A stretch of 64,000 nucleotides of DNA from positions 75,495-139,494 of the forward strand of contig JBLYPV010000001.1 in assembly GCA_048538215.1 (NCBI GenBank). Reading direction: 5' to 3'. A model generated the notes under the pieces. It did not search any database, was not told the DNA's origin, and saw only the letters and a program-made list of their open reading frames with translations. The position numbers were made by a program, and so were the translations under genes. Positions 1-64,000 of this stretch are shown piece after piece. This DNA comes from Patescibacteria group bacterium. Lineage in GTDB: Bacteria; Patescibacteriota; Minisyncoccia; Phycocordibacterales; GCA-2747955. The number at the start of each line of letters is the position of its first letter. Position 1 is the stretch's first letter.

Positions 1-227
1 GCATAGCGGGCCAAATAGGTGGCTTGCAAAAGATGATCGATCAGGAAAAATATTGTGTAGATATTATCACCCAATCTTCTGCAATACGGAGTGCACTTTC
101 AGCTCTTGAAGATCAGATGCTTGAAAATCACCTCTCGGAGCATGTGATACATCAGATGCAAAAGGGTGAATCAGATTTAGCAATTGAGGAAATTATTACT
201 ATCTTTAAAAAATCAAAGAAAAAATAA
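1..227 (+). CDS. csoR: CsoR/RcnR-family metal-sensing transcriptional repressor (5' end outside window)
   Basis: Translation ...YCVDIITQSSAIRSALSALEDQMLENHLSEHV... matches the DUF156/CsoR core with Cys and His ligands; reading frame is open to the window edge; sits upstream of a copper-export cluster. Confidence 0.55.
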   Translation, partial: IAGQIGGLQKMIDQEKYCVDIITQSSAIRSALSALEDQMLENHLSEHVIHQMQKGESDLAIEEIITIFKKSKKK

Positions 228-229
228 TT

Positions 230-706
230 ATGAAAAATAAATACAATATGAGCATTATCGTCTTGCTCGTGTTTATTGCGGGGCTTATCTTGGGGTACTT
301 ATTTGCTAATAATAAGCTATATCCAGGGTATATGATGAACAGCTCACATATAGATCAAGGCTTGTATGATTATTCTCCTGTTGAGAACAAAAATGAAATT
401 GAATTTTCAATAGAGCAAGAAGATGAATACACATATGATGATTTGGTGGCCAATGATGGAGAGCTCCAGCATATGATGGATGAAATGATGTTGATTGGGC
501 GCGGTAAAGAGGGGCAGGCATATGAGGAGGCTTGGTTGCGGGGGATGATTGCACATCACTTGGGAGCAATCGAAATGTCTAAAACATTACTAGAGCACAC
601 AAAGCGACCAGAATTACAAGAATTAGCAAATAATACTATCAATAATCAGTCTACCGAAATATCCCAAATGAAGGCATGGCTTGGAGATTGGTATAACAAT
701 GATTAA
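230..706 (+). CDS. DUF305-family protein (copper-resistance-associated), N-terminal TM anchor
   Basis: Motifs EAWLRGMIAHHLGAIEMS typical of DUF305; N-terminal hydrophobic segment. Confidence 0.55.
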   Translation: MKNKYNMSIIVLLVFIAGLILGYLFANNKLYPGYMMNSSHIDQGLYDYSPVENKNEIEFSIEQEDEYTYDDLVANDGELQHMMDEMMLIGRGKEGQAYEEAWLRGMIAHHLGAIEMSKTLLEHTKRPELQELANNTINNQSTEISQMKAWLGDWYNND

Positions 707-707
707 T

Positions 708-1187
708 ATGAAGACAAGTATTAGTGTATTAGCAATCGCAGGAATCGCTCTCATCGCGACAATAGCAAGTGGGACTTTCTCTACAAAAACTATTTTAGAT
801 GACAATAAGGAGCAGGTAGCGGAAGCTGTAATTTATAAATCCCCGAGTTGTGGTTGTTGTGGCAAGTATGCAGCATATTTACGAGAGGAAGATTATGATA
901 TTACTATTGAGGGGAAAAGAGATATGCAAGCAATCAAAGAGCAATTCCTTATTCCTTATGAAGTAGAAAGCTGTCATACAATGAAGATAGCGGGGTATGT
1001 AGTGGAAGGACATATACCAGAGCTCGTGATCAAAAAGCTACTTTCAGAGAAGCCAGATATTGCAGGTATAGGTATGGCGGGAATGCCATCAGGCTCACCA
1101 GGAATGCCCGGAATTAAAAATGCTGATTTTATCATATATACCATTACTCACGATGGCAAGAGAGGTGAGGTATATATGACTATTTAA
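708..1187 (+). CDS. DUF411-family metal-binding protein with signal peptide
   Basis: CGCCGKY and ESCHTMK motifs, Met/Gly/Pro-rich GMAGMPSGSPGMPG tail; ATG at 708 directly follows the upstream stop (ORF track begins 681). Confidence 0.5.
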   Translation: MKTSISVLAIAGIALIATIASGTFSTKTILDDNKEQVAEAVIYKSPSCGCCGKYAAYLREEDYDITIEGKRDMQAIKEQFLIPYEVESCHTMKIAGYVVEGHIPELVIKKLLSEKPDIAGIGMAGMPSGSPGMPGIKNADFIIYTITHDGKRGEVYMTI

Positions 1188-1216
1188 TTGTTATTAATTG
1201 TTAATAGTAAATTGCT

Positions 1217-1600
1217 ATGAATTACGGATATAAAAAACAAGTAGGCGTGGCGTACGACGAGGCAATAGAGCGGGTGAAGATGGAATTAACAAAAGAAGGA
1301 TTTGGGGTATTGAGCGAGATAGATGTGCAAGCCACCCTCAAAAAGAAATTAGATGTTGATTACGATAAGTATATAATTCTTGGAGCTTGTAATCCTTCTT
1401 TTGCCCATCAAGCTCTTTTAAGTGAGCCAGATATTGGATTGTTACTACCTTGTAATGTTGTGGTTTATGAAAGAGATGGAGCAGTCTTTGTTTCTGCGAT
1501 ACGGCCACAGGTAGCTATGAGTGTGGTAGATAGTAATGGATTAGAATCTATCGCTCAAGAAGTGGAGAGTAAATTAATACGAGTGATTGATAATCTATAA
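1217..1600 (+). CDS. DUF302-domain protein
   Basis: Sequence pattern GVLSEIDVQATLKKKLDVDYDKYIILGACNP characteristic of DUF302. Confidence 0.55.
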   Translation: MNYGYKKQVGVAYDEAIERVKMELTKEGFGVLSEIDVQATLKKKLDVDYDKYIILGACNPSFAHQALLSEPDIGLLLPCNVVVYERDGAVFVSAIRPQVAMSVVDSNGLESIAQEVESKLIRVIDNL

Positions 1601-1609
1601 ATATATAGT

Positions 1610-3610
1610 ATGACAACAAAAGATACCAAGCATAAGCACCATGGTGGGATAGGGATGGGGCATGGCTCTGCAGATCAATATTTGAAGCGGTTTTGGATTG
1701 TCACCTTTTTGCTTATCCCTCTTATATTTGCCAATGAAGGGATAGTCCAATTTTTGGGAATACCAGTATTGCCATATGCAAAGTGGATTGGGTTTGGTAT
1801 CGCTACAATTATTTTTGGCTTTTCTCTTGTGTTTTTCGAGCACGCTCTGCATGAGATACGGGCACGTAAGTATGGAATGATGACCCTCGTATCTCTTGCA
1901 GTGGGGGCTGGCTATCTTTTTTCGGTAGCTTCTACTTTTATTCCTGCACTGGAGGTAGAATTTTATCTTGAAATATCATCACTTATATGGGTACTTTTGT
2001 TTGGGCATTATCTAGAAGCAAAATCGAGCAGTATCGCAGGAAATGCCCTACAAGAGGTGGCAAAATTATTGCCCAAAAAGGCTCATAGATTGATTGGTGA
2101 TAAAGAAGAGGATGTAGACACCGCTGAGCTAAGAGAGGGAGATAGGGTGCTTGTTAAGCCAGGTGAAAAGATTCCAGCCGACGGCGTGATAGAAGAAGGG
2201 CGAGCTTTTACAGATGAATCGCATATTAGTGGTGAATCAATTCCAGTAGAAAAGAAAGTGGGCGATAGCGTCATTGCAGGTGCAATATGCTTGGATGGAT
2301 CTCTCACTATTGTTCTTTCTCGAGTCGGTGAGGATTCTACTATAGGGCAAATTCAAAATCTTATAGTACAAGCCCAAGCAACAAAGCCTCGTTCTCAAAA
2401 AATTGCAGATAAAGCTTCTGCTGTGCTTACGCTTGTGGCGGGGATTACTGCACTTCTTACTATCCTGGTATGGTCGGTCTTTTTAGGCGAATCATTTGTA
2501 TTTGCAATCACTCTCGGTATTACTGTCCTGGTAATTGCCTGCCCGCATGCGCTCGGCTTGGCTATTCCTACAGTCACCACTATTACCACATCCTTAGCGA
2601 TAAAAAATGGTGTCTTTATTAAGGATCTTTCAAAAATAGAGCTAATAAAAAAAGCTGATTATATTGTGTTTGATAAAACAGGTACTCTCACGGAGGGTAC
2701 ATTTGCTGTAAGAGATATAATTTCAATTGCTCATATTTCTGTAGATGAATTGATGGCTATTGCTACTTCTATAGAGAAACATTCTTCCCACATTATTGGG
2801 CAGGCGATCGTAAAGTATGCCCAAGAGCGGAAGATACATCATAAAGAAGCAAGAGAAGTGCAAAATATTGCAGGAAAAGGTATTACTGCAAAAATTGATG
2901 GGGTGAGGTATGCAGCTGGTAATCGTGCTCTTATGTATGAGCTAGATATTGCAAGTGAAGAAGCTGAGCAAAGAGCAGACAAGCTTGCCAAGCGTGGAGA
3001 AACGGTGATTTATCTTGCAGATGAAGAAAAAGTGATTGGTATCGTGGCTCTTGCCGATAGTATCAAAGCTTCGTCATACGAAGCGGTGCGGGAGCTCCAT
3101 AGCTTGGGAATACAGGTGGCTATGCTTACAGGTGATACTAAACAAGTAGCTCAAGGAGTAGCAGATGAGCTTGGGATAGATAGCTACTTTGCAGAGGTGT
3201 TGCCAGAAGATAAGTATACTCATATCAAAAAGCTTCAAGAGGAGGGAAACACGGTACTTATGGTGGGTGATGGGGTAAACGATGCTCCTGCGCTCACCCA
3301 AGCAGATGTAGGTATTGCAATTGGCGCAGGTACTGATGTGGCAGTGGAAGCAGGAGATGTAATTTTGACACGAAATAATCCACTTGATGTTGTACGCCTA
3401 GTCAAGCTTTCTCGGGCAGTCTATATCAAGATGATTCAAAATTTGGCTTGGGCATTGGGATACAATATTATTGCTATTCCAGCTGCTGCTGGTGTCTTTG
3501 CCTTTTGGGGATTCTTTTTACGCCCTGAAGTAGGGGCGCTTCTTATGAGTCTCTCGACCGTCATTGTGGTCATCAATGCTATGACACTCAAGCGAATTAA
3601 ATTATCATAA
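1610..3610 (+). CDS. copA: Copper-translocating P1B-type ATPase
   Basis: CPH metal-binding TM motif (IACPHALGLA), DKTGTLT phosphorylation site, GDGVNDAPAL hinge; His-rich N-terminus (HKHHGGIGMGHG) instead of a CxxC HMA domain. Confidence 0.85.
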   Translation: MTTKDTKHKHHGGIGMGHGSADQYLKRFWIVTFLLIPLIFANEGIVQFLGIPVLPYAKWIGFGIATIIFGFSLVFFEHALHEIRARKYGMMTLVSLAVGAGYLFSVASTFIPALEVEFYLEISSLIWVLLFGHYLEAKSSSIAGNALQEVAKLLPKKAHRLIGDKEEDVDTAELREGDRVLVKPGEKIPADGVIEEGRAFTDESHISGESIPVEKKVGDSVIAGAICLDGSLTIVLSRVGEDSTIGQIQNLIVQAQATKPRSQKIADKASAVLTLVAGITALLTILVWSVFLGESFVFAITLGITVLVIACPHALGLAIPTVTTITTSLAIKNGVFIKDLSKIELIKKADYIVFDKTGTLTEGTFAVRDIISIAHISVDELMAIATSIEKHSSHIIGQAIVKYAQERKIHHKEAREVQNIAGKGITAKIDGVRYAAGNRALMYELDIASEEAEQRADKLAKRGETVIYLADEEKVIGIVALADSIKASSYEAVRELHSLGIQVAMLTGDTKQVAQGVADELGIDSYFAEVLPEDKYTHIKKLQEEGNTVLMVGDGVNDAPALTQADVGIAIGAGTDVAVEAGDVILTRNNPLDVVRLVKLSRAVYIKMIQNLAWALGYNIIAIPAAAGVFAFWGFFLRPEVGALLMSLSTVIVVINAMTLKRIKLS

Positions 3611-3617
3611 TAGCTAA

Positions 3618-4208
3618 TTATAAATTATCTCGATTTCTTAATTTTCTATAGCGAAAGCAATCAGTAGTGTGATCGTGTACCATACCAACAGCCTGCATAT
3701 ACGAATACATAATAGTGGGCCCCACAAAGCTGAAGCCATGTTTTTTTAAATCTTTGCTAATTCTTTGTGATAATTCGGTCTGGGCTGGCACTTCTTCTGC
3801 ACTTTGCCAAGTATTATAGATAGGAGATCCACCAACAAAGCTCCATAGATAATCACTAAAACTACCGTATCCTTCTTGTATATTAAGAAAAGCTTGGGCA
3901 TTAGTGATAGCTGAATTAATTTTGCGTGCATTACGAATAATATTCTTATTGCTCATAAGCTGGGCGATCTTTTGTTTATCATATTTTGCTATTTTGTGTG
4001 GGTCAAAATTATCAAATGCTTGTCGGTAAGCTTCTCGTTTCCCGAGAACGGTGCGCCAGGATAATCCAGCTTGAGCTCCTTCAAGGATAAGAAGCTCAAA
4101 AAGTAAGGTATCGCTATCTGTGGGTACGCCCCATTGAGTGTCGTGATACTCGCACATAACAGCATCTTCTTCGCTGGCCCAGGCACATCGAATACTTTGA
4201 TCTTTCAT
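3618..4208 (-). CDS. tag: DNA-3-methyladenine glycosylase I
   Basis: CAWAS...YHDTQWGVP...LLFELLILEGAQAGLSW signature of Tag. Confidence 0.85.
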   Translation of the reverse strand: MKDQSIRCAWASEEDAVMCEYHDTQWGVPTDSDTLLFELLILEGAQAGLSWRTVLGKREAYRQAFDNFDPHKIAKYDKQKIAQLMSNKNIIRNARKINSAITNAQAFLNIQEGYGSFSDYLWSFVGGSPIYNTWQSAEEVPAQTELSQRISKDLKKHGFSFVGPTIMYSYMQAVGMVHDHTTDCFRYRKLRNRDNL

Positions 4209-4326
4209 ATATTAATTATCATACAACACCGATAAGGAGAGTCTATAGATTGAAAAAATATATATTTGTAGTATAGTTTTTGTGAAGGGTAATTGCTAAT
4301 TTTGGTATATACAAGGAGGGATCGAG

Positions 4327-4653
4327 ATGACTTATATCCAGCAGGTGCGAGCGCGCTTGATTATCACTTTTGAGCCTCAGGGCTCGAAGAGTGATGCGGG
4401 AGCCCTTTATGCTCACGGAGGATATGAAAAAAGTGGGGCAACCGTGCCTCTCAAGAGACAGGGTGATAGGCTCACCCTTTACTTCGGAGAGCTCAAGGGA
4501 GAGCCGATCAACATCACCTTCGATGTCCTCGAAGTCGATAATGATTTTGGCTACTATGCTTATCTCCTACACTGTAGAATGCTCGAGGGAGCCAGGCTGG
4601 CTCTTCACAGGAATTTCAAGGCGTGTGGATTTGAGCGAGTAGAAAATTCCTAG
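4327..4653 (+). CDS. Hypothetical protein (GC-rich ORFan, classical SD AAGGAGGG upstream)
   Basis: 108 aa ORF with markedly higher GC than neighbours, SD 8 nt upstream, strong terminator downstream; no recognisable motif. Confidence 0.4.
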   Translation: MTYIQQVRARLIITFEPQGSKSDAGALYAHGGYEKSGATVPLKRQGDRLTLYFGELKGEPINITFDVLEVDNDFGYYAYLLHCRMLEGARLALHRNFKACGFERVENS

Positions 4654-4685
4654 TTTAGACTAGGAGTAGCCCTAAAAAATGACGG

Positions 4686-4717
4686 GCGCCCACAGATGAT
4701 GTGGGCGCTTTTTCTTT
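4686..4717 (+). terminator. Rho-independent terminator (GCGCCCAC-loop-GTGGGCGC + T-run)
   Basis: 8 bp GC stem, 7 nt loop, followed by TTTTTCTTT. Confidence 0.7.
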
Positions 4718-4780
4718 GGCTACTAGCGCATAAAGGCTAGAGGGTCTAAGCATTCGAAGAAAGTGGGGGATAAGTGGGTA

Positions 4781-4809
4781 TTGACAGTGAACATTCGTTC
4801 ACCTATACT
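4781..4809 (+). promoter_or_regulatory. lexA promoter: -35 TTGACA, 17 nt spacer containing LexA/Cheo box GTGAACATTCGTTCAC (4787..4802), -10 TATACT
   Basis: Perfect palindrome GAAC-N4-GTTC between consensus -35 and -10 immediately upstream of lexA. Confidence 0.7.
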
Positions 4810-4833
4810 ACTACTATTCATTACTATATAAAT

Positions 4834-5397
4834 ATGGAAGAAAAAGCACAAATCATTCAATCATTTTATAAGCACAATAGGCGTATGCCAAGCTATGCAG
4901 AAATTTGTGAGCTCTTTGGCTATAAGAGCAAAAATGCTGCTGCCAAAATGGTACAAAAGCTTCAGCGATATGGTGTCTTAGAAAAAGATCCTACTGGTCG
5001 GCTCATTCCAAGTTTTAATCCTAGCTCTCTACGCTTACTTGGATATGTGGAAGCAGGCTTCCCATCGCCTGTAGAAGAGCAGGAGCTTGATACTATGACT
5101 CTCGATGATTGGCTTGTAAATGATGCTCTCGCTACATACATTCTCCGAGTCAAGGGAGATTCTATGATAGATGCCTCGATTGCTAATGGAGATTATATAC
5201 TTGTTGAGCGTACCCAGAATGTGCGTGTAGGTGATATTGTAGTGGCCTGTATTGATGGCGAATGGACGCTCAAATATCTTCGAGAAAAGAATGGTGCCCG
5301 CTATCTTGAGGCAGCTAATAGTGAATATGATGATATGTATCCACAAGAATCATTAGAAATTGAAGCTCGGGTAATTTCAGTCATTCGCAAGTATTAG
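4834..5397 (+). CDS. lexA: LexA repressor (S24 peptidase)
   Basis: N-terminal winged HTH, Ala-Gly cleavage region, C-terminal S24 catalytic region with Ser (GDSM) and conserved Lys; start taken at MEEKAQ rather than the upstream ATG. Confidence 0.85.
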   Translation: MEEKAQIIQSFYKHNRRMPSYAEICELFGYKSKNAAAKMVQKLQRYGVLEKDPTGRLIPSFNPSSLRLLGYVEAGFPSPVEEQELDTMTLDDWLVNDALATYILRVKGDSMIDASIANGDYILVERTQNVRVGDIVVACIDGEWTLKYLREKNGARYLEAANSEYDDMYPQESLEIEARVISVIRKY

Positions 5398-5464
5398 ATG
5401 AGGGGAAAGTATGATCATACAAGATGTAAAAGCCAGGCTTATATAGCAATAGCACATTAGATAT

Positions 5465-6745
5465 ATGAATAAAATAATTTTCCATATAGATGGGGATGCC
5501 TTTTTTGCATCCTGTGAGCAATCTACCAGGCTTGATTTGCGAGGCCGGGCGATTGCTGTGGGGCGTGAGCGGGGGGTGGCTACAGCATTTTCTTATGAAG
5601 CAAAAGCCATGGGGATTACTCGAGGGATGAGCGCTACAGAAATTGCTCGTGATTTTCCCAGCGTACTATTTATTTCTTCTGATTATCGCAAGTACGGCCT
5701 ATTTTCTACTCGAATGAATTGCATTACAAGGAAATATACAGAATTGATAGAACAGACCAGTATTGATGAGTGCTATGCAGATATGTCGGCAGTCGTTGTG
5801 GATACAGAGAAAGCCAAGGAGATAGCACTTAAGCTACAAAATGAGCTCTCTGTTAAATTAGGGCTTACTTTTTCGATTGGAATTGGTCCGAATAAAACAA
5901 TTGCAAAAATTGCCTCCAGTATGAATAAGCCACGAGGTATTACTCTCTTATTTCCCGATACCTTTGAGACAAATTTATATAATCTTAGCATTGATAAAGT
6001 AAGCGGGATTGGCCCCCAAAGCGCTATCAAATTTCATACAAAAAATATATATACTATTGGCCAATTTGTGGGGTGCAATGCAGTATGGGTGTATGAACAT
6101 TTTGCTAAGCCATTTGTGGAATTACATCGAGAGTTGCGAGGCCATTTTATACGAGAGCTTGAGCTTCTTCCCACAATACCTAAAAGTATTAGTAAGATCC
6201 GTGCCTTTAGTCCAGCCACTTCTTCTCAAGATATTTTGTATTCAGAATTTGTTCGTAATGCTGAGATAGTGGCGAGTAAATTATCGCACCTGAAATTGGA
6301 GGCAAAGCTTGTGGTATTTTCTATGAAGTGTGTAGATGGTACTCGTAGTAAACAAGAGGTACGCGCCGAATATCCCATTACAAGCTCATCTGACATTGTG
6401 GTGCATCTGAAACATATATTTAATCAATTATATGATAAGGATAAGCAATACCGATCTACTTCTGTAGCAGTATACAAACTAGGACCATTTGGGGCACAGC
6501 AATCATTGTTCACTAATAGTCGATCGGAGAGATATACACGAGAACGTATTGGTGATTTGCTTGCTGGTCTTACTAATCGTTTTGGTAAAGGGGCTGTAAG
6601 CTCGGCTAGTAGTATGGTAGCTCAAGCTCGTACGATACCGACAAGTGGGAGGAATAGTACGCCAACATCACAAAGAGGTACGCCACTTATTACAAATAAG
6701 GAAAATGGCCGAGCTCTTTATCTGCCATATCTAGGAAGAATCTGA
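5465..6745 (+). CDS. dinB: Y-family DNA polymerase (DinB/Pol IV-like)
   Basis: MNKIIFHIDGDAFFASCEQ... IDECYADM catalytic motifs of the UmuC/DinB family; immediately downstream of lexA. Confidence 0.8.
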   Translation: MNKIIFHIDGDAFFASCEQSTRLDLRGRAIAVGRERGVATAFSYEAKAMGITRGMSATEIARDFPSVLFISSDYRKYGLFSTRMNCITRKYTELIEQTSIDECYADMSAVVVDTEKAKEIALKLQNELSVKLGLTFSIGIGPNKTIAKIASSMNKPRGITLLFPDTFETNLYNLSIDKVSGIGPQSAIKFHTKNIYTIGQFVGCNAVWVYEHFAKPFVELHRELRGHFIRELELLPTIPKSISKIRAFSPATSSQDILYSEFVRNAEIVASKLSHLKLEAKLVVFSMKCVDGTRSKQEVRAEYPITSSSDIVVHLKHIFNQLYDKDKQYRSTSVAVYKLGPFGAQQSLFTNSRSERYTRERIGDLLAGLTNRFGKGAVSSASSMVAQARTIPTSGRNSTPTSQRGTPLITNKENGRALYLPYLGRI

Positions 6746-6758
6746 TACAATAATCGGT

Positions 6759-7295
6759 ATGCATATCCGATCTCTTGTATCTCTGCGCGCTATTCTCTTG
6801 GCCATTACTACAGCACTTTTGGTATTTTTTGTTTTATTAAGTATCGGCTTATATCAACACATATGGATTATTATAGTGAGTGATATTTTTAGTGGAAGTA
6901 CCGCGTTGTATGCGATCTTATTACTTTATCTAAATCCAGCAAATAATCTCACTCTAGCTTCTCTTTTTGCACTAAGCACGGTGGCTCTTCTCTCTGCCAT
7001 ACAAGCGCTCTTGCTGTATTACATATATCGTGTGCGTAAAGAAAAGATGCCTATCACAAAAAGTATGGGGAAGAGGGGGATTATTCCCACCCTCCTAGTG
7101 GGGCTTGGTATGGGATGCTCTGCTTGTGGCTCGGTGGTGATCCTTTCTGTCCTTTCTGTTTTTGGTGTAAGTGTGGGAGTGGCTACTAGCACTTGGCTTA
7201 CCTATCTTTTATTATTTAGTGCTATCCTCATTTTAAGCTATTCTAATTATCGCTTGTATCAACAAAGCAAACATCCTTTGGCTTGCCCTATTTAA
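6759..7295 (+). CDS. Integral membrane protein with membrane-proximal CxxC (GMGCSACGS)
   Basis: 4-5 predicted TM helices; Cys pair near a TM boundary; no family assignment. Confidence 0.4.
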   Translation: MHIRSLVSLRAILLAITTALLVFFVLLSIGLYQHIWIIIVSDIFSGSTALYAILLLYLNPANNLTLASLFALSTVALLSAIQALLLYYIYRVRKEKMPITKSMGKRGIIPTLLVGLGMGCSACGSVVILSVLSVFGVSVGVATSTWLTYLLLFSAILILSYSNYRLYQQSKHPLACPI

Positions 7296-7307
7296 TGGGT
7301 ATAATGG

Positions 7308-7826
7308 GTGCTTATGAAATACATAGTACGCAAATATTTACCAGAATGTGTGTATGGAGGTGTAGATGGCTTGGTGACTACTTTTGCTATCGTCACAGCT
7401 TCAATTGGTATTGGAGCGAGTGCGGGGACTATTCTAGTACTAGGGATAGCTAATGTGCTTGCCGATGCCTGGAGTATGGGATCATCGGATTATCTTTCAA
7501 GTCATAGTGAAGCCGATATGGGAGAAGGAAATCATGATGTGAAACCACCTTTTAATACAGCTTTTGCAACTTTTGCATCTTTTGTAATTATTGGCTTTGT
7601 GCCTCTTGTGCCATTTATTATTGCACTTTTTATACCAAGCTTTACTCTCTATGCTACCTGGACTGCCGTGGGAGCTACGATGATGACCTTTATATTGGTG
7701 GGATACATATCAGGAACTGTTAGTGGAGCAAGCCGGAAAAAATCAGCAATTAGAACTTTTATAGTAGGGGCAGTGGCAGCTATCATAGCTTTTGGTGTGG
7801 GCTATGTGCTTCGTGATTTGGCTTAG
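7308..7826 (+). CDS. VIT1/CCC1-family iron/manganese transporter
   Basis: VYGGVDGLVTTFAIVTA N-terminal motif and 5 TM topology of VIT family. Confidence 0.65.
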   Translation: MLMKYIVRKYLPECVYGGVDGLVTTFAIVTASIGIGASAGTILVLGIANVLADAWSMGSSDYLSSHSEADMGEGNHDVKPPFNTAFATFASFVIIGFVPLVPFIIALFIPSFTLYATWTAVGATMMTFILVGYISGTVSGASRKKSAIRTFIVGAVAAIIAFGVGYVLRDLA

Positions 7827-7899
7827 GGTGGCTTATTTTTTTAAAGTTTGAGAAGCTTCTGGTAAATAGGGAAGCTTTTTGTAATAAAAAACTCGCGGT

Positions 7900-7929
7900 C
7901 CCGGAAAGCGTGCTTGCACGCTTTCCGGG
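7900..7929. terminator. Perfect 14 bp hairpin between convergent genes (possible bidirectional terminator)
   Basis: CCCGGAAAGCGTGC-TT-GCACGCTTTCCGGG. Confidence 0.45.
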
Positions 7930-8197
7930 CTCCGTGAGTGGATGGTTCGGCTCCTGTGATTGAGGAGGAGCTCAGGGGGTAAGGATATAAAATGAGAAAC
8001 AAGCGAAAAAGAGAATCATCGCCCAAATGAGATCTATAAGAAACTCCTTGGGATTTTTTTGAAAAATTCTTTTTACCATTACGAAAATATTTTCTTTTTT
8101 CATTGCACTGCCCTCTATGCCTCAAGGTTCATACGGATTTTTATAAATCCGCTAAAACAATTATATATAATATGAATTATTTTGTCAAAATAGTGAC

Positions 8198-9439
8198 TTA
8201 GATACTATTGCCCGCCACAAAGCCAGTAGTCCAACATAATTGGAGAGAATAGCCACCTGATGGGCGATGTATGTTGAGCAAGTCACCAATGATATACAAC
8301 CCTTGATGCAAGGTGGATTCCATAGTCTGCATATGTATTTCAGACAGTGAAACACCCCCATCGGCAATAACGGCTCGGTCAAATCCCATTGTGCCGGTAA
8401 TCGGAAAGCGTATATCTTTGAGTGATTGTACCAAGCGCTTGCGATCCTCTTTCCCAAGATCTCCACTTGGGAGCTCGGCTCCCAAGTGGTTGTAATTGAT
8501 GATCTCTGTAGCGAGCTTTTTTGGTAGTAATTCGCTTAGTGTATTGAGGAGGGTTTTCTTAGGGTGAGTATCTAGTAGCTTACGGATGCGCTTATCAAGT
8601 AGGTCGAGCTCTGTATCGGGATATAAATCGATTGAGCACTCCACATCAGTGTACCAAGAGAGTAGCTCAGATACCTTATGGCTTATATTAAGAATCATTG
8701 GGCCGGAAATACCAAAATGTGTAAATAAGACTTTGCCCTTTATGTTTATTTTTTGCTTACGATCGGCGTAGAAGCGTACCTTTGCAAAGGACCAATCGAT
8801 GCCCGCAAGACGGTGGAGCCATTTAGCATTTGTCTTGAGGGGCACGATGCTGGGATTGGGCTTGGCGATAGTGTGGCCTTACGATGCAAGCCAAGAAAAG
8901 CCATCGCCGGTAGAGCCAGTCTCAGGAGCAGCGTAGCCACCCGTGGAGAGAATAAGCTTTGATGCTTGAAATGTGCCCTTACTTGTTGCTACTTGCCATA
9001 GGGTATCTTTTTTAGTGATTGTTTTTACTTGGTGATTTATTTGTATCTCGACACCACTTTCTCGGCAATAGCTCTGCATTGTGGTGGTCACATCTAAAGC
9101 TCGTTCGCTTCGTGGGAACATACGTGTACGAGCTTGGGTGACAAGTGGTAGACCTTTGGATTCAAAAAAATTAATAGTGTGCTGGACATTAAATATAGAA
9201 AAGGGAGTATAGAGATATTTTTTTGCACTTGGAAAACTTTCTAAAAAATCCTTGAAGTCGAGCTTGTGATTGGTGATATTGCATCGCCCACCTCCGGTAA
9301 TGGAAAGCTTTTTGCCCACCTTGCTATTTTTTTCTAGGAGGAGGACTCGCTTACCTCGCTCGCTTGCTCGACCAGCAGCCATCATGCCCGCTGGCCCAGC
9401 CCCAATCACAATAACATCATAGATTTGGGCGTTTTTCAT
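8198..9439 (-). pseudogene. HI0933-like NAD(P)/FAD-dependent oxidoreductase interrupted by one in-frame TAA
   Basis: N-terminal part VIVIGAGPAGMMAAG (Rossmann fold) and C-terminal part are in the same frame, separated only by TAA at 8879..8881 (...SWLAS*GHTIAKPNPSIVPLKT...). Confidence 0.7.
8463..8489. repeat. Palindromic repeat copy CCACTTGGGAGC-TCG-GCTCCCAAGTGG, in-frame inside the flavoprotein gene (encodes HLGAELPSG)
   Basis: 12 bp arms, 3 nt loop; identical core to copies at 15279 and 22415. Confidence 0.85.
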
Positions 9440-9559
9440 AATGCTTGCATTGTAGCAAATTTCAAAGCTAATACTCTATCTAACTAAATAAGCAGATAAG
9501 TACTGGAGCTTGCAATTTAAGGTGAAATCTGTATAGTGCCGATACATAATTCAAAAACT

Positions 9560-9892
9560 ATGGAAAAATTTGCAGTAATTAAGACAGGAGGTAAGCAGTA
9601 TCGGGTACAGGAGGGAGATATGCTCAAGGTAGAGCTACTTGGTGGCATTACTACTGAGCACGAAGCAGGGGAGAAAATGGTATTCGATGAAGTGCTTCTT
9701 ATTGATGATGGATCAAATATTAAGGTGGGGACACCCATTCTCGATGGTGCTCAAGTAGAAGCAGAATTTGTCGATCGAGTGAAAGGCAAGAAGCTTCGTA
9801 TTCAAAAATTTAAATCTAAATCAAATTACGACAAGGTGATAGGCCATCGACAGAAGTTTGACGAAATAAAAATTACTAAAATTGTTGATTAA
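9560..9892 (+). CDS. rplU: 50S ribosomal protein L21
   Basis: MEKFAVIKTGGKQYRVQEGD... canonical L21 N-terminus. Confidence 0.85.
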   Translation: MEKFAVIKTGGKQYRVQEGDMLKVELLGGITTEHEAGEKMVFDEVLLIDDGSNIKVGTPILDGAQVEAEFVDRVKGKKLRIQKFKSKSNYDKVIGHRQKFDEIKITKIVD

Positions 9893-9899
9893 GTATAAT

Positions 9900-9918
9900 C
9901 CCGCCTCAGGCGGGATTT
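9900..9918 (+). terminator. Rho-independent terminator after rplU (CCCGCC-TCA-GGCGGG + ATTT)
   Basis: 6 bp GC stem followed by T-rich tract. Confidence 0.55.
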
Positions 9919-9940
9919 GCTATACTACTCTTTTGTGAAG

Positions 9941-10771
9941 ATGCAAAAGATGCTATTTGAAGAATTGAAACAAGCGCTCTGGGGCTATTATGATACAGGT
10001 AGCCGTAATTTGTCTTGGAGAAAATCAATCACTCCTTATAAAGTGGTAGTGTCTGAGATTATGCTCCAGCAAACGCAAGTTTCGCGTGTGGAGCAGTACT
10101 TTGCTAAATGGATGCGAGATTTTCCCTCATGGAAAGCTTTGGCGGGGGCGAGTCGTAAAGATGTGCTTGGGCACTGGCAAGGCTTGGGCTATAATCGGCG
10201 TGCTCTTTATCTACATCGCACTGCTTGTATTGTGAGCAATCAGTATGGAGGCCGACTACCACGAGAAAGTAGTGAGCTTGTGGCCTTGCCTGGAATTGGA
10301 CCCTATACCTCTGGGGCGATCCGTGCTTTTGCCTTTAATATTCTTGATATTTTTTTAGAGACAAATATTCGTACTGTTTTGATACATCATTTTTTTGAAG
10401 CTGAGGCAGATCAAAAAATAGAGGAGAAAACATTGCTGACTATATTGCAGTCATATATTGAGTATGATGTACGAGCAAGAGAGGATCCTAGAGAGTTTTA
10501 CTATGCGCTTATGGATTATGGAGCTTATTTGAAAAAAGAAGTAGGAAATTTGAATATAAAATCTGCAAGGTATAATAAACAATCTCGTTTTGAAGGATCA
10601 CGCAGGCAATTGCGTGCTGGTATTTTACGCTATATTCTTGAGAATGGGCCTGTGTTAGAAACGAAGATTGTTTTTCAATCCAAGCGTACTAAAGAAGAAG
10701 TAGGTGAGCTATTACGTGAGCTAGAAAAGGAGGGGAGTGTGAGTAAGACGAAACAAGGTTATAAGGTATAG
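9941..10771 (+). CDS. HhH-GPD superfamily DNA glycosylase, MutY/EndoIII-like
   Basis: SEIMLQQTQVSRVEQYF... GLGYNRRALYL... LPGIGPYTSGAI helix-hairpin-helix/GPD motifs; no obvious 4-Cys cluster. Confidence 0.6.
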   Translation: MQKMLFEELKQALWGYYDTGSRNLSWRKSITPYKVVVSEIMLQQTQVSRVEQYFAKWMRDFPSWKALAGASRKDVLGHWQGLGYNRRALYLHRTACIVSNQYGGRLPRESSELVALPGIGPYTSGAIRAFAFNILDIFLETNIRTVLIHHFFEAEADQKIEEKTLLTILQSYIEYDVRAREDPREFYYALMDYGAYLKKEVGNLNIKSARYNKQSRFEGSRRQLRAGILRYILENGPVLETKIVFQSKRTKEEVGELLRELEKEGSVSKTKQGYKV

Positions 10772-10812
10772 TAAATGCAAAAAATAAAAAATATGGTATT
10801 CTAGCAAAACAC

Positions 10813-10899
10813 GGAGAGTTGCCAGAGTGGTCGAATGGGGCACCCTGCTAAGGTGTTAGGGGCGCAAGCCTCTCGAGGGTTCGAATCCCTCACTCTCCG
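10813..10899 (+). tRNA. tRNA-Ser (anticodon GCT), type II with long variable arm
   Basis: Acceptor GGAGAGT/ACTCTCC, anticodon loop CTGCTAA, T-loop GGTTCGAATCC. Confidence 0.85.
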
Positions 10900-11042
10900 C
10901 AAAATTAAAATTTAAGAGTTTTCAGGGGATGTATGTACACGTGGTGTATCAATCGGCAAAATCCTACGGATTTTACTTGTACAATGCTTGAACTCTACAC
11001 AAGACACTGTTAAAAAATTTCTCGCCCTTTGATGCAAAAATA

Positions 11043-12539
11043 TCAACGATGACGATAGGCAGTGCCAGCGTGTAGAGGGCCGTCTAGCAAATCACTAATA
11101 GTGACGAAAGTAAATCCTTGTTTTTTCAATTCCCTAATCACCTCAGGGATTGCCATTACAGTGGATTGATGAATATCATGGGCCAGGATGATCGCACCAC
11201 TTTGTGGGCTTGTCATTCTCCTGACAAGCTCAGCGTAGGGTGGCTTTTTCCAGTCTTCAGGATCTACGCTCCACAAGATGATAGGGCGGTCAATATGGGA
11301 AAGCACCTCGTCATTAAATGCACCATATGGCGGGCGAAGATAGAGTGGCTTTATGCCGGCTATGCTGTACAAAAGATCATCCGTTTTTCCTAATTCTTCA
11401 TCAATCTGGTCTCCCGCAAGGCTACGTAAATCTCTATGGCTCCAAGTGTGATTACCCAGCTCGTGCCCATCTTGTACTATGCGAAGAATAGTATCGGGCT
11501 GAATTTTAGCCGACCGCCCCAAGACAAAAAATGTGGCTGGCACATCATATTCCTTTAGGGTGTCTAATAGAGTATTGGTATAAATTGATGGGCCATCATC
11601 AAAGCTAAGGGCTACACACCTTGTTGCTCCACAATCCACCTCACTGTTGCTCGATTCTGGATAGATAGGCGGTATTACTGTGGTAGGGGGAAGGGGCTTG
11701 CTAATAGAAAATAGCTCTCGTAGTTTGGGTGTAATAATATCAGCAATATCTTCGATTGGTATTCGTATCTCAACAATACCATCCGACCCCGGGCCTACTT
11801 GATATTTATCAAAATAAATTATCAAGCTAGCACTCTCATCTACTACTAGCGTGTCAAAATTTTTTGCATTTGGGGCAGTCCCTACATCAATCGCTTGTTT
11901 TCTACTAATAATAAATTCAGAGATTGCTTGTTCTGACCCGTCGAGATTTTTGGCAGTTTCTTCTGCTCGTTTATATAATATATCTCGAGAAATCTTTGAT
12001 AATCTTTTTAGATAATCTTCATCAGTAAACAAAGATGCAAGAGGGATCTCTGTGCCAGTTTGTCGATTGAATATCTTGCTAGAGGTAATACCCATACCAG
12101 TACCACCAGTATCCAAATAGCGGTCAAAGACAAATGATATATAAGTTTCATCTGCAAATGATACATCAAAGTGTTGGGTGTAGTGAGTAATAGTGGTATA
12201 GGATTCCATACCAGTCTCCGCAAGATATTTCTGATATGCCTCTTCTTGGTCGGCAGCTGTTTGATAAAATAAATCAATAAATTCTTGTGAAAAATTTTCT
12301 ACTATATGATTGACAGCCTCATTTTCTGTTACTGGATAGGCCACATTTAATAAAGAACGGCCATCATTATCACGATACTCGATTGTCTTTACATTAATAT
12401 TGTCGTATTTTGATGATTGGATAGTGCTAGTCTCACCTTCTGTACTAGAGGGAGAAACATTTGAAAGGTAGGAACGCAGAGTCCATCCTAATACGGCAGT
12501 AGTAATTACGAGTACAATGATTGTTAGAATTTGTTTCAT
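11043..12539 (-). CDS. Membrane-anchored polysaccharide deacetylase (NodB domain), PdaC-like
   Basis: C-terminal NodB motifs FDDGP, HTWSH, LRPPYG, ILAHD; N-terminal TM plus about 280 aa extracellular region. Confidence 0.7.
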   Translation of the reverse strand: MKQILTIIVLVITTAVLGWTLRSYLSNVSPSSTEGETSTIQSSKYDNINVKTIEYRDNDGRSLLNVAYPVTENEAVNHIVENFSQEFIDLFYQTAADQEEAYQKYLAETGMESYTTITHYTQHFDVSFADETYISFVFDRYLDTGGTGMGITSSKIFNRQTGTEIPLASLFTDEDYLKRLSKISRDILYKRAEETAKNLDGSEQAISEFIISRKQAIDVGTAPNAKNFDTLVVDESASLIIYFDKYQVGPGSDGIVEIRIPIEDIADIITPKLRELFSISKPLPPTTVIPPIYPESSNSEVDCGATRCVALSFDDGPSIYTNTLLDTLKEYDVPATFFVLGRSAKIQPDTILRIVQDGHELGNHTWSHRDLRSLAGDQIDEELGKTDDLLYSIAGIKPLYLRPPYGAFNDEVLSHIDRPIILWSVDPEDWKKPPYAELVRRMTSPQSGAIILAHDIHQSTVMAIPEVIRELKKQGFTFVTISDLLDGPLHAGTAYRHR

Positions 12540-12649
12540 ATCAATATACTATAACGCAAATTGTTCTAAAAGAATACAAAAATATACATAGATCATTAAT
12601 AGTATTTTGCCTACTTTCAATGCTATGGGGATAGAGATAGAGGAGAGGG

Positions 12650-12658
12650 TGGTATAAT
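12650..12658 (+). promoter_or_regulatory. Extended -10 (TGGTATAAT) 8 nt upstream of rpiB ATG: candidate leaderless promoter
   Basis: TGnTATAAT at 12650..12658; ATG at 12666. Confidence 0.5.
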
Positions 12659-12665
12659 ATTTATT

Positions 12666-13187
12666 ATGAATAAAGGAAAGCTATACTTAGCTGCAGATCA
12701 TGCAGGGTTTGAGTATAAAAATATTTTGCACAAATATTTTGAGGATGTAGGATTAGATCATTACGAAGTGATAGATTTAGGAGCTTTTGTTTATAATGAG
12801 AGCGATGATTATCCAGACATTATTGCACGAGCTGGCCTTCTAGTATCAGCCAATCCTACTAGAGACAAGGCAATTATTTTTGGTGGCTCTGGGCAGGGTG
12901 AGGCGATAGTCGCCAATAAATTTGCTGGGGTACGCGCAGTAGTATACTATGGCTACAATCATGAAATTATTGCCCTCTCACGTGAGCATAATGATGCCAA
13001 TGTGCTCTCTATCGGCGCTCGATTCGTAAATGATAAGGAGATGGTCGAGGCAGCCAATCAATGGCTTGGTACTCCATTTTCAGACGAAAAGCGACACAAG
13101 CGAAGAATTGATCGTATCACTACTATAGAGAAAAATCGCGCTTGGAGATTCTTAGAGCGGATACTTAATCGTACTCCTAATAAATAA
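12666..13187 (+). CDS. rpiB: Ribose-5-phosphate isomerase B
   Basis: LYLAADHAGFEYKN... GGSGQGEAIVANK RpiB/LacAB motifs. Confidence 0.85.
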   Translation: MNKGKLYLAADHAGFEYKNILHKYFEDVGLDHYEVIDLGAFVYNESDDYPDIIARAGLLVSANPTRDKAIIFGGSGQGEAIVANKFAGVRAVVYYGYNHEIIALSREHNDANVLSIGARFVNDKEMVEAANQWLGTPFSDEKRHKRRIDRITTIEKNRAWRFLERILNRTPNK

Positions 13188-13192
13188 ATCGT

Positions 13193-14260
13193 ATGATAGA
13201 AATATCCCTCATTAAAGTTGTCTTATCTTGGTTGGTATCTTTTTTGATAGGATTTTTGATTACTCCCTATGTTATCAAGGTACTCACGCGCTTTCGTTGT
13301 TGGAAAAAGCGTTCTGGCAATACTCACTCTATGGGGAGCAATGGAGGCACACCTATATTCAACAAGCTACACGCTGATCGTGATACCAGGGTACCGCGTA
13401 TGGGAGGTATTGTAATCGTAATATCAGTATTGGCTACCACATCGATTTTTTGGGCAATAGGCTTCATCATCAGTGGTGGGCCATCAGGCGGTGATTTTGA
13501 TTTTCTTTCACGCACGCAGACCTGGCTTCCTCTAGCCGCCTTTGTGGCAGGGGCACTGATTGGATTTATTGATGATCTGCTCACCATTGGAGCAAGTAGA
13601 CGCTTCCCAAGCCTACAAGGGCTAGCACTTCGGTATAGGATTATTTTATCTACTGCTTTTGCCATACTCTCTGCCTATTGGTTTTATGTCAAGCTGGGTA
13701 TTGATAGTGTATTTGTGCCATGGTATGGAGATTTTGTGATGGGCTGGTGGTTTGTACCATTTTTTATCCTTGCTTTTATTGCAATTTTTGCCACTTCAAA
13801 TATCGACGGCTTAGATGGCTTGGCAGGTGGGGTAATGGCAATTATTTTTACCGCGATGGGAATTATCGCCTATTTCCAAAATCAGATAGATATCGCTGCT
13901 TTTTGCTTCGCAATAGTGGGGGGGACTCTTGCTTTTTTATGGTTTAATATCCCCCCTGCTCGATTTTATATGACAGAAGTGGGCTACAATGCTCTCTCTT
14001 TCTCGCTTGCTATTGTGGCATTTGCCACCGATACCATTTTAATCTTACCAGTATTGGCAGTGGTGCTCTTTATGACAGAAATTACTACAATATTACAAGT
14101 ATTATCCAAAAAAATCAGAGGTAAAAAAATATTTCGAGTAGCACCTATTCATCATCACTTCGAGGCTATTGGCTGGCCAGCTCATCAGGTAGTAATGCGA
14201 TATTGGATTGTTTCATTGATCGGAGCGGTGCTAGGGGTGATGCTCGCCTTCACAGCGTAG
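13193..14260 (+). CDS. mraY: Phospho-N-acetylmuramoyl-pentapeptide transferase
   Basis: NIDGLDGLAGG and PIHHHFE...GW motifs of MraY; 10 TM topology. Confidence 0.8.
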   Translation: MIEISLIKVVLSWLVSFLIGFLITPYVIKVLTRFRCWKKRSGNTHSMGSNGGTPIFNKLHADRDTRVPRMGGIVIVISVLATTSIFWAIGFIISGGPSGGDFDFLSRTQTWLPLAAFVAGALIGFIDDLLTIGASRRFPSLQGLALRYRIILSTAFAILSAYWFYVKLGIDSVFVPWYGDFVMGWWFVPFFILAFIAIFATSNIDGLDGLAGGVMAIIFTAMGIIAYFQNQIDIAAFCFAIVGGTLAFLWFNIPPARFYMTEVGYNALSFSLAIVAFATDTILILPVLAVVLFMTEITTILQVLSKKIRGKKIFRVAPIHHHFEAIGWPAHQVVMRYWIVSLIGAVLGVMLAFTA

Positions 14261-14294
14261 TTTGTTTTATATTATATGTATGGTATAAGTATAT

Positions 14295-14846
14295 TTGAAT
14301 GGAAAGGAGGTGATTGAAATGGATGGTACGAGCTACCTGATTAGCAGGGCTCAATTCGAGGAAATTACAAAGGAGTGGCACTATGGAGATCCACTTCCCC
14401 AAAAGCTACATCCAAGTATTTTTCGCCCCAATCGTGATGCCCACCCCTATTGGTTTGAGCCGGGAAAGGCTGCAGATCTTCGTGGGGCATACCACGAAGA
14501 GCGCCTCAAATATTTGATCGAGCTCGGCAAAGAAGAGGGGGAGCATGATTGGATCAGAGCAGTACGACTGAGCCCTGCCTATAGTGTTCGTGATAGGCGA
14601 GGGATTGATCTCACTCTGGATACTTGCTTTGGCAAGGTGCATGTCCAGGTAAAGAGTAGTCTTAGGGGGATGTGGAAATTTCTCAGCTATACCCCTAAAT
14701 TTTCGTCGAAGAAAGTTATTCCCTGCGTAGTCGTGCACACAGATATGACAGATGAAGAAATTCTCTATCAGTTTGTGCAAAAAGTGCGTCCATTTCTCCT
14801 GAAGAAGAAGCGTGAGAAAGAAGTATGGGATAGAGAGCACAAGTAG
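14295..14846 (+). CDS. Hypothetical protein, GC-rich ORFan; possible PD-(D/E)xK-like motif (GIDLTLD...VQVK)
   Basis: 183 aa; GC content visibly above flanking genes; weak D...QxK nuclease-like pattern only. Confidence 0.35.
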   Translation: MNGKEVIEMDGTSYLISRAQFEEITKEWHYGDPLPQKLHPSIFRPNRDAHPYWFEPGKAADLRGAYHEERLKYLIELGKEEGEHDWIRAVRLSPAYSVRDRRGIDLTLDTCFGKVHVQVKSSLRGMWKFLSYTPKFSSKKVIPCVVVHTDMTDEEILYQFVQKVRPFLLKKKREKEVWDREHK

Positions 14847-14865
14847 GACGCTCTATGCGGGCGTC

Positions 14866-16044
14866 CTACAGTGCCAAATTGCCGTCTACTCGAGTAATAC
14901 TACTCGGGTATTTTTTATGTATAAATCGTTGGTAGCCCGCCAGATTAATCATCAAAGCATTATCCCCTGAGAGAGAAAGATCGGGTAAATAGAGAGAAAT
15001 AGAATATTCATCAGCGAGTGTTTGAAATTGCTCTCGTAAATAGGCATTAGCCGATACCCCACCACCTACAATTAGATTTTGTACGTCATATGCCCCAATT
15101 GCTTGCCGAGTTTTATGTATCAATACTTCTGCTACTGCTTCTTCAAATTCAAGCGCGAGTTCTTGTTTGAATTTTTTTGATATACGAGCGCGTGATTCTA
15201 CAGCTCGACGCACAGCTGTTTTAAGCCCCGAAAAAGAAAAATTATAATCTCCACTGTGTATCATAGGCCGAGGCAGTCCCCACTTGGGAGCTCGGCTCCC
15301 AAGTAATCGAGCTAGATCTGCCTGGCGGGAAATTTCGGGGCCACCAGGGTAGGGGAGCCCAAGTAATCGAGCTGATTTATCAAAAGCTTCACCTACAGCA
15401 TCATCTAGCGTCTCACCAATAATTGTGTATCTATGTTTATCATCGATCCGTACAAGCTCAGTATGTCCACCAGAGATAAGTACCGCCAAGCTCGGATATG
15501 CTATTTGTTTTAGAGCGTAGCTATCATTATTTTTTGATTTTATTTTTTGTATTAAACTTGCGTATATATGCCCTTCCATATGATTCGTAGGAATAAGAGT
15601 GATATCCCAAATATGTGCTAGTGCTCGAGCAGTGTTGAATCCCGTCCAAAGTGCTATCTCGAGTCCAGGGCCGTATGTAACAGCAATGGCTTTAAGTAAG
15701 GGCTTTTTATATTGTTCGGCAAGAGTAATAATTTTTTCAGCAATCTCGGGATCTCTCTCAAGAATTGCGTGTATCGCTTTCTTATCTACAGCACTAAGCT
15801 CTTTTGGCTTTGTCCTAGCTTCAAGCAAGCCAGATTCTTTAAGAGCAGAAAATAAAAGAGGCATTATATTTTTCTGATGCTCTCTGCGTGCCAAGCTTGG
15901 ATATACGCCACCATATTTGCGATGTAGGGCAATTTGCGAATGAGTAAGATGTGAGAGTAGCTCAAACTCATTTTTATTACACCAATCAAGGATGGCAAGA
16001 GATGTTTCATCGCAAGATGTTTCTATCGAAAGTATTTTTGTCAT
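14866..16044 (-). CDS. tsaD: tRNA N6-adenosine threonylcarbamoyltransferase
   Basis: MTKILSIETSCDETS..., GLPYPGGP, SFSGLKTAV motifs of Kae1/TsaD; carries a palindromic repeat insertion. Confidence 0.85.
   Translation of the reverse strand: MTKILSIETSCDETSLAILDWCNKNEFELLSHLTHSQIALHRKYGGVYPSLARREHQKNIMPLLFSALKESGLLEARTKPKELSAVDKKAIHAILERDPEIAEKIITLAEQYKKPLLKAIAVTYGPGLEIALWTGFNTARALAHIWDITLIPTNHMEGHIYASLIQKIKSKNNDSYALKQIAYPSLAVLISGGHTELVRIDDKHRYTIIGETLDDAVGEAFDKSARLLGLPYPGGPEISRQADLARLLGSRAPKWGLPRPMIHSGDYNFSFSGLKTAVRRAVESRARISKKFKQELALEFEEAVAEVLIHKTRQAIGAYDVQNLIVGGGVSANAYLREQFQTLADEYSISLYLPDLSLSGDNALMINLAGYQRFIHKKYPSSITRVDGNLAL
15279..15304. repeat. Palindromic repeat copy inside tsaD (in-frame, encodes LGSRAPKWG)
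   Basis: CCACTTGGGAGCTCGGCTCCCAAGT; flanked by a 16 nt direct repeat CCCAAGTAATCGAGCT at 15298..15313 and 15358..15373. Confidence 0.85.
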
Positions 16045-16045
16045 A

Positions 16046-16624
16046 CTATTGATTCATTAGCTCGCGCCATTTTTTACGAGTTACAGAGCGATAGCTCTCG
16101 TTACCTCCTATCAAATTTTGAGGGCCGTCTTGGGCCACTTTTCCATCTTCATCGAATCGGAGTACCATGGTAGCTTTTTTCCCCGATTCATCAATCGTAC
16201 GAATTTCTCTAAGATCGTCAGCAATTGCTAAAAGCGCTTGCGATCCAGGGAAAAGCTCGCCTCGAAAATCAGTACGAAGCCCATAGGCCATTACAGGAAT
16301 ATCTAAGTCATCCACCACTTGCGCTACTTGCCACACCTGTTCTTTGCTAAGAAATTGAGCTTCATCTATCAAAACGCAATCAATGGCTTGCACGCTATGC
16401 TTATTTTGTATTTTTTCAAATAAATTTTCTTGTGGCGTAAATACATCACATTTTTTAGACACACCAATCCGCGAGCTAATCACATCACTACCATCTCGAT
16501 TATCGAGAGCTGGCTTGAGTAAATAAGGATGCATTTTTCGCTCCAAATAATTATGTGCGACCTGCAGGAGCATGGTACTTTTACCTGCATTCATTGCTGA
16601 GTAATGAAAATAGAGCTTTGCCAT
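16046..16624 (-). CDS. tdk: Thymidine kinase
   Basis: SAMNAGKSTMLL P-loop, DEAQF, C-terminal zinc-ribbon-like region. Confidence 0.85.
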   Translation of the reverse strand: MAKLYFHYSAMNAGKSTMLLQVAHNYLERKMHPYLLKPALDNRDGSDVISSRIGVSKKCDVFTPQENLFEKIQNKHSVQAIDCVLIDEAQFLSKEQVWQVAQVVDDLDIPVMAYGLRTDFRGELFPGSQALLAIADDLREIRTIDESGKKATMVLRFDEDGKVAQDGPQNLIGGNESYRSVTRKKWRELMNQ

Positions 16625-16688
16625 AAAGTCTATTTTAGCATATTATCTCTTGCCTCATATGCTGGGATTGGTATACTAGCTTTTACTT

Positions 16689-16765
16689 GGGTGATTAGCT
16701 CAGTTGGCTAGAGCGCCTCATTGACGTTGAGGAGGTCACAGGTTCAAATCCTGTATCGCCCACCA
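16689..16765 (+). tRNA. tRNA-Val (anticodon GAC), CCA encoded
   Basis: GGGTGATTAGCTCAGTTGG..., anticodon loop TTGACGT, T-loop GGTTCAAATCC. Confidence 0.85.
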
Positions 16766-16944
16766 GTATAGAAATTTCGGGTTCAAAACCAACTTTGTCA
16801 TGAGCGGTACTTCGTGCCGCCCGAGCACGCGGCGCGTGGCAGGTGTTCCGTTTGAAATGAGTTCGAGCTTGGTACAATAGAGACACCCATACACAAGCGA
16901 AAGTTACTTTTGCTTTTTATCTTAGTTTTAAAGAGTCTGTAGTG

Positions 16945-17017
16945 AGCCACCGGCGAGATTCGAACTCACGACCTCTATATTACGAATATATTGCTCTACC
17001 AACTGAGCTACGGTGGC
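16945..17017 (-). tRNA. tRNA-Thr (anticodon CGT)
   Basis: Reverse complement GCCACCGTAGCTCAGTTGGTAGAGC...TTCGTAA...GAGTTCGAATCTC...CGGTGGC. Confidence 0.8.
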
Positions 17018-17080
17018 ATTGAACTATGCTCTAGAATAATATCACACACTTATTTTTATAACATACATATTTTATAAATA

Positions 17081-17089
17081 TGGCATAAT
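17081..17089 (+). promoter_or_regulatory. Extended -10 TGGCATAAT 9 nt upstream of the HIT gene ATG
   Basis: Sequence position relative to ATG 17098. Confidence 0.45.
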
Positions 17090-17097
17090 ACAAGCAT

Positions 17098-17511
17098 ATG
17101 AGAGAACAAACAATTTTTGAAAAAATTATTAATCGCGAATTGCCTGCTGACATTATATACGAAGATGAGGAGCACTTGGTAATTCTTGATATTAATCCTT
17201 TTGAAAAAGGGCATATTCTAGTTATTCCCAAGCACCACTATGAAACGATTATGGATATGAGCGAAGAAGCATATCTGCAATTACAATCGTTAGTCCATCG
17301 CTTTGCGCTACGAATGCACCAGAGCTTTGGTGGGGGTATTAATGTGGTACAAAACAATTATCCAGAGGCACATCAAGTGGTCCCTCATGTGCATGTTCAT
17401 CTTATCCCGCGTACCGAAGACAAGCCGATGTATCATAGTGAGCTTCATACAGGAGGCTATGAATCAGATGAAGAAAAAGAGAGCTTTATCAGCAAGCTAA
17501 AATTGGTATAA
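17098..17511 (+). CDS. HIT-family (histidine triad) nucleotide hydrolase
   Basis: HVHVHLIP histidine triad, ...HILVIPKHH... Confidence 0.8.
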   Translation: MREQTIFEKIINRELPADIIYEDEEHLVILDINPFEKGHILVIPKHHYETIMDMSEEAYLQLQSLVHRFALRMHQSFGGGINVVQNNYPEAHQVVPHVHVHLIPRTEDKPMYHSELHTGGYESDEEKESFISKLKLV

Positions 17512-17909
17512 TGGGCGCTATGAAATTAGCAGAGCAATACGCCCGTACTTTATTGCAAGTAGCAGAGACAAAAGATGCAAAAGATTTTGATAAATTTTTT
17601 GATTTATTTATTGAATATCTGCGAGCACATCATCACGAAAAGCTCATACCACAAATATGCAAAAATGTAGTGCGCTTGAGCAAGTCTCAAGAGGCTTCCA
17701 ATAAAGCTACGATTACGGTGCGAGCCTTAGGAGAAGATAAGAAATTTTCTGATCTGATACATGAGCATCAAGATATGTTTGGCAATGCACCGCAAGTACA
17801 AGTGGATGCACACATTGTTGGGGGAGCTGTTTTGCGCAATCGCACACACCTAGTAGACGCAAGCTACCGCAAGGCCTTACTCGATCTTTATCAAACTCTG
17901 AAAAAATAA
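17511..17909 (+). CDS. atpH: F-type ATP synthase delta subunit (short, 132 aa)
   Basis: C-terminal ...HIVGGAVLRNRTHLVDASYRKALLDL pattern of OSCP/delta; position directly upstream of atpA. Confidence 0.55.
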   Translation: MGAMKLAEQYARTLLQVAETKDAKDFDKFFDLFIEYLRAHHHEKLIPQICKNVVRLSKSQEASNKATITVRALGEDKKFSDLIHEHQDMFGNAPQVQVDAHIVGGAVLRNRTHLVDASYRKALLDLYQTLKK

Positions 17910-17927
17910 TAAGTTTTTAATATAAAA

Positions 17928-17946
17928 ATCCGGGCCCTTAGGCCCA
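17928..17946 (-). terminator. Terminator for the minus-strand small membrane protein gene (GGGCC-TAAG-GGCCC then ATTTTTAT on minus strand)
   Basis: Hairpin plus T-tract only in minus orientation. Confidence 0.5.
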
Positions 17947-17990
17947 GATATGGTGTGCGAATCTTTAGAATAAGCTCCTCGAACGATTTA

Positions 17991-18233
17991 TTACTCGTCG
18001 GGGTCTTTTGTTGTAAGCCACAACGCGAAGAACCCCAAGAGCAAGATAAGGCAGAGGAGCAAGAAGGCAGTAGTCACCAAGGTCCAGAGCCAGATACTCT
18101 CCCACCCAAGGAGCATAGTAAGTAGGGTCTTCATGAGCCACACGAGCCCGATGAAGCCCAAGAGCTTCAAGGCAGGGAAGCAGTCGCGGATCATTCCCTG
18201 GAGCTCGGATTGTTCTTTCGTATGGTAAACCAT
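17991..18233 (-). CDS. Small 2-TM membrane protein (PLDc_N-like), encoded antisense between atpH and atpA
   Basis: 80 aa from MVYHTKEQ with SD AAAGGAGAG 7 nt upstream; hydrophobic WLW...LLLCLILLLGFFALW core; own terminator. Confidence 0.45.
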   Translation of the reverse strand: MVYHTKEQSELQGMIRDCFPALKLLGFIGLVWLMKTLLTMLLGWESIWLWTLVTTAFLLLCLILLLGFFALWLTTKDPDE

Positions 18234-18346
18234 TTTTTCTCTCCTTTCATCCTCACTTGCGCATAAGTGTAGCATAATCATTACACATTTGCTCGTCCTT
18301 TGGTATAATACGCGCGTATTAAACACTAATAATTTAAGAGAGCCCT

Positions 18347-19909
18347 ATGTCTAATCCAATTATTGAAAAGCTACAAAAAGAAATCAAAAATTTTTCAAAT
18401 AAAAGCACGGTAGAGTCTATTGGTACGGTCGTACAAGTAGCAGATGGAGTAGTGGAGATCGAAGGCCTCGAGGGGGTCAAAATGTCTGAGATGGTACGCT
18501 TTTCTTCAGATACAAGCAAGGCACTAGAAGAAGTGCTAGATAATACGAGCGAGGTATATGGCTTGATTCTTAATCTTGAAGAAGATGTGGTCAAGGCGGT
18601 AGTGATGGGAGATGCAAGCGGTATCAAGGAGGGTGATATGGTGGTCAAAACGGGCGAAATTCTTTCGGTACCAGTGTCAGAAGAAATACTCGGTAGAGTG
18701 GTAGACACACTCGCTCGCCCTATTGACGGAAAAGGAGCAATCAAAGAAGACAAGCAGATGCTTCTCGAGCGGGAGGCGTATTCGGTGATAGATCGAGCCC
18801 CAGTAAACACCCCTCTCCAAACGGGGATTAAAAGTATCGATGCACTTATTCCGATTGGGCGGGGACAGCGTGAGCTTATCATTGGAGATCGTGGCACAGG
18901 GAAGACCACCATTGCGATTGATACAATTATCAATCAAAAATATGAGCCAGAAGCAAAGCGTCCAATTTGTATATATGTCGCAATCGGACAAAAAGAATCA
19001 AAAACAGCCAAAATAGTTGAAGAGCTACGACAAGCGGGGGCCCTGGAATATTCAGTGATCGTATCAGCTCCAGCTTCTCGATCAGCTACTGAGCAATTCC
19101 TCGCTCCTTTTACTGGAGTAGCAATTGCCGAATACTTTATGGATCAGGGAAAGGATGTCCTAATCGCTTACGATGATCTTTCCAAGCAAGCTGCTGCTTA
19201 TCGACAAATGTCGCTTTTGCTCCGACGCCCACCAGGACGAGAAGCATACCCTGGTGATGTTTTTTATCTGCACTCCAGATTGCTCGAGCGGTCAGCCAAG
19301 GTGCATGAGGGATTAGGAGGAGGATCTATTACAGCTCTACCAATTATTGAGACGCAAGAGGGCGATGTATCCGGCTTTATTCCTACTAATGTGATCTCCA
19401 TTACCGATGGACAAATTTTCCTAGATACAAATTTGTTTAACAAAGGGATTCTACCAGCAATTGATGTAGGGCTCTCTGTGTCTCGTGTGGGCTCATCGGC
19501 TCAAACCAAAGCAATGAAGAAAGTGTCAGGGCGTATCAAGGTGGATTTGGCACAGTTTCGTGAGCTAGAGGCTTTTATGCAATTTTCTAGTGATCTTGAT
19601 GAGAACACCCGAGAAAAAATTGAATCTTCTGTACGGGTAGTAGAAATGCTTAAGCAAAAAAATAGCGCACCACTTCCTTTTGAAAAACAAGTCGTCACAC
19701 TTTACTTTGTATCAAATGGATTTGCTCGAGATTTTGAGGTAGATACACTCGCTGGAATTGAAAAAGAGCTTCATGAGCGAATTGAAGCAGAAAAGCCAGA
19801 AATACTTGGCACTATTCGTGAAAGTGGAAAATTGGAGGATGACACCAGGGATGCTCTGCATGATTTTCTAGAGCATTTTGTGGTCTCAAAAGGGGTAAAG
19901 CAATCATAG
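18347..19909 (+). CDS. atpA: F-type ATP synthase alpha subunit
   Basis: GDRGTGKTT Walker A and full alpha-subunit homology. Confidence 0.95.
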   Translation: MSNPIIEKLQKEIKNFSNKSTVESIGTVVQVADGVVEIEGLEGVKMSEMVRFSSDTSKALEEVLDNTSEVYGLILNLEEDVVKAVVMGDASGIKEGDMVVKTGEILSVPVSEEILGRVVDTLARPIDGKGAIKEDKQMLLEREAYSVIDRAPVNTPLQTGIKSIDALIPIGRGQRELIIGDRGTGKTTIAIDTIINQKYEPEAKRPICIYVAIGQKESKTAKIVEELRQAGALEYSVIVSAPASRSATEQFLAPFTGVAIAEYFMDQGKDVLIAYDDLSKQAAAYRQMSLLLRRPPGREAYPGDVFYLHSRLLERSAKVHEGLGGGSITALPIIETQEGDVSGFIPTNVISITDGQIFLDTNLFNKGILPAIDVGLSVSRVGSSAQTKAMKKVSGRIKVDLAQFRELEAFMQFSSDLDENTREKIESSVRVVEMLKQKNSAPLPFEKQVVTLYFVSNGFARDFEVDTLAGIEKELHERIEAEKPEILGTIRESGKLEDDTRDALHDFLEHFVVSKGVKQS

Positions 19910-19932
19910 ATTCCAAGTGATATAGATCAATT

Positions 19933-20865
19933 ATGGCACTCAAAGACATTAAAGAAAAAATACAATCGGTACAAAAGACAGCAAAAGTCACCAAAGCGAT
20001 GGAATCTGTTTCAGCGGTCAAGATGCGCCGAGCTCAAGAAGATGCTATTCGTTCTCGGCCTTATACGCACGCTGCGTTTTCTATTTTGCGCCACCTATCT
20101 TATGTATCAAAGATGAATGTTGATCAAATGTATGATTTTCATACCAAAGATTCAGGGCGGATATGTATTGTACTTATTACTTCATCCAAAGGACTTTCAG
20201 GAGCTTTAAATGCAAATATTTTTAAGAAATTAGAGAGTTTACTTGAGGTCAACAATTGGGATACACAAAATACTGATTTTATCTGCGTAGGGAAGAAAGG
20301 ACGAGAATATGTAGAGCGCAAGGGGTACAAGGTGATACATACAAGAGATCAATTTGATGATAATGATGCTGGGCCAGTATTACGGGAAATTTCTGATTTG
20401 TGCCTTGATCTATTTCATCATCACGACTATCAGCAGATTCATACGGTATACACTAATTTTATCAGCACGACAGAGCAAGAGGCAGTGAGTGGTAAAATAC
20501 TACCAATCAAGCATAAAGAGATAGAGGAATTTATTCGTGAGGCGATCCCACGATCAGGACGCTATAGCAATATGCATGATTTTGATTTTGATAAAGAAAC
20601 AGAGCAAACATCGGAATACCTCTATGAGCCTGATCCGGAGACTCTTATCAAGCATCTAGTGCCACATTTATTATATATTGGGCTCTACCATTCGTTGCTC
20701 GAATCTAAAGCATCCGAGCATTCTGCACGGATGATTGCAATGAAGAATGCAACAGACAAAGCAAATGAAGTAGCTAGTGATTTGAACCGTGAGTACAACA
20801 AGGCTCGACAAGCTGCTATTACTCAGGAAATTTCCGAGATTGTGACAGGAATGGAGACGATGTAG
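19933..20865 (+). CDS. atpG: F-type ATP synthase gamma subunit
   Basis: MALKDIKEKIQSVQKTAKVTKAMESVSAVKMRRAQE N-terminus, conserved C-terminal helix. Confidence 0.85.
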   Translation: MALKDIKEKIQSVQKTAKVTKAMESVSAVKMRRAQEDAIRSRPYTHAAFSILRHLSYVSKMNVDQMYDFHTKDSGRICIVLITSSKGLSGALNANIFKKLESLLEVNNWDTQNTDFICVGKKGREYVERKGYKVIHTRDQFDDNDAGPVLREISDLCLDLFHHHDYQQIHTVYTNFISTTEQEAVSGKILPIKHKEIEEFIREAIPRSGRYSNMHDFDFDKETEQTSEYLYEPDPETLIKHLVPHLLYIGLYHSLLESKASEHSARMIAMKNATDKANEVASDLNREYNKARQAAITQEISEIVTGMETM

Positions 20866-20993
20866 AGCACACAAATTATCCACAAGGGTATCCACAAGAG
20901 CAAATTGCAAAAAAAATAGAAAAAGGTACTATGTATTTATTGGACGACTTGTCGTTCAATATGTCCATCTCTTCGGAGGTGCGACAGCAAATT

Positions 20994-21016
20994 CGCCCTT
21001 CGGGGCGTTTTTGTTT
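20994..21016 (+). terminator. Rho-independent terminator after atpG (CGCCC-TTCG-GGGCG + TTTTT)
   Basis: GC stem with TTCG tetraloop and T-run. Confidence 0.75.
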
Positions 21017-21049
21017 TATAGGTAGAATATTGGGTGTATACTAGGTGGT

Positions 21050-21643
21050 ATGGATGCTTATTTTCAAAAAATCAAAAAGGAGATTATGAATGATCCTGCA
21101 AATAGGGATTACACTAAAAAGGGGATAGAGCCACTATTTACTGCTTCTCGCAAAGCAAAAATCATTATTATTGGGCAAGCCCCAGGCAAAAAGGCACAAG
21201 ATGCTGGTATTATATGGGATGATATGAGTGGTGATAATTTGCGAGAATACTTGGGAGTGAGTAGGGAAATTTTTTATGATGATGAGCAGATAGCACTTAT
21301 TCCTATGGATTTTTATTTTCCAGGCAAGGGAAGAAATGGTGATCTAGCTCCTAGAAAAGAGTTTGCAAAAAAATGGCATACACCTATTTTTAACGAGCTT
21401 AGGGATGATGCTTTGGTGATAGTGGTAGGGCAGTATGCTCAGAAAGAATATTTGCCAGATAATATACGATACGCCAACCTTACAGAAAATGTAGAGCATT
21501 ATAAAGAATTTTTAAAATTCAATATTTTTCCTCTACCCCATCCTTCTCCAAGAAATAATATTTGGCTAAGCAAGCACCCTTGGTTTAAAAAAGATGTCGT
21601 TCCTGTTCTTCAAAGAGAAGTAGCAAAAAGATTATCTATATAG
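21050..21643 (+). CDS. Uracil-DNA glycosylase superfamily protein (family 4/5-like)
   Basis: IIGQAPG motif A and HPSPRN motif B. Confidence 0.6.
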   Translation: MDAYFQKIKKEIMNDPANRDYTKKGIEPLFTASRKAKIIIIGQAPGKKAQDAGIIWDDMSGDNLREYLGVSREIFYDDEQIALIPMDFYFPGKGRNGDLAPRKEFAKKWHTPIFNELRDDALVIVVGQYAQKEYLPDNIRYANLTENVEHYKEFLKFNIFPLPHPSPRNNIWLSKHPWFKKDVVPVLQREVAKRLSI

Positions 21644-21646
21644 AAG

Positions 21647-21672
21647 CCACTTAGGGACCGGGTCCCTAAGTG
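21647..21672. repeat. Variant palindromic repeat CCACTTAGGGACC-G-GGTCCCTAAGTG directly after the UDG stop
   Basis: 12 bp perfect arms; shares CCACTT...AAGTG termini with the main palindrome family. Confidence 0.75.
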
Positions 21673-21733
21673 AATCGGATTACTTGCACCCCATAGTCAT
21701 TTTGATATACTATCGAGCACTCACTGAGCTAGA

Positions 21734-21794
21734 TATCTCGTAAAACTGCCTAATAATATAGAATCCACATCGCGGAGTGGAGAAATGGTATCTC
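21734..21794 (+). repeat. Direct repeat copy 1 (61 nt): tRNA leader plus 5' fragment (acceptor strand and D-arm) of tRNA-fMet
   Basis: Identical to 21833..21893; followed by an inverted fragment of the fMet anticodon arm (GGTTATGAGCC, 21818..21828). Confidence 0.85.
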
Positions 21795-21832
21795 CAGGTG
21801 AGAATCAGAGCGAATAAGGGTTATGAGCCGGG

Positions 21833-21893
21833 TATCTCGTAAAACTGCCTAATAATATAGAATCCACATCGCGGAGTGGAGAAATGGTATCTC
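21833..21893 (+). repeat. Direct repeat copy 2 (61 nt) running into the complete tRNA-fMet
   Basis: Exact 61 nt identity with copy 1, 99 nt period. Confidence 0.85.
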
Positions 21894-21940
21894 GGGAGGC
21901 TCATAACCTCCAGAAGTTGGTTCGATTCCAACCTCCGCAA
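21870..21940 (+). tRNA. tRNA-fMet, putative initiator (anticodon CAT, C1:A72 mismatch)
   Basis: Acceptor CGCGGAG/CTCCGCA with unpaired C1-A72, D-stem GAGA/TCTC, anticodon loop CTCATAA, T-loop TTCGATT; anticodon stem GGAGG/CCTCC has only two of the three canonical initiator G:C pairs. Confidence 0.7.
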
Positions 21941-21980
21941 CAAGTTAGACCGAGGGCGACTAACCCGAGAACTTGCTTCT

Positions 21981-21998
21981 CTAGAGCAAAAGCTCTAG
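21981..21998 (+). other. Hairpin CTAGAGC-AAAA-GCTCTAG between two tRNA genes
   Basis: 7 bp perfect stem; possible processing or structural element. Confidence 0.35.
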
Positions 21999-22010
21999 CC
22001 CAGATTATTT

Positions 22011-22087
22011 GTCAGGGTAGCTCAGATGGTTAGAGCGCAGCACTCATAACGCTGAGGTCGTGGGTTCAATCCCCACCCTTGACACCA
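22011..22087 (+). tRNA. tRNA with CAT anticodon (elongator Met or lysidine-modified Ile2), CCA encoded
   Basis: GTCAGGGTAGCTCAGATGGTTAGAGC..., anticodon loop CTCATAA, T-arm GTGGGTTCAATCCCCAC. Confidence 0.75.
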
Positions 22088-22168
22088 ATAAGTATTCAGA
22101 TCTTGCATTTATCAATAGTTTGGATATACTTTCAAAAAATTTTGTGCGTAATCACACTAAACTAAAAA

Positions 22169-22210
22169 AATAAGCCAAGCATATTATATATATGCGGTCG
22201 TAGCTCAACT
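22169..22210 (+). repeat. Direct repeat copy 1 (42 nt): leader plus 5' fragment of tRNA-Asp
   Basis: AATAAGCCAAGCATATTATATATATGCGGTCGTAGCTCAACT identical to 22267..22308. Confidence 0.85.
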
Positions 22211-22266
22211 CAAGGTAAGAATAAAGCGAGCACTTGGTGCGGATATCACCTAAAACTATCGAAAGG

Positions 22267-22308
22267 AATAAGCCAAGCATATTATATATATGCGGTCGTA
22301 GCTCAACT
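22267..22308 (+). repeat. Direct repeat copy 2 (42 nt) running into the complete tRNA-Asp
   Basis: Exact identity with copy 1, 98 nt period. Confidence 0.85.
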
Positions 22309-22368
22309 GGTTAGAGCACCCGCCTGTCACGCGGGAGGCTGAGGGTTCAAATCCCTTCGACCGCGCCA
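22292..22368 (+). tRNA. tRNA-Asp (anticodon GTC), CCA encoded
   Basis: GCGGTCGTAGCTCAACTGGTTAGAGC, anticodon loop CTGTCAC, T-loop GGTTCAAATCC. Confidence 0.85.
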
Positions 22369-22375
22369 AGTAAAG

Positions 22376-22395
22376 TCGCCTTTAGAGGCGATTTT
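22376..22395 (+). terminator. Rho-independent terminator (TCGCCT-TTAG-AGGCGA + TTTT)
   Basis: 6 bp stem, T-run; ends the plus-strand tRNA cluster. Confidence 0.65.
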
Positions 22396-22414
22396 GTCTT
22401 ACAGGAAAGAAAGC

Positions 22415-22447
22415 AAGCCACTTGGGAGCTCGGCTCCCAAGTGGCTT
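22415..22447. repeat. Palindromic repeat, longest intergenic copy AAGCCACTTGGGAGC-TCG-GCTCCCAAGTGGCTT (15 bp arms)
   Basis: Perfect inverted arms; lies between convergent tRNA clusters. Confidence 0.85.
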
Positions 22448-22467
22448 ATGTAGTACCAAATAATGAA

Positions 22468-22485
22468 AAGACCTTTTCAGGTCTT
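22468..22485 (-). terminator. Hairpin AAGACC-TGAAAA-GGTCTT plus T-rich tract on minus strand, terminator for tRNA-Thr(GGT)
   Basis: 6 bp stem immediately 3' of the minus-strand tRNA. Confidence 0.5.
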
Positions 22486-22487
22486 TG

Positions 22488-22563
22488 TGGAGCCACCGCG
22501 CAGGGTCGAACTGCGGACCTCATCCTTACCATGGATGCGCTCTACCTACTGAGCTACGGCGGC
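22488..22563 (-). tRNA. tRNA-Thr (anticodon GGT), CCA encoded
   Basis: Reverse complement GCCGCCGTAGCTCAGTAGGTAGAGC...ATGGTAA...GCAGTTCGACCCTGC...CGGTGGCTCCA. Confidence 0.8.
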
Positions 22564-22650
22564 TTAGACTCCGCGGGGAATAGTGTACTATATTGCCCCA
22601 GCTATTTCAAATAATCCTTCTTAGAAAAAATCTGCTACAATACTTTTATT

Positions 22651-23331
22651 ATGGGTACACTATTTGTGGTCGCTACACCAATTGGAAATCTAGAGGATAT
22701 TACTTATCGAGCGGTACGTATTTTGGGCGAGGTAGACACTATTTTATGTGAGGATACTCGGGTCACCAAGCGCTTACTTACTCATTATAATATTGATACA
22801 CCAGTTTTATCTTATCACGCGCACAGCGAGAGCTCGCGTAGTGATGATATTATAGAGCGTCTTGTCGGTGGTGAAAAAATGGCACTAGTATCTGATGCAG
22901 GCACGCCCACCATCTCTGATCCGGGTGTACAGCTCGTATCTCGAATCTATAGCGAATATCTTGATAAAATTCAGGTCATAGCAATTCCAGGACCTTCGGC
23001 GCTTACTACCGCTTTCTCAATTTCTGGCGTGGGTGGCAATCAATTTATTTTTATGGGCTATTTCCCGCACAAAAAAGGCAGGGAGACTTTATTTAACGAA
23101 ATAGCTTCAAGTGCCCGCCCTGTAATATTTTATGAATCACCTCACCGTATCGAAAAGACCCTCGCTTCTTTGGCAGAGCACTTAGAAGCTACACGACGAG
23201 TAATCATCGCTCGAGAGCTTACCAAAATTCACGAGCAGGTAGTACAAGGCACTGCTCAAGAAGTACAAGCATATTTTATTGAACATCCAGATAAGGTACG
23301 AGGGGAATTCGTAGTAGTTGTGGATAATTAA
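22651..23331 (+). CDS. rsmI: 16S rRNA (cytidine1402-2'-O)-methyltransferase
   Basis: GTLFVVATPIGNLEDIT... tetrapyrrole-methylase fold motifs of RsmI. Confidence 0.85.
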   Translation: MGTLFVVATPIGNLEDITYRAVRILGEVDTILCEDTRVTKRLLTHYNIDTPVLSYHAHSESSRSDDIIERLVGGEKMALVSDAGTPTISDPGVQLVSRIYSEYLDKIQVIAIPGPSALTTAFSISGVGGNQFIFMGYFPHKKGRETLFNEIASSARPVIFYESPHRIEKTLASLAEHLEATRRVIIARELTKIHEQVVQGTAQEVQAYFIEHPDKVRGEFVVVVDN

Positions 23332-23399
23332 TTTTTATATTTTTCCTACTCACACGCAATGTGCTGGTGTGCATATGCTCTCAAGCTATACTGCAGAGT

Positions 23400-25142
23400 A
23401 TGTGCGGTATCTATGCAATCACCAGTCAGAAATCAAATACAGCCGAGCGTGTTTTTAAGGGGCTACAGATTTTGGAGTATCGCGGCTATGATAGTTGGGG
23501 GATAGCAGCGCGCACAAATAGCCAAAAATTTGAGCGTATTCGCCACATCGGTAAAATATCTGATTCGGCTTGTGAAGTGCCGGAAAGCAGTGAGTCGCTC
23601 GGGCACACGCGTTGGGCTACTTGCGGTGAAGTATCTGAGGCGAATACTCATCCACACACATCAGGGAGCATCACTCTTGTACACAATGGCATAGTAGAAA
23701 ATTTTCAATCTCTCAAAGAAGAGCTCGAGAGTCTGGGCTATTTTTTTGTATCACATACCGATTCAGAAGTACTAGCAGGATTGATAGATTACAGCTTGAA
23801 AGACCAAAAAAATAAGCTCAAAGCTTTACAATCTGTAGTAGAAAAAATCGAAGGTCGATCATCGGTAGTGTTTGCTATCCAGGGAGAAAGAGGTATGTAT
23901 GCCTTCACTACAGGATTAGCTCTTGTTGTTGGCTTTGAGGAAGAAGAAAGTATGATTGCTTCTGATCCTATGGCGTTTACTGCTCGGGCGCAAGAAGTAG
24001 TGTATATGGAGCCTGGGCAGGCAGGATATTTTAATACATCTCAAAGAGAATTCTATAATTTAGATACAGGCGAAGTAGTATACCCATCGTCTGAGAAGTG
24101 GGCCCTTAGTGATACGCCAAGTAGTGAAAAAGCTTGTAATGAGCACTATATGCTGAGGGAGATAATGGAGCAGAAAAAGCTTGTGAGAAAAGTAATGGAG
24201 CAGAGCGAATGTATTGCACAATTAGGACAAGCTATAAAAAATGCCAAGCAAGTATATCTTACAGGCTGTGGCACAGCGCATAAGGTGGCAATGCTGGGCG
24301 CCTATTATCTACATCTTTGCGGTATTGATGCAAAGGCGGTAGTTGCAAGTGAGATAGATGAATATTTAGGGCTCATTAATAAAGATACGCTCTGTATTGC
24401 AATTTCTCAATCAGGCGAGACAGCAGATGTACTCTGTGGTATCGAAAGAGTGCAAGCTCAGGGGGCCGAGATAGCAGCTATTACCAATGTAGCCCACTCA
24501 TCACTTGCAAGAAAAGCAAGTACTGTGCTTCCAATATATGCCGGGGCAGAGCTTGCGGTAGCGTCTACTAAAGCTTGTATGAACCAAATAGCAGTACTTT
24601 ATCAAGTCGCTTGTAGTATATCCAAGAATATACCAAGTACCGATCAAGACGCCTTAGAAGAAAGCCTAGCTTATATACTAAGTGATACCTCGCAAGATGC
24701 CATCTCTTACTTTGCGCAGAGTATCTCGAGCATAAGAGAAATATTCCTTATAGGTAGTGGCGCATACTATCCACTCGCTCTTGAAGGGGCTATCAAGATA
24801 GCTGAAGTATCCTATATCAATGCCCAAGGATTTGCCACAGGCGAGCTCAAGCACGGCCCCCTAGCTTTGATAGAAAAGGGCAGGGTATGTATCGTCCTGG
24901 GGAGCGAGGCAAAAGATCTGCGTGCTGCAGCTCAGATGAGGGCACGAGGCGCTTATATCGTAGGTATTGCAGTAGATACTAGCCCAGAATTTGATATTCA
25001 TATTCCAAGCAGGGGAGAGGGATTTATTGCCCATATGAGCACCTTAGCAATTCTTCAATTGCTTTCTTACCATCTTTCGCTAGCACGAGGTATCAATCCA
25101 GATCGTCCACGTAATTTAGCAAAGAGTGTGACCGTCCAATAA
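23400..25142 (+). CDS. glmS: Glutamine--fructose-6-phosphate aminotransferase
   Basis: N-terminal MCGI (Cys1 nucleophile) after TATACT -10 placed 8 nt upstream; two SIS domains; start moved to 23400 from ORF-track 23361. Confidence 0.9.
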   Translation: MCGIYAITSQKSNTAERVFKGLQILEYRGYDSWGIAARTNSQKFERIRHIGKISDSACEVPESSESLGHTRWATCGEVSEANTHPHTSGSITLVHNGIVENFQSLKEELESLGYFFVSHTDSEVLAGLIDYSLKDQKNKLKALQSVVEKIEGRSSVVFAIQGERGMYAFTTGLALVVGFEEEESMIASDPMAFTARAQEVVYMEPGQAGYFNTSQREFYNLDTGEVVYPSSEKWALSDTPSSEKACNEHYMLREIMEQKKLVRKVMEQSECIAQLGQAIKNAKQVYLTGCGTAHKVAMLGAYYLHLCGIDAKAVVASEIDEYLGLINKDTLCIAISQSGETADVLCGIERVQAQGAEIAAITNVAHSSLARKASTVLPIYAGAELAVASTKACMNQIAVLYQVACSISKNIPSTDQDALEESLAYILSDTSQDAISYFAQSISSIREIFLIGSGAYYPLALEGAIKIAEVSYINAQGFATGELKHGPLALIEKGRVCIVLGSEAKDLRAAAQMRARGAYIVGIAVDTSPEFDIHIPSRGEGFIAHMSTLAILQLLSYHLSLARGINPDRPRNLAKSVTVQ

Positions 25143-25230
25143 ATAGTGTCAAAAAAGAAAGCATAAAGCGAGGCTAAAATAAAAAGGAGAACATACAATA
25201 TATACCCACCTTTGTATGTCTTGTAGCACG

Positions 25231-26916
25231 TTAATTACAATGCCGAATCACATCTTTGAGCTTGAATCGTGGGCGGACTTTTTTGCCAGGATTAAAGATG
25301 TCATTAGGGTCACATACCTGCTCGAGCTTACTAAAAATTTCTAGCACTTCTTTGCTAAACATAGTATCAAGATAGGGTGTACGTATAATGCCGTCATTGT
25401 GTTCACCACAGATACTACCACCTAGTGAAGTAGCAAGAGCAAAAAATTCTTGAGCCATTACCTGTATATTTTCTACTGTATTGGCTTGAGTAAAATCTAT
25501 AAGCGGATAAAAGTGTAAATGTCCATTGCCAGCGTGGCCATAAACAAGAGCCTCTACGTCATATTTATCAAATAGCTCTCTAATTCCATAGAGAAAATCA
25601 CCGAATCGTGCTGGAGGCACTGCCATATCTTCAAGAAATGGGGCAGGGCGCTTGTCGGGGTAGGCAAGCTTTGAGAGTGAATATGCAGCAGAGCGAATTT
25701 GCCAGAGCATAGCACCTTCTCCGGGATCAGTGATTTGATGTGCTCGAGTCTTATAATTACGAGATATCTCAGCGACTAATTTATGTGCAAAAGAAGCTTC
25801 ATCAGCTGGAAGAGTGACGAGCAGGATATATGCTGGTATGCGACGCATTAATTTAAAATTATAGTGCTTGCGAAGAGAGGTGTGAAACAATCGGTAATCT
25901 TCGCTACTCAGCTCCTGTTTGAAATAATCCATTCTTTTTTGAGCCCTTCGATAGGTAGCCCCATCAAATATTTCAATATCAATAGGATGATATTTTGAAA
26001 GATGGGTGAGTATTTCTCCCGCACGGCTCACATCATTAAGTGATATAGCTACAAGGCTCGTATCTTCTTCTTTGGGAATTGCTTGTACCCAAATACGGCT
26101 AATGATGCCCAAAGTGCCCTGCGAGCCAGAAAAAATCTGAGTGAGATCAAATACTCCTCTATTCTGCATAAATTCCTCTACCGTGGTGGATACCACATCC
26201 CACAATGCATAGCCAGCAGAGTTTTTGCGTACTTGCGGGCGAGCTTTGATTATAAGCTCTTCATGATGTAAGCAGAGCTCCCATATATGGCGATAGATTT
26301 CACCAAGCAAATCATCTCGTTTGAGCTCGACTTGAAATTCATCCCAAGAGAGCGGGCGAATATGATATTCTATTCCATCTGCAAGGATGACATTGAGGGC
26401 TCGTACATATTGAGCAGTTTGTCCATAACGGTAGCTATGAGCTCCAGCCGCATTATTGGCCACCATCCCACCAATAGTGCACATATCTTTTGAGGCTGGA
26501 TATGAAGGAATGTACACTCCTGCTTTATCCATCACTTCTTCCAAATCTCTATACAAGACTCCCGGATCACATTCATAAATAATGCCATCATCATTAAGCT
26601 CCTCATTAATGATAGCGTGTAAATTAGTATGAGTGTCAATGATTACACCATCATTGAGAGATCCTCCTGTAAGCCCAGTCCCAGCTCCTCGTGGAGTAAG
26701 GTGAAGCGGGAAGGCGTTTGTATTCAAGCTCTGTATACTGGTGACGGTGCGTATAATGTCCTGTGTGTGCAGAGGAAAGAGCACAAGCTCTGGCTCGAGA
26801 TAAAAAATACTTTCATCACTTGCATATTGCGTGCGCGTATCTCGAGAGCTGTCAATTTTGCCTTCAAATCCAGCTTTGATTAAGTAATCTTCTAGTTGTG
26901 TGTACACACTACTCAT
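25231..26916 (-). CDS. FAD-linked oxidase (GlcD/D-lactate dehydrogenase family)
   Basis: FAD_binding_4 motif PRGAGTGLTGGS and C-terminal FAD-oxidase domain. Confidence 0.75.
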   Translation of the reverse strand: MSSVYTQLEDYLIKAGFEGKIDSSRDTRTQYASDESIFYLEPELVLFPLHTQDIIRTVTSIQSLNTNAFPLHLTPRGAGTGLTGGSLNDGVIIDTHTNLHAIINEELNDDGIIYECDPGVLYRDLEEVMDKAGVYIPSYPASKDMCTIGGMVANNAAGAHSYRYGQTAQYVRALNVILADGIEYHIRPLSWDEFQVELKRDDLLGEIYRHIWELCLHHEELIIKARPQVRKNSAGYALWDVVSTTVEEFMQNRGVFDLTQIFSGSQGTLGIISRIWVQAIPKEEDTSLVAISLNDVSRAGEILTHLSKYHPIDIEIFDGATYRRAQKRMDYFKQELSSEDYRLFHTSLRKHYNFKLMRRIPAYILLVTLPADEASFAHKLVAEISRNYKTRAHQITDPGEGAMLWQIRSAAYSLSKLAYPDKRPAPFLEDMAVPPARFGDFLYGIRELFDKYDVEALVYGHAGNGHLHFYPLIDFTQANTVENIQVMAQEFFALATSLGGSICGEHNDGIIRTPYLDTMFSKEVLEIFSKLEQVCDPNDIFNPGKKVRPRFKLKDVIRHCN

Positions 26917-26960
26917 TGGATGTATTATATCAGTGATTTTTTGTTATAATACTCTCCATT

Positions 26961-27692
26961 ATGAACAAGTTTACAATTAGTATTATCGTTTTATTAGTAG
27001 CTTTTGGAGTCTTAATTTTTATGGCCTCAAGAAATGGCACGCAGAGTAATTTATCAGACCAAGATCGAGCAGATATTCTTGCTATACAAGCAGATGATCA
27101 TATACAGGGCAATCCTGATGCCGATGTAGTATTAGTAGAGTATGCAGATTTAGAGTGCCCAGCTTGTGCCGCTTTTCATCCTCTCGTGCAAGAAGTGCTG
27201 GCTCAATATGGAGATAGCATTGCAGTGGTATCACGACATTTTCCACTTTCAATTCATCAGAATTCCCGCACCGCCGCTTGGGCAGTGGAAGCTGCCGCCC
27301 TTCAAGGCAAATATTATGAGATGGCAGATATGCTTTATACTCGACAATCAGAATGGTCTGGTAAAATTGCCAATGTATCAATCTTTGAGCCATATGCCGA
27401 GGAGCTAGGGCTAGATATGGCACAATACCGAGCTGATGTATTGAGCGACGAGGTGAAGGCTCGAGTAGAAAAAGATCTACAGGAGTCACGCACTCTAGGG
27501 CTTAATTCTACCCCCACATTCTTCCTACAAGGCGAAAAGCTCGTGGGAGTAGGAAATGCAAATGCTTTTGCACAAGCAATCGAAGGGGCTATAGCAAAAG
27601 CTAATGCTCTAGTCCAGGAAGAAGAGGAAACAAATACAAGTATCACCACCAGCACAAGCTCGATGAGTACAAGTACCGCTACAAGCTCCTAG
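26961..27692 (+). CDS. DsbA-family thiol:disulfide oxidoreductase, membrane anchored, Ser/Thr-rich C-terminal tail
   Basis: CPACAAFH active site in thioredoxin fold; tail EEEETNTSITTSTSSMSTSTATSS. Confidence 0.65.
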   Translation: MNKFTISIIVLLVAFGVLIFMASRNGTQSNLSDQDRADILAIQADDHIQGNPDADVVLVEYADLECPACAAFHPLVQEVLAQYGDSIAVVSRHFPLSIHQNSRTAAWAVEAAALQGKYYEMADMLYTRQSEWSGKIANVSIFEPYAEELGLDMAQYRADVLSDEVKARVEKDLQESRTLGLNSTPTFFLQGEKLVGVGNANAFAQAIEGAIAKANALVQEEEETNTSITTSTSSMSTSTATSS

Positions 27693-27724
27693 TAGAGTTT
27701 TTTATAGACAATCCTCGATAAAAA

Positions 27725-27747
27725 AGCGCTCGAAGGGCGCTTTTTTA
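27725..27747 (+). terminator. Rho-independent terminator after the DsbA-like gene (AGCGC-TCGAAGG-GCGCT + TTTTTT)
   Basis: GC stem and T-run. Confidence 0.7.
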
Positions 27748-27819
27748 TTGATTTAATTGGGTATTTGTAGCTTATGAGGTATACTGGATATATTAGTAAT
27801 ATTAATCCTAAATACAGAT

Positions 27820-28203
27820 ATGAATTATTTTTATGGAAATATAGAGGAGCTTACTTTAGCAAATGATGATTTTCGCCAAGTGATATATACTGGGCCACAA
27901 AGCCAATTAGTCTTGATGACATTACAAGCTGGTGAGGAAATTGGATTTGAGGTACATAATGAAAATGATCAATTTTTTCGACTCGAAGAAGGGAAGGCAG
28001 AATTCACTATCAATGAAGATGCTTTTGTAGTTGGGGCGGATGAAGCAGTGATTGTCCCTAGGGGGGCCAAGCATAATGTGCGAAATGTAGGTGAGGGAGC
28101 ACTACGGCTCTACACCATTTATACTCCAGCCCATCATCCAGATGGTACTGTGCATCACACCAAAGCTGAGGCAGATGCCTATGAAGAAGCAGGGGATCAT
28201 TAA
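27820..28203 (+). CDS. Cupin-domain protein
   Basis: Conserved cupin motifs around GFEVHNENDQFF and PRGAKHNVRNVG. Confidence 0.55.
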   Translation: MNYFYGNIEELTLANDDFRQVIYTGPQSQLVLMTLQAGEEIGFEVHNENDQFFRLEEGKAEFTINEDAFVVGADEAVIVPRGAKHNVRNVGEGALRLYTIYTPAHHPDGTVHHTKAEADAYEEAGDH

Positions 28204-28251
28204 TCTCGAGTATGAGCAGGATTATCTGCTGTGAGTTCACGGATAGAAAAT

Positions 28252-28275
28252 GCCACGACAAGCGTGGCTGTTTTC
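28252..28275 (+). terminator. Rho-independent terminator (GCCACG-ACAAG-CGTGGC + TGTTTTC)
   Basis: 6 bp stem and T-run. Confidence 0.7.
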
Positions 28276-28283
28276 TATACTTG

Positions 28284-28355
28284 TGACCCCACGGAGAATC
28301 GAACTCCGATTTCCAGGATGAAAACCTGATGTCCTAGCCGTTAGACGATGGGGCC
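28284..28355 (-). tRNA. tRNA-Glu (anticodon TTC)
   Basis: Reverse complement GGCCCCATCGTCTAACGGCTAGGAC...TTTTCAT...CGGAGTTCGATTCTCCG...TGGGGTC. Confidence 0.8.
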
Positions 28356-28489
28356 GTAGATCATACCTTATTGCAAAATTGCAAAGATAGGCATTACAAA
28401 TTTTCAATATTTATAAATGAAAATTGTCTGGGCATTATATACAAAGCGTAGTAAAAATCAATATTCCCAGACATCGGGAGTCTGGGGAG

Positions 28490-29611
28490 CTAGAGCTCCT
28501 TGCTCCGTATCTCTGGCTTCTGGTCTTTGCGCACTACTGTAAAGGGGATGCGCCCAATTTCACGATCAAAATTGGTAGTAATACGCACTCGCCATTCACC
28601 AAGGGCTGGATTTTGTACAAAGGAATACCAGCGAAATCCATCATCTCGTCCGCCGGTAAGATTATATTTGCTTTCTAGTACATCCTGCCACTTTTCAGTT
28701 TTCGGATTATACCACTGCCATTTGTGATAAATAGGAGCATTCAAGCCACTAGGCCCAAAGACCGAAGCCAAAATAAACACCGTATCACTCGCAGATGTTT
28801 TTACAAATTCTCTACGATCAAAATATTGATTGATTTGCCACCAAGGCTCATATTCATAGGTGACCGTGTAAGTAGATGGCCCACTACGGATGACGCTGTA
28901 GTAAATATCACCGTGCTTGAGAGAGAGGGGGATAGGGGGGATAATATTGGCAAAATAGAGTAAATTAAAAATTACAAAGATAAAAAAGATATTTCGTCGG
29001 ATTTTCCACCGTCGCCTATCGCTAATACTTGGTAGGAGAGCATACATCCCTTTCAAGTAGATTGCGATAAGAGCGATACTCACTATCCCCGAAAGGATAA
29101 AAATCATATCACCCACCATACCAAGCATCGTAGGTACAAAGAAAATTGCCATTGCAAGAATAGCTCCAAAGAGCATCCCTGTTTGCACTTCAAGACGCCG
29201 ATAGTAATCACGCATCCTATCATTTGCCAAGAAGAGTAAAATAAGGGCTAGCATAAATGGCCAGGCCACATACCAAGAAGCAGATTTAGAATAGAAAATC
29301 ACGAAGCCAGACAATAATCCACCAAATGCAAATTGAGCAAGATAGAGAGCAAGAGGAGAAAGACGATGGATGATCTCGCTTCCAAATCGCTCTTCAATAT
29401 CAGTATTAATTATCAAAATCGCGAGCGCCCCCAGAAAAAGATAAGTGAGAAGAATGGCATTATCAAACCACTGGTCAATTCGATTAAGAGTGATCAAGTC
29501 TAAGCCAAATCCGCCCACAAAAGCACCCGATGTCACCATACGCTCATTGGTGCGCACCCATTCTTTGAGTCGGCTGATATTGTCTTTAGTACGGTGGTAT
29601 CGATGCTTCAT
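28490..29611 (-). CDS. Polytopic membrane protein with C-terminal extracytoplasmic beta-rich domain (DUF2914-like, tentative)
   Basis: About 6 TM helices then Trp/Tyr-rich C-terminal domain (YHKWQWYNP, GFRWYSF). Confidence 0.4.
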   Translation of the reverse strand: MKHRYHRTKDNISRLKEWVRTNERMVTSGAFVGGFGLDLITLNRIDQWFDNAILLTYLFLGALAILIINTDIEERFGSEIIHRLSPLALYLAQFAFGGLLSGFVIFYSKSASWYVAWPFMLALILLFLANDRMRDYYRRLEVQTGMLFGAILAMAIFFVPTMLGMVGDMIFILSGIVSIALIAIYLKGMYALLPSISDRRRWKIRRNIFFIFVIFNLLYFANIIPPIPLSLKHGDIYYSVIRSGPSTYTVTYEYEPWWQINQYFDRREFVKTSASDTVFILASVFGPSGLNAPIYHKWQWYNPKTEKWQDVLESKYNLTGGRDDGFRWYSFVQNPALGEWRVRITTNFDREIGRIPFTVVRKDQKPEIRSKEL

Positions 29612-29635
29612 TATATATGTGCTAGTATAGCAGAT

Positions 29636-30214
29636 ATGTCGACTCCACTCTATGAAGAATATCTACTTGTAAATATCGTTCCAGAGCTTGCACAGGGGCG
29701 CCCAGATTGGGATCTGCCCCATACACTCAAGGTTGTGGAGTATGTAAAAATCATTACTGATATACATAGTGCAGAGCCTTCTCTCAATCGAGATGTGCTG
29801 ATTATCTCCGCATATTTGCACGACTACGGCTATAGGTATTTTCTTGATGATATTATCCCTCATCGTCCCACATTGGGAGGAAGAGCAAAAGAAGAGCATG
29901 CCCTAAAGAGTGCAGAGAAATGGCAAGAGATTAAAAATCACGAGGTATTTAATTTTTTAAGCGAGGAAGACAAAGATCAGATTGAGCATTTAATTCTTGT
30001 ACACGACAAGGTCTACGATTTGCAAGATATTGATGAGCTTGTTCTTATGGAGGCAGATACTCTCGGAGCGCTCGGGACAAAAAGCCAAGTAGATGTCACA
30101 AGCGATGCCTATCAGCGCTATCTTCGTGCTACTCAAGAGAAAAGAATTAGCCGATTTATTACTCCTTATGCCAAAGATGAGGCAGAGCGATTACTCAGCG
30201 AGCTCCTCATCTAG
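29636..30214 (+). CDS. HD-domain phosphohydrolase
   Basis: H...HD motif (HTLKV...AYLHDYG); start moved to MSTPLYEEY (29636), 8 nt after a TAGTAT -10. Confidence 0.6.
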   Translation: MSTPLYEEYLLVNIVPELAQGRPDWDLPHTLKVVEYVKIITDIHSAEPSLNRDVLIISAYLHDYGYRYFLDDIIPHRPTLGGRAKEEHALKSAEKWQEIKNHEVFNFLSEEDKDQIEHLILVHDKVYDLQDIDELVLMEADTLGALGTKSQVDVTSDAYQRYLRATQEKRISRFITPYAKDEAERLLSELLI

Positions 30215-30350
30215 GGGTGTAATTTGTATCATCTTTAGTAAATTCTGTGGATAACAAATATAGATAGCTAATACTTTGGGATTTTAGTCCGGGATTCTCA
30301 AAATGGGCGCTTAATAGGGGGGATAGTTTACGGATGGTACAATATGTTGT

Positions 30351-31310
30351 ATGAATTTAGAAGTCACTACGCTGGCTCTTGCTCTTCCAGTATTTATTAT
30401 CTCACTTTTTGTACTTGTAAAGGGAGCAGATTATTTAATTAGAGGATCAGAAAGAATTGGGCGCTACTTGGGCCTGCCATCATTTGTCATTGGCGCATTG
30501 ATTGTGGGGATAGGTACGTCGCTACCAGAGCTTGCGGCTTCTTTTGCAGCTATTACTGGAGGGTCATCAGAAATTGTGGTCGCAAATGCTGTAGGATCAA
30601 ACATAGCAAATATCTTGCTGGTTGCAGGATTAGCAGCAGTCATTGGTCGCAAGATTGTGACCACCAAAAATTTGCTTGATATTGAGGTGCCACTTTTGGT
30701 CTCTTCCTCAGTACTTTTTTTGGGGACAGCCCTTGATGGCAGAATTACACAATTAGAGTCAAGCCTTTTATTTGCTGGCTTTATTGCGTATATTTCTTAT
30801 CTCTTAATTCACCCAGACGAATCGGAAATTGATGCAGACTACAAAGAGAAAAAGGTAAAAACATTGCACGCAGTAGATTTTATAATGCTTGCAAGTGGTG
30901 GGGTAGGGCTTGTTTTAGGAGCTCATTATCTCATTCAATCAGTACAGGTAATTGCTCAAAGTATTGGAGTGAGCGAGGGAGTGGTGGCAATTTCAGCTGT
31001 AGCACTTGGCACATCTCTTCCTGAAATAATCGTATCAATTACCGCAGTTATGAGAGGCAAAATGGACTTGGCCTTTGGTAATGTGTTTGGATCAAATGTA
31101 TTCAATATCTTGATGATGGTGGGATTTGTGGGGCTTTTTACCGAATTACCTATTGATCCACAAACGATGCAGATTGGGCTACCGGTCTTTGCAGCAGTCA
31201 CCATTATGTTTGTTGTTTCAGCAATGTCTAAACACATTTATATCTGGGAAGGTTTGATGTTTTTGATTGTCTATCTCTTCTTCATTATGAAGATATTTGG
31301 CTTAGGCTAG
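30351..31310 (+). CDS. Ca2+/cation antiporter, CaCA family (YrbG-like)
   Basis: Two alpha-repeats GTSLPEL...GSN(I/V)(A/F)NIL; 10 TM; TGGTACAAT -10 8 nt upstream of ATG. Confidence 0.8.
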   Translation: MNLEVTTLALALPVFIISLFVLVKGADYLIRGSERIGRYLGLPSFVIGALIVGIGTSLPELAASFAAITGGSSEIVVANAVGSNIANILLVAGLAAVIGRKIVTTKNLLDIEVPLLVSSSVLFLGTALDGRITQLESSLLFAGFIAYISYLLIHPDESEIDADYKEKKVKTLHAVDFIMLASGGVGLVLGAHYLIQSVQVIAQSIGVSEGVVAISAVALGTSLPEIIVSITAVMRGKMDLAFGNVFGSNVFNILMMVGFVGLFTELPIDPQTMQIGLPVFAAVTIMFVVSAMSKHIYIWEGLMFLIVYLFFIMKIFGLG

Positions 31311-31317
31311 AAGGGGA

Positions 31318-31361
31318 GTGATGTAGCCACGAGAGCTTCGGAGTTCTCGTGGCTACATCAC
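31318..31361. repeat. Long near-perfect hairpin (18 bp stem) GTGATGTAGCCACGAGAG...CTCGTGGCTACATCAC
   Basis: 17/18 paired positions plus one G-U, 8 nt loop; no T-run. Confidence 0.6.
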
Positions 31362-31456
31362 TCACGGTGTGCCGAATGTCTTCTTGAAAGATACTGAAAA
31401 TGAATGAATTTGACTATTAAGAAAATAAATGTTATTAATAATTAATAATAAAAAAT

Positions 31457-32497
31457 ATGCGAGTAGTAAGTTTTAATCCAGAGCGGATAATTGAATCAAT
31501 ATTAGCTGATTTGCCAGAGCGATCGCGTGATGTTGTACGCAAGCGTTTTGGTTTGCATGGAGGTCGCCGAGAAACTCTCGAATCAATCGGAGATAGCTAT
31601 CACATCACTCGCGAACGAGTACGACAAATCGAAAATCTTGCCAAAGAGCAAATCAAAAAAAGTGAGCACTTTATAAGTGGCGCACACGATGCTTTGGATG
31701 AATTAAAAAATATCGTAGAAGAGATGGGAGGAATCGTTGAAGAAGAGACTTTGCTTGATGCAGTGTCCCCATCAGAAAAGGAGAAAAATCACCTCTATCT
31801 ATTGCTTGAATTAGGAGAATATTTTGGCTACGCCAAAGAGGATGATGATACATACAAAAATTGGTATACCAATGTGCGAAATGCAGATATGGTCAAAAAA
31901 TCTCTTAAAAAATTATACAAAGAATTAGATACTGATGAAATTCTCACCAAAGAAGAGATCCTAGCTCGTTTTATGCAATTGATAGAAGAAGATTTGGAAG
32001 ATGGTGTAGCAGATACTGAGCTTGCAAAAATGTGGCTAGCTATGTCAAAGCGAGTAGGTAAAAATCCTATGGGTCGCTGGGGCCGTACCGATTCATCAAA
32101 TATCAAAACGCGCGGAGTACGAGATTACGCCTATTTAGTATTGCGTGAGCACGGAGAGCCGATGCATTTTAGAGATATTGCCCAAGAGACAAGTAAATAC
32201 TTCAACAAAAAAATTAATACTGCCACTATGCATAATGAGCTTATTAGAGATGATCGCTTTGCTCTCGTGGGGCGCGGGCTCTATGCGCTCAATGATTGGG
32301 GGCTTTATGGAGGTACAGTCAAAGAGCTAATTATCGAAATTTTGAAAGAAAATAAAGCTCCTATGACAGAAGATGCGATTATCAAGAAAGTACTTGATCG
32401 CAAGCTTGTCAAAGAATCTACCATCCGCATCAATCTCAAAGATAAAAAACATTTTTATCAGGATAAAGAAACTAAGCTATATTCTTTAGCAAAGTAG
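31457..32497 (+). CDS. DNA-binding protein: sigma-70 region-4-like HTH followed by two HARE-HTH-like domains
   Basis: RKRFGLHGGRRETLESIGDSYHITRERVRQIE resembles sigma region 4.2; C-terminal PMHFRDIAQE...DDRFALVGRGLYALNDWG matches HARE-HTH (RpoE-delta N-domain-like). Confidence 0.5.
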   Translation: MRVVSFNPERIIESILADLPERSRDVVRKRFGLHGGRRETLESIGDSYHITRERVRQIENLAKEQIKKSEHFISGAHDALDELKNIVEEMGGIVEEETLLDAVSPSEKEKNHLYLLLELGEYFGYAKEDDDTYKNWYTNVRNADMVKKSLKKLYKELDTDEILTKEEILARFMQLIEEDLEDGVADTELAKMWLAMSKRVGKNPMGRWGRTDSSNIKTRGVRDYAYLVLREHGEPMHFRDIAQETSKYFNKKINTATMHNELIRDDRFALVGRGLYALNDWGLYGGTVKELIIEILKENKAPMTEDAIIKKVLDRKLVKESTIRINLKDKKHFYQDKETKLYSLAK

Positions 32498-32590
32498 CTT
32501 GTAAGTACTTGTAAGTAGGAGTGCTTGTGCTAGCTCCACCAGCACACTAGTTTCATACACAGTCTAGTACTCGAGCTTGTCGCTCCTAGC

Positions 32591-32599
32591 TGGTATAAT
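32591..32599 (+). promoter_or_regulatory. Extended -10 TGGTATAAT; downstream ATG at 32606 is 7 nt away (leaderless start)
   Basis: ORF-track ATG at 32600 abuts the -10, so 32606 is preferred. Confidence 0.5.
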
Positions 32600-32605
32600 A
32601 TGCAA

Positions 32606-33934
32606 ATGGATCCTGTGCTACTAGGAAATGTCGTCTATTTAGTGCTTTTTGCGCTACCATTTCTTTTTGCGTACATTGTAATTCTTGAACTATGGAATTA
32701 CATACACGAATATTTATGGTACAAGTGGTACCTTGGTAATGAATATATTACCCTCGAGATTCGCTTACCTAAAGAGCAGAAAAAGACTCCTGTAGCGATG
32801 GAATACTTATTTAATGGCTTGTATGAGCCAGGTGATAGTAGTGGATGGAAAGAATCATGGTTTGGGGTCAATACTTTACCGATCTTATCATTTGAGGTGG
32901 CTTCGATTGGTGGCTCAATACATTTTTTCTTTTGGGTGCCAAAGAAATTTAAGGCTCGAGTAGAAGCTCACACTTACGCCCAATTTCCTCAGGCTGAGGT
33001 GATAGAGGTGCCTGATTATACGCGATTGGTTGATTTTGATTTTGATACCCACAGAATTATGGGCTTTGATTATAGGCTGGAGCGAGCTGATCCCATCCCA
33101 ATCAAAACATATAAGATGCTCAAGCTCGATATGCCTGGCACCAAAGAAGAAGAAAAAATTGATCCTATTACTCAAACACTCGAAGTAATGGCATCAATTG
33201 GGCCTCATGAGCAAATGTGGTGGCAAATTGTGACTCGGGCAAATAAATCGAAATATACCAAAACACTTAGCTTTAGGGAGCGATTGGCAAAAGCCTTCGC
33301 AGATAAAAATCCTCTTCAACTTTTCTATAATGAAAAGACAAATTGGCAAGCACAAGCAAAAGAAGTGATAGACAAAATTCGTGAGCAGTATAAGCCAGCA
33401 TCAAAAGATGAATTGCTCCCTATGGGGGGAATGGCCACCCCACAAGACAATGAATTCCTCAAGCTCGTATCAGAAAATGCTTCTAAGGTAAATTTTGAAT
33501 GCGGTATGCGTACCATTTATTTTGCCCCTAAAGAACATTTTGATAGTGCACAGCCCAGCAATATGGGTAGTATGTTTAAGGCGTATGGAGCAGGAGAGCC
33601 ATACAATAATTTCAAACCAGCCTTTGTGGCAGCCACGAATGATAAATGGTGGGAGCCAGGGCAGGGGGAGGCGATTACTGAGCTCAAAAAATTAATGCAT
33701 CCCGATTACGCAGGTAGGAGATTCTTTAATATGCATGGCACTGTGGGATATGGCTATTATAAAAATCAATATACTACCTTTGCTTTGTCTACCGAAGAAT
33801 TAGCTACTCTCTACCACTTCCCAGGCTCCGTATCACAAACACCTACCTTCGAACGAATTCCGAGTGCCACCTCTCAAGCCCCAGCTAATTTACCCATCGG
33901 TGGCTCTACTTTTGCTCATCTACCGAGAACTTAA
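32606..33934 (+). CDS. Hypothetical membrane-anchored protein (ORFan, 442 aa)
   Basis: N-terminal TM (VVYLVLFALPFLFAYIVILELW) then large soluble domain; no motif recognised. Confidence 0.35.
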   Translation: MDPVLLGNVVYLVLFALPFLFAYIVILELWNYIHEYLWYKWYLGNEYITLEIRLPKEQKKTPVAMEYLFNGLYEPGDSSGWKESWFGVNTLPILSFEVASIGGSIHFFFWVPKKFKARVEAHTYAQFPQAEVIEVPDYTRLVDFDFDTHRIMGFDYRLERADPIPIKTYKMLKLDMPGTKEEEKIDPITQTLEVMASIGPHEQMWWQIVTRANKSKYTKTLSFRERLAKAFADKNPLQLFYNEKTNWQAQAKEVIDKIREQYKPASKDELLPMGGMATPQDNEFLKLVSENASKVNFECGMRTIYFAPKEHFDSAQPSNMGSMFKAYGAGEPYNNFKPAFVAATNDKWWEPGQGEAITELKKLMHPDYAGRRFFNMHGTVGYGYYKNQYTTFALSTEELATLYHFPGSVSQTPTFERIPSATSQAPANLPIGGSTFAHLPRT

Positions 33935-33948
33935 AGATACAATATATA

Positions 33949-34956
33949 ATGCATCCACGAGAAGTACAATCAAATAATCTATTTCGTCGCTATCACCTAC
34001 CTACCCTAGGGGCAATTTTTGGAGGAATTATTATTTGTACAGCTACGCTATGGTATATATACAAGCTCCCCTATAGCCCCCCGGGAATTACGAGCTTGGA
34101 TACCTATATACAAATTGCTCCTGGTAGTACAGCTAGTGGAGTGGCAGAACAGCTTGAGACCCAAGGAGTTATCCGTGATGCAGGGCTATTTATCATACTA
34201 CTGAGAGCACAAAACCTTACTGGAGAAATTAAAAGTGGCACCTATTATTTTAATGACCCGGAAAGCTTAGACACCATTATCGATAGAATTACTTCAGGCC
34301 GGTATGGCTTGCCCACTATCAAGATCACTTTGCCTGAGGGGCAAGCAAATTATCAGTATGCCAACCTATTAGCAGAACGCCTAGAATATATCTCAGCTTC
34401 TCGTTTTCGTACCCTTGCTGCGCCTTATGAGGGCTATCTATTCCCTGATACCTACTTTTTCCCCAAACGTAGCACTGCTCAAGAGCTTATTGACATAATG
34501 CGAGCACAATTTGATAAACAAATTACCCCTCTAGCGGGAGAAATTGAAGCATCACCTTATACTTTAGATGAGATAGTCATTATGGCATCATTGGTAGAGA
34601 GTGAAGCAGGAAGTGCTAGCTACGCTACAAAACAACGCGTAGCAGGTGTCTTATGGCGCAGAATTAAAGAAGGAATGCCTCTGCAGGCAGATGCAGTATT
34701 TAGCTATATTTATCAAATGCACTTACCACGAGTACTTTATCGACATCTCGAAGTGGATTCTCCATATAATGTGTATAAAAATGGAGGGCTTCCCCCAGGC
34801 CCAATAGGTAATCCGGGGATTGATTCCATAAAAGCTACTCTTGATCCCATCGATGAAGGCTATCGGTATTATTTGACAGGCAATGATGGCACCTTCCATT
34901 TTGCTAAAACTTTAGTAAAACACGAGCAAAATCGTAGTTTATATCTTCAATACTAA
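33949..34956 (+). CDS. mltG: Endolytic murein transglycosylase (YceG family)
   Basis: N-terminal TM; C-terminal GLPPGPIGNPG...YYLTGNDGTFHFAKTL signature; TACAAT -10 8 nt upstream. Confidence 0.8.
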   Translation: MHPREVQSNNLFRRYHLPTLGAIFGGIIICTATLWYIYKLPYSPPGITSLDTYIQIAPGSTASGVAEQLETQGVIRDAGLFIILLRAQNLTGEIKSGTYYFNDPESLDTIIDRITSGRYGLPTIKITLPEGQANYQYANLLAERLEYISASRFRTLAAPYEGYLFPDTYFFPKRSTAQELIDIMRAQFDKQITPLAGEIEASPYTLDEIVIMASLVESEAGSASYATKQRVAGVLWRRIKEGMPLQADAVFSYIYQMHLPRVLYRHLEVDSPYNVYKNGGLPPGPIGNPGIDSIKATLDPIDEGYRYYLTGNDGTFHFAKTLVKHEQNRSLYLQY

Positions 34957-34970
34957 AATACATTATTATA

Positions 34971-35004
34971 AAACAAACAAGCTCTTTTGGAGCTCGTTTG
35001 TTTT
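34971..35004. terminator. Bidirectional terminator between mltG and hsp20 (AAACAAACAAGCTC-TTTTG-GAGCTCGTTTGTTTT)
   Basis: 14 bp stem (1 mismatch) flanked by A/T tracts on both sides. Confidence 0.65.
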
Positions 35005-35019
35005 AAATGAGTAATGAAT

Positions 35020-35460
35020 CTAGCTCACCGTGAGCTTGGTGCGACGATCTTTATCTATTTTGGGAAGAGTAATATGAAGTACTCCATGTTTTGATTTAGC
35101 TTTAGCTCCTTCTATATCAATTTCTTTTGGGAGAGAAATAGTGCGGGCAAAGACTCCCCATGAAAGCTCTTGCTCGTAGTAATTTTCGTCACTTATACTA
35201 GCTTCGCGATAAGATTGACCCTTCAGGGTGATGCTATCTCGTGCAATATCGATGTCTAGATTTTCGGGATTAATTCCCGGAATAAAGGCTTTGATATATA
35301 GATTATTTTCATCTTGATACACATCAACAGCAAGGGGCTCATCTTCTTTTATTGGAGATTCATCATCCCATAGTGATTCAATATCCTCGCCCCCTAAATC
35401 TTCGAAAGCATCATACTCATCATCTGTGTGTCCAGTAATTTTATTAAATAGTTTACGCAT
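35020..35460 (-). CDS. Hsp20/alpha-crystallin family small heat-shock protein
   Basis: Alpha-crystallin domain (VDVYQDENNLYIKAFIPGI...IDIARDSITLKG). Confidence 0.8.
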   Translation of the reverse strand: MRKLFNKITGHTDDEYDAFEDLGGEDIESLWDDESPIKEDEPLAVDVYQDENNLYIKAFIPGINPENLDIDIARDSITLKGQSYREASISDENYYEQELSWGVFARTISLPKEIDIEGAKAKSKHGVLHITLPKIDKDRRTKLTVS

Positions 35461-35525
35461 AAATTTATGATTATGTATTTTTAGTATACCAAATTATTGC
35501 ATATGCTCCAGAGGATATATACAGG

Positions 35526-36254
35526 TTAAAACTCATAATTATTCCAATCAATTTCTGGCGGACAAGAGGGCGCACGCAGGAGCTCGATAGCGATGACGAT
35601 AAACATAAATAAGAACCAGGTGGCGGCAAAAGCGAGGATCACTGTATGTGCACTCTCTCCTGTTACTAAAAAATTGAAGCCAAGATGGATGATGACGGCA
35701 AGCAAAAGCCCAATAATTAAGCCAAAAAATTTTATAATTTTTGATTTAAAAAATACGAGTGATAAGCACACCCCCACTACTCCCGTGGCCACCATATGAA
35801 GAATAGTAGCTCCAATGATCCGCTTACCTCCTTCTATGGTGGCAATATCTAAATTGAAATTATTTAGATATTGCAAAAAGTAGAGAATATTTTCGAGGGC
35901 AGCAAAGCCTAGCGCGGTAGTGGTGAGATAAATAATTGGGTCAATTCTCTCATTGTAATAAGGATTGCCTTGTATAGAGCTAAACCAAGCGCCAATGTAT
36001 TTAGCATACTCTTCCACTGAAACAAACAAAATCATAGCAAGAAAAGTGCTTGTGCCAAAAAGTGTTACGACAAGTGATTGGGTAGGGAGAGTGAAAAGAG
36101 CAGCAAGGCCACCAAAAATAAATGCACTAAAAAGGTGTGTTCGTGGCTCTGGACAAAATCTATCACGGCGAGACCAAAACAAAAGCCAAAATACCGAGGG
36201 AATAAGAGAGCCAGCAAGGGCAATCATAACAAGCTCTTGTGGGGTATCAAGCAT
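35526..36254 (-). CDS. PrsW-family intramembrane metalloprotease
   Basis: EEYAKY, FAALEN and HMVATG motifs in TM helices. Confidence 0.6.
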   Translation of the reverse strand: MLDTPQELVMIALAGSLIPSVFWLLFWSRRDRFCPEPRTHLFSAFIFGGLAALFTLPTQSLVVTLFGTSTFLAMILFVSVEEYAKYIGAWFSSIQGNPYYNERIDPIIYLTTTALGFAALENILYFLQYLNNFNLDIATIEGGKRIIGATILHMVATGVVGVCLSLVFFKSKIIKFFGLIIGLLLAVIIHLGFNFLVTGESAHTVILAFAATWFLFMFIVIAIELLRAPSCPPEIDWNNYEF

Positions 36255-36434
36255 AGCTCTATTATTATGACATAAAATTATCGTTTTTATCTGTGGACTA
36301 ACGATTAGTAGCTAGTAACTAGTTTGTTGGTAGGCTAGTGTTCTGGTGGTATTTATTGTGCTTGATCGATATAAATAATAAAACACATCAAACTTTTCTT
36401 TTTGTTATAAAGCCAATCCTATTCAAACAAACCA

Positions 36435-36455
36435 GTCTACTAGATACCAGTAGAC
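36435..36455 (-). terminator. Hairpin GTCTACT-loop-AGTAGAC with T-rich tract on minus strand, downstream of tRNA-Arg
   Basis: 7 bp stem; minus-strand continuation TTTGTTTG. Confidence 0.45.
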
Positions 36456-36470
36456 CAGAATGCCCGTATG

Positions 36471-36542
36471 TCCTCCCGGCGGGAATCGAACCTGCATTTA
36501 ATCCTTAGGAGGGATTTGTTCTATCCATTGAACTACAGGAGG
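36471..36542 (-). tRNA. tRNA-Arg (anticodon CCT)
   Basis: Reverse complement CCTCCTGTAGTTCAATGGATAGAAC...CTCCTAA...GCAGGTTCGATTCCCGC...CGGGAGG; one A-C mismatch in T-stem. Confidence 0.7.
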
Positions 36543-36657
36543 AGGAATAATTATGCATACTCTCACAAAATAAGAGTTATGACAATTTTGTCCATTATAC
36601 AATTATATCCCCAGAATCAATCTCGCAGCCAAGCACGCATCGTGATACTATTGCAAT

Positions 36658-37863
36658 ATGACGCTGTATAAGTACTCTGCTATTGATCGTGATGGCAATG
36701 AGCGTGCTGGTGAAATTGAAGCGCACAATCAGGACATCGCGATTAATTCCTTGCAAGAGCGAGGGTTTATCATTTCTTCTATTAAGGAGGCAAGTGCCAA
36801 GGGGCTACTTGAGATGAACATTACCTTAGGAGGTGTAAAGAATAAAGATATCGTTATTCTTTCCAAACAGCTTTCTACTTTATTTGAAGCCCAAGTGTCT
36901 GCGCTACGGGTGTTCCGTCTTTTGTCAGCCGAATCAGAATCACAAATTTTGCGTGAGACACTTGAGGAAATAGCTGCCGATATTTCAGATGGATCTTCTA
37001 TTACCAATGCTCTCAAAAAACACCCCCAAGTATTTTCCAATTTTTATGTCAATATGGTGGCAGCGGGTGAGCAATCAGGAAAGCTATCCCAAACATTCAC
37101 CTATTTGTCTGATTACCTTGATCGTTCATACGAGCTGACATCAAAGGCAAAAAATGCCCTTATTTATCCCGCTTTTATTGTGTCGGTCTTTGTCATTGTA
37201 ATGTATCTGATGATGACTATGGTAATCCCCAAGATTTCCAAGATTCTTACCGACGCGGGCCAAGAGCTACCTTTCTTTACCAAGGTCACTATTGGGGTGT
37301 CAAATTTTCTGGTAGATTATGGTATTTTTCTCATCATTGCTTTTATTATCGGTGGCTTCTTTCTGTATCGTTATTCTCAAACAGAAGCAGGGTCTACTAT
37401 ATTTGATGATGCCAAGCTCCGTATACCTTATGTAGGTACTCTATATGAGAGGCTTTACCTGGCGCGCATATCGGGCAACATATCTATGATGCTCGCCTCG
37501 GGTATTTCAATGGTTAAAACTCTGGAAAATACAGCTTCGGTTGTAGACAATAAAATATACGAGAATATCTTACTCGATGTCACGGATCAGGTGACTAATG
37601 GTAAATCAGTATCTGAAGCATTTGCTACCTATCCACAAATCCCTGGTATTTTTACCCAAATGGTCAAGGTGGGTGAGGAGACAGGCCGCATTTCAAATGT
37701 ACTCGATACTATGGCAAAGTTTTATGAGCGAGAGGTGGTAAACGCAGTAGATTCTTTAGTAGGATTGATTGAACCTATAATGATTGTGCTTCTCGGTGTG
37801 GGCGTTGGTGGGCTTCTCGCTTCCGTGCTCATTCCAATTTACAATATTACCGGTACCGTCTAG
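36658..37863 (+). CDS. pilC: Type IV pilus / T2SS inner-membrane platform protein (GspF/PilC family)
   Basis: Two T2SSF domains, 3 TM segments. Confidence 0.8.
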   Translation: MTLYKYSAIDRDGNERAGEIEAHNQDIAINSLQERGFIISSIKEASAKGLLEMNITLGGVKNKDIVILSKQLSTLFEAQVSALRVFRLLSAESESQILRETLEEIAADISDGSSITNALKKHPQVFSNFYVNMVAAGEQSGKLSQTFTYLSDYLDRSYELTSKAKNALIYPAFIVSVFVIVMYLMMTMVIPKISKILTDAGQELPFFTKVTIGVSNFLVDYGIFLIIAFIIGGFFLYRYSQTEAGSTIFDDAKLRIPYVGTLYERLYLARISGNISMMLASGISMVKTLENTASVVDNKIYENILLDVTDQVTNGKSVSEAFATYPQIPGIFTQMVKVGEETGRISNVLDTMAKFYEREVVNAVDSLVGLIEPIMIVLLGVGVGGLLASVLIPIYNITGTV

Positions 37864-37958
37864 ATATATTTTATCAAGCCATATACAGAATAGAATATCG
37901 CAATAAAGTGATAAGCACTGTTGCATTATAAAGATTATCTGATAAACTACTCGCTACT

Positions 37959-38177
37959 ATGAGTAGCCGAATGCGAGAGACAAAAGGACATACAGGGAAT
38001 CGCCGTAGTCATCACAAGATTACAGCCCCTCGCCTTTCTGTGTGTTCTAATTGCAAAGAATATCACAAGCGTCATTCTGCTTGCGCACACTGTGGCCATT
38101 ACCGAGGTAAGGCGCTTGGTGTGATGAAAACATCTACTACTGCCAGTGTTTCAAAAGAAGAGAGCGGTGCTAAGTAG
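37959..38177 (+). CDS. rpmF: 50S ribosomal protein L32
   Basis: RRSHHKI...CSNCKEYHKRHSACAHCGHYRGK zinc-ribbon L32 pattern. Confidence 0.8.
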   Translation: MSSRMRETKGHTGNRRSHHKITAPRLSVCSNCKEYHKRHSACAHCGHYRGKALGVMKTSTTASVSKEESGAK

Positions 38178-38193
38178 ACCAAAAGCGATAATA

Positions 38194-38218
38194 AAAATGC
38201 CCCATAGAGGGCATTTTT
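38194..38218 (+). terminator. Rho-independent terminator after rpmF (AAAATGCCC-loop-GGGCATTTT)
   Basis: 9 bp stem, T-run. Confidence 0.7.
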
Positions 38219-38330
38219 ATAGACTTATTTATAAATTCTAGTATAATCTAGTATAGGCAAATCTGGTTGTTTAAGTATATATCTTGAACAATAAGATTTG
38301 TTTTATTGATATGATCATTTTCTGACACAT

Positions 38331-39218
38331 ATGTCCCTACGCCACTTAGCCAGACAGGTAGTCGTTCAGTCATTGTTTACATGGGATTTCTACAATCAGG
38401 ATGCTGATCGTGTGGATGAATTTTTGAATTGGAATTTGGATCGCTATCGAGATACTTTGGTGGACGCAGATTTTCCTCGTACTTCTTATGAGGGAGTAAT
38501 AAAAAAAGTAGATGTTATAGATCAGATTATCACCAAAGCCGCTCCACAGTGGCCTATTGATCGGATCGCTTCTGTAGATAGAAATATTCTTCGGTTGGGG
38601 ATATATGAGATGCTTTTTGCCAAATCAGGCGATGTGCCTCCTCGAGTGGCCATCAATGAAGCGATTGAGCTCGGGAAAACTTTTGGTGGAGTCAATACCT
38701 ATAAATTTATTTCAGGAGTGCTTGGCTCAGTATATGAAGCATCTGATTTGAAAAAAAGCGATACCTATATTCCTAAGGTCGAAGATCCAGACACTTTTCC
38801 CACCGTAGCAAAGGTAGGAGCTGTAGTATATGCCGAAGATGAGAAGGGGGCGCTTTTGGTTGCACTCGTGCATGACATTTTTGGCAAATGGACTCTTTCC
38901 AAGGGTGGCGCTCTCGAAGGAGAAAGTGAAGAAGAGACTTGCGCTCGATCGGTAAAAAAAGAAATTGGAATCGAGGTTGAGGTAGGCAAAAAAATTACAC
39001 GCACAGAATATATAGCGCGACACCCTAAGATGGGCAAAATTAAAAAGCAGGTCACCTACTATGTATGCAGGTCGGATTATCTTCCACTCGAGCTCGAACA
39101 AGAAAATGATGGGCTCAATGATGCTCGCTGGATTCATTTAGATGAGCTGGAAAATCTCGAAACCTATGATGATATAAAGCCAATTATTTATGAAGGAATT
39201 CGTATGGCTACCCAATAA
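38331..39218 (+). CDS. nusB: NusB antitermination factor fused to a C-terminal Nudix hydrolase domain
   Basis: Residues 1-140: RIASVDRNILRLGIYEMLF...VAINEAIELGKTFGG...FISGVLG (NusB); residues about 170-290: Nudix-like box GGALEGESEEETCARSVKKEIGIEV. Confidence 0.7.
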   Translation: MSLRHLARQVVVQSLFTWDFYNQDADRVDEFLNWNLDRYRDTLVDADFPRTSYEGVIKKVDVIDQIITKAAPQWPIDRIASVDRNILRLGIYEMLFAKSGDVPPRVAINEAIELGKTFGGVNTYKFISGVLGSVYEASDLKKSDTYIPKVEDPDTFPTVAKVGAVVYAEDEKGALLVALVHDIFGKWTLSKGGALEGESEEETCARSVKKEIGIEVEVGKKITRTEYIARHPKMGKIKKQVTYYVCRSDYLPLELEQENDGLNDARWIHLDELENLETYDDIKPIIYEGIRMATQ

Positions 39219-39231
39219 CGAATAGTAATAT

Positions 39232-39930
39232 ATGGATACACTACCACTTACACAATTCCAAGAAGCAATCGGGATACAATTTAATGATAGTGATGTACTA
39301 GAGCGGGCATTTACCCACCGCTCTTATCTTAATGAGCAAATAGAAAATGAATCCCGCCACAATGAGCGATTAGAATTTTTAGGTGATGCGGTATTAGAGC
39401 TCGTTATTACAGATTTTTTGTACCAAAAATTTCCCCGTGAAAAAGAAGGGGTGCTCACCGCCTATCGTGCTGCTTTAGTGAATACAGATTCGCTTGCAAT
39501 GAGCGCGCGTGCTCTAGAAATGGATGAGTATTTGCGTATGTCGAAAGGAGAGCGAATGGATACACAAAAAGGCCGCCAACACATTCTCGCTAATACTTTT
39601 GAAGCATTTGTCGGGGCGCTATATGTTGATCAAGGTTATGGGCAGGCACGAGATTTTATTGCTAGCCAGCTCTTTCCTAAAATTGATACTATTATAAAAA
39701 ATAAGCTTTTTCGTGATCCAAAATCTTATTTTCAAGAACAAGCCCAAGACCGCCAACGCATTACCCCACATTACGCTCTTGTAGACGAAGAGGGGCCTGA
39801 CCACGACAAGGAATTTGTAATGGCAGCCTATCTCGAGAATGAAGAAATAGCTCGTGGCAAGGGGCCTAGTAAGCAAAAGGCAGAAACAAATGCTGCTCAA
39901 AATGCTTTAGAGGCCTTGGGTTGGGATTGA
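39232..39930 (+). CDS. rnc: Ribonuclease III
   Basis: ERLEFLGDAVLEL signature plus C-terminal dsRBD. Confidence 0.9.
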   Translation: MDTLPLTQFQEAIGIQFNDSDVLERAFTHRSYLNEQIENESRHNERLEFLGDAVLELVITDFLYQKFPREKEGVLTAYRAALVNTDSLAMSARALEMDEYLRMSKGERMDTQKGRQHILANTFEAFVGALYVDQGYGQARDFIASQLFPKIDTIIKNKLFRDPKSYFQEQAQDRQRITPHYALVDEEGPDHDKEFVMAAYLENEEIARGKGPSKQKAETNAAQNALEALGWD

Positions 39931-39987
39931 TAGAGATGATAGCGTATGACTAGCGTTTGGTAGTATTTTTGATACACTTGACTCATT

Positions 39988-40458
39988 ATGAATCAAGATA
40001 AAGTATTTATTACCAAAGAAAAATACGATGAGCTTAAAATAGAATTTGCAAATTTGACTACAAATTCTCGCACCGAAATTGCTGAGCGCCTTGATTCAGC
40101 TAAAGCCCTAGGGGATTTGAAAGAAAATGCCGAGTATCATCAAGCACGAGAGGATCAGGCCATCCTAGAAGAACGAATCAATCGTATTCAATCGATATTA
40201 AAAAATGCCGAAATTATTAAGACTACCGAGCATCAACAAGTAGAAATCGGGGCTCTAGTGACTATTGCTCGTAAAGGCTCAAGTGCCAAACAAAGCTATC
40301 AAATCGTCGGGCAAGAAGAATCAGACGCCCAAAATGGCAAGCTTTCACATCACTCGCCATTAGTTGTGGCAATGCTTGGTAAGAAAGAGGGAGATTTTTT
40401 TAATTTCACCACTCCTGGAGGAGAGCAGGTAACTTGGAAGGTAGTAGAAGTAAAATAG
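39988..40458 (+). CDS. greA: Transcription elongation factor GreA
   Basis: N-terminal coiled coil with GDLKENAEYH, C-terminal FKBP-like domain. Confidence 0.85.
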   Translation: MNQDKVFITKEKYDELKIEFANLTTNSRTEIAERLDSAKALGDLKENAEYHQAREDQAILEERINRIQSILKNAEIIKTTEHQQVEIGALVTIARKGSSAKQSYQIVGQEESDAQNGKLSHHSPLVVAMLGKKEGDFFNFTTPGGEQVTWKVVEVK

Positions 40459-40459
40459 T

Positions 40460-41182
40460 ATGCACCCTGATCCAATTTCATCCACTAAAGCGCAGGAAAT
40501 TATTTTTAAAAATAAAGTGTATGAGCGTATTCTTATACGGACTCCACGAATAGATGCTGGTAGTGATCTTGGCCATATTATTATTGAAAGCTACAAGGGC
40601 GAGTGGTATGACGGAGACATACTTTGTATTGCTGAATCGGTAGTAGCAATTAGCCAGCATCGTGCTTATAAAATTAGTGATATTACTCCTGGATTTACTG
40701 CTCGTTTATTAGCTCGCTTTGTACAAAAGACTCCACAAGGCATTGGCTTGGGAATGAGTGAGACTATGCAATTAGCCTTAGAAGAAATCGGCTATCTTCG
40801 ATTATATAGCGCAGCTATTATCGGGGGCATTACCAAGCTTTTAGGAAGACGAGGAGATTTTTATCGAATTGCAGGTGAAAAAGCTCGAGGCATAGATGGA
40901 CCTACCTCTAATACTCTCCCACCATACAATGAATATGCCACCCTTTTACCCAAAGATCCTCAGAAAGTAGTGGATACTTTAGAAGCATACCTTACTGAAA
41001 AAACGACAAAGCGGATTGAGATTATTATTGTAGATGCCAATGATATTGGGGTAAACATAATTGGAGCTCGTAGCAAAGAGCAAGAAGCACTGGGAAAGGC
41101 TCTGTGTGCCGACAATCCAATGGGGCAAGGGCATGAGCAGACTCCCATTTTACTTGCGCGAGTACAAGACAAGAATACCTAG
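40460..41182 (+). CDS. F420-0:gamma-glutamyl ligase-like (CofE family) protein, tentative
   Basis: Pattern GDILCIAESVVAISQHRAYK...GIGLGMSE...LRLYSAAIIGGITK resembles PF01996. Confidence 0.45.
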   Translation: MHPDPISSTKAQEIIFKNKVYERILIRTPRIDAGSDLGHIIIESYKGEWYDGDILCIAESVVAISQHRAYKISDITPGFTARLLARFVQKTPQGIGLGMSETMQLALEEIGYLRLYSAAIIGGITKLLGRRGDFYRIAGEKARGIDGPTSNTLPPYNEYATLLPKDPQKVVDTLEAYLTEKTTKRIEIIIVDANDIGVNIIGARSKEQEALGKALCADNPMGQGHEQTPILLARVQDKNT

Positions 41183-41269
41183 GATATCAATAGCTTTTTC
41201 TTATCACCCCCCATTTATACACAAGCCCCCACTTATCAAACACCCAATAATTAGCTACTATAAAGCTAT

Positions 41270-41719
41270 ATGAAACACATACTCAAAAACACCACACTCG
41301 TCTTGGGAGGTATTGCCCTTGCTATAGGCAGTATGGTATTCGCTGCTACCTGGCAAGGCACTGATACTATTCAAAATGGACAAATCATAGAAGCAGATGT
41401 TATTAAAGATAATTTTGATTATTTGTATGAGCTAGTAGGGGAAGTGAAAGCTAGTTGTAGTGGAGGAGGAAGTATTATCCTAGGAAAGAACCCTATTACG
41501 GGTGAAAATATCACTCAATCACTACCAGCTAATGGAGGAGAGCATCTACAAGTAGCAGGAGCAGATGGAACAGTATACCAGTGTCTTGATGGTAGCTGGA
41601 ACGCTATCAATATGGGCTCAGGAGCAACATCTAATAATCCATGTCCTCCTGGACAGCAATTGGTGAATTCTGGTGGTGGGATGATGGTATGTAATCCAGG
41701 CGCTGGAGGCCCACAATAA
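41270..41719 (+). CDS. Hypothetical secreted Gly/Cys-containing protein
   Basis: N-terminal signal/TM; TATAAA -10 7 nt upstream. Confidence 0.35.
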   Translation: MKHILKNTTLVLGGIALAIGSMVFAATWQGTDTIQNGQIIEADVIKDNFDYLYELVGEVKASCSGGGSIILGKNPITGENITQSLPANGGEHLQVAGADGTVYQCLDGSWNAINMGSGATSNNPCPPGQQLVNSGGGMMVCNPGAGGPQ

Positions 41720-41849
41720 AAAGGGCAAGCCAAGCCCACAGAGACTCGCAACAAAAGCAAAACAAGCGCTTTGTTTTTGTTTTATTCTAAGAATGTGAGG
41801 ATGTTTGCTTACCCCCATAATCTTTCAAGCTTTTATTCTACTCCTAGTC

Positions 41850-41859
41850 TGGGTATAAT
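41850..41859 (+). promoter_or_regulatory. -10 element TGGGTATAAT 8 nt upstream of lysS ATG (leaderless)
   Basis: Positions 41854..41859 TATAAT; ATG 41867. Confidence 0.5.
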
Positions 41860-41866
41860 AGGTGGT

Positions 41867-43351
41867 ATGTCACGAGAGCAAGAAATTCGAAGTAATCGAA
41901 TAGAAAAGAAAAAAAGAATTGAAGAGGCGGGGATGGAGGCATACGCTACCAGTACAAAACAGGGTATTACTTTAGGTGAATTAAAAAAAACTTTTGCTAC
42001 TTTATATAAAAAAAATAAAGATACTAAATATCGCATAGTAGGGCGAATAATGTCTCAAAGGGGAAGTGGTAAGATTTCTTTTGTGTCGCTCTTTGATGGC
42101 ACTGATTCTTTTCAAGTTGTTTTTCGTGTTGATGACTTGGGTAAAGAAAAGATGCAATTTTTTACTAAAAATTTTGATATTGGTGATTTCGTGGAAGTAC
42201 ACGGATATTTAGGTAAGACAAAATCAAAAGCACAATCGCTTTTTGTCACTAAGTACTCAATGCTTACTAAAGCCTTACTCCCATTGCCAGATGCTCACTA
42301 TGGATTGGTAGACGAAGAGCTCAAATACCGCAAGCGCTACCTTGATGCGCTACTTGATCAGGAAGTACGAAAAAGATTTGTCTTGAGAGCTCAAGTCATT
42401 AAAACTATTCGTGAATTTTTGAATGACAAAGGCCTACTTGAGGTAGAAACCCCCATTCTACAATCACAAGCAGGAGGAGCGATGGCAGAAGTATTTGATA
42501 CTCATCATAAAGATTTTGATCAAAATATGCATTTGCGTATTGCGCTTGAGCTCGATCACAAAATGATGATGATTGCTGGATATCCGGGTGTTTATGAGAT
42601 TGGTAAGTGTTTTCGTAATGAAGGATCTGATCCTACCCATCATCAAGAATTTACTATGCTCGAGTGGTACGCTGCATATCAAGACCTCAAGACTAATATG
42701 CGCTGGATGCAGGAGCTTATCAAAAAGCTTGCCAAGCTTACCGGGGAAAAAGAGTTTATTGTTTATGATAATCAAGGCCTCGGCACCAGTATTTCTTTTG
42801 GTGGAAAGTGGCCGGTAGTCTCATTTAGGGATTTGGTAAAAAAATATGCAAAATTAGATATTCATAAAGCCGATAGAAAGACAATTGAATCTAAGGCACT
42901 AGAATATGGAATGACTAAGAAAGAAATTAAAATCAAGGGAGATGCTAATCTGCTTGATTTTATATATAAAAAATCTGCACGAAGTAAAATAATCAACCCT
43001 ACTTTTGTCGTGGGCTATCCAAGTGATTTAATTCCACTTGCACAAAAGAATGATGATGGCACCGCAGATATGTATCAGCTCGTTGTAGGAGGAGCGGAAG
43101 TCGTCAAATCCTTTAACGAGCTCGTAGATCCACTGCTCCAGAGAGAGCTTTTAGAGCGACAATCACATTTTAAGACACAGGGGGATCATGAAGCGATGGA
43201 GATAGATGAGCGTTTTCTTGAGGCAATGGAATATGGCATGCCTCCGATGACCGGCTGTGGTATGGGAATCGATCGTTTGATGGCAATTCTTTGTAGTCGA
43301 AAAAATCTTAAAGACGTCATATTCTTCCCATTGATGAAAGATGCTAAATAG
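41867..43351 (+). CDS. lysS: Lysyl-tRNA synthetase (class II)
   Basis: OB anticodon-binding domain, class II motifs (FRNEGSDPTHHQEFTMLEWY, GMGIDRL); start at MSREQE rather than ORF-track 41771. Confidence 0.9.
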   Translation: MSREQEIRSNRIEKKKRIEEAGMEAYATSTKQGITLGELKKTFATLYKKNKDTKYRIVGRIMSQRGSGKISFVSLFDGTDSFQVVFRVDDLGKEKMQFFTKNFDIGDFVEVHGYLGKTKSKAQSLFVTKYSMLTKALLPLPDAHYGLVDEELKYRKRYLDALLDQEVRKRFVLRAQVIKTIREFLNDKGLLEVETPILQSQAGGAMAEVFDTHHKDFDQNMHLRIALELDHKMMMIAGYPGVYEIGKCFRNEGSDPTHHQEFTMLEWYAAYQDLKTNMRWMQELIKKLAKLTGEKEFIVYDNQGLGTSISFGGKWPVVSFRDLVKKYAKLDIHKADRKTIESKALEYGMTKKEIKIKGDANLLDFIYKKSARSKIINPTFVVGYPSDLIPLAQKNDDGTADMYQLVVGGAEVVKSFNELVDPLLQRELLERQSHFKTQGDHEAMEIDERFLEAMEYGMPPMTGCGMGIDRLMAILCSRKNLKDVIFFPLMKDAK

Positions 43352-43358
43352 TAGCTAT

Positions 43359-43679
43359 ATGAATAGTAAGATTGTACTTATTTTTATTGCTATTTTAATA
43401 ATTGGAATATCTTCATTTTTTATATTTAGTGAGCCCACCAATCCTACTCGTGCAAATATTATATCTGCAATTGAGGAGGCAAATTACTGCACATTTGATA
43501 CAGATTGTGTCGTGCTTGAGAGCAAATGCCCCTTTGATTGCTATGTCTATGTGCATAGCAATGAAGCAGAAAGAATTTCGAAGCTTATTGAATCATTTGA
43601 GTCGAGGTGCGCCTATGGATGTGTAGCTCCTCCTGAGGTGGTCTGTATAGATAGCCGTTGCACGGGTATTTTTGAATAA
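43359..43679 (+). CDS. Small Cys-rich exported protein, hypothetical
   Basis: Signal/TM then 8 Cys. Confidence 0.3.
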   Translation: MNSKIVLIFIAILIIGISSFFIFSEPTNPTRANIISAIEEANYCTFDTDCVVLESKCPFDCYVYVHSNEAERISKLIESFESRCAYGCVAPPEVVCIDSRCTGIFE

Positions 43680-43743
43680 TACAGAAGTGCTACAAGTGGC
43701 TATTCTACTAAAGCTTCCACAGGGGCTTTTTTCTTTAGTCGTT

Positions 43744-43749
43744 TATAAT
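43744..43749 (+). promoter_or_regulatory. -10 TATAAT 8 nt upstream of the P-type ATPase ATG (leaderless)
   Basis: GTTTATAATACATAGGATG. Confidence 0.5.
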
Positions 43750-43756
43750 ACATAGG

Positions 43757-46432
43757 ATGCATCGATCAAACATTTTTTCTCAGATACATACTCGGAGCGT
43801 CGCGGATGCTCTTCTTATTGCACAAACGAGTAAAGAGCGTGGGCTTTCTCAATCCCAATACAGCAAACGTTTAGCACTGTATGGAGAAAATAGGATAAGC
43901 GACGCGCCTTCATCATCACTCCTTTTATCAATACTCAAAGAGCTACAAAATCCACTTGCTATCATTCTCCTTGTTGCAGCGCTATTTACTATTATTCTTG
44001 GAGAGTATATTGATACAATAGTAATTCTTATTGCCACGGTAATTAATGTGGTAATCTCTCTATATCAAGAGCGCCAAGCACACGATGCCTTTCGAGCGCT
44101 TTCGCGCTTGCGAGCACATAGCGCGGTAGTCATGCGGGCAGGAGTCAAGGAGCTCGTCCCTGCAGAAGGGCTTGTTCTTGGGGATGTTGTATTACTGAAG
44201 GCAGGAGATTATATCCCAGCAGATGGAAGGATTATCCAAGCTACTCGCCTGCAAGTCAATCAGGTGGTATTTACTGGAGAGAGTAGGGCGGTCGATAAGA
44301 GCACACGAACAAGTGATGAGGATCATCCTTTTGATAGAAAGAATATGCTTTTTATGGGCTGTACCGTGGTGAGCGGGGAAGGAAGTATGATAGTAACAGC
44401 CACGGGTGATTGGAGCCGATTTGGCACGATTGCCAAGCGAGTACAGGATATCAAAAAAGATCTCTCTCCTGTACAGCGTATGACGCAGACAATTGCTACT
44501 TGGATAGGGGTATCCACAGTAGGTGCTGTCATTATATTGCTTGGAGTAGGGGTATTGCAGGGGCAAGAGATATATACGACCTTACTCTTAGCAGTAGCGG
44601 TAGGGGTCTCGGCTGTCCCTGAGGGTTTACTTTCAGCAGTCACTGTAGTTCTTGCTTTTGGTGCTCGTAATATAATGAAGCAAGGTGCGTTGGTAAAAAA
44701 TCTTTCATCAGCAGAAACGCTTGGCTCAGCAAGCTACATTCTTACAGATAAAACAGGGACACTCACCTACGGCAAGCTCAAGGTAGAGAAGTGGTATAGC
44801 GATGGTGTATCCGATGAAGTATTCAAGCAGTACGCAGTACTAGCGACTGATGTATTTTATGATATCCCACACAAGCGTTTTGTAGGTGACGAGATGGACA
44901 CAGCTATTGTGCAAGCCGTATTTCCACAAGGTGATAATTATCAAGAATTTATAGATAGTCATATCAAGCTAGATACTATTCCTTTTGATTCGAGCTATAA
45001 ATTCTTTGCTTCCTTAAGTGCAAATGAAGAGAATGAGGTAGAGCTTTATATCAAAGGTGCTCCTGAAATACTTTTGGCTCACTCGGCGTATATAGCAAGC
45101 GATGATGATGGTGGCTATCGCAAGCTCAGTGATACAAAGAAAAAGGAAATTGAGAAATTATTACATAGGGAATCATCTCGGGGGAGAAGATTAGTGGCGG
45201 TAGTAAAGCGCTCAGCATATTCCAAGAAAAATCTTGATGATTTATGGGAAGATGATGAGGCACATCTCCCTTCAGGGCTTGTTTGGTGTGGTGTCGTTTC
45301 TTTTTATGACCGTATTCGTCGAGATGTGCCCGAGGTAATAGCCGAGATGAGAAAGGATGATGGGATAGAAATAGTGATGCTTACTGGTGATAATCCAGAA
45401 ACGGCCCAGCGTGTTGCATTTGAATCAGGAGTGGTAAGTGACAGAAATACTAAAGTATATACAGGTCAGGATATAGATAAGATGGAAGATGAAGAGCTAG
45501 CGGGATTGATTTTAATAAATGGAGCTCGAATATTTGCACGAGTAGTACCCACGCACAAGCTACGACTAGCACGGATTTTACACGAAGCCGGAGAGGTAGT
45601 GGCAATGACGGGGGATGGGGTAAATGACGCCCTAGCCCTCTCTCAGGCTACGATTGGCATATCACTCTCGTCGTCTACAGAGGTAGCTAAAGAGGCTGCT
45701 GATCTTGTACTTATTGATGATGCCTTTGGTGCGATTGTTGCGGCGATTCGTGAAGGAAGACGAATGATGACGAATATTAAGAAGACTATAATCTACCTGC
45801 TTTCTACCTCATTTTCGGAAGTAATCGTTTTGCTGGCTTCCTTCATAATGTCAGGACCGCTTCCTTTTTATCCCACACAAATTTTATGGGCAAATATTAT
45901 TGAAGAGGGATTGATGAATTTTGCCTTTATTTTTGAGCCACGGGAGCGTAATCCACATCCCGATGAAGGTAATCGTAGGCAGATGGTGGGAAAGCATACG
46001 CGGAGGATGGTTGTCTCTGTGGGGCTGCTCAACGGAGCTATCCTTATCGCACTTTATCTCATTCTACTCACCTTTGATATTAGTGATGATACGCTCCGCA
46101 CATATATGTTTGCCGCGCTCTCTATTGATAGTATTTTCTTTGCCTTAGCTCTGAAATCACTTTATAACCCAATTTGGCGATTGCGATTATTCTCTAATAT
46201 GTACTTAATTGGCTCATCGATTATTTCTTTTGCTCTCCTTGTTATAGCTATGACGATTCCATTTTTACAAAAAGCCCTTCATCTCGAACCGATAGGGATT
46301 AAAGGATTTAGTATATTGCTCTTATTTGGAGCTATGAATTTACTTGCAATTGAGCTTGTTAAGGCATGGCACAGACCAAGAGAGCGAGATACTTCTATAG
46401 TAAGTAAAAGGCAAGTGGGGCAAGGAGCCTAG
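43757..46432 (+). CDS. Cation-transporting P-type ATPase, type IIA (Ca2+ pump-like)
   Basis: DKTGTLT, TGDGVNDALAL, 10 TM architecture. Confidence 0.85.
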   Translation: MHRSNIFSQIHTRSVADALLIAQTSKERGLSQSQYSKRLALYGENRISDAPSSSLLLSILKELQNPLAIILLVAALFTIILGEYIDTIVILIATVINVVISLYQERQAHDAFRALSRLRAHSAVVMRAGVKELVPAEGLVLGDVVLLKAGDYIPADGRIIQATRLQVNQVVFTGESRAVDKSTRTSDEDHPFDRKNMLFMGCTVVSGEGSMIVTATGDWSRFGTIAKRVQDIKKDLSPVQRMTQTIATWIGVSTVGAVIILLGVGVLQGQEIYTTLLLAVAVGVSAVPEGLLSAVTVVLAFGARNIMKQGALVKNLSSAETLGSASYILTDKTGTLTYGKLKVEKWYSDGVSDEVFKQYAVLATDVFYDIPHKRFVGDEMDTAIVQAVFPQGDNYQEFIDSHIKLDTIPFDSSYKFFASLSANEENEVELYIKGAPEILLAHSAYIASDDDGGYRKLSDTKKKEIEKLLHRESSRGRRLVAVVKRSAYSKKNLDDLWEDDEAHLPSGLVWCGVVSFYDRIRRDVPEVIAEMRKDDGIEIVMLTGDNPETAQRVAFESGVVSDRNTKVYTGQDIDKMEDEELAGLILINGARIFARVVPTHKLRLARILHEAGEVVAMTGDGVNDALALSQATIGISLSSSTEVAKEAADLVLIDDAFGAIVAAIREGRRMMTNIKKTIIYLLSTSFSEVIVLLASFIMSGPLPFYPTQILWANIIEEGLMNFAFIFEPRERNPHPDEGNRRQMVGKHTRRMVVSVGLLNGAILIALYLILLTFDISDDTLRTYMFAALSIDSIFFALALKSLYNPIWRLRLFSNMYLIGSSIISFALLVIAMTIPFLQKALHLEPIGIKGFSILLLFGAMNLLAIELVKAWHRPRERDTSIVSKRQVGQGA

Positions 46433-46486
46433 CAGAGTGCACACTCTTGCATTTTCAGTGCTTTGTAGTAAGATATCCGCCATATT

Positions 46487-47014
46487 ATGTTAAGCATTCG
46501 ATTACAACGAGTAGGGCGCAGACACGATCCATCTTTTCGTATTGTGGCAACAGATTCACGAAGTGGCCCCAAGACAAACAAGCATTGTGCTATTTTAGGC
46601 AATTACGATACCATTCGTAAAACAACCAATATCAATGATATAGATAAGGTAAAAAAATATATCTCTTGTGGAGCACAGCTCACTGATACGGTATATAATA
46701 TTTTTGTAGATCAAGGAATTATTGAAGGCAAGAAAAAGAATGCTTTACCTAGAAAATCTCCTATTATTGATGAAGAAGCTCTAGCTCGTGAAGCAGAAGC
46801 AAAGGCGGCCGCCGAGGCAGTCGAAAAAGAAGCCGAGCACACAGAAGCTACCGAAGAATTAAGTGAGGCGGACAGAGCTCAGGAAGCTCAAGCCGAGACA
46901 GAAGCAGATGAAGTGGTAGAGGAATCTGCTCAAGAAGAAGAAAAAGAAGAGGAAGCCCAAGTTGCTTCAGAAGAAGAAGCAGAGGCAAAGGAAGAAGATA
47001 AAAAAGAAGAATAA
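46487..47014 (+). CDS. rpsP: 30S ribosomal protein S16 with about 90 aa acidic Glu/Ala-rich C-terminal extension
   Basis: MLSIRLQRVGRRHDPSFRIVATDSR S16 core; low-complexity EAEAKAAAEAVEKEAE... tail. Confidence 0.85.
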   Translation: MLSIRLQRVGRRHDPSFRIVATDSRSGPKTNKHCAILGNYDTIRKTTNINDIDKVKKYISCGAQLTDTVYNIFVDQGIIEGKKKNALPRKSPIIDEEALAREAEAKAAAEAVEKEAEHTEATEELSEADRAQEAQAETEADEVVEESAQEEEKEEEAQVASEEEAEAKEEDKKEE

Positions 47015-47020
47015 ATAAAA

Positions 47021-47046
47021 AACGAGCCGAGGCTCGTTTTTTATTT
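47021..47046 (+). terminator. Rho-independent terminator after rpsP (AACGAGCC-GA-GGCTCGTT + TTTTT)
   Basis: Stem and T-run. Confidence 0.7.
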
Positions 47047-47146
47047 GTAATATAGGCAATATCTGTTACTATATGCGACATTATTGTATCTCGTATGCTT
47101 ATCGTTATTATGCATATGAGATAAAGTAATAATTAATAAGTAACAA

Positions 47147-47836
47147 TTGTCTAATAACAATATGTCATCCAAAGACACTACACAGGCAATGATTGAGGCA
47201 GGAGTACACTTTGGGTATTCAAAACGATCTGCTCATCCGTCAATGTCGCCCTTCGTATATGGGTTGAAAGACGGTGTATCAATCTTTGACTTGGAGAAAA
47301 CCCAAGAACAACTAGAAAAAGCCAAGGCATATCTTGCCGAGGTGAGCCAAAGCGGAAAAGTAATTTTCTGTGGCTCAAAGAATGAGGCTCGTAGCATTAT
47401 CAAAAAAAATGCAGAAGCTACTCATATGCCCTTTGTGACCACTCGCTGGGTGGGGGGTACACTTACCAATTGGAGCGAGATTTCTAAGCGTGTATCAAAG
47501 CTTGTACGAATGCGTGACGAGCGTGAGCGAGGCGAATTTGAAAAATATACCAAAAAAGAGCGTTTAGAATTTGATCGTGACATTGCTAAGCTTGAGAGAA
47601 ATTATGGAGGATTAGTAGGAATGAAGGAGCTCCCTAAAGCACTCATTGTTATAGATCCAAAAGCTGAAGAGGTGGCAGTAAAGGAAGCTCAGGATAAAAA
47701 TATTCCTATCATCGCCATTGCATCATCAGATTGTGATGTTACAGGTATTCAGTATGTTATTCCAGCAAATGATAATGCCCGTGCATCACTAAATATATTG
47801 ATGGGAGAATTAGCAAAAGCTATTACCAACGATTAA
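47147..47836 (+). CDS. rpsB: 30S ribosomal protein S2
   Basis: AGVHFGYSKRSAHPSMSPFVYG... canonical S2. Confidence 0.9.
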   Translation: MSNNNMSSKDTTQAMIEAGVHFGYSKRSAHPSMSPFVYGLKDGVSIFDLEKTQEQLEKAKAYLAEVSQSGKVIFCGSKNEARSIIKKNAEATHMPFVTTRWVGGTLTNWSEISKRVSKLVRMRDERERGEFEKYTKKERLEFDRDIAKLERNYGGLVGMKELPKALIVIDPKAEEVAVKEAQDKNIPIIAIASSDCDVTGIQYVIPANDNARASLNILMGELAKAITND

Positions 47837-47848
47837 GTATTACAGAGT

Positions 47849-48604
47849 ATGAGTGAAATATCACTAGAACAAGTAAAAGAATTACGAAATAAAACAGGAG
47901 TGTCTATTATGCAATGCAAGAAAGCACTCGAAGAATCAGAGGGAGATATGGAGCGTGCTTTGATTCATTTAACCAAAAAATCAGGCGAAATAGCTGCAAA
48001 AAAGGGAGATCGCGAACTACACGCGGGTACCATTGCCTCACATAATGGGGTAATGGTAGAGCTTGCTTGTGAGACAGATTTTGTATCTAACAATGAGGAA
48101 TTTCGTGCCTATGCCACAAAAATAGCAGAGCTTATTTCTCAAGAGGCAGATAAGGATGCACTCAAGGTGCTCACTGATGAAGCTACACAAAAATTTGGAG
48201 AGCGGGTGGAAATTACACGCTATCAATCACATAGTGATCAAGCAGGGGTATATGTCCATTCAAATTATTCTGTAGGAGCAATTGTAGAGTTTCAAGGTAA
48301 TGCTGGAGAATTAGCACGTAATATTGCTATGCATATTGCGGCTCAAAATCCTAGATATCTTACACGAGAGGATATTCCTGCAGAGGAGATGGACAAGGCG
48401 CGTGCAGTACTTATGGAGGAAGTGGCCGACAAGCCAGCAGATATGCAAGAAAAAATATTAGAGGGAAAGATTAATGCTTATTTTAAAGAGCGCGTCTTAC
48501 TCGAACAGAGCTACATTATGGACCCATCACAAACAGTCGCCCAGATATTGCCTGATGGAGTATCTATCACAAGCTATACTCGATTTGGAGTTGGTGAAGC
48601 ATAG
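47849..48604 (+). CDS. tsf: Elongation factor Ts
   Basis: VKELRNKTGVSIMQCKKALEESEGDMERA UBA-like N-terminus. Confidence 0.9.
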   Translation: MSEISLEQVKELRNKTGVSIMQCKKALEESEGDMERALIHLTKKSGEIAAKKGDRELHAGTIASHNGVMVELACETDFVSNNEEFRAYATKIAELISQEADKDALKVLTDEATQKFGERVEITRYQSHSDQAGVYVHSNYSVGAIVEFQGNAGELARNIAMHIAAQNPRYLTREDIPAEEMDKARAVLMEEVADKPADMQEKILEGKINAYFKERVLLEQSYIMDPSQTVAQILPDGVSITSYTRFGVGEA

Positions 48605-48652
48605 AAAATATTTTAGGAAGATTGAAATCAAAATGCGTCCTTTGGGCGTATT

Positions 48653-49138
48653 TTGTATTGGGGAAAACAAAGCAATTGGTGGGAAGAAGAGGCAGGGTAT
48701 AATAGGGCAATGAATGATGCACACTACCTCAAGCTTGAAAAGCTTTTTGAGCTCACTACAGACGTTGCTAATACTAGAGATGAAAAAGATTATAAAAAGA
48801 AGCTCAAGGGAGTGCCGTCCAACACATTTGGTGATCAGCTTTGGTGTATTCTTGGCGCACGAGAATCTTACCTACGCGTACTGCAAACGGGAAATAGCTT
48901 TGTATTTAGCTGTAGTATTGACAACCGCGCCAATAAATTACAGATGATGAAATCTCTCTTTGAGTCGAGTAGAGCTATCCTTGATTGGCTCGAACAAAAT
49001 AATTTAGATAGCGCCACACTACCAATTATTCTTAATATTCTCGAACATGAAGCTCAGCATCACGGCCAGCTTATTCGCTATTTTTATGGTAATAGATGGA
49101 TTTTTCCTCAGTCTTGGAAAGATTATTACAGAGTGTAA
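48653..49138 (+). CDS. DinB_2/YfiT-like four-helix-bundle protein (metal-dependent hydrolase superfamily)
   Basis: His-containing helices incl. EHEAQHHGQL; start ambiguous (alternative Met at 48711). Confidence 0.45.
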   Translation: MYWGKQSNWWEEEAGYNRAMNDAHYLKLEKLFELTTDVANTRDEKDYKKKLKGVPSNTFGDQLWCILGARESYLRVLQTGNSFVFSCSIDNRANKLQMMKSLFESSRAILDWLEQNNLDSATLPIILNILEHEAQHHGQLIRYFYGNRWIFPQSWKDYYRV

Positions 49139-49440
49139 GAAGCCCCGAGGTACAGCTTTTAGTTTTGTTTGAGTGTCTTTATAACTTCACTTGAACTTGC
49201 TTTATCAAAAATTCCTAACTAGTAAAAGTCCTGCCACTGCCTTACTCCGCTCGGCAACCCCGAAAGAAAAAACACTCCTTGCATTTCTGATTTGCGCGCG
49301 CTCGATTTTTTCTGGTAAAGGAGGGGTGCTTTTTTCGGGGTTCTGCCCTCCAAGTATTCGGGCAGTGTGGCGGGGCTCCAATACGGACTCGGCAAAGCGA
49401 AAATCTTTTTTTCTGGAGGGAAGGATTTTTCGCTTTGACT

Positions 49441-49520
49441 TAGCTGATTTCTCGCCCGCAGGAGGGGTCTGGGGAGGAATGCGGGCGGGATTCGCCCTGT
49501 GGAAAAGTTGTTTGCGAATT
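49441..49520 (+). mobile_element. MITE-like repeat remnant, copy 1 (retains 30 nt core GGAGGGGTCTGGGGAGGAATGCGGGCGGGA and 3' inverted terminus AAGTTGTTTGCGAA)
   Basis: Core identical to 51971..52000; 3' flank is the reverse complement of the copy-2 5' flank. Confidence 0.55.
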
Positions 49521-49560
49521 AAAATAATGCTAGAATAAAAATCTCTTAAATTTCAATACT

Positions 49561-50253
49561 ATGGCTAACCCAAAACTAAGTGAATATGTTAAAACTTCGT
49601 TGGCGCAAGGTAAACCAAAGGAAGAAATATACAAAGAGCTTCTTGGACAGGGCTGGACTATTGAAGTTATCCAAGAAAGTTTTAACTCAATCGGAACAGA
49701 ACAAGAGAAAGAAGATGCCTCAAAAAGGACTATCCGCATAATTGTAACCATTGGTGCCGTTCTTGTGGGAGCTGGAATTTTCTCTTTTGTCGCCGCTAAT
49801 TGGCTCGAAATGACAAAACCGATCAAAATCGGAATTATTTTAATCTCAATGGTTGTGTCTTACGGCGCAGGATGGTATCTCAAAGAAAAGTCGGAACTTC
49901 AAAAAACTGGTGATGCGTTAATTTTACTCGCGTCGATAATTTATGGCGCAGGAATATTTTTAGTTGCGCAAATGTTCAATATCCGAGCCAATTGGCCTGA
50001 CGGTTTTATTCTATGGATGATAGGAACAATCGCCATGGCTTTTGCGGTTGAATCGTACCCGCTTTTTTACCTCGCTATTCCGCTTGGTATCATTGCGTTA
50101 ATCGGACATCCATTCGGAATTTTCACGGGCTTTGGATATAATTCATTCTTGCTTACTTCGTCATTTCTGCTTCTTGTTGCAACAATTATCACTTTTGCCA
50201 CCGGATGGATAGTCCGCAAGAAAATACCGGCGGAACTTAAAGAATTTTATTAA
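49561..50253 (+). CDS. DUF2157-like membrane protein (soluble N-domain plus 5 TM)
   Basis: Topology and genomic association with DUF4401-like and GDYXXLXY genes. Confidence 0.45.
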   Translation: MANPKLSEYVKTSLAQGKPKEEIYKELLGQGWTIEVIQESFNSIGTEQEKEDASKRTIRIIVTIGAVLVGAGIFSFVAANWLEMTKPIKIGIILISMVVSYGAGWYLKEKSELQKTGDALILLASIIYGAGIFLVAQMFNIRANWPDGFILWMIGTIAMAFAVESYPLFYLAIPLGIIALIGHPFGIFTGFGYNSFLLTSSFLLLVATIITFATGWIVRKKIPAELKEFY

Positions 50254-50259
50254 ACCATT

Positions 50260-51366
50260 ATGTTTATCTTTAGCATATTATCATTTCTTTTTTGGCCAAT
50301 AGTTATCATCGGACTCATCGTATTTTTTGCTCGACACAGAAAGAAAAGCGGACATCCAGCAACGGATAAAGAATGGTATCTGCAATTTGCGTTATCTAAA
50401 GAAGACGCGGTTAGTCAATTTTTCCTCCTCTTGTCCGTTTTCTTTCTCGGCGTAACATTACTTGCTTTCAATAAAGATTTGGGCGATCCGTTTTCATGGC
50501 GAACTATTTTGTTTATCACTTCGGCTCTTAGCTTAGTTAGCGCATACTACTTGAAAGCACTTTACTCGCTCACCTTTGGTTTAATCGCTATTATTGCGTG
50601 GTGGGGCGCACAGGCCGCCGAATGGATACAGAGTAAAGATATTACATCATCTGCAATCTTTGTTGGATTAGCTTTTGTGGCATTACTTTTTTATTTACTA
50701 GGACATCTCCATGAAAGAGAAATGAAGTGGAAGCGATTTGCTCTCATGTACTTGGTTTTTGGGATTACCTCAATCACTGGCGCTTTATTCTTCTTTTCTT
50801 CCAAGCCGGGCCTTTCTGTTCTTGGGGAAATGACAAAAGGAGTTTCATTTTTTGGCTCGTGGCAAATAACATTATCGTTGTTTATCTTTCTAGCATCTCT
50901 CGTTGGAGTGGCGTTATACACAGTCGCCAAAAAATTAGTTTCTCCTTTAGAATTTCTTGCCGTCCTTCTGCTCACACTTTTGTTTGGTGCAATTGCTTTA
51001 CTTCCACAACAAAGTATGTTTCTTCAAGCGGGCAACTCTTACAGCTTCTACTCCGGAGGTCAAGAATTATCTAGTAGCGGTGTCTTGTGGGCTATTATCT
51101 TTAATTTTGCAGTATTCTTTGAATTACTCGGTTTGATTTTTTCTGGATATCTTCGTAGAGAAACTTGGCTTATAAATTTAGGCGCACTTTTCTTATTCCT
51201 GCTCATTATTGTTAAATACTTTGATTGGTTCTTCACCTTCCTCGACAAAAGTATCTTCTTTGTTGGTGCAGGTATTCTACTTATTGCAGTGGGTTGGTTT
51301 ATGGAAAAAGGTAGACGAATGATGATTTCGAATATCAAAGCACAAACGCAACAAATTCCACAATAA
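50260..51366 (+). CDS. DUF4401-like polytopic membrane protein (about 11 TM)
   Basis: Highly hydrophobic 368 aa; conserved trio context. Confidence 0.45.
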   Translation: MFIFSILSFLFWPIVIIGLIVFFARHRKKSGHPATDKEWYLQFALSKEDAVSQFFLLLSVFFLGVTLLAFNKDLGDPFSWRTILFITSALSLVSAYYLKALYSLTFGLIAIIAWWGAQAAEWIQSKDITSSAIFVGLAFVALLFYLLGHLHEREMKWKRFALMYLVFGITSITGALFFFSSKPGLSVLGEMTKGVSFFGSWQITLSLFIFLASLVGVALYTVAKKLVSPLEFLAVLLLTLLFGAIALLPQQSMFLQAGNSYSFYSGGQELSSSGVLWAIIFNFAVFFELLGLIFSGYLRRETWLINLGALFLFLLIIVKYFDWFFTFLDKSIFFVGAGILLIAVGWFMEKGRRMMISNIKAQTQQIPQ

Positions 51367-51368
51367 TT

Positions 51369-51923
51369 ATGATGACGAAACAGACAAAATTTATTTTAGC
51401 GATAGCTCTGCAAGTGATAATTATTTTCGCTATCGTCATTTTCAAAATGTCCGTCCTGACTGGTGGCACAGATGTTTTGTTGAAAATTGCACCAGTTGAT
51501 CCTCGAGATATGTTACGAGGAGATTATGCCACTTTTCAATACGATATCTCCAATCTTGATTCATACATTTCAGGTGGACAACAAATCAGAAACGGCGACA
51601 CAGTTTATGTTGCCTTGAGACAAAGTGGAAAATATTATTTTGCGCAAAATGTTCAAAAAACTAAACCTACTGACGGAGGAATTTTCATCAAGGGCACGGT
51701 AGCGAGTGGCGGAGTAGATACACAATCAGATGTTTTTCAAAATCAAAATTCCGGTAATTCTCGTCTCCACGTTGTTTATGGTGTAGAAGATTACTTTATT
51801 CCGGAAGGAAAGGGTCAAGGGTTTAGTTTTTGGAACAAAGAGGCCGCGGCAAGAGTCGTGGTTGATGAGAACGGCAACGCCGTTCTCAAACAGCTTTATG
51901 TTGACGATAAACCCTGGCCTTAA
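51369..51923 (+). CDS. GDYXXLXY-domain protein
   Basis: N-terminal TM then RDMLRGDYATFQYDIS (GDYxx[LF]xY signature). Confidence 0.6.
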   Translation: MMTKQTKFILAIALQVIIIFAIVIFKMSVLTGGTDVLLKIAPVDPRDMLRGDYATFQYDISNLDSYISGGQQIRNGDTVYVALRQSGKYYFAQNVQKTKPTDGGIFIKGTVASGGVDTQSDVFQNQNSGNSRLHVVYGVEDYFIPEGKGQGFSFWNKEAAARVVVDENGNAVLKQLYVDDKPWP

Positions 51924-51929
51924 TTAGTT

Positions 51930-52000
51930 TTCGCAAACAACTTTGCCTCGGCTGATTCCCCGCTCACGAAGGAGGGGTCTGGGGAGGAATGCGGGCGGGA
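51930..52000 (+). mobile_element. MITE-like repeat remnant, copy 2 (retains 5' terminus TTCGCAAACAACTT and the 30 nt core)
   Basis: Exact 30 nt core; homologous but diverged stem flanks with partly compensatory changes. Confidence 0.55.
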
Positions 52001-52006
52001 AATCAG

Positions 52007-52049
52007 TGGGACGCGCTTCGCACGTCCCACGCTATGGGGTCTTCTGTAT
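52007..52049 (+). terminator. Hairpin GTGGGACG-loop-CGTCCCAC followed by T-run (terminator of the cassette)
   Basis: 8 bp GC stem; TCTTTTTTT 10 nt downstream. Confidence 0.5.
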
Positions 52050-52074
52050 CTTTTTTTATAAAACTGGAGCCACT

Positions 52075-52150
52075 TGTCAGATTCGAACTGACGACCTACG
52101 GTTTACAAAACCGTTGCTCTACCAACTGAGCTAAAGTGGCGTGCCGAGGG
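52075..52150 (-). tRNA. tRNA-Thr (anticodon TGT), CCA encoded
   Basis: Reverse complement GCCACTTTAGCTCAGTTGGTAGAGC...TTTGTAA...GTCAGTTCGAATCTGAC...AAGTGGCTCCA. Confidence 0.85.
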
Positions 52151-52151
52151 A

Positions 52152-52233
52152 GGGAATCGAACCCTCACTCCCGAAGGAACACGATTTTGAGTCGTGCGCG
52201 TCTACCAATTCCGCCACCTCGGCATTGTTATGG
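52152..52233 (-). tRNA. tRNA-Leu (anticodon CAA), type II
   Basis: Reverse complement GCCGAGGTGGCGGAATTGGTAGACGCG...CTCAAAA...long variable arm...GGGTTCGATTCCC; 1 nt from the adjacent tRNA-Thr. Confidence 0.85.
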
Positions 52234-52375
52234 CGGCACTGTGTAAGACTGAGACTCGTATTCCTTCGAATGCAGGTATTCTAGCAGAAGATTTTATTGG
52301 TGCAAGATAAAAATAGATATCAAATTTTGATTTTTGTAATTATAATCCTGGGTGGTAGTATAGCTATGTTTGTAT

Positions 52376-52446
52376 CGGACCATAGTATAGTGGAAGTATA
52401 GGCCCATGGGGTGGGTCAGGCTCGAGTTCGATTCTCGGTGGTCCGA
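52376..52446 (+). tRNA. tRNA-Pro (anticodon GGG), noncanonical D-arm spacing
   Basis: Acceptor CGGACCA/TGGTCCG, D-stem TATA/TATA, anticodon stem-loop GGCCC-ATGGGGT-GGGTC (G37), T-arm TCGAG-TTCGATT-CTCGG; 3 nt between acceptor and D-stem and none at position 26. Confidence 0.55.
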
Positions 52447-52532
52447 CAAAGAAAAGATATATACGAGGCACCAGGGCTTTAATACATAAGGCGATACTTG
52501 TGAGTAGTGTCTATTCTCTGAAAAGGTACCCA

Positions 52533-52541
52533 TGCTATAAT
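52533..52541 (+). promoter_or_regulatory. Extended -10 TGCTATAAT 8 nt upstream of the parB ATG (leaderless)
   Basis: ORF-track ATG at 52540 lies inside the -10, so 52549 is preferred. Confidence 0.5.
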
Positions 52542-52548
52542 GTTTCTT

Positions 52549-54126
52549 ATGAACGACTTACAAGTTATTAATTCTGTCTTTAATATAGAAATTGAAAAGA
52601 TAGATCCTAATCCCAATCAGCCACGCAAGCATTTTTCTGATGAATCTTTGCGTGATTTGGCAGAATCAATTCGTCGTTATGGCGTTATGCAACCAATTAC
52701 TGTTGTGCGTCGTGAGCAAGAGACAGCAGGAGGGGGGATTATTACTCGTTATGAGATAGTAGCAGGGGAGCGACGATGGCGCGCATCAGTAATAGCAGGG
52801 ATGTCTACCATACCTGCTATTATTCGGGAGGATGCAGATAGTGAGCAAGAGCGATTTGAATTATCGGTTTTGGAAAATTTACAAAGAGAGGATCTGAATC
52901 CAGTAGATAGGGCTAGATCCTTTGAACGGCTAGTTAATGAATTTGGTATGCGTCATGCAGAGATTGCTGATCGACTGGGTAAATCTCGAGAGTATGTGAC
53001 TAATTCAATGCGAATTTTGGATTTGCCTGATAATGTACTCGACGCTCTTTCAGCAGGGGAGATATATGAAGGACATACTCGCCCAATGCTTTCTATTAAA
53101 GATCACCCAGAAGAATTGCAGGTACTATTTCAAGAAATTAAAGCAAAACATCTTACCGTCCGCCAAGCCGAAACAATGGCTAAGGCTTTGGTAGGTAAAG
53201 GTCCCAAGCCCAGTCGAGGGTCATCATCAGTGAAGCAAGATCAATATGCGCGTGATCCCGAAATCCTTGCTCTGCAAGCAAAGCTCTCTGATACATTTGG
53301 CACTAAGGTTTCAATTGATGCAAAAGATGATGGTGGTAAGCTGACCATAGATTTTTTTTCTCGTGATGACTTAAAAAAAATATTAGATTTAGTAGGCACT
53401 AATACAAGCTCGCAATATTCAGCAAATAATAATCAAAGTAGTAGCCAAGATAGTCGCCAAGAGGTGCCCCCTAAGGGGGAATTGGATGTGGATAATGACT
53501 TTCAAATTATTCCTCGCCCTAGCCACCAAGCATTTTATACCTCAAAAGCTTATTCTGATGAGAATAAATCAATTACAGATTCACCATTTAGTAGTAATGA
53601 TGCTCGAGAAGGCAAGAAAGATATCTTTGATGATATGCCACTAGGGAATGAAAGGCATATACATTTTGATGGAGAAAATCTTACAAAGCCTTTTCCACAA
53701 GAGCCAGCTTTTTCTGCACGGGAAGAAAATCCTATAGAAGAGAAAATATTAAATAATCAAGAGAATATAGATGCTCATCAAGTGGAAAATCATATACCAG
53801 ACGTGAAATCAAAGCCCGTGGGGCAATTAGGCGATGAATTTGTACCTCAAGTAGCCCCAAAAGGAATTGGGGCAGAGCTTGATTCCTCGGTATCTTTTGG
53901 TGAGGATTTTATCCCTAGAAATAGCCAATCACAAGAAAACGATCATACCCAGCCAATTTCTCGTGATGCAAAAATTACTATGGGAGGTATGGGCATGGGA
54001 GATCACCTAGGTATTGATACTAGGCAAAGAGCAACACCGAGTGCTCCTATTGATGATGCCTACATAAAATCTTTACATTCACAAGATGATGATGATCCCT
54101 ATCGTTTAGATAATTTTTCTATTTAG
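52549..54126 (+). CDS. parB: ParB/Spo0J-family partition protein with about 250 aa low-complexity C-terminal extension
   Basis: ParB N-domain (GERRWRA arginine patch, HTH); long disordered acidic/Ser-rich tail; no parA adjacent. Confidence 0.75.
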   Translation: MNDLQVINSVFNIEIEKIDPNPNQPRKHFSDESLRDLAESIRRYGVMQPITVVRREQETAGGGIITRYEIVAGERRWRASVIAGMSTIPAIIREDADSEQERFELSVLENLQREDLNPVDRARSFERLVNEFGMRHAEIADRLGKSREYVTNSMRILDLPDNVLDALSAGEIYEGHTRPMLSIKDHPEELQVLFQEIKAKHLTVRQAETMAKALVGKGPKPSRGSSSVKQDQYARDPEILALQAKLSDTFGTKVSIDAKDDGGKLTIDFFSRDDLKKILDLVGTNTSSQYSANNNQSSSQDSRQEVPPKGELDVDNDFQIIPRPSHQAFYTSKAYSDENKSITDSPFSSNDAREGKKDIFDDMPLGNERHIHFDGENLTKPFPQEPAFSAREENPIEEKILNNQENIDAHQVENHIPDVKSKPVGQLGDEFVPQVAPKGIGAELDSSVSFGEDFIPRNSQSQENDHTQPISRDAKITMGGMGMGDHLGIDTRQRATPSAPIDDAYIKSLHSQDDDDPYRLDNFSI

Positions 54127-54133
54127 ATAGATA

Positions 54134-54856
54134 TTAAAGAGAGTTTAAAAATGCATTCAGTTCTTCTCTGTTAAGTTCACGATAAGCTCCAGGGGCAAGT
54201 TTGCCAAGCTCTAAATTATTAATGCGTATGCGTTTGAGATCTTTGACCTGATAGCCAAGAGCAGCACACATTCGTCTAATTTGGTGTTTCTTGCCTTCGG
54301 TCAAAGTAATATGAAATACGCGTGGCTGTATTTTTTTTACTACTGTCGGCTTAGTTTGATACCCTTCTATCTTGACTCCATTTTGCATTGCTTGGATAAA
54401 ATTTTTATCAATGCGCTTATCTACTTCTACCACATATTCCTTACTATGATTATGCGATGGATTGAGTAGGGCATCTACAATCCTCCCATCATTAGAGAGA
54501 AGCAGGAGCCCATGAGATGCTTTGTCTAATCTACCTATAGGAGAAAGAGCTACAGGGATATCCTTGAAGTATGACTCGATACTTCGCTCTCCAAATTGCG
54601 GATTATGTGATACTACTCCAATGGGCTTATTAAAAATAATGTACCACTTCTTTTCTTGTATTTGTTTGTGGGCTTTTTTAGTAAAGCTAATAACATCTTT
54701 TTGTGATACTTGTTGTCCAAGTTTTGCTGGTATGTTATTGATGAGTACCCCACCTTCAGAGATCAATCGATCTGCAGCACGACGAGAGCAAAATCCCTTG
54801 AGAAATAAATAGCGATTAATCCGTATAGGATATTCAAGAGGAGCAGATGTATTCAT
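54134..54856 (-). CDS. rRNA pseudouridine synthase, RsuA/RluB family
   Basis: N-terminal S4 domain; catalytic motif HGLLLLSNDGRI with Asp. Confidence 0.8.
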   Translation of the reverse strand: MNTSAPLEYPIRINRYLFLKGFCSRRAADRLISEGGVLINNIPAKLGQQVSQKDVISFTKKAHKQIQEKKWYIIFNKPIGVVSHNPQFGERSIESYFKDIPVALSPIGRLDKASHGLLLLSNDGRIVDALLNPSHNHSKEYVVEVDKRIDKNFIQAMQNGVKIEGYQTKPTVVKKIQPRVFHITLTEGKKHQIRRMCAALGYQVKDLKRIRINNLELGKLAPGAYRELNREELNAFLNSL

Positions 54857-54951
54857 TTTTGTATTATTGCATAATTTTCACACTAATAAAGAATTTATAT
54901 TTATATATCCTTGTGTGGAAAGAATAATTGGGGAAATACTAGCCCAAGCGG

Positions 54952-54957
54952 TATAAT
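54952..54957 (+). promoter_or_regulatory. -10 TATAAT 8 nt upstream of in-frame ATG 54965 (leaderless)
   Basis: GCGGTATAATGAAATGCATGG. Confidence 0.45.
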
Positions 54958-54964
54958 GAAATGC

Positions 54965-56158
54965 ATGGCGCACACACCACGATTTTTGCGGTCATTTGAT
55001 GGTCGTTATACCGAGCTTGTTTTGAGCTATCTTTCTGATAATGTGGCAGCTACTCTTTATTATCATAGCAAGGATGCTGAGCCACGGGTACTCGCACACA
55101 TTCAAAAGAGTCTACCTGTTTTTAAGCGTCACCCTAGTCGCCGAGAGATTATAGATGAATCTCTTTTTCTTAGCAAAAGTGTTTGCGAAGAGGTACTTCG
55201 TGAAGCATACGAGCTCTATCAAATTAAAGATTTACTCAAAGATGATCAAAGAATTGATAAGGTTTCTTGTTTTCTTTCCGTACCTTGGCTACGATACGAG
55301 CACTACAACTGCCACCTTGAATTTGACACTCTCGAGCGTATTGATAAAGATACAATCAACAAAGAGCTCCGTGAGAATATCCCTCAAGCGCATATGCGTG
55401 TAGATAGGCACATCGCTCCTATTTTTGCTAATGGCTATGCTACTCGATTGGATGTAGCCTTATCTAACAAGATCCGTACCCTAAGTTTTGGAGTAATAGA
55501 AAGCTTTGCTCGCCTCGATGAACTTGAAACACTTTATCAACTACTTCTTACCGAGCTCAATATTGAGCCAAATCAATTATCTTTTTATTCGGTAGGAAAT
55601 AACTTGCGTGCATTTACTCAAGCGCAATATGCTCCTGAACGAGAATATGTATCTGCTCATATTCATGGCTACTCTAGTGATGTAGTGGTAGTAGAGCAAG
55701 GAGAGATTAGCTATGCTGGATTGATTAATTATGGCTACTATGATTTTATTGATCGTCTGAAAAGGTCAGGGATTGCTCCTGATTTTCAAAGTGTTTGGAG
55801 TATACTTGCAATGAGGAGTCGTAATGAGCTTGATGATGCCACGAAAGAGCAAGTACTAAAAGTTGGCAAGGTGATAGTAGAAGACTACGAGCAAGCAATT
55901 AAAATATCTATGGCTGATCAGCTAGGACTTAGTGAGCAAATATGGACAGAAATACCTCGAGATTGGTACGTATTGGGTGATCAATCTATAGGAAGATATT
56001 TTGCTCAATTTTTATACGATGAGGATCCTACGCGACGTGTCGTTGCTCCGCTAGCTCGGGAGGAACAGAAGTATGACCACGCATCTCACATACAGGTACT
56101 TCACAACGCTCTTATTCGTTATCGGCAAGAGCAAAGTGGTTTGGTGCTCGTACAATAA
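54965..56158 (+). CDS. Actin-fold (ASKHA) protein, PilM/FtsA-like (tentative)
   Basis: Segments LVLSYLSDNVAATLY and HIHGYSSDVVVVEQGEISYAGLINYGYYDFIDRL align to the PilM phosphate-binding loops. Confidence 0.4.
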   Translation: MAHTPRFLRSFDGRYTELVLSYLSDNVAATLYYHSKDAEPRVLAHIQKSLPVFKRHPSRREIIDESLFLSKSVCEEVLREAYELYQIKDLLKDDQRIDKVSCFLSVPWLRYEHYNCHLEFDTLERIDKDTINKELRENIPQAHMRVDRHIAPIFANGYATRLDVALSNKIRTLSFGVIESFARLDELETLYQLLLTELNIEPNQLSFYSVGNNLRAFTQAQYAPEREYVSAHIHGYSSDVVVVEQGEISYAGLINYGYYDFIDRLKRSGIAPDFQSVWSILAMRSRNELDDATKEQVLKVGKVIVEDYEQAIKISMADQLGLSEQIWTEIPRDWYVLGDQSIGRYFAQFLYDEDPTRRVVAPLAREEQKYDHASHIQVLHNALIRYRQEQSGLVLVQ

Positions 56159-56216
56159 TGCTTTTATTTGACCCTGTGTATGGTATCATTCTCATTGTTA
56201 GTAATATCTTTGTCTT

Positions 56217-58962
<2,746 letters not shown>

Positions 58963-58975
58963 GTAATAGATTGAT

Positions 58976-59218
58976 ATGAATTTTTTCCCTTTACAAGTAT
59001 TAAAAATTGATGAGGTTATATTTAGTGGAGAAGCCCTTTCTCTACAGGCACCGGGAAGCCTTGGGGAGCTTACGGTGCTTGCACAACATGAAACAATACT
59101 TACTTCGCTTAGGCAAGGAGAGCTAATCATCAAGCCAAAGAAGGGAGATGAGATACGGATTGAGATAGAGCAAGGCTTTCTTGAGGCAGACCGCAATAAG
59201 GTGACCGTCTTGTTGTGA
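58976..59218 (+). CDS. atpC: F-type ATP synthase epsilon subunit, truncated to the N-terminal beta-sandwich (80 aa)
   Basis: Beta-sandwich pattern; lacks the C-terminal helical hairpin. Confidence 0.6.
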   Translation: MNFFPLQVLKIDEVIFSGEALSLQAPGSLGELTVLAQHETILTSLRQGELIIKPKKGDEIRIEIEQGFLEADRNKVTVLL

Positions 59219-59265
59219 TATTTCTATCGCCGACAAAATTTTGAAGCAGGGCAAGTCGTGTTACA

Positions 59266-59631
59266 ATGTATATGTATACAAATAATATGTTTACCAAGAT
59301 TAATCCATTCAACAAAAAAGGAGATCAAGATGCTCAGGATCAAAGTAAGCCAGTATCCACGGACAAGCAGAAGAGTGAAAAAAAAGGATTTTTTGCTGGA
59401 ATAAAAGACAAGGCTACTCTCCGAATACTTGAAAAGCAATTAGCAGGCGTACCAGAGGCACAGAGAGAAATGCTTACTAGGGCTATCCAAAATAATCCTG
59501 AATTTTTTGAAAAGCTTGCTGGAAAAATCAAAGAGGAGGAAAAGCGCAATGGAGGTAATCAAATGGCAGCGAGTATGAAAGTGATGCGTGAGCATCAAAA
59601 TGAGCTCGTTAAAATTATTAGTGGTCGTTAA
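59266..59631 (+). CDS. Hypothetical protein
   Basis: ORF only; Lys/Glu-rich; possible leaderless start after TACAAT. Confidence 0.3.
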   Translation: MYMYTNNMFTKINPFNKKGDQDAQDQSKPVSTDKQKSEKKGFFAGIKDKATLRILEKQLAGVPEAQREMLTRAIQNNPEFFEKLAGKIKEEEKRNGGNQMAASMKVMREHQNELVKIISGR

Positions 59632-59641
59632 TTGATAGCTT

Positions 59642-59902
59642 ATGACTAATTCAATCCCAAGTAAATTAGGAGATCAATCATTATACCGAAAAGAACATCG
59701 AGTACTTTTAGGAATGTTTGAGATGTATCAAAATTCCTCCGTAATAGAGCACCTTAGCTTTGCTCAGTATTTTGATTCTTTGATGAGATTAGATTCTGCT
59801 CGTCATAATCATGAGATTCATAATTTTTTCAAGACCGAACACTCTCTGCAAGAGCATTTCCCCTTTGCTGATATAGATGATATATCAGATGATATTTTAT
59901 AA
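59642..59902 (+). CDS. Hypothetical small acidic protein
   Basis: ORF only. Confidence 0.3.
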   Translation: MTNSIPSKLGDQSLYRKEHRVLLGMFEMYQNSSVIEHLSFAQYFDSLMRLDSARHNHEIHNFFKTEHSLQEHFPFADIDDISDDIL

Positions 59903-59913
59903 ATCGTATAATT

Positions 59914-60300
59914 ATGGCTGACGAGCATACAAGAAAATATAATGATTGGAATATCGTCAAACCACAGCGCTCACCTAAAAAAAGAGCCCGTGTAGATGCA
60001 GGGGATACTCTAGATATTGAAGATACCTCCACAATTTTTAATCAACAAGATCTCAGTACAGAAGATACAAGCTTTGCGACTAATCCATTTATTGCACACG
60101 AAGATACATCCGCTAATAATCAAGAAGGAAGATATATATCATCTCAGACTCCCCAGGCTACTGCTCCTGCCAGCTTCATCAATGATAAACAAGTAGCACA
60201 AGATTATGATAATCAAATGAATATTGATCCAGACACAGGACTCCCTGTGCCAGATTATCTCAAACCTTACACCAAAAAAGATACAAATTCATCTACTTAG
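59914..60300 (+). CDS. Hypothetical, predicted intrinsically disordered protein
   Basis: ORF only; Thr/Asp/Gln-rich low complexity. Confidence 0.3.
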   Translation: MADEHTRKYNDWNIVKPQRSPKKRARVDAGDTLDIEDTSTIFNQQDLSTEDTSFATNPFIAHEDTSANNQEGRYISSQTPQATAPASFINDKQVAQDYDNQMNIDPDTGLPVPDYLKPYTKKDTNSST

Positions 60301-60317
60301 TATAATTAATATATTCT

Positions 60318-61424
60318 ATGTCAAAATTATCAATTGGAATCGTGGGTTTACCGAATGTAGGAAAATCCACACTCTTTAATGCGCTTACTAAGAAAGAAGT
60401 GGATGCAGAAAATTATCCTTTTTGTACCATTGATCCTTCAGTGGGCGTGGTGCAGGTGCCTGATAGTAGGCTTGATGATCTAAGTGAGTTTTCACAGACG
60501 GCAAAGAAAATTCCTGCAGTAGTTGAGTTTGTAGATATTGCTGGTTTGGTACGAGGGGCTTCACAGGGTGAAGGATTGGGCAATAAATTTTTAGCAAACA
60601 TACGAGAGACAGATGCTATCGCACATGTAGTCCGCGTATTCGAGAACGATAGTATTATTCATGTTGAAAATAGAATTGACCCACTTACCGATATTGAAAT
60701 CATTAATTATGAATTGATTGCCTCCGATAAAGAGACCATCAGTAAGCGTCGAAATAAATTACAAAAAGAGATTAAGCAAGGAGATAAGGAAGCCAAAGCA
60801 CTATCACTTGTTTTAGATAAGGCAGAGGCCACTTTGAATGATGACCGTCTCATTTCACAATACTTAGAAAGTTATAGCGAGGAGGAGCTATCATTACTCA
60901 AATCACTTCACTTAATCACTGCAAAGCCAGTACTATATGTACTCAACAAAGATAGCTCGGCTAAAAATCTAGACGAAATTGATGATGAGCGCTATGATGA
61001 TCTGATGCGCTATTTGAGGGATCAAGACGCTCAATGGATAAGTGTTGATGCCAAAACAGAAATTGAGCTCAATGAATTTGATTTTTATGAACGAGCTAGT
61101 ATGCGTCAGGATTTAGGAGGAGCGATCGATGATATAGATTTATTGATCCGCCGAGGATACGAGCTTTTAGATTTAATTTCCTATTTCACCACAGGGGCAG
61201 TTGAGACGAGAGCCTGGACTGTTCCCCGGGGCAGTACTGCTCCTCGGGCAGGACGAGCTATTCATGGTGACTTTGAAGAAAAATTCATTAGAGCACAAGT
61301 AATTAGCTATCGTGATTTACTTGCGTGCAATTCCAAAAGCGAAGCACGCGATAAGGGACTTATTCGCACCGAAGGAAAGGATTATATTGTACAAGATGGT
61401 GATGTGATTGAATTTCTTATATAG
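60318..61424 (+). CDS. ychF: Ribosome-binding ATPase YchF
   Basis: GIVGLPNVGKSTLFNALT G1 motif, TGS domain. Confidence 0.9.
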   Translation: MSKLSIGIVGLPNVGKSTLFNALTKKEVDAENYPFCTIDPSVGVVQVPDSRLDDLSEFSQTAKKIPAVVEFVDIAGLVRGASQGEGLGNKFLANIRETDAIAHVVRVFENDSIIHVENRIDPLTDIEIINYELIASDKETISKRRNKLQKEIKQGDKEAKALSLVLDKAEATLNDDRLISQYLESYSEEELSLLKSLHLITAKPVLYVLNKDSSAKNLDEIDDERYDDLMRYLRDQDAQWISVDAKTEIELNEFDFYERASMRQDLGGAIDDIDLLIRRGYELLDLISYFTTGAVETRAWTVPRGSTAPRAGRAIHGDFEEKFIRAQVISYRDLLACNSKSEARDKGLIRTEGKDYIVQDGDVIEFLI

Positions 61425-61488
61425 CAAAATATATAATACGATTAATATCTTCATTTTATTTTTATCAATAACTATTACATTTTAAAAT

Positions 61489-62640
61489 ATGAATTTTGAA
61501 CAAAAATCAATAGAATTACACGCTATACACAAAGGCAAATTAGAAGTATCATCACGCATAGCGATAGACAATATTACACAATTAAGCATCGCATATAGTC
61601 CAGGCGTGGCAGGGCCATGTAGAGAAATTGAAGCCGACCAGTCTCGCTACGCCGAGCTTACCTCCGCAGGTAATACCGTGGCAATTATTTCAGATGGATC
61701 TGCTGTCTTGGGGCTTGGAAATATAGGTGCCAAGCCATCGATGCCGGTAATGGAAGGAAAGGCAGTGCTGATGAAAGAATTTGCAGGCCTAAATAGCTTT
61801 CCAATCGTGCTTGATACCCAAGATACCGAAGAAATTATTAGCACGATCAAGCATATCGCCCCATCATTTGCGGCTATTAATATTGAAGATATTAGTGCCC
61901 CCCGTTGTTTTGAAATTGAAGAAAGGCTTAAAAAAGAATTAGATATCCCCGTAATGCATGATGATCAGCATGGGACGGCTATTGTAGTATTAGCTGGTAT
62001 AATTAATGCACTCAAGGTGACAAATCGTGATGATATTGCTGATGTAAAAATAGTGATCAATGGGGCAGGGGCAGCAGGGATAGCTATTTGCAAACTTCTA
62101 CTCACATACGGGGCAAAAAATATCATAGTTTGCGATTCCCAGGGTATCATTTCTCCAGACAGAACCAATCTACACAGTAGTAAGAAAGAGCTTTTGCTCA
62201 ACACTAATGTAAATAAACAAACAGGCACCTTGATCGACGCTCTGAATGATGCTGATATTTTTATTGGGGTATCAAAGGCACATATTCTTGGAGAGCAAGA
62301 AATTAAGGTAATGAAGCCTGAGCCAATCGTTTTTGCGTTAGCGAATCCCATTCCTGAGATTGACCCAGCGCAAGCTCATCTATATGGCGTTGCTGTTCTC
62401 GCTACTGGACGATCAGATTTGCCAAATCAGGTGAACAATGTCCTTGCTTTTCCAGGTATTTTTAAGGGAGCTATCAAGGCAGGAGTTCGTGATATAGATG
62501 ATAAAATAAAAATACGATCAGCAGAAGCTATTGCTGGCTTAGTAGATTCTCCACAGTCTAGTCAAATCATACCTGATATTTTTGACAGGAGAGTTACGGA
62601 GGAAGTGGCACGAGCTGTGGAGGACTCAGTCTCAGACTAG
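61489..62640 (+). CDS. NAD(P)-dependent malic enzyme (short form)
   Basis: SIAYSPGVAGPC and GAGAAGIA NAD-binding motifs. Confidence 0.85.
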   Translation: MNFEQKSIELHAIHKGKLEVSSRIAIDNITQLSIAYSPGVAGPCREIEADQSRYAELTSAGNTVAIISDGSAVLGLGNIGAKPSMPVMEGKAVLMKEFAGLNSFPIVLDTQDTEEIISTIKHIAPSFAAINIEDISAPRCFEIEERLKKELDIPVMHDDQHGTAIVVLAGIINALKVTNRDDIADVKIVINGAGAAGIAICKLLLTYGAKNIIVCDSQGIISPDRTNLHSSKKELLLNTNVNKQTGTLIDALNDADIFIGVSKAHILGEQEIKVMKPEPIVFALANPIPEIDPAQAHLYGVAVLATGRSDLPNQVNNVLAFPGIFKGAIKAGVRDIDDKIKIRSAEAIAGLVDSPQSSQIIPDIFDRRVTEEVARAVEDSVSD

Positions 62641-62717
62641 TTGGCTTTACTGATGAGTAAGACAAAAAAGAGTATATCCTCTTTTCTTTTTGTCTTAGAT
62701 TTTGTTATATTGGAGGG

Positions 62718-62960
62718 ATGACTAACGAAAGTTTTAAGAATAATAATGAAATTTCTAAGGAAAAACATGCCTACTCTCTCAATGATTTAGAGCAGTATGG
62801 TCAAATGATATTTAATAATCTAGCTCCAACGGGTGCACTTGATGAAGAATGGGGCCACATAAATGGATATCTAGCACAAGCAAGACGAAACATTATTTCT
62901 CCTCAAGAAGCTCGAGAGCGTATTGATACGTATTTGAAAAAAAGAAGTAGCTATCACTAA
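62718..62960 (+). CDS. Hypothetical small protein
   Basis: ORF only. Confidence 0.25.
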   Translation: MTNESFKNNNEISKEKHAYSLNDLEQYGQMIFNNLAPTGALDEEWGHINGYLAQARRNIISPQEARERIDTYLKKRSSYH

Positions 62961-62999
62961 ACTTGCTAATTCGTAGAATGTACTGTATAAAGCAGGTAA

Positions 63000-63578
63000 T
63001 TGAAACTTAAAGCGATGGTGGCGCTAATGACCCAAAAAGATATGTTCCCTGGGTATGACCTTGGCTTGAGTATGGATGCGGTGATCGATCCACAAGACAC
63101 TGGTGACGAGTGGTCTCTATGGCGAGTATGGCAACATAAGGGCTTTGCAGGCATCACCGATATAGATGCCCTCGCTTTGCGTCAATGGCTTATGATGCCG
63201 AATTGTCCTCTCGGCCAAGACAGTAAGGATCATTATCTCGATTCCTATGCCTGGGAAGCTCTCAATAGAGAGCGGATGCTTATGATTAATCAGTTTTTCC
63301 GCTTGCATACGACCGTGTGGGGTATCCGATTGGCAATTCGCAAGAATCCAAATATTCGACTCGTACATCTGGGCGAGCGGGAATTTGGAAAAGTGATTGG
63401 TAGTAAGCCACAGAAATTGCTCCGACCGAGTGATGGCAAAGCTATCTGGACCAAGCAATTACTGCCACAGCGGGCATTCCGTGGCTGTTTGTACAGCTGC
63501 CTCAATGATGTACGCAAGAAAGGAGGAGTCGGCTATCTCTTGGGACGTGCAGAACAACTCAATATGAAATGGCACTAG
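63000..63578 (+). CDS. Hypothetical protein, GC-rich ORFan
   Basis: GC clearly above flanks; followed by GC-rich hairpin GGGCTGCGC-TTAC-GCGCGGCCC. Confidence 0.35.
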   Translation: MKLKAMVALMTQKDMFPGYDLGLSMDAVIDPQDTGDEWSLWRVWQHKGFAGITDIDALALRQWLMMPNCPLGQDSKDHYLDSYAWEALNRERMLMINQFFRLHTTVWGIRLAIRKNPNIRLVHLGEREFGKVIGSKPQKLLRPSDGKAIWTKQLLPQRAFRGCLYSCLNDVRKKGGVGYLLGRAEQLNMKWH

Positions 63579-63635
63579 CAAAGGAATCATGGGCTGCGCT
63601 TACGCGCGGCCCTGTTACTTTGCTATAATCAATCT

Positions 63636-63914
63636 ATGCAGACAAATAAAAAAAGCAAACAATTAATATATGTAGTACTGTTCTTGTTTGGGGCCTTTAT
63701 TTTTGGCGTATTTCTCTATTTTATAGTGCTATGGGCGAGCTTTGATTATCAAGCTAATTTTATAAAACAAGAGCGATGTATTCAATCTGGAGGCGTATGG
63801 TCTATTAGTGATAATCGTTGCTGGTATGCAGGCCAATGTGAAGACTTAGGAGGATTTTGGTATCCGATAGAGAAGCGCTGTGTATATGATGTAGATACAA
63901 TCAAGCTAAAGTAG
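63636..63914 (+). CDS. Small membrane-anchored Cys-containing protein, hypothetical
   Basis: N-terminal TM; TGCTATAAT -10 7 nt upstream (leaderless). Confidence 0.3.
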   Translation: MQTNKKSKQLIYVVLFLFGAFIFGVFLYFIVLWASFDYQANFIKQERCIQSGGVWSISDNRCWYAGQCEDLGGFWYPIEKRCVYDVDTIKLK

Positions 63915-63934
63915 GTATGCTATAATTTGTGCCT

Positions 63935-64000
63935 ATGACAGAAGTAATTACTCGCTTTCCACCTTCTCCAACTGGAGAAATTCACATTGGAAATATTCGT
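63935..64000 (+). CDS. gltX: Glutamyl-tRNA synthetase, N-terminal 22 codons (runs off window)
   Basis: MTEVITRFPPSPTGEIHIGNIR (class I HIGN motif); TATAAT 9 nt upstream. Confidence 0.7.
   Translation, partial: MTEVITRFPPSPTGEIHIGNIR

Follow-up and report, generated by a model that had tools for sequence, protein, structure and literature searches.

A gene in the window (the whole 64-kb stretch of patescibacterial DNA analysed here) encodes a single protein in which NusB continues into a Nudix-fold domain. NusB, a core transcription factor that is nearly universal, normally consists of one small domain; in a large part of the Patescibacteria, to judge from the sequences compared, the NusB-Nudix protein appears to be its usual form. 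The reading that we prefer, tentatively and with confidence just short of even, is that the protein is a genuine NusB to which a module is tethered, and that this module would bind either an RNA 5' end or a purine-nucleoside polyphosphate while hydrolysing it weakly or not at all. This reading draws on sequence comparison and on analogy with known Nudix proteins.

The gene and its reading frame

The open reading frame (nusB-nudix, 38331..39218 on the + strand; NCBI MFW0870958.1) starts with ATG and runs for 295 codons to its stop, with no internal stop and no frameshift. The first-pass annotation had proposed a NusB-Nudix fusion here and had named two findings that would undo it, a stop between the halves and a non-Nudix fold in the second; neither is found, and the peptides that it quoted are present in the translation (residues 106-132, VAINEAIELGKTFGG...FISGVLG; residues 192-216, GGALEGESEEETCARSVKKEIGIEV). 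The alignment of homologues also runs unbroken over the NusB/Nudix junction, and the Met start is common to them; thus, the fusion and the start codon are not assembly artefacts, and the single protein first proposed holds good. One might still suppose that two separate genes only look like one because of a frameshift, an overlooked stop or a chimeric assembly, but we found no support for this explanation and it is already refuted: the frame is continuous, and the identical architecture occurs in hundreds of independent assemblies (NCBI, ENA, JGI, Logan).

The AlphaFold2 model of the protein (mean pLDDT 90.4) begins with seven long helices and ends in an alpha/beta domain; the linker between them is of low confidence at about residues 141-150. 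The Lys/Glu/Pro-rich flexible linker as a whole (38739..38807, + strand, residues 137-159) has low pLDDT, down to about 62. Across the family, the segment from Y135 to G163 is 25-34 residues long and 20% Lys, with the lowest conservation of any segment. Judged from pTM and pLDDT only, the prediction contains two confident domains whose relative placement is uncertain (pTM 0.54).

The NusB half

The NusB domain (38331..38738, + strand) covers residues 1-136. Both curated family thresholds are passed: Pfam PF01029 (NusB) matches residues 7-135 with 101.8 bits against a cutoff of 23.1, and the NCBIfam nusB equivalog TIGR01951 scores 115 bits against 88.35. When the family profile is compared with the PDB, NusB chains are matched at E = 8e-29 to 2e-19, with NusB from T. 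maritima (1tzt) at 8e-29. In the AlphaFold2 model this half is all-alpha, with about seven helices (residues 2-20, 25-38, 47-58, 60-70, 81-96, 104-118 and 123-137; pLDDT mostly >85); a NusB superposition is absent among the top 50 Foldseek matches listed. The family matches identify the N-terminal half as a true NusB, as had been claimed for the first ~140 residues.

The residues expected to contact partners are retained as well. F126, D83 and F16 align with F122, E81 and Y18 of E. coli NusB, of which the first, on helix alpha7, stacks on BoxA, the second binds U8 and the third lies at the NusE interface (PMC3177189). Across 118 sequences F126 and D83 do not vary, and F16 has a conservation of at least 90%. 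The strongest constraint in the fused protein falls on the NusB half, where BoxA- and NusE-contact positions are invariant or nearly so. The 64-kb window contains no second NusB of the same type, and neither an rRNA operon nor a boxA was found within it; the Rfam search gave only 11 tRNAs.

The Nudix half and its nearest relatives

The C-terminal domain (38808..39215, + strand, residues 160-295) has the alpha/beta/alpha Nudix fold. Pfam PF00293 (NUDIX) matches residues 161-280 with 46.5 bits against a cutoff of 21.1, and Foldseek finds small Nudix enzymes with probability 1.00 and TM 0.85-0.89, including the Aquifex Ap4A hydrolase 3i7u (TM 0.89 at 1.8 A) and 1vc8 (TM 0.87). The Nudix-like alpha/beta character first ascribed to this half is thereby confirmed. 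In the comparison of the profile with the PDB, CT771 (3e-11), the Aquifex Ap4A hydrolase aq_158 (1e-9), Ndx1 (5e-9) and NUDT2 (1e-7), together with the Ap4A hydrolase of C. elegans (3e-11 to 1e-7 for the five), outrank every other Nudix class. Profile and predicted structure place the Nudix half in the Ap4A/ApnA-hydrolase clade. No second Nudix domain of this subtype occurs within the 64-kb window.

Several more specific identities were considered and rejected on their NCBIfam scores. The best RppH model (NF001936) reaches 25.2 bits against a cutoff of 118, the NudC model NF001299 (NAD(+) diphosphatase) 16.1 against 158, and the MutT models TIGR00586 and NF008044 reach 17.5 against 97.9 and 14.8 against 148, respectively; ADP-ribose pyrophosphatase and IDI also fall far under their curated cutoffs. 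NudC structures are matched by Foldseek only with rmsd >11 A.

A degenerate Nudix box with a conserved putative pocket

The Nudix box (38904..38972, + strand, residues 192-214: GGALEGESEEETCARSVKKEIGI) is degenerate. It reads G192-x5-E198-x7-R206-S207-V-K-K210-E211-I-G-I, with RSVKKE in place of the canonical REUxEE, and so falls short of a complete GX5EX7REUXEEXGU. E198, R206 and E211 are kept. Of the four conserved glutamates, which are metal-binding or catalytic, the second is replaced by Ser207 (38949-38951, + strand) and the third by Lys210 (38958-38960, + strand). The first-pass annotation's Nudix-like box is right as to the fold, while half of the glutamates expected of it are gone. Ser207 is aligned with E58 of NUDT2 and Lys210 stands at the next Glu position, so the box lacks catalytic glutamates of the Ap4A/ApnA hydrolases; the E58A mutant of NUDT2 is inactive (PMC8616924).

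The presumptive pocket is preserved. K191, Y227 and Y279 align with K42, Y82 and F128 of NUDT2, the P1-phosphate and adenine-stacking residues of that enzyme (PMC4734340); the roles are also taken from PMC2425470. By alignment, the adenine-stacking Tyr, the second aromatic and the P1-phosphate Lys are all there, and they hardly vary in close homologues (K191 in 120/120, Y227 in 120/120, Y279 in 119/119).

The catalytic glutamates behave differently. The family consensus of the box is canonical (REIKEE), yet all four are kept in only 59 of the 120 close homologues, and in 36 of 81 sequences from GTDB loci. They are intact in 9/58 fused 50%-cluster representatives versus 38/52 free-standing relatives (Fisher p = 8e-10, a value that overstates the significance, since the sequences are phylogenetically non-independent and the 'free-standing' set includes some fusion fragments). 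Non-canonical states of the box form >20 separate runs on a neighbor-joining tree. Within the window's own subclade (66-82% identity at the protein level), S207 and K210 are fixed in 8/8 members, and the Nudix half is 65% identical on average; constraint per domain was gauged by amino-acid identity, synonymous sites in this subclade being probably saturated.

With Ser and Lys at two catalytic positions, the domain is likelier to bind an RNA 5' end or a nucleotide than to hydrolyse it. A non-canonical box is not fatal to every Nudix enzyme, and some take their base from outside the box; as E198, R206 and E211 are kept, residual or altered activity is possible. We nevertheless consider it unlikely that the window's Nudix half works as a pyrophosphohydrolase in the manner of RppH, NUDT2 or Ap4A hydrolase, sitting at the antitermination complex to cut pyrophosphate, an Np4N cap or a NAD cap from nascent RNA, or else to destroy ApnA. 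Its fold and nearest relatives are indeed those of true hydrolases, about half of the close homologues have the canonical RE.xEE box, and the window protein keeps all of its substrate-contact residues along with the three box residues just named; NUDT2, in the same clade, acts on PPP-RNA and dephosphorylates it (PMC8616924). Two of the four box glutamates are nonetheless replaced in a manner fixed across the subclade, one of them at the very position where Ala inactivates NUDT2, and these residues have been lost often and repeatedly among the fused proteins but not among their free-standing relatives, a pattern not to be expected were hydrolysis the selected function. The low RppH, NudC and MutT scores tell in the same direction, and these scores and the lost glutamates also leave unsupported the earlier suggestion of a nucleotide-diphosphate or alarmone hydrolase or a NAD-decapping enzyme.

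Distribution in the Patescibacteria

The best 120 homologue clusters have 45-100% identity and mostly about 295-305 residues. Both Pfam domains are recognised in 117 of them, and in the other three the Nudix half is too degenerate for Pfam. A survey of relatives for the fusion, suggested in the first-pass annotation, yielded 585 tblastn-confirmed candidates and at least 80 species-level Patescibacteria genomes with the fused gene; in the best 80 of the 585, the matches are essentially full length (query 1 to 276-295) and every one comes from Patescibacteria. The architecture had been called unusual. This is true relative to model bacteria and of the literature searched, where no description of it was found, but not of much of the Patescibacteria, in which it is apparently usual and already deposited; the database record MFW0870958.1 is labelled simply NusB.

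These data bear on whether the two halves need to be functionally coupled at all. A housekeeping Ap4A-hydrolase gene may have become fused to nusB early in the ancestry of these reduced genomes and been kept merely for co-expression, or as a decaying vestige. Reduced genomes are prone to gene fusion, catalytic residues decay in many lineages, and the long linker varies. A vestige should, however, be lost or truncated frequently, and the Nudix domain is instead full-length in essentially every sampled member down to ~30% identity. Its mean column conservation is nearly as high as in NusB (0.68 versus 0.72), and several of its non-catalytic residues are invariant. Free-standing orthologues of this Nudix subtype were hardly found in a search of 1.84 billion representatives, and most of the short matches start with the NusB C-terminus or the linker and are therefore fragments of fusions. 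We regard the uncoupled explanation as very improbable.

Gene neighbourhood

Upstream of nusB-nudix lies rpmF, for ribosomal protein L32 (37959..38177, + strand; PF01783, 55 bits). It is followed by a terminator-like hairpin with a 12-13 bp stem and then a T-rich tail (38191..38220, + strand), a consensus match only, whose stem is detected on both strands. A promoter-like TAGACT-16-TATAAT (38220..38247, + strand; 10/12 matches, the best in the region) precedes nusB-nudix and is only suggestive, as such sites are no commoner here than in shuffled sequence. Downstream, rnc (RNase III; 39232..39930, + strand; PF14622, PF00636 and dsrm) starts 13 nt past the nusB-nudix stop. With so short a gap and no + strand terminator between them, the two genes are probably co-transcribed.

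The arrangement is retained in related loci: among the best 80 of the 585 candidates, L32 is upstream on the same strand in 75 and RNase III downstream on the same strand in 79. GreA, T2SS-F/PilC and LysRS were also considered as members of the conserved cluster and rejected, because they are not kept in related loci.

A proposed role for the tethered module

In the reading that we prefer, the product of nusB-nudix would be the organism's own NusB. Its NusB domain would pair with S10 (NusE), bind a boxA-like element in the nascent leader RNA and nucleate an antitermination and rRNA-folding complex on RNA polymerase. The Lys-rich flexible linker of 25-34 residues would leave from the end of helix alpha7, the carrier of BoxA-contacting residues, and hold a Nudix domain derived from Ap4A/ApnA hydrolases, in which a putative pocket of W187, K191, Y227, K239 and Y279 would clamp a purine nucleoside and its 5'-polyphosphate. 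In the window's lineage, this domain would serve for binding and not as an enzyme, with little or no hydrolytic activity. The likeliest ligand would be the 5'-triphosphate or Np4N-capped end of the leader transcript already held by NusB, and this end would thereby be tied to the boxA-bound complex before RNase III processing. In homologues with a canonical box (about half of the close ones), the module probably still converts the 5' end, like RppH and NUDT2.

The domain identities, the fusion and how widely it is kept, the gene order and the residue patterns are observed, whereas we infer that the module binds without hydrolysing, which ligand it takes and any link to RNase III processing. As far as the ligand is concerned, we reason from homology with Ap4A hydrolases, with which an RNA 5' end, free Ap4A, ATP or another nucleotide would fit alike. 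There is a parallel in CF Im25, which lacks two of the four box glutamates and, within an RNA-processing complex, binds Ap4A (at 2.4 uM) and ATP but does not hydrolyse them (PMC2425470).

The same parallel could favour a small-molecule sensor, that is, a degenerate Nudix domain that binds free Ap4A/ApnA, ATP or an alarmone and thereby tunes the assembly of NusB with S10, boxA or RNA polymerase, so that rRNA transcription would be coupled to nucleotide status in the manner of NrtR. The ligand contacts of Ap4A hydrolases stay invariant while the catalytic residues drift, the NrtR Nudix domain 3gz8 is among the fold matches, and one relative has sigma-70 region 4 and DnaA-type HTH domains as fusion partners. 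On the other hand, the poorly conserved, flexible linker and the low pTM give no hint of an allosteric interface between the predicted domains, and the superposition on NrtR is poor (rmsd 11 A, Foldseek). RNA is favoured instead by the RNase III synteny and by a relative within this Nudix clade, fused to RNase E/G and with likewise degenerate boxes (one metagenomic protein, at 29% identity). Taken as a whole, the sensor seems somewhat unlikely.

Implications

Beyond the tethered binding module itself, a broader possibility, on balance doubtful, is that the antitermination complex in a large part of the Patescibacteria includes its own reader, derived from a Nudix domain, for an RNA 5' end or a dinucleoside-polyphosphate signal, and that in some lineages this reader would also convert the 5' end; that NusB holds the reader on a tether next to its boxA-binding helix, with RNase III expressed alongside; and that the reader links the state of the 5' end (ppp or Np4N cap), or ApnA/nucleotide status, to rRNA elongation and leader processing. 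To our knowledge, no such coupling to rRNA transcription has been described for any Nus factor. The tether at the RNA-binding helix, the RNase III synteny and the pocket conserved without conserved catalytic residues make this a testable hypothesis; taken together, these three features point to a Nus factor able to read an RNA 5' end or a dinucleotide signal and, in some lineages, to convert it as well. A lineage-wide addition to NusB also suggests that rRNA transcription or processing is organised differently in the Patescibacteria, which are among the largest bacterial radiations and among the least understood. One orthologous group here spans canonical to degenerate Nudix boxes and offers a natural series from enzyme to binding module; the database label 'NusB' alone conceals half of the protein.

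Comparison with known systems

The NusB half has the same all-helical fold as NusB from E. coli, T. maritima and Aquifex aeolicus (1ey1, 1tzt and 3r2c) and the same residues at positions aligned with BoxA, U8 and NusE contacts. Canonical NusB is a single domain of ~140 residues, whereas the window protein goes on from helix alpha7 into the linker and a Nudix domain of ~135 residues, and its gene, unlike that of canonical NusB, is placed in an rpmF - nusB - rnc cluster.

A precedent for joining a NusB-like N-terminal domain to an enzyme that acts on rRNA is RsmB/Sun, a 16S rRNA methyltransferase. The partner in RsmB is a SAM methyltransferase, and its NusB-like domain is not an antitermination factor. 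NCBIfam RsmB models match residues 31-137 of the window protein weakly; its NusB half passes the nusB equivalog threshold by itself.

The best structural and profile matches of the Nudix half are the Ap4A/ApnA hydrolases aq_158 (3i7u), Thermus Ndx1 (1vc8), human NUDT2 (3u53) and Chlamydia CT771 (4mpo). It shares with them a W-T-x-x-K-G motif, a Tyr 13 residues past the box and a C-terminal aromatic, the aromatics sandwiching the adenine. It differs from them in its box (RSVKKE versus REUxEE) and in being tethered to NusB, where theirs are free-standing. RppH (PDB 7sp3), which also has the Nudix fold and is kin to the Ap4A-hydrolase clade, can serve as a functional model for RNA 5' ends, although it ranks 41st in the fold search and the window's catalytic box is incomplete.

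As a candidate binding module, the Nudix half resembles the non-catalytic Nudix proteins NrtR and CF Im25. The Nudix domain of NrtR (PDB 3gz8), described as a ligand sensor without catalysis, is linked to a transcription-related partner, a winged-helix DNA-binding domain; the effector is ADP-ribose. The closest functional analogy is CF Im25/NUDT21 (3BAP-type), a Nudix fold in an RNA-processing complex that holds its ligand without hydrolysis. CF Im25 is, however, eukaryotic and of another Nudix subfamily; it lacks glutamates 2 and 4 of the box, versus 2 and 3 in the window protein, stacks the adenine on a Phe upstream of the box and is not fused to a transcription factor.

One reading frame, two domains

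The fusion gene (38331..39218, +) is one ORF with an ATG start, 295 codons and zero internal stops. The first-pass annotation had read it as NusB followed by a Nudix domain with no separating stop, and the domain searches bear this out: in Pfam, NusB (PF01029) covers residues 7-135 at 101.8 bits (cutoff 23.1) and NUDIX (PF00293) covers residues 161-280 at 46.5 bits (cutoff 21.1), while the NCBIfam nusB equivalog TIGR01951 matches at 115 bits (cutoff 88.35). The two peptides quoted there are found at residues 106-132 and 192-216. An AlphaFold2 model made from 118 homologues (mean pLDDT 90.4) runs from seven helices through a low-confidence stretch at about residues 141-150 to an alpha/beta domain; its pTM of 0.54 indicates two domains that are each well defined, with their mutual placement not fixed.

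The protein can be found in NCBI as MFW0870958.1, ‘MAG: transcription antitermination factor NusB [Patescibacteria group bacterium]’, on a contig of 622,806 bp. Relatives, which the first-pass annotation had suggested surveying, carry the fusion widely. The best 120 homologue clusters (45-100% identity) are drawn from NCBI, ENA, JGI and Logan assemblies, with lengths mostly around 295-305 aa. Pfam recognises both domains in 117 of them; the exceptions are three whose Nudix half has degenerated beyond its reach. Scanning GTDB at one genome per species yields at least 585 candidates confirmed by tblastn. The best 80 of these all align over nearly the full query (residues 1 to 276-295) and all belong to Patescibacteria lineages (Paceibacterota/Minisyncoccota, Nomura-, Kaiser-, Lloyd-, Taylor-, Giovannoni- and Tagabacteria). 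The fusion is real, and the chance of an artefact joining separate genes is negligible. When the Nudix half alone is used as the query, NusB fusions account for 58 of the best 150 matches (50%-identity representatives), and the shorter matches are mostly fragments starting at the NusB C-terminus or linker; few orthologues of this subtype, then, stand alone.

Some homologues depart from the usual layout. P0256 (1219 aa) has a STAND NTPase/TPR N-terminus before NusB-Nudix and may represent two genes read through as one; in P0187 (577 aa), about 310 N-terminal residues without an assigned domain precede NusB-Nudix; and in P0127 (200 aa), the first ~60 NusB residues are joined straight to the Nudix domain, by internal deletion or artefact.

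NusB half and linker

The NusB half is the more conserved of the two (mean column conservation 0.72). It was aligned to E. coli NusB, with residue roles taken from the paper on the AaNusB-NusE-BoxA structure (PMC3177189). Two invariant residues, F126 and D83, align with E. coli F122, which stacks on BoxA U8 and whose F122D mutant is defective, and with E81, which hydrogen-bonds U8; F16, conserved in at least 90%, aligns with Y18, the nusB5 mutation site buried within the NusE interface; and N122 aligns with D118, a position at which Asn or Lys raises BoxA affinity (PMC3177189). Because these BoxA and NusE contact residues are kept and the family match agrees, the N-terminal half is to be regarded as a genuine NusB, with predicted S10 and boxA binding.

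The conserved BoxA-binding surface sits on NusB helix alpha7 (PMC3177189), and the tether to the Nudix domain begins where that helix ends, so that the extra domain would exit next to the bound RNA. The linker (38739-38807 in the window; alignments A1 and A2) measures 25-34 aa, with Lys making up 20% of its residues. In most fused homologues a shared YKExGEPGKD motif precedes a Lys-rich run; in place of the motif, the window's subclade (eight sequences sharing S207 and K210) has YEASDLKKSD.

Nudix half: ligand pocket and catalytic box

In Foldseek, the structures closest to the Nudix half include Aquifex Ap4A hydrolase 3i7u (TM 0.89, 1.8 A), Thermus Ndx1 Ap6A hydrolase 1vc8 (TM 0.87), the mycobacterial diadenosine polyphosphatase MutT1/Rv2985, human NUDT2 and Chlamydia CT771; E. 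coli RppH ranks 41st, and NudC and Dcp2 superpose only at large rmsd. Sequence profiles give an agreeing order (E-values: CT771 3e-11, aq_158 1e-9, Ndx1 5e-9, NUDT2 and C. elegans Ap4A hydrolase 1e-7, Dcp2 7e-7), and the NCBIfam equivalog models for RppH, NudC, MutT, NudI and IDI all score far under their cutoffs. These rankings place the Nudix half in the Ap4A/ApnA-hydrolase clade of the Nudix fold. The fold proposed at first pass is thus upheld by Pfam, Foldseek and profiles alike; of the hydrolase types suggested with it, the dinucleoside-polyphosphate one stands as a clade assignment for a protein whose box lacks two glutamates, and the NAD-cap one finds no support in the NudC model score.

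The window box reads G192-x5-E198-x7-R206-S207-V-K-K210-E211-I-G-I versus GX5EX7REUXEEXGU, with two of the four conserved glutamates substituted. S207 aligns with NUDT2 E58, and in NUDT2 the E58A mutant fails to dephosphorylate PPP-RNA (PMC8616924). We consider a fully active hydrolase in the window protein unlikely; the family consensus box, REIKEE, is canonical. All four glutamates are intact in 59/120 close fused homologues, 36/81 fused sequences from GTDB loci and 9/58 fused 50%-cluster representatives, versus 38/52 free-standing-like relatives (Fisher p = 8e-10 for the last two sets, a value inflated by sequence kinship and by some fragments in the imperfect free-standing control set). 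Only 15 of the 58 fused representatives keep the ‘RE’ glutamate. Non-canonical boxes (ESKE, EVKE, EKEE, EKEK, EEEK, VVAK and others) form >20 separate runs on the NJ tree, which indicates that the box glutamates were substituted repeatedly and independently, often to Lys.

By comparison, W187, K191, Y227, G235 and Y279 show little or no variation among fused proteins, and K191, Y227 and Y279 align with NUDT2 K42, Y82 and F128. Lys42 and Tyr82 of NUDT2 hold the P1 phosphate, and the adenine is stacked by a conserved Tyr and a Tyr/Phe (PMC4734340); Nudix Ap4A hydrolases typically have such a stacking aromatic downstream of the box (PMC2425470). In the window's subclade, S207 and K210 are fixed in 8/8 sequences and mean identity is 65% for the Nudix half and 77% for NusB, against 68% and 72% in the canonical-box group. 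Selection thus keeps the Nudix domain, though not for an intact catalytic box. A Nudix domain with no functional coupling to NusB seems quite improbable. The evolutionary pattern in the alignments is clear: a putative ligand pocket retained, catalysis relaxed.

Gene neighbourhood

The window gene order is T2SS-F/PilC, L32 (rpmF), fusion gene, RNase III (rnc), GreA, F420-ligase-like protein and LysRS. The fusion gene has L32 upstream in 75 of 80 related loci and RNase III downstream in 79, each time on the same strand; RNase III is usually directly adjoining. SMC is downstream of rnc in 68, where the window has greA; this rnc-smc order resembles the one known from Firmicutes. Other genes that recur near rnc are those for RNase HII, DnaE and ThrRS, and an RNase R/II-like gene. 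The same loci rule out GreA, PilC and LysRS as members of the conserved cluster.

A hairpin with a T-rich tail (38191-38220) follows rpmF, and a TAGACT-16-TATAAT site occupies 38220-38247. Since only 13 nt separate the fusion gene from rnc, and no terminator was found in that gap, the two are likely co-transcribed.

The F420-0:gamma-glutamyl ligase-like ORF (40460-41182, +; PF01996, 83 bits) begins 2 nt past the stop codon of greA; in a reduced Patescibacteria genome, a CofE-like protein comes as a surprise. Outside the conserved cluster, a tRNA upstream of rpmF (36471-36542, -) is flanked by a PrsW-family intramembrane protease (35526-36254, -) and by the T2SS/type IV pilus platform protein (36658-37863, +; PF00482, two repeats), with the tRNA just upstream of the latter's gene. 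This tRNA is one of 11 tRNA genes that Rfam places within 10813-52223, including clusters at 21870-22563 and 52068-52223; apart from tRNAs, Rfam finds no RNA family in the 64 kb window, neither rRNA genes nor riboswitches nor any other, and the window also contains no rRNA leader.

Proposed role and comparison with known systems

The same Nudix clade occurs in other fusions. P0185 (locus L081, 8001-11225; ENA ERZ25069412) is a 1074-aa RNase E/G with S1, RNase_E_G and thioredoxin-like domains, ending in two tandem Nudix-like repeats whose boxes are both degenerate (e.g. RTVKGE) and which match the NusB-fused Nudix profile with an hhalign probability of 97%. By sequence, it is a second, independent case in which RNA machinery has recruited a domain of this type whose catalytic residues are not intact. 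P0227 (379 aa; ENA, 4.1-kb contig) combines sigma-70 region 4, a DnaA C-terminal HTH and a Nudix domain that shares the FGRWTHPKG motif and has the box RKTREE, a further predicted transcription- or DNA-linked fusion.

The most economical reading would be a NusB with a tethered module, descended from an Ap4A hydrolase, that binds a purine-nucleoside polyphosphate. The module would have been hydrolytic in the ancestor, and in canonical-box lineages it probably still is; in the window lineage it may bind only, or be weakly active. Our tentative preference for the ligand is the 5' end of the nascent leader RNA, bearing either ppp or an Np4N cap, because the tether begins at the helix through which NusB binds RNA, the gene stays linked to RNase III, and the two degenerate repeats of the same clade are fused to RNase E/G, a nuclease that senses the 5' end. 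NUDT2, also of this clade, acts on PPP-RNA (PMC8616924), which argues in the same direction. A small-molecule sensor, of free ApnA or nucleotide, is nearly as plausible, if somewhat unlikely taken by itself.

Binding without catalysis, as proposed for the window protein, has precedents in NrtR, a transcription regulator with a Nudix domain as effector sensor that is present among the Foldseek matches, and in CF Im25. Like the window protein, CF Im25 has a Nudix fold without two of the four box glutamates; this subunit of an RNA-processing complex binds Ap4A (Kd 2.4 uM) and ATP with no hydrolysis (PMC2425470). A full-text literature search found no description of the NusB-Nudix architecture, and the public database entries that hold it are named ‘NusB’ only. 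RsmB is a known case of a NusB-like domain in a fusion. Both domains come from well-known families, and NusB-like fusions and non-catalytic Nudix modules are already known as separate ideas; NusB-Nudix elaborates a core transcription factor lineage-wide, with a putative function.

What the first reader, a model, noticed from the sequence alone, without database searches (positions are those of the whole stretch)
49441..52000. DUF2157 / DUF4401 / GDYXXLXY three-gene cassette bracketed by decayed MITE-like repeats next to a tRNA cluster
Identical 30 nt cores GGAGGGGTCTGGGGAGGAATGCGGGCGGGA lie at 49461..49490 and 51971..52000. Each core is the loop of a hairpin whose stems differ between copies with partly compensating changes. 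Copy 2 keeps a 5' terminus TTCGCAAACAACTT. Copy 1 keeps the inverse complement, AAGTTGTTTGCGAA, at its 3' end. This implies an ancestral element of about 110 nt with terminal inverted repeats. The two direct copies flank exactly three genes: a membrane protein, a polytopic membrane protein and a GDYATFQY-motif protein, a trio repeatedly co-encoded in bacteria with unknown function. The cassette uses noticeably more NCG codons than flanking genes and abuts tRNA-Thr/Leu/Pro. This pattern fits a small mobilisable island.
Basis: partly seen in the sequence, partly recalled or inferred. Interest (0 to 1): 0.7.

Follow-up and report, generated by a model that had tools for sequence, protein, structure and literature searches.

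The report
Conserved hairpin caps bracketing swappable gene cassettes
The two identical 30-base repeats are the signature hairpin of a structured repeat element, apparently undescribed, that brackets small swappable gene cassettes in many ultra-small (CPR/Patescibacteria) bacteria, often beside a serine recombinase and a tRNA gene; the three-gene membrane operon here is one such cargo.

Summary
In detail: the 30-nt core occurs exactly twice (49461-49490, 51971-52000). The two copies bracket a DUF2157 / distant-DUF4401 / GDYXXLXY operon next to tRNA-Thr.

Copy 1 is part of a complete 348-nt multi-hairpin element (49171-49518). Copy 2 is an eroded fragment.

A 21-mer from the core is exact in more than 119 loci from about 20 CPR lineages. 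There, two elements in inverted orientation cap cassettes of 1.3-6.4 kb. Cargo is hypervariable, usually led by an HTH gene and often defence-related. In 34 of 119 loci a large serine recombinase gene lies just outside one cap, and where that gene is complete a tRNA gene abuts its 3' end. Hairpin stems covary around an invariant G-rich mirror-repeat loop.

The loop occurs in both orientations relative to the element, which can explain why the window's cores read as direct repeats.

The trio is foreign here:
- Homologues are 60-92% identical across phyla and sit in many contexts.
- It is absent from the syntenic site in the nearest relatives found.
- It has a deviant NCG codon bias.

The element matches nothing in Rfam, phage or plasmid collections, or the searchable literature.

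The parts
49171..49518 (+). Complete left 'cap' element, long type, 348 nt. It fills most of the 422-nt gap between orf161 and the DUF2157 gene.
   Evidence: Aligns end to end with long-type copies in L018, L029, L038 and L039. nhmmer with the short-type profile matches 49380-49501 at E 2.5e-26. Landmarks located. No Rfam hit.
49171..49200 (+). Outer (5') end of the cap, GAGTGTCTTTATAACTTCACTTGAAC. It resembles a tRNA 3' end read in reverse (TGGAG...TTCGAAC).
   Evidence: In L208 the same module (hairpin X plus spacer) is followed by the cap end TGGAGTGTCTTTACGACTTCACTCGAACC. In the window it is followed by reversed tRNA-Thr, TGGAGCCACTTGTCAGATTCGAAC. The short-type cap end TTGGCGGTGTTTGTTGGACAAAGTTCGAAAC parallels real tRNA ends TTGGCGGAG...GGATTCGAAC after the same 'ext' repeat. 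The resemblance was judged by eye and not scored statistically.
49256..49342 (+). Long internal hairpin of the long-type cap. Arms are CCCCGAAAGAAAAAACACTCC and GGAGGGGTGCTTTTTTCGGGG.
   Evidence: Inverted repeat I2, 25-nt arms, 80% complementary. Conserved in L018, L029 and L038.
49391..49439 (+). Hairpin 1: stem GGCAAAGCGAAAATC / GATTTTTCGCTTTGAC. The loop here reads CTGGAGGG where the family has CTGGGG.
   Evidence: Stem covaries across the family: GGCAGGGCGAA, GGCGGGGCAA, GGCAAAGCGAAAATC, GGTTTTGCGAA. RNAalifold on 38 elements predicts it, with AU to GC exchange in 8 sequences.
49451..49490 (+). Hairpin 2, copy 1. 5' arm 49451-49460, 19-nt loop GGAGGGGTCTGGGGAGGAA 49461-49479, 3' arm 49480-49490.
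   Evidence: Family covariation: 10 of 13 stem pairs show compensatory changes, score 0.201 against a shuffled mean of 0.084 (0 of 500 shuffles as high), and 0.119 or less in slid controls.
49501..49518 (+). Inner tail of the left cap, GGAAAAGTTGTTTGCGAA. It also supplies a -35-like TTGTTT (49508-49513). This lies 17 nt upstream of TGC-TAGAAT (49528-49536), ahead of the operon.
   Evidence: The tail is conserved ahead of the same operon in L212-215 (GAAAAGTTGTTTGCGG ... TGCTACAAT) and L120. The promoter reading is my inference from the sequence. The consensus scan flagged a different overlapping site, 49500-49528.
49561..50253 (+). Cargo gene 1: DUF2157 membrane protein, 230 aa.
   Evidence: PF09925, E 3.1e-36.
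50260..51366 (+). Cargo gene 2: polytopic membrane protein, 368 aa, a distant DUF4401 relative.
   Evidence: No Pfam hit itself. 290 homologues at E<=0.001; the 120 listed are 52-92% identical. 9 of 22 homologues hit PF14351, best E 5.2e-6.
51369..51923 (+). Cargo gene 3: GDYXXLXY protein, 184 aa.
   Evidence: PF14345, E 5.7e-32.
51930..51947 (-). Inverted copy of the cap tail, TTCGCAAACAACTTTGCC. It marks the inner end of the eroded right cap.
   Evidence: I5, 18 nt, 94% complementary to 49501-49518. The same tail(-) follows the operon in L120, L125, L207 and L210.
51948..52006 (.). Hairpin 2, copy 2 (remnant). Linker TCGGCTGATT, decayed 5' arm CCCCGCTCACGAA, loop 51971-51989, 3' arm 51990-52000, then AAATCAG. 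It can be read either as a + fragment or as a - cap whose loop is flipped.
   Evidence: D1, D7, I9; profile positions 105-161 only; worst-paired stem of the family. Loop flipping is documented in L071 and L125.
52007..52064 (+). Hairpin X (TGGGACGCGCTTCGCACGTCCCA) plus a 35-nt spacer that joins the remnant to the tRNA-Thr 3' end.
   Evidence: Near-identical module beside tRNA-Thr(CGU) and caps in L208 and L212-215. The - strand of 51928-52062 folds with z -4.1.
52065..52140 (-). tRNA-Thr(UGU). Its 3' end is the right boundary of the inserted block.
   Evidence: ARAGORN and Rfam. Relatives L127 and L128 have tsf, then tRNA-Thr(UGU), tRNA-Leu(CAA) and ParB without the block.

Best explanation
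The 30-nt cores are the loop and 3' arm of 'hairpin 2' of a conserved, structured repeat element. The short type is about 220 nt and the long type about 350 nt. The element is widespread in CPR/Patescibacteria.

Family architecture. Two elements in inverted orientation act as caps around a small cassette of accessory genes. The outer end of each cap looks like a tRNA 3' end read backwards. In about a third of sampled loci a large serine recombinase gene sits just outside one cap, and a tRNA gene abuts its 3' end where the gene is complete.

The window's copy. It is a recombinase-less member of about 2.9 kb (49171-52064) lying against the 3' end of tRNA-Thr(UGU). It has a full left cap. Its cargo is the DUF2157 / DUF4401-like / GDYXXLXY operon, whose promoter appears to straddle the cap's inner tail. 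Its right cap is eroded to an 18-nt inverted tail plus hairpin 2. The hairpin stem is a palindrome and its loop can sit in either orientation. A right-hand hairpin with a flipped loop therefore reads as a direct repeat of the left one.

Likely mechanism (inferred). The block arrived by site-specific integration at a tRNA 3' end, catalysed by a family recombinase supplied in trans. Cassettes are exchanged by recombination inside the conserved caps, with hairpin 2 as the usual breakpoint. The window's copy has probably lost the ability to move.

Shown: family membership, architecture, stem covariation, cargo turnover, cross-phylum spread of the trio, its absence from syntenic relatives, and the codon bias.

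Inferred: which enzyme moves the block, where the strands cross over, and that the tRNA-like ends are attachment half-sites.
For: Distribution.
- The 21-mer GGAGGGGTCTGGGGAGGAATG is exact in more than 119 stretches of species-representative genomes.
- Nearly all are CPR. They carry about 19 named candidate phyla, from Saccharibacteria to Levyibacteria.

Extent of the element.
- Conservation runs about 140 nt (short type) or about 290 nt (long type) upstream of the core and about 45 nt downstream.
- The 5' boundary is sharp.

Pairing.
- Of 27 two-hit loci, 25 are convergent, 2 divergent and 0 direct.
- With profile searches, 65 elements are paired against 23 unpaired among the informative cases. 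Median cargo is 1.95 kb.

Cargo.
- 19 of 25 cassettes start with a homologous 65-72-aa HTH_3 gene. The rest of each cassette is almost all unique.
- Cargo includes type II and III R-M, ThsB-TIR with 8xMP, DUF3800, an ART domain, HNH, methyltransferases and a glycosyltransferase.

Recombinase.
- It has Resolvase and Recombinase domains and appears in 34 of 119 loci.
- 20 of 101 cap outer ends with room have its start codon within 700 nt, and all 20 are divergent.
- In the ten or so pairs where both genes could be placed, the HTH gene lay at the recombinase-proximal end (coordinates).
- Its N-terminal 128-139 residues are 96% identical between L036 and both L008 and L070, and the three loci carry unrelated cargo.
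- The same 'ext' repeat is followed by real tRNA 3' ends at the gene's 3' side and by the cap 5' end at its 5' side.

Structure.
- Hairpin 2: 10 of 13 pairs are compensatory, and 0 of 500 shuffles reach the observed score.
- Hairpins 1 and 2 are both recovered by RNAalifold.
- G.T outnumbers A.C by 31 to 7 on the G-loop strand.
- The loop is flipped relative to the element body in L071 (both caps) and L125.
- Upstream and downstream subtypes reassort across hairpin 2. T(-)-hairpin 2-T(+) junctions occur between adjacent cassettes.

The trio as cargo.
- A cap(+) lies upstream in L212-215, with the same tail and promoter region as the window. A cap(-) lies downstream in L125 and L207.
- The trio has different neighbours in about seven distinct genomic contexts. 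One is a genuine Nitrospirae contig with TamB and Omp85.

The window.
- rpsB-tsf ... tRNA-Thr(UGU)-tRNA-Leu(CAA)-ParB is syntenic in L127 and L128, without orf161, the cap or the trio.
- The NCG bias is confirmed.
Against: - No recombinase is present in the 64-kb window. No excised, circular or empty-site form was observed anywhere.
- The nearest syntenic relatives are distant (Tsf 61-62% identical), so the insertion could be old.
- Only about 20% of cap ends and 34 of 119 loci have the recombinase. Only 8 of 154 elements lie within 300 nt of a tRNA. The recombinase and tRNA link is therefore not universal.
- The recombinase lies outside the capped cassette, which is unusual for a self-mobilising unit.
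- Large serine recombinases normally need only sites of about 50 bp, so the caps' 220-350 nt of conserved structure is not explained by integration alone.
- The tRNA-end resemblance of the cap termini was judged by eye.
- The family sample is biased, because it was collected with an exact loop 21-mer.
- The flipped-loop reading of copy 2 competes with a plain + orientation reading: 17 nt upstream, CTTTGCCTCGGCTGATT, match the canonical + linker.
Confidence: 0.6

Rival explanations
1. Attachment-site reading. A circular trio cassette carrying a hairpin-2-like site integrated by site-specific recombination into hairpin 2 of a solo cap. This would leave two directly repeated hybrid sites (attL and attR). 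On this view hairpin 2 is an integron-attC-like folded recombination site, and the direct repeats could still support excision.
For: - The two cores are direct and identical over 34 nt, with diverged flanks.
- Copy 1's 5' arm pairs best with copy 2's 3' flank (I9, 17 nt, 94%).
- L092 also has two + hairpin-2 copies flanking an HTH cassette.
- Adjacent cassettes share a single hairpin 2 in L092 and L210/L211.
- Subtype mosaics break at hairpin 2.
- Stem covariation with a G.T bias on one strand suggests a folded single strand.
Against: - Copy 1 is contiguous with a canonical cap on both sides of the core: its 3' flank ATTCGCC...TTTGCGAA matches L029 and L089. It is therefore not a hybrid site.
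- 25 of 27 pairs elsewhere are inverted, which cannot arise by simple integration.
- No integron-type tyrosine integrase was seen near the window.
- The 41 nt of hairpin 2 are the longest identical stretch, so ordinary homologous recombination would also break there.
Confidence: 0.15
2. Two decayed direct copies of a ~110-nt MITE with terminal inverted repeats form a composite transposon. A cognate transposase encoded elsewhere moves the trio.
For: - The repeats and the 18-nt inverted termini are real.
- There is no mobility gene between them.
- MITE pairs are known to mobilise intervening DNA (own knowledge).
Against: - The element is 348 nt and its own ends are not inverted repeats.
- No target-site duplication appears in 15 of 16 pairs examined.
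- No transposase lies in any of 25 cargos.
- The associated enzyme is a serine recombinase.
- Copy 2 covers only profile positions 105-161.
Confidence: 0.07
3. The caps act mainly as RNA. They would be a structured small RNA or untranslated-region element whose G-rich loops (GGAGG, GGA) bind the ribosome's anti-Shine-Dalgarno sequence or a CsrA-like protein. On this view, association with cassettes is secondary.
For: - Hairpins have covarying stems and invariant loops.
- G.T outnumbers A.C on one strand.
- Each element carries several GGA and GGAGG motifs in or next to loops.
Against:
- The loop is found flipped with the rest of the element intact.
- The cargo promoter lies downstream of the cap.
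- Folding of the + strand is no better than shuffles in the window.
- No Rfam family matches.
- Near-identity across phylum-level lineages fits horizontal spread better than a housekeeping RNA.
Confidence: 0.1
4. A local tandem or segmental duplication, or a chance repeat, with no relation to mobility.
For: Only two copies occur in the 64-kb window.
Against: - 0 of 100 shuffles give any match.
- The core is present in more than 119 loci of other genomes.
- Relatives lack the block.
Confidence: 0.02

Closest known systems
tRNA-linked integrative genomic islands (Islander-type islands; tycheposons of Prochlorococcus)
   Same: - A small block of accessory genes lies against the 3' end of a tRNA gene.
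- The block is absent from relatives.
- Cargo is modular, and a site-specific recombinase sits at one end of autonomous copies.
- The distal end resembles a tRNA 3' fragment.
- The tycheposon comparison rests on the abstract seen (bioRxiv 10.1101/2020.12.28.424599) and on my own knowledge.
   Different: - Here the cargo is enclosed by 220-350-nt structured inverted caps conserved across phylum-level lineages.
- The recombinase is a large serine recombinase lying outside the caps, and it is itself flanked by inverted copies of its own 3' end.
- Many copies, including this one, have no recombinase and are not next to a tRNA.
MITE-bracketed composite elements (integron mobilisation units, TIME-COMP) - own knowledge
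   Same: Two copies of a non-coding repeat of a few hundred bp, in inverted orientation, flank cargo that has no mobility gene of its own.
   Different: - Each cap lacks its own terminal inverted repeats.
- There is no regular target-site duplication.
- No matching transposase is seen.
- The internal hairpins covary, as if structure rather than end sequence is selected.
Integron gene cassettes and attC sites - own knowledge
   Same: - Short promoter-poor or single-operon cassettes of very diverse function.
- Cassette junctions formed by imperfect palindromes that fold as hairpins.
- Occasional arrays in which neighbouring cassettes share one hairpin.
- A recombinase gene beside the array.
   Different: - The recombinase is of the serine type, not the IntI tyrosine type.
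- The usual arrangement is one cassette between inverted caps, not a direct array.
- The hairpin loop sequence is invariant, whereas attC centres vary.
- Cassettes usually carry their own HTH gene and promoter.
Staphylococcal / enterococcal cassette chromosomes (SCC; CcrAB large serine recombinases) - own knowledge; titles seen
   Same: Large serine recombinase plus highly variable cargo integrated at a fixed chromosomal site. Recombinase-less derivatives are common.
   Different: SCC elements are tens of kb and integrate in rlmH. Their ccr genes lie inside the element, and their boundaries are short repeats rather than long structured caps.
Gin/Cin/Pin-type invertible segments - own knowledge
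   Same: A serine recombinase gene lies immediately outside a segment bounded by inverted repeats.
   Different: - Those repeats are about 26-34 bp, and the segment switches between two orientations.
- Here the cargo orientation relative to the recombinase was the same in all of the ten or so informative loci.
- The recombinase is of the large type.

Membership tests
MITE | Terminal inverted repeats at the two ends of each copy | tested here: not met
   The window cap's ends, GAGTGTCTTTAT... and ...GTTGTTTGCGAA, are not complementary. The family consensus runs 5' GGCGGTGTTTG ... 3' ...TTCGGCGGCTA. The 18-nt inverted repeat links the left cap's tail to the right remnant (I5).
MITE | Short target-site duplication flanking each insertion | tested here: not met
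   The outer flanks of 16 pairs were compared. Only L048 shows a direct duplication, of 21 nt.
MITE | Autonomous partner encoding a transposase between the same ends | tested here: not met
   The 80 cargo ORFs of 25 cassettes were clustered by BLASTP and 27 of them scanned with Pfam. No transposase was found. One rve gene lies beside, not inside, a trio copy (L209).
MITE | Many dispersed copies within one genome | not testable with these tools
   Only 64 kb of this genome is available, with 2 hits. Several MAGs have hits on 2 or more contigs.
tRNA-linked integrative genomic island | One boundary at the 3' end of a tRNA or tmRNA gene | tested here: met
   The block ends at 52064 and the tRNA-Thr(UGU) 3' end is at 52065. 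For the family overall, only 8 of 154 elements lie within 300 nt of a tRNA.
tRNA-linked integrative genomic island | Integrase gene at one end | tested here: not met
   tblastn with the family recombinase finds nothing in the window. It is present in 34 of 119 related loci.
tRNA-linked integrative genomic island | Direct repeat of the tRNA 3' segment at the distal boundary | tested here: inconclusive
   49171-49200 and 52065-52090 both read, on the + strand, as TGGAG/GAG ... TTC(N)GAAC. The likeness is clearer in L208 and in short-type caps. It was not scored statistically.
tRNA-linked integrative genomic island | Absent from the same site in related genomes | tested here: met
   L127 and L128 have rpsB-tsf, then tRNA-Thr(UGU), tRNA-Leu(CAA) and ParB, with no trio, cap or orf161. 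The relatives are distant (Tsf 61-62% identical).
tRNA-linked integrative genomic island | Atypical composition or codon usage | tested here: met
   NCG/NCN ranks 1, 6 and 8 of 61. G+C itself is not deviant.
Integron cassette / attC | IntI-type tyrosine integrase with attI beside the array | tested here: not met
   Pfam scans of the ten ORFs scanned between 43.7 and 54.9 kb show none. The recombinase associated with the family has Resolvase and Recombinase domains. Related loci were not scanned systematically for IntI.
Integron cassette / attC | Cassettes in one orientation, separated by single imperfect-palindrome sites | tested here: inconclusive
   Such junctions are seen in L092 and L210/L211. 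However, 25 of 27 pairs are inverted caps around one cassette.
Any Rfam 15 RNA family | Covariance-model score at or near the gathering threshold | tested here: not met
   The window and 17 loci were scanned at gathering thresholds. Window 49100-52300 and L036 150-3050 were scanned at permissive E-values. Only tRNA, tmRNA and chance hits appeared.
Pfam DUF2157 (PF09925) | Profile score above the curated cutoff | tested here: met
   124.7 bits against a cutoff of 32.4.
Pfam DUF4401 (PF14351) | Profile score above the curated cutoff | tested here: inconclusive
   The window protein gives no hit at E<=1. 9 of 22 close homologues hit, best E 5.2e-6. Precomputed PF14351 is recorded on 8 of the 120 listed homologues.
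Pfam GDYXXLXY (PF14345) | Profile score above the curated cutoff | tested here: met
   111 bits against a cutoff of 27.

The most novel reading that the evidence does not exclude
CPR bacteria carry a lineage-wide cassette-exchange platform that has not been described. Accessory and anti-phage operons are packaged between structured hairpin caps. A dedicated large serine recombinase, anchored at tRNA genes, inserts or swaps them at folded hairpin sites. Hairpin 2, with its invariant G-rich mirror-repeat loop, would be the crossover site. This would be a serine-recombinase analogue of the integron, spreading cassettes across phylum-level boundaries and occasionally into other phyla.
Probability: 0.3. 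Interest if true: 0.85.

Novelty: new variant of a known kind. Interest (0 to 1): 0.7.

Why it matters
CPR/Patescibacteria have tiny genomes, few recognised mobile elements and little known about how they exchange genes. Here an exact 21-mer outside rRNA and tRNA is shared by about 20 candidate phyla. It marks cassettes rich in restriction-modification and other defence genes beside a serine recombinase. That points to a common gene-shuffling device for this large group.

It would:
- explain why short cassette-sized contigs carrying these repeats break MAG assemblies and get mis-binned;
- give a sequence handle for finding accessory and defence cassettes in CPR metagenomes;
- offer compact recombinase and site pairs for testing.

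For the window itself, it reclassifies an intergenic curiosity as the boundary of a horizontally acquired membrane-protein operon.

Tried and rejected
- **rRNA processing stems.** Inverted pairs 1.4-3.3 kb apart at contig ends suggested 16S or 23S flanks. Rfam found no rRNA in 17 loci.
- **Known RNA families.** Scans at gathering and permissive thresholds found none.
- **Phage or plasmid origin.** The 21-mer is absent from 2.9 M IMG/VR contigs. The cap has no BLAST hit in PLSDB or INPHARED.
- **Transposase-borne IS.** No transposase lies in any cargo.
- **Invertible switch.** Rejected because the HTH gene was at the recombinase-proximal end in all of the ten or so informative loci.
- **Exact look-up of the window's 368-aa protein.** It is not on record, so the source genome was not identified.
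- **Close relatives for synteny.** The metagenome scan gave none closer than 62% Tsf identity.
- **Head-to-head cap junctions as putative excision joints.** None were found; the one regex hit was an unrelated terminator.
- **Extended-palindrome scan around hairpin 2.** The top three scores (L060, L049, L010) were discarded because they came from hits at contig ends. For L060 and L010 a slicing error was the cause.
- **Hairpin 2 stem versus the tRNA-Gly acceptor stem.** A resemblance in L120 did not hold in L125, so it was dropped as coincidence.
- **Literature.** Searches on the core sequence, CPR with inverted repeats or hairpins, Patescibacteria or Saccharibacteria with serine recombinase, and the three DUF names returned nothing relevant.
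- **Function of the trio.** I did not attempt structure prediction of the three proteins. Their biochemical function remains unknown.

Full report
**1. The observation**

The 30-mer GGAGGGGTCTGGGGAGGAATGCGGGCGGGA occurs at 49461-49490 and 51971-52000, both on the + strand. It has no further match at up to 3 mismatches and none in 100 shuffles. The repeat extends to 34 nt at 97% identity, and with a 2-nt indel to about 58 nt (D1 and D7).

Between them lie three ORFs:
- 49561-50253, DUF2157, E 3e-36;
- 50260-51366, no Pfam hit;
- 51369-51923, GDYXXLXY, E 6e-32.

The middle protein is only a distant DUF4401 relative. 9 of 22 of its close homologues reach PF14351 (best E 5e-6), but it does not itself. 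tRNA-Thr(UGU) and tRNA-Leu(CAA) on the - strand and tRNA-Pro(GGG) on the + strand follow.

The NCG codon claim holds. The three genes rank 1, 6 and 8 of 61 window ORFs for NCG/NCN.

The claim of 'partly compensating' stems does not hold. The 3' arms are identical, and copy 2's 5' arm is the worst-paired of 66 distinct family variants.

**2. What the core belongs to**

Nearly all are CPR/Patescibacteria MAGs carrying about 19 named candidate phyla. A few contigs, mostly short, are binned elsewhere. One is a 472-kb Nitrospirae contig.

Aligning the flanks showed that the core is the loop and 3' arm of the second hairpin of a much larger element with a sharp 5' boundary:
- A short type of about 220 nt starts GGCGGTGTTTGTTGGACAAAGTTCGAAAC.
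- A long type of about 350 nt starts TGGAGTGTCTTTA...

Window 49171-49518 is a complete long-type copy, colinear with L018, L029 and L038. Its landmarks were located. Copy 2 matches only profile positions 105-161, that is, hairpin 2 and a few flanking bases.

No Rfam family matches the window, 17 related loci or a canonical copy, even at permissive thresholds. The 21-mer is absent from IMG/VR. The cap has no BLAST match in PLSDB plasmids or INPHARED phages. Five literature searches found nothing on it.

**3. Structure**

RNAalifold on 38 non-redundant short-type copies recovers hairpins 1 and 2, with compensatory changes in 7 of 21 pairs. Median pairwise identity among these copies is 80%.

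Across 66 distinct hairpin-2 variants, alternative stems surround the same loop. Examples are CCCGCCCGCA/TGCGGGCGGG, GGGCGGGGCGGCA/TGCCGCCCCGCCC, TCCGCGCGCA/TGCGCGCGGA and GGGCAGGGCGACA/TGTCGCCCTGCCC. Ten of 13 pairs show changes on both sides. The covariation score is 0.201, against 0.084 in shuffles (0 of 500 as high) and 0.119 or less in slid controls.

On the G-loop strand, G.T outnumbers A.C by 31 to 7 in the inner stem. This is a modest hint that this strand folds. The loop GGAGGGGTCTGGGGAGG is a perfect mirror repeat, seen directly in the sequence. All three family loops carry CTGGGG.

The sample was collected with an exact loop match, so loop invariance is partly by construction. Diverged loops do exist: GGGGGGTATGGGGGG in L125 and GAGAAGGGGCTGGGGAGG in L212.

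**4. Architecture of the family**

Of 27 loci with two exact cores, 25 are convergent with the 5' ends outward, 2 are divergent and none is direct. With profile searches, 65 elements have an inverted partner and 23 informative ones do not. Cargo length is 1.3-6.4 kb, median 1.95 kb.

In 19 of 25 cassettes the first gene is a homologous 65-72-aa HTH_3 protein. Almost everything else is unique to its locus. Cargo includes:
- type II and type III restriction-modification;
- ThsB-TIR with 8xMP;
- DUF3800, an ART domain, an HNH nuclease, a SLOG domain;
- methyltransferases, a glycosyltransferase, ABC components and an aminotransferase.

No transposase lies inside any cassette. Upstream (hairpin 1) and downstream (tail) subtypes reassort, with hairpin 2 at the junction. 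Neighbouring cassettes can share one hairpin 2 (L092, L210/L211). Hairpin 2 is therefore the usual recombination breakpoint. Whether that reflects site-specific or homologous recombination is not settled, since it is also the longest identical stretch.

**5. The recombinase and tRNA link**

A large serine recombinase with Resolvase and Recombinase domains is encoded in 34 of 119 loci. Where there is room to judge, 20 of 101 cap outer ends have its start codon within 700 nt. It is always divergent. In the ten or so pairs where both genes could be placed, the recombinase was at the HTH-proximal cap (coordinates).

Its N-terminal 128-139 residues are 96% identical between L036 (Nomurabacteria) and both L008 (Kaiserbacteria) and L070 (another Nomurabacteria MAG). 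The three loci carry unrelated cargo.

The gene is flanked by inverted copies of about 130 nt of its own 3' end ('ext'). In all five loci with a complete gene, the copy at the 3' end abuts a real tRNA 3' end (TTGGCGGAG...GGATTCGAAC). The upstream copy abuts the cap's 5' end (TTGGCGGTGTTTGTTGGACAAAGTTCGAAAC). The cap terminus thus resembles a reversed tRNA 3' end.

The long type shows the same logic. A hairpin-X-plus-spacer module is followed by the cap end TGGAGTGTCTTTACGACTTCACTCGAACC in L208, and by the reversed tRNA-Thr TGGAGCCACTTGTCAGATTCGAAC in the window. I take these tRNA-like ends to be attachment half-sites. That is inference.

Overall only 8 of 154 elements lie within 300 nt of a tRNA.

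**6. Why the window's cores are direct**

In L071 both caps are canonical in every other respect, but the hairpin-2 loop is inverted relative to the element body. L125 shows the same. The stem is a palindrome, so a cap in - orientation with a flipped loop presents the same loop and 3' arm on the + strand as a normal + cap.

The window's right end has the inverted tail (51930-51947), then hairpin 2, then AAATCAG. AAATCAG is the start of the linker in - orientation, as in L071. After that the homology ends in hairpin X. That fits a right cap truncated after hairpin 2 and carrying a flipped loop.

The 17 nt before its stem, CTTTGCCTCGGCTGATT, also match the + linker. The region is therefore a quasi-palindrome and a plain + fragment cannot be excluded. 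L092 offers a second case of two + hairpin-2 copies around an HTH cassette. This keeps the attL/attR-style rival alive.

Against that rival, copy 1 is canonical on both sides of the core, so it is not a hybrid site.

**7. The trio as cargo**

The 368-aa protein has 290 homologues at E<=0.001; the 120 listed are 52-92% identical. Many sit on contigs of 2.4-3.2 kb, which is the size of a cassette plus caps. The three genes stay together in every context fetched, but their neighbours differ:
- tRNA-Gly (L120, L125);
- SecA and a histidine kinase (L212-215);
- a MauE-like gene and RF-1 (L208);
- an rve transposase (L209);
- another HTH cassette (L210/L211);
- cas6 and glnD on a 331-kb Nitrospirae contig with TamB and Omp85, where the flanks are roughly 90-nt direct repeats of a different kind (L122).

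In CPR copies a cap(+) lies upstream and a cap(-) or its remnant downstream. L212-215 share the window's tail and promoter-like junction: TTGTTT, 17 nt, then TGC-TAnAAT.

**8. Synteny**

The nearest Tsf relatives in the metagenome collection are only 61-62% identical. Both have rpsB-tsf, a short spacer, tRNA-Thr(UGU), tRNA-Leu(CAA) and ParB. Neither has orf161, a cap or the trio. The inserted block in the window therefore ends at the tRNA-Thr 3' end (52064/52065). On the family's logic it begins at the cap's outer end (49171). Whether orf161 came with it is open: its codon usage is ordinary and it has no Pfam hit.

**9. Verdict**

The repeat is real and non-random. It is not a decayed MITE pair. 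It is the hallmark hairpin of a CPR-wide family of structured caps that bracket exchangeable cassettes, often beside a large serine recombinase and a tRNA gene. The window holds a recombinase-less member with an eroded right cap, carrying a horizontally mobile membrane-protein operon of unknown function.

What moves these units, and why 220-350 nt of conserved structure with an invariant G-rich mirror loop is needed, is not shown.

I rate it a new variant of a known kind (small integrative islands and cassette systems), with a real chance of being a distinct serine-recombinase cassette platform.

Noticed in passing
L071:2990-3200 and L071:4660-4860: A canonical inverted cap pair in which both hairpin-2 loops are inverted relative to the element body (C-rich on the element's own strand). 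The loop therefore exists in 'flip' and 'flop' states.
   Followed up: partly
L036:2835-4460 (also L019, L074, L078, L085): The large serine recombinase gene is flanked by inverted copies of about 130 nt of its own 3' coding end. One copy abuts a real tRNA 3' end and the other abuts the cap 5' end.
   Followed up: partly
L036:2966-4525 (also L019, L071, L074, L078, L085): In L036 the recombinase reads as two ORFs (358 + 145 aa). tblastn against L019, L071, L074, L078 and L085 gives the same broken pattern, with overlapping hits in two frames around residues 273-328. It could be a conserved frameshift, a real split, or recurrent assembly error.
   Followed up: no
L048:~300-6850: A whole capped unit (type III R-M plus DUF3800) is flanked by a 21-nt direct duplication, AAAAATCGCTACACTCTTTTT. 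None of the other 15 pairs examined shows such a duplication.
   Followed up: no
L122:7040-7130 and 9795-9880 (also L124 ends): In a Nitrospirae genome the same three-gene operon sits beside cas6. It is flanked by imperfect direct repeats of roughly 90 nt (GGTAAAAAAGCGCCTGTACCCAGACATACG...), unrelated to the CPR caps.
   Followed up: no
window 52007-52064; L208:4763-4820; L212:5040-5062: A hairpin (TGGGACGCGC...GCGTCCCA) recurs next to tRNA-Thr genes and caps; in the window and L208 it is followed by a 35-nt spacer. It is attached at three different positions relative to the cap: before its 5' end, fused to mid-cap, and fused to hairpin 2.
   Followed up: partly
window 52172-52193 and 52247-52268: A 22-nt inverted repeat, 82% complementary. 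One arm lies inside tRNA-Leu(CAA) and the other just upstream of that gene's 5' end.
   Followed up: no
window 48653-49138: orf161, just upstream of the cap, has no Pfam hit and no counterpart in the syntenic relatives L127 and L128.
   Followed up: partly
L013:2027-2089 (Nitrospirae GWF2_44_13, 472-kb contig) and L119:6365-6589: A hairpin 2 plus tail fragment, without the rest of the cap, precedes the same cargo gene in a Nitrospirae contig and in a Paceibacterota contig. This suggests transfer of a cassette together with its inner cap part.
   Followed up: no
L002, L007, L097, L102 (about 70-135 nt downstream of the core); L008:730-790: At the HTH-proximal end, some cap subtypes carry an extra conserved hairpin module (...GTTGCCCTTGACCCACCCAACCCATTCGCGGGCAAC...CTCCCTAAAA) before the HTH promoter. 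The distal end carries a different one (GTGCCAGTTGAAAACTGGCGCGCCACC). The two caps are therefore not fully equivalent.
   Followed up: no
record titles (e.g. L012, L015, L023, L035, L037, L061, L063, L079): Many short contigs carrying caps are binned into non-CPR MAGs (Bacteroidetes, Gammaproteobacteria, Bdellovibrionales, Planctomycetales). These are probably mis-binned cassette contigs that broke at the repeats.
   Followed up: no
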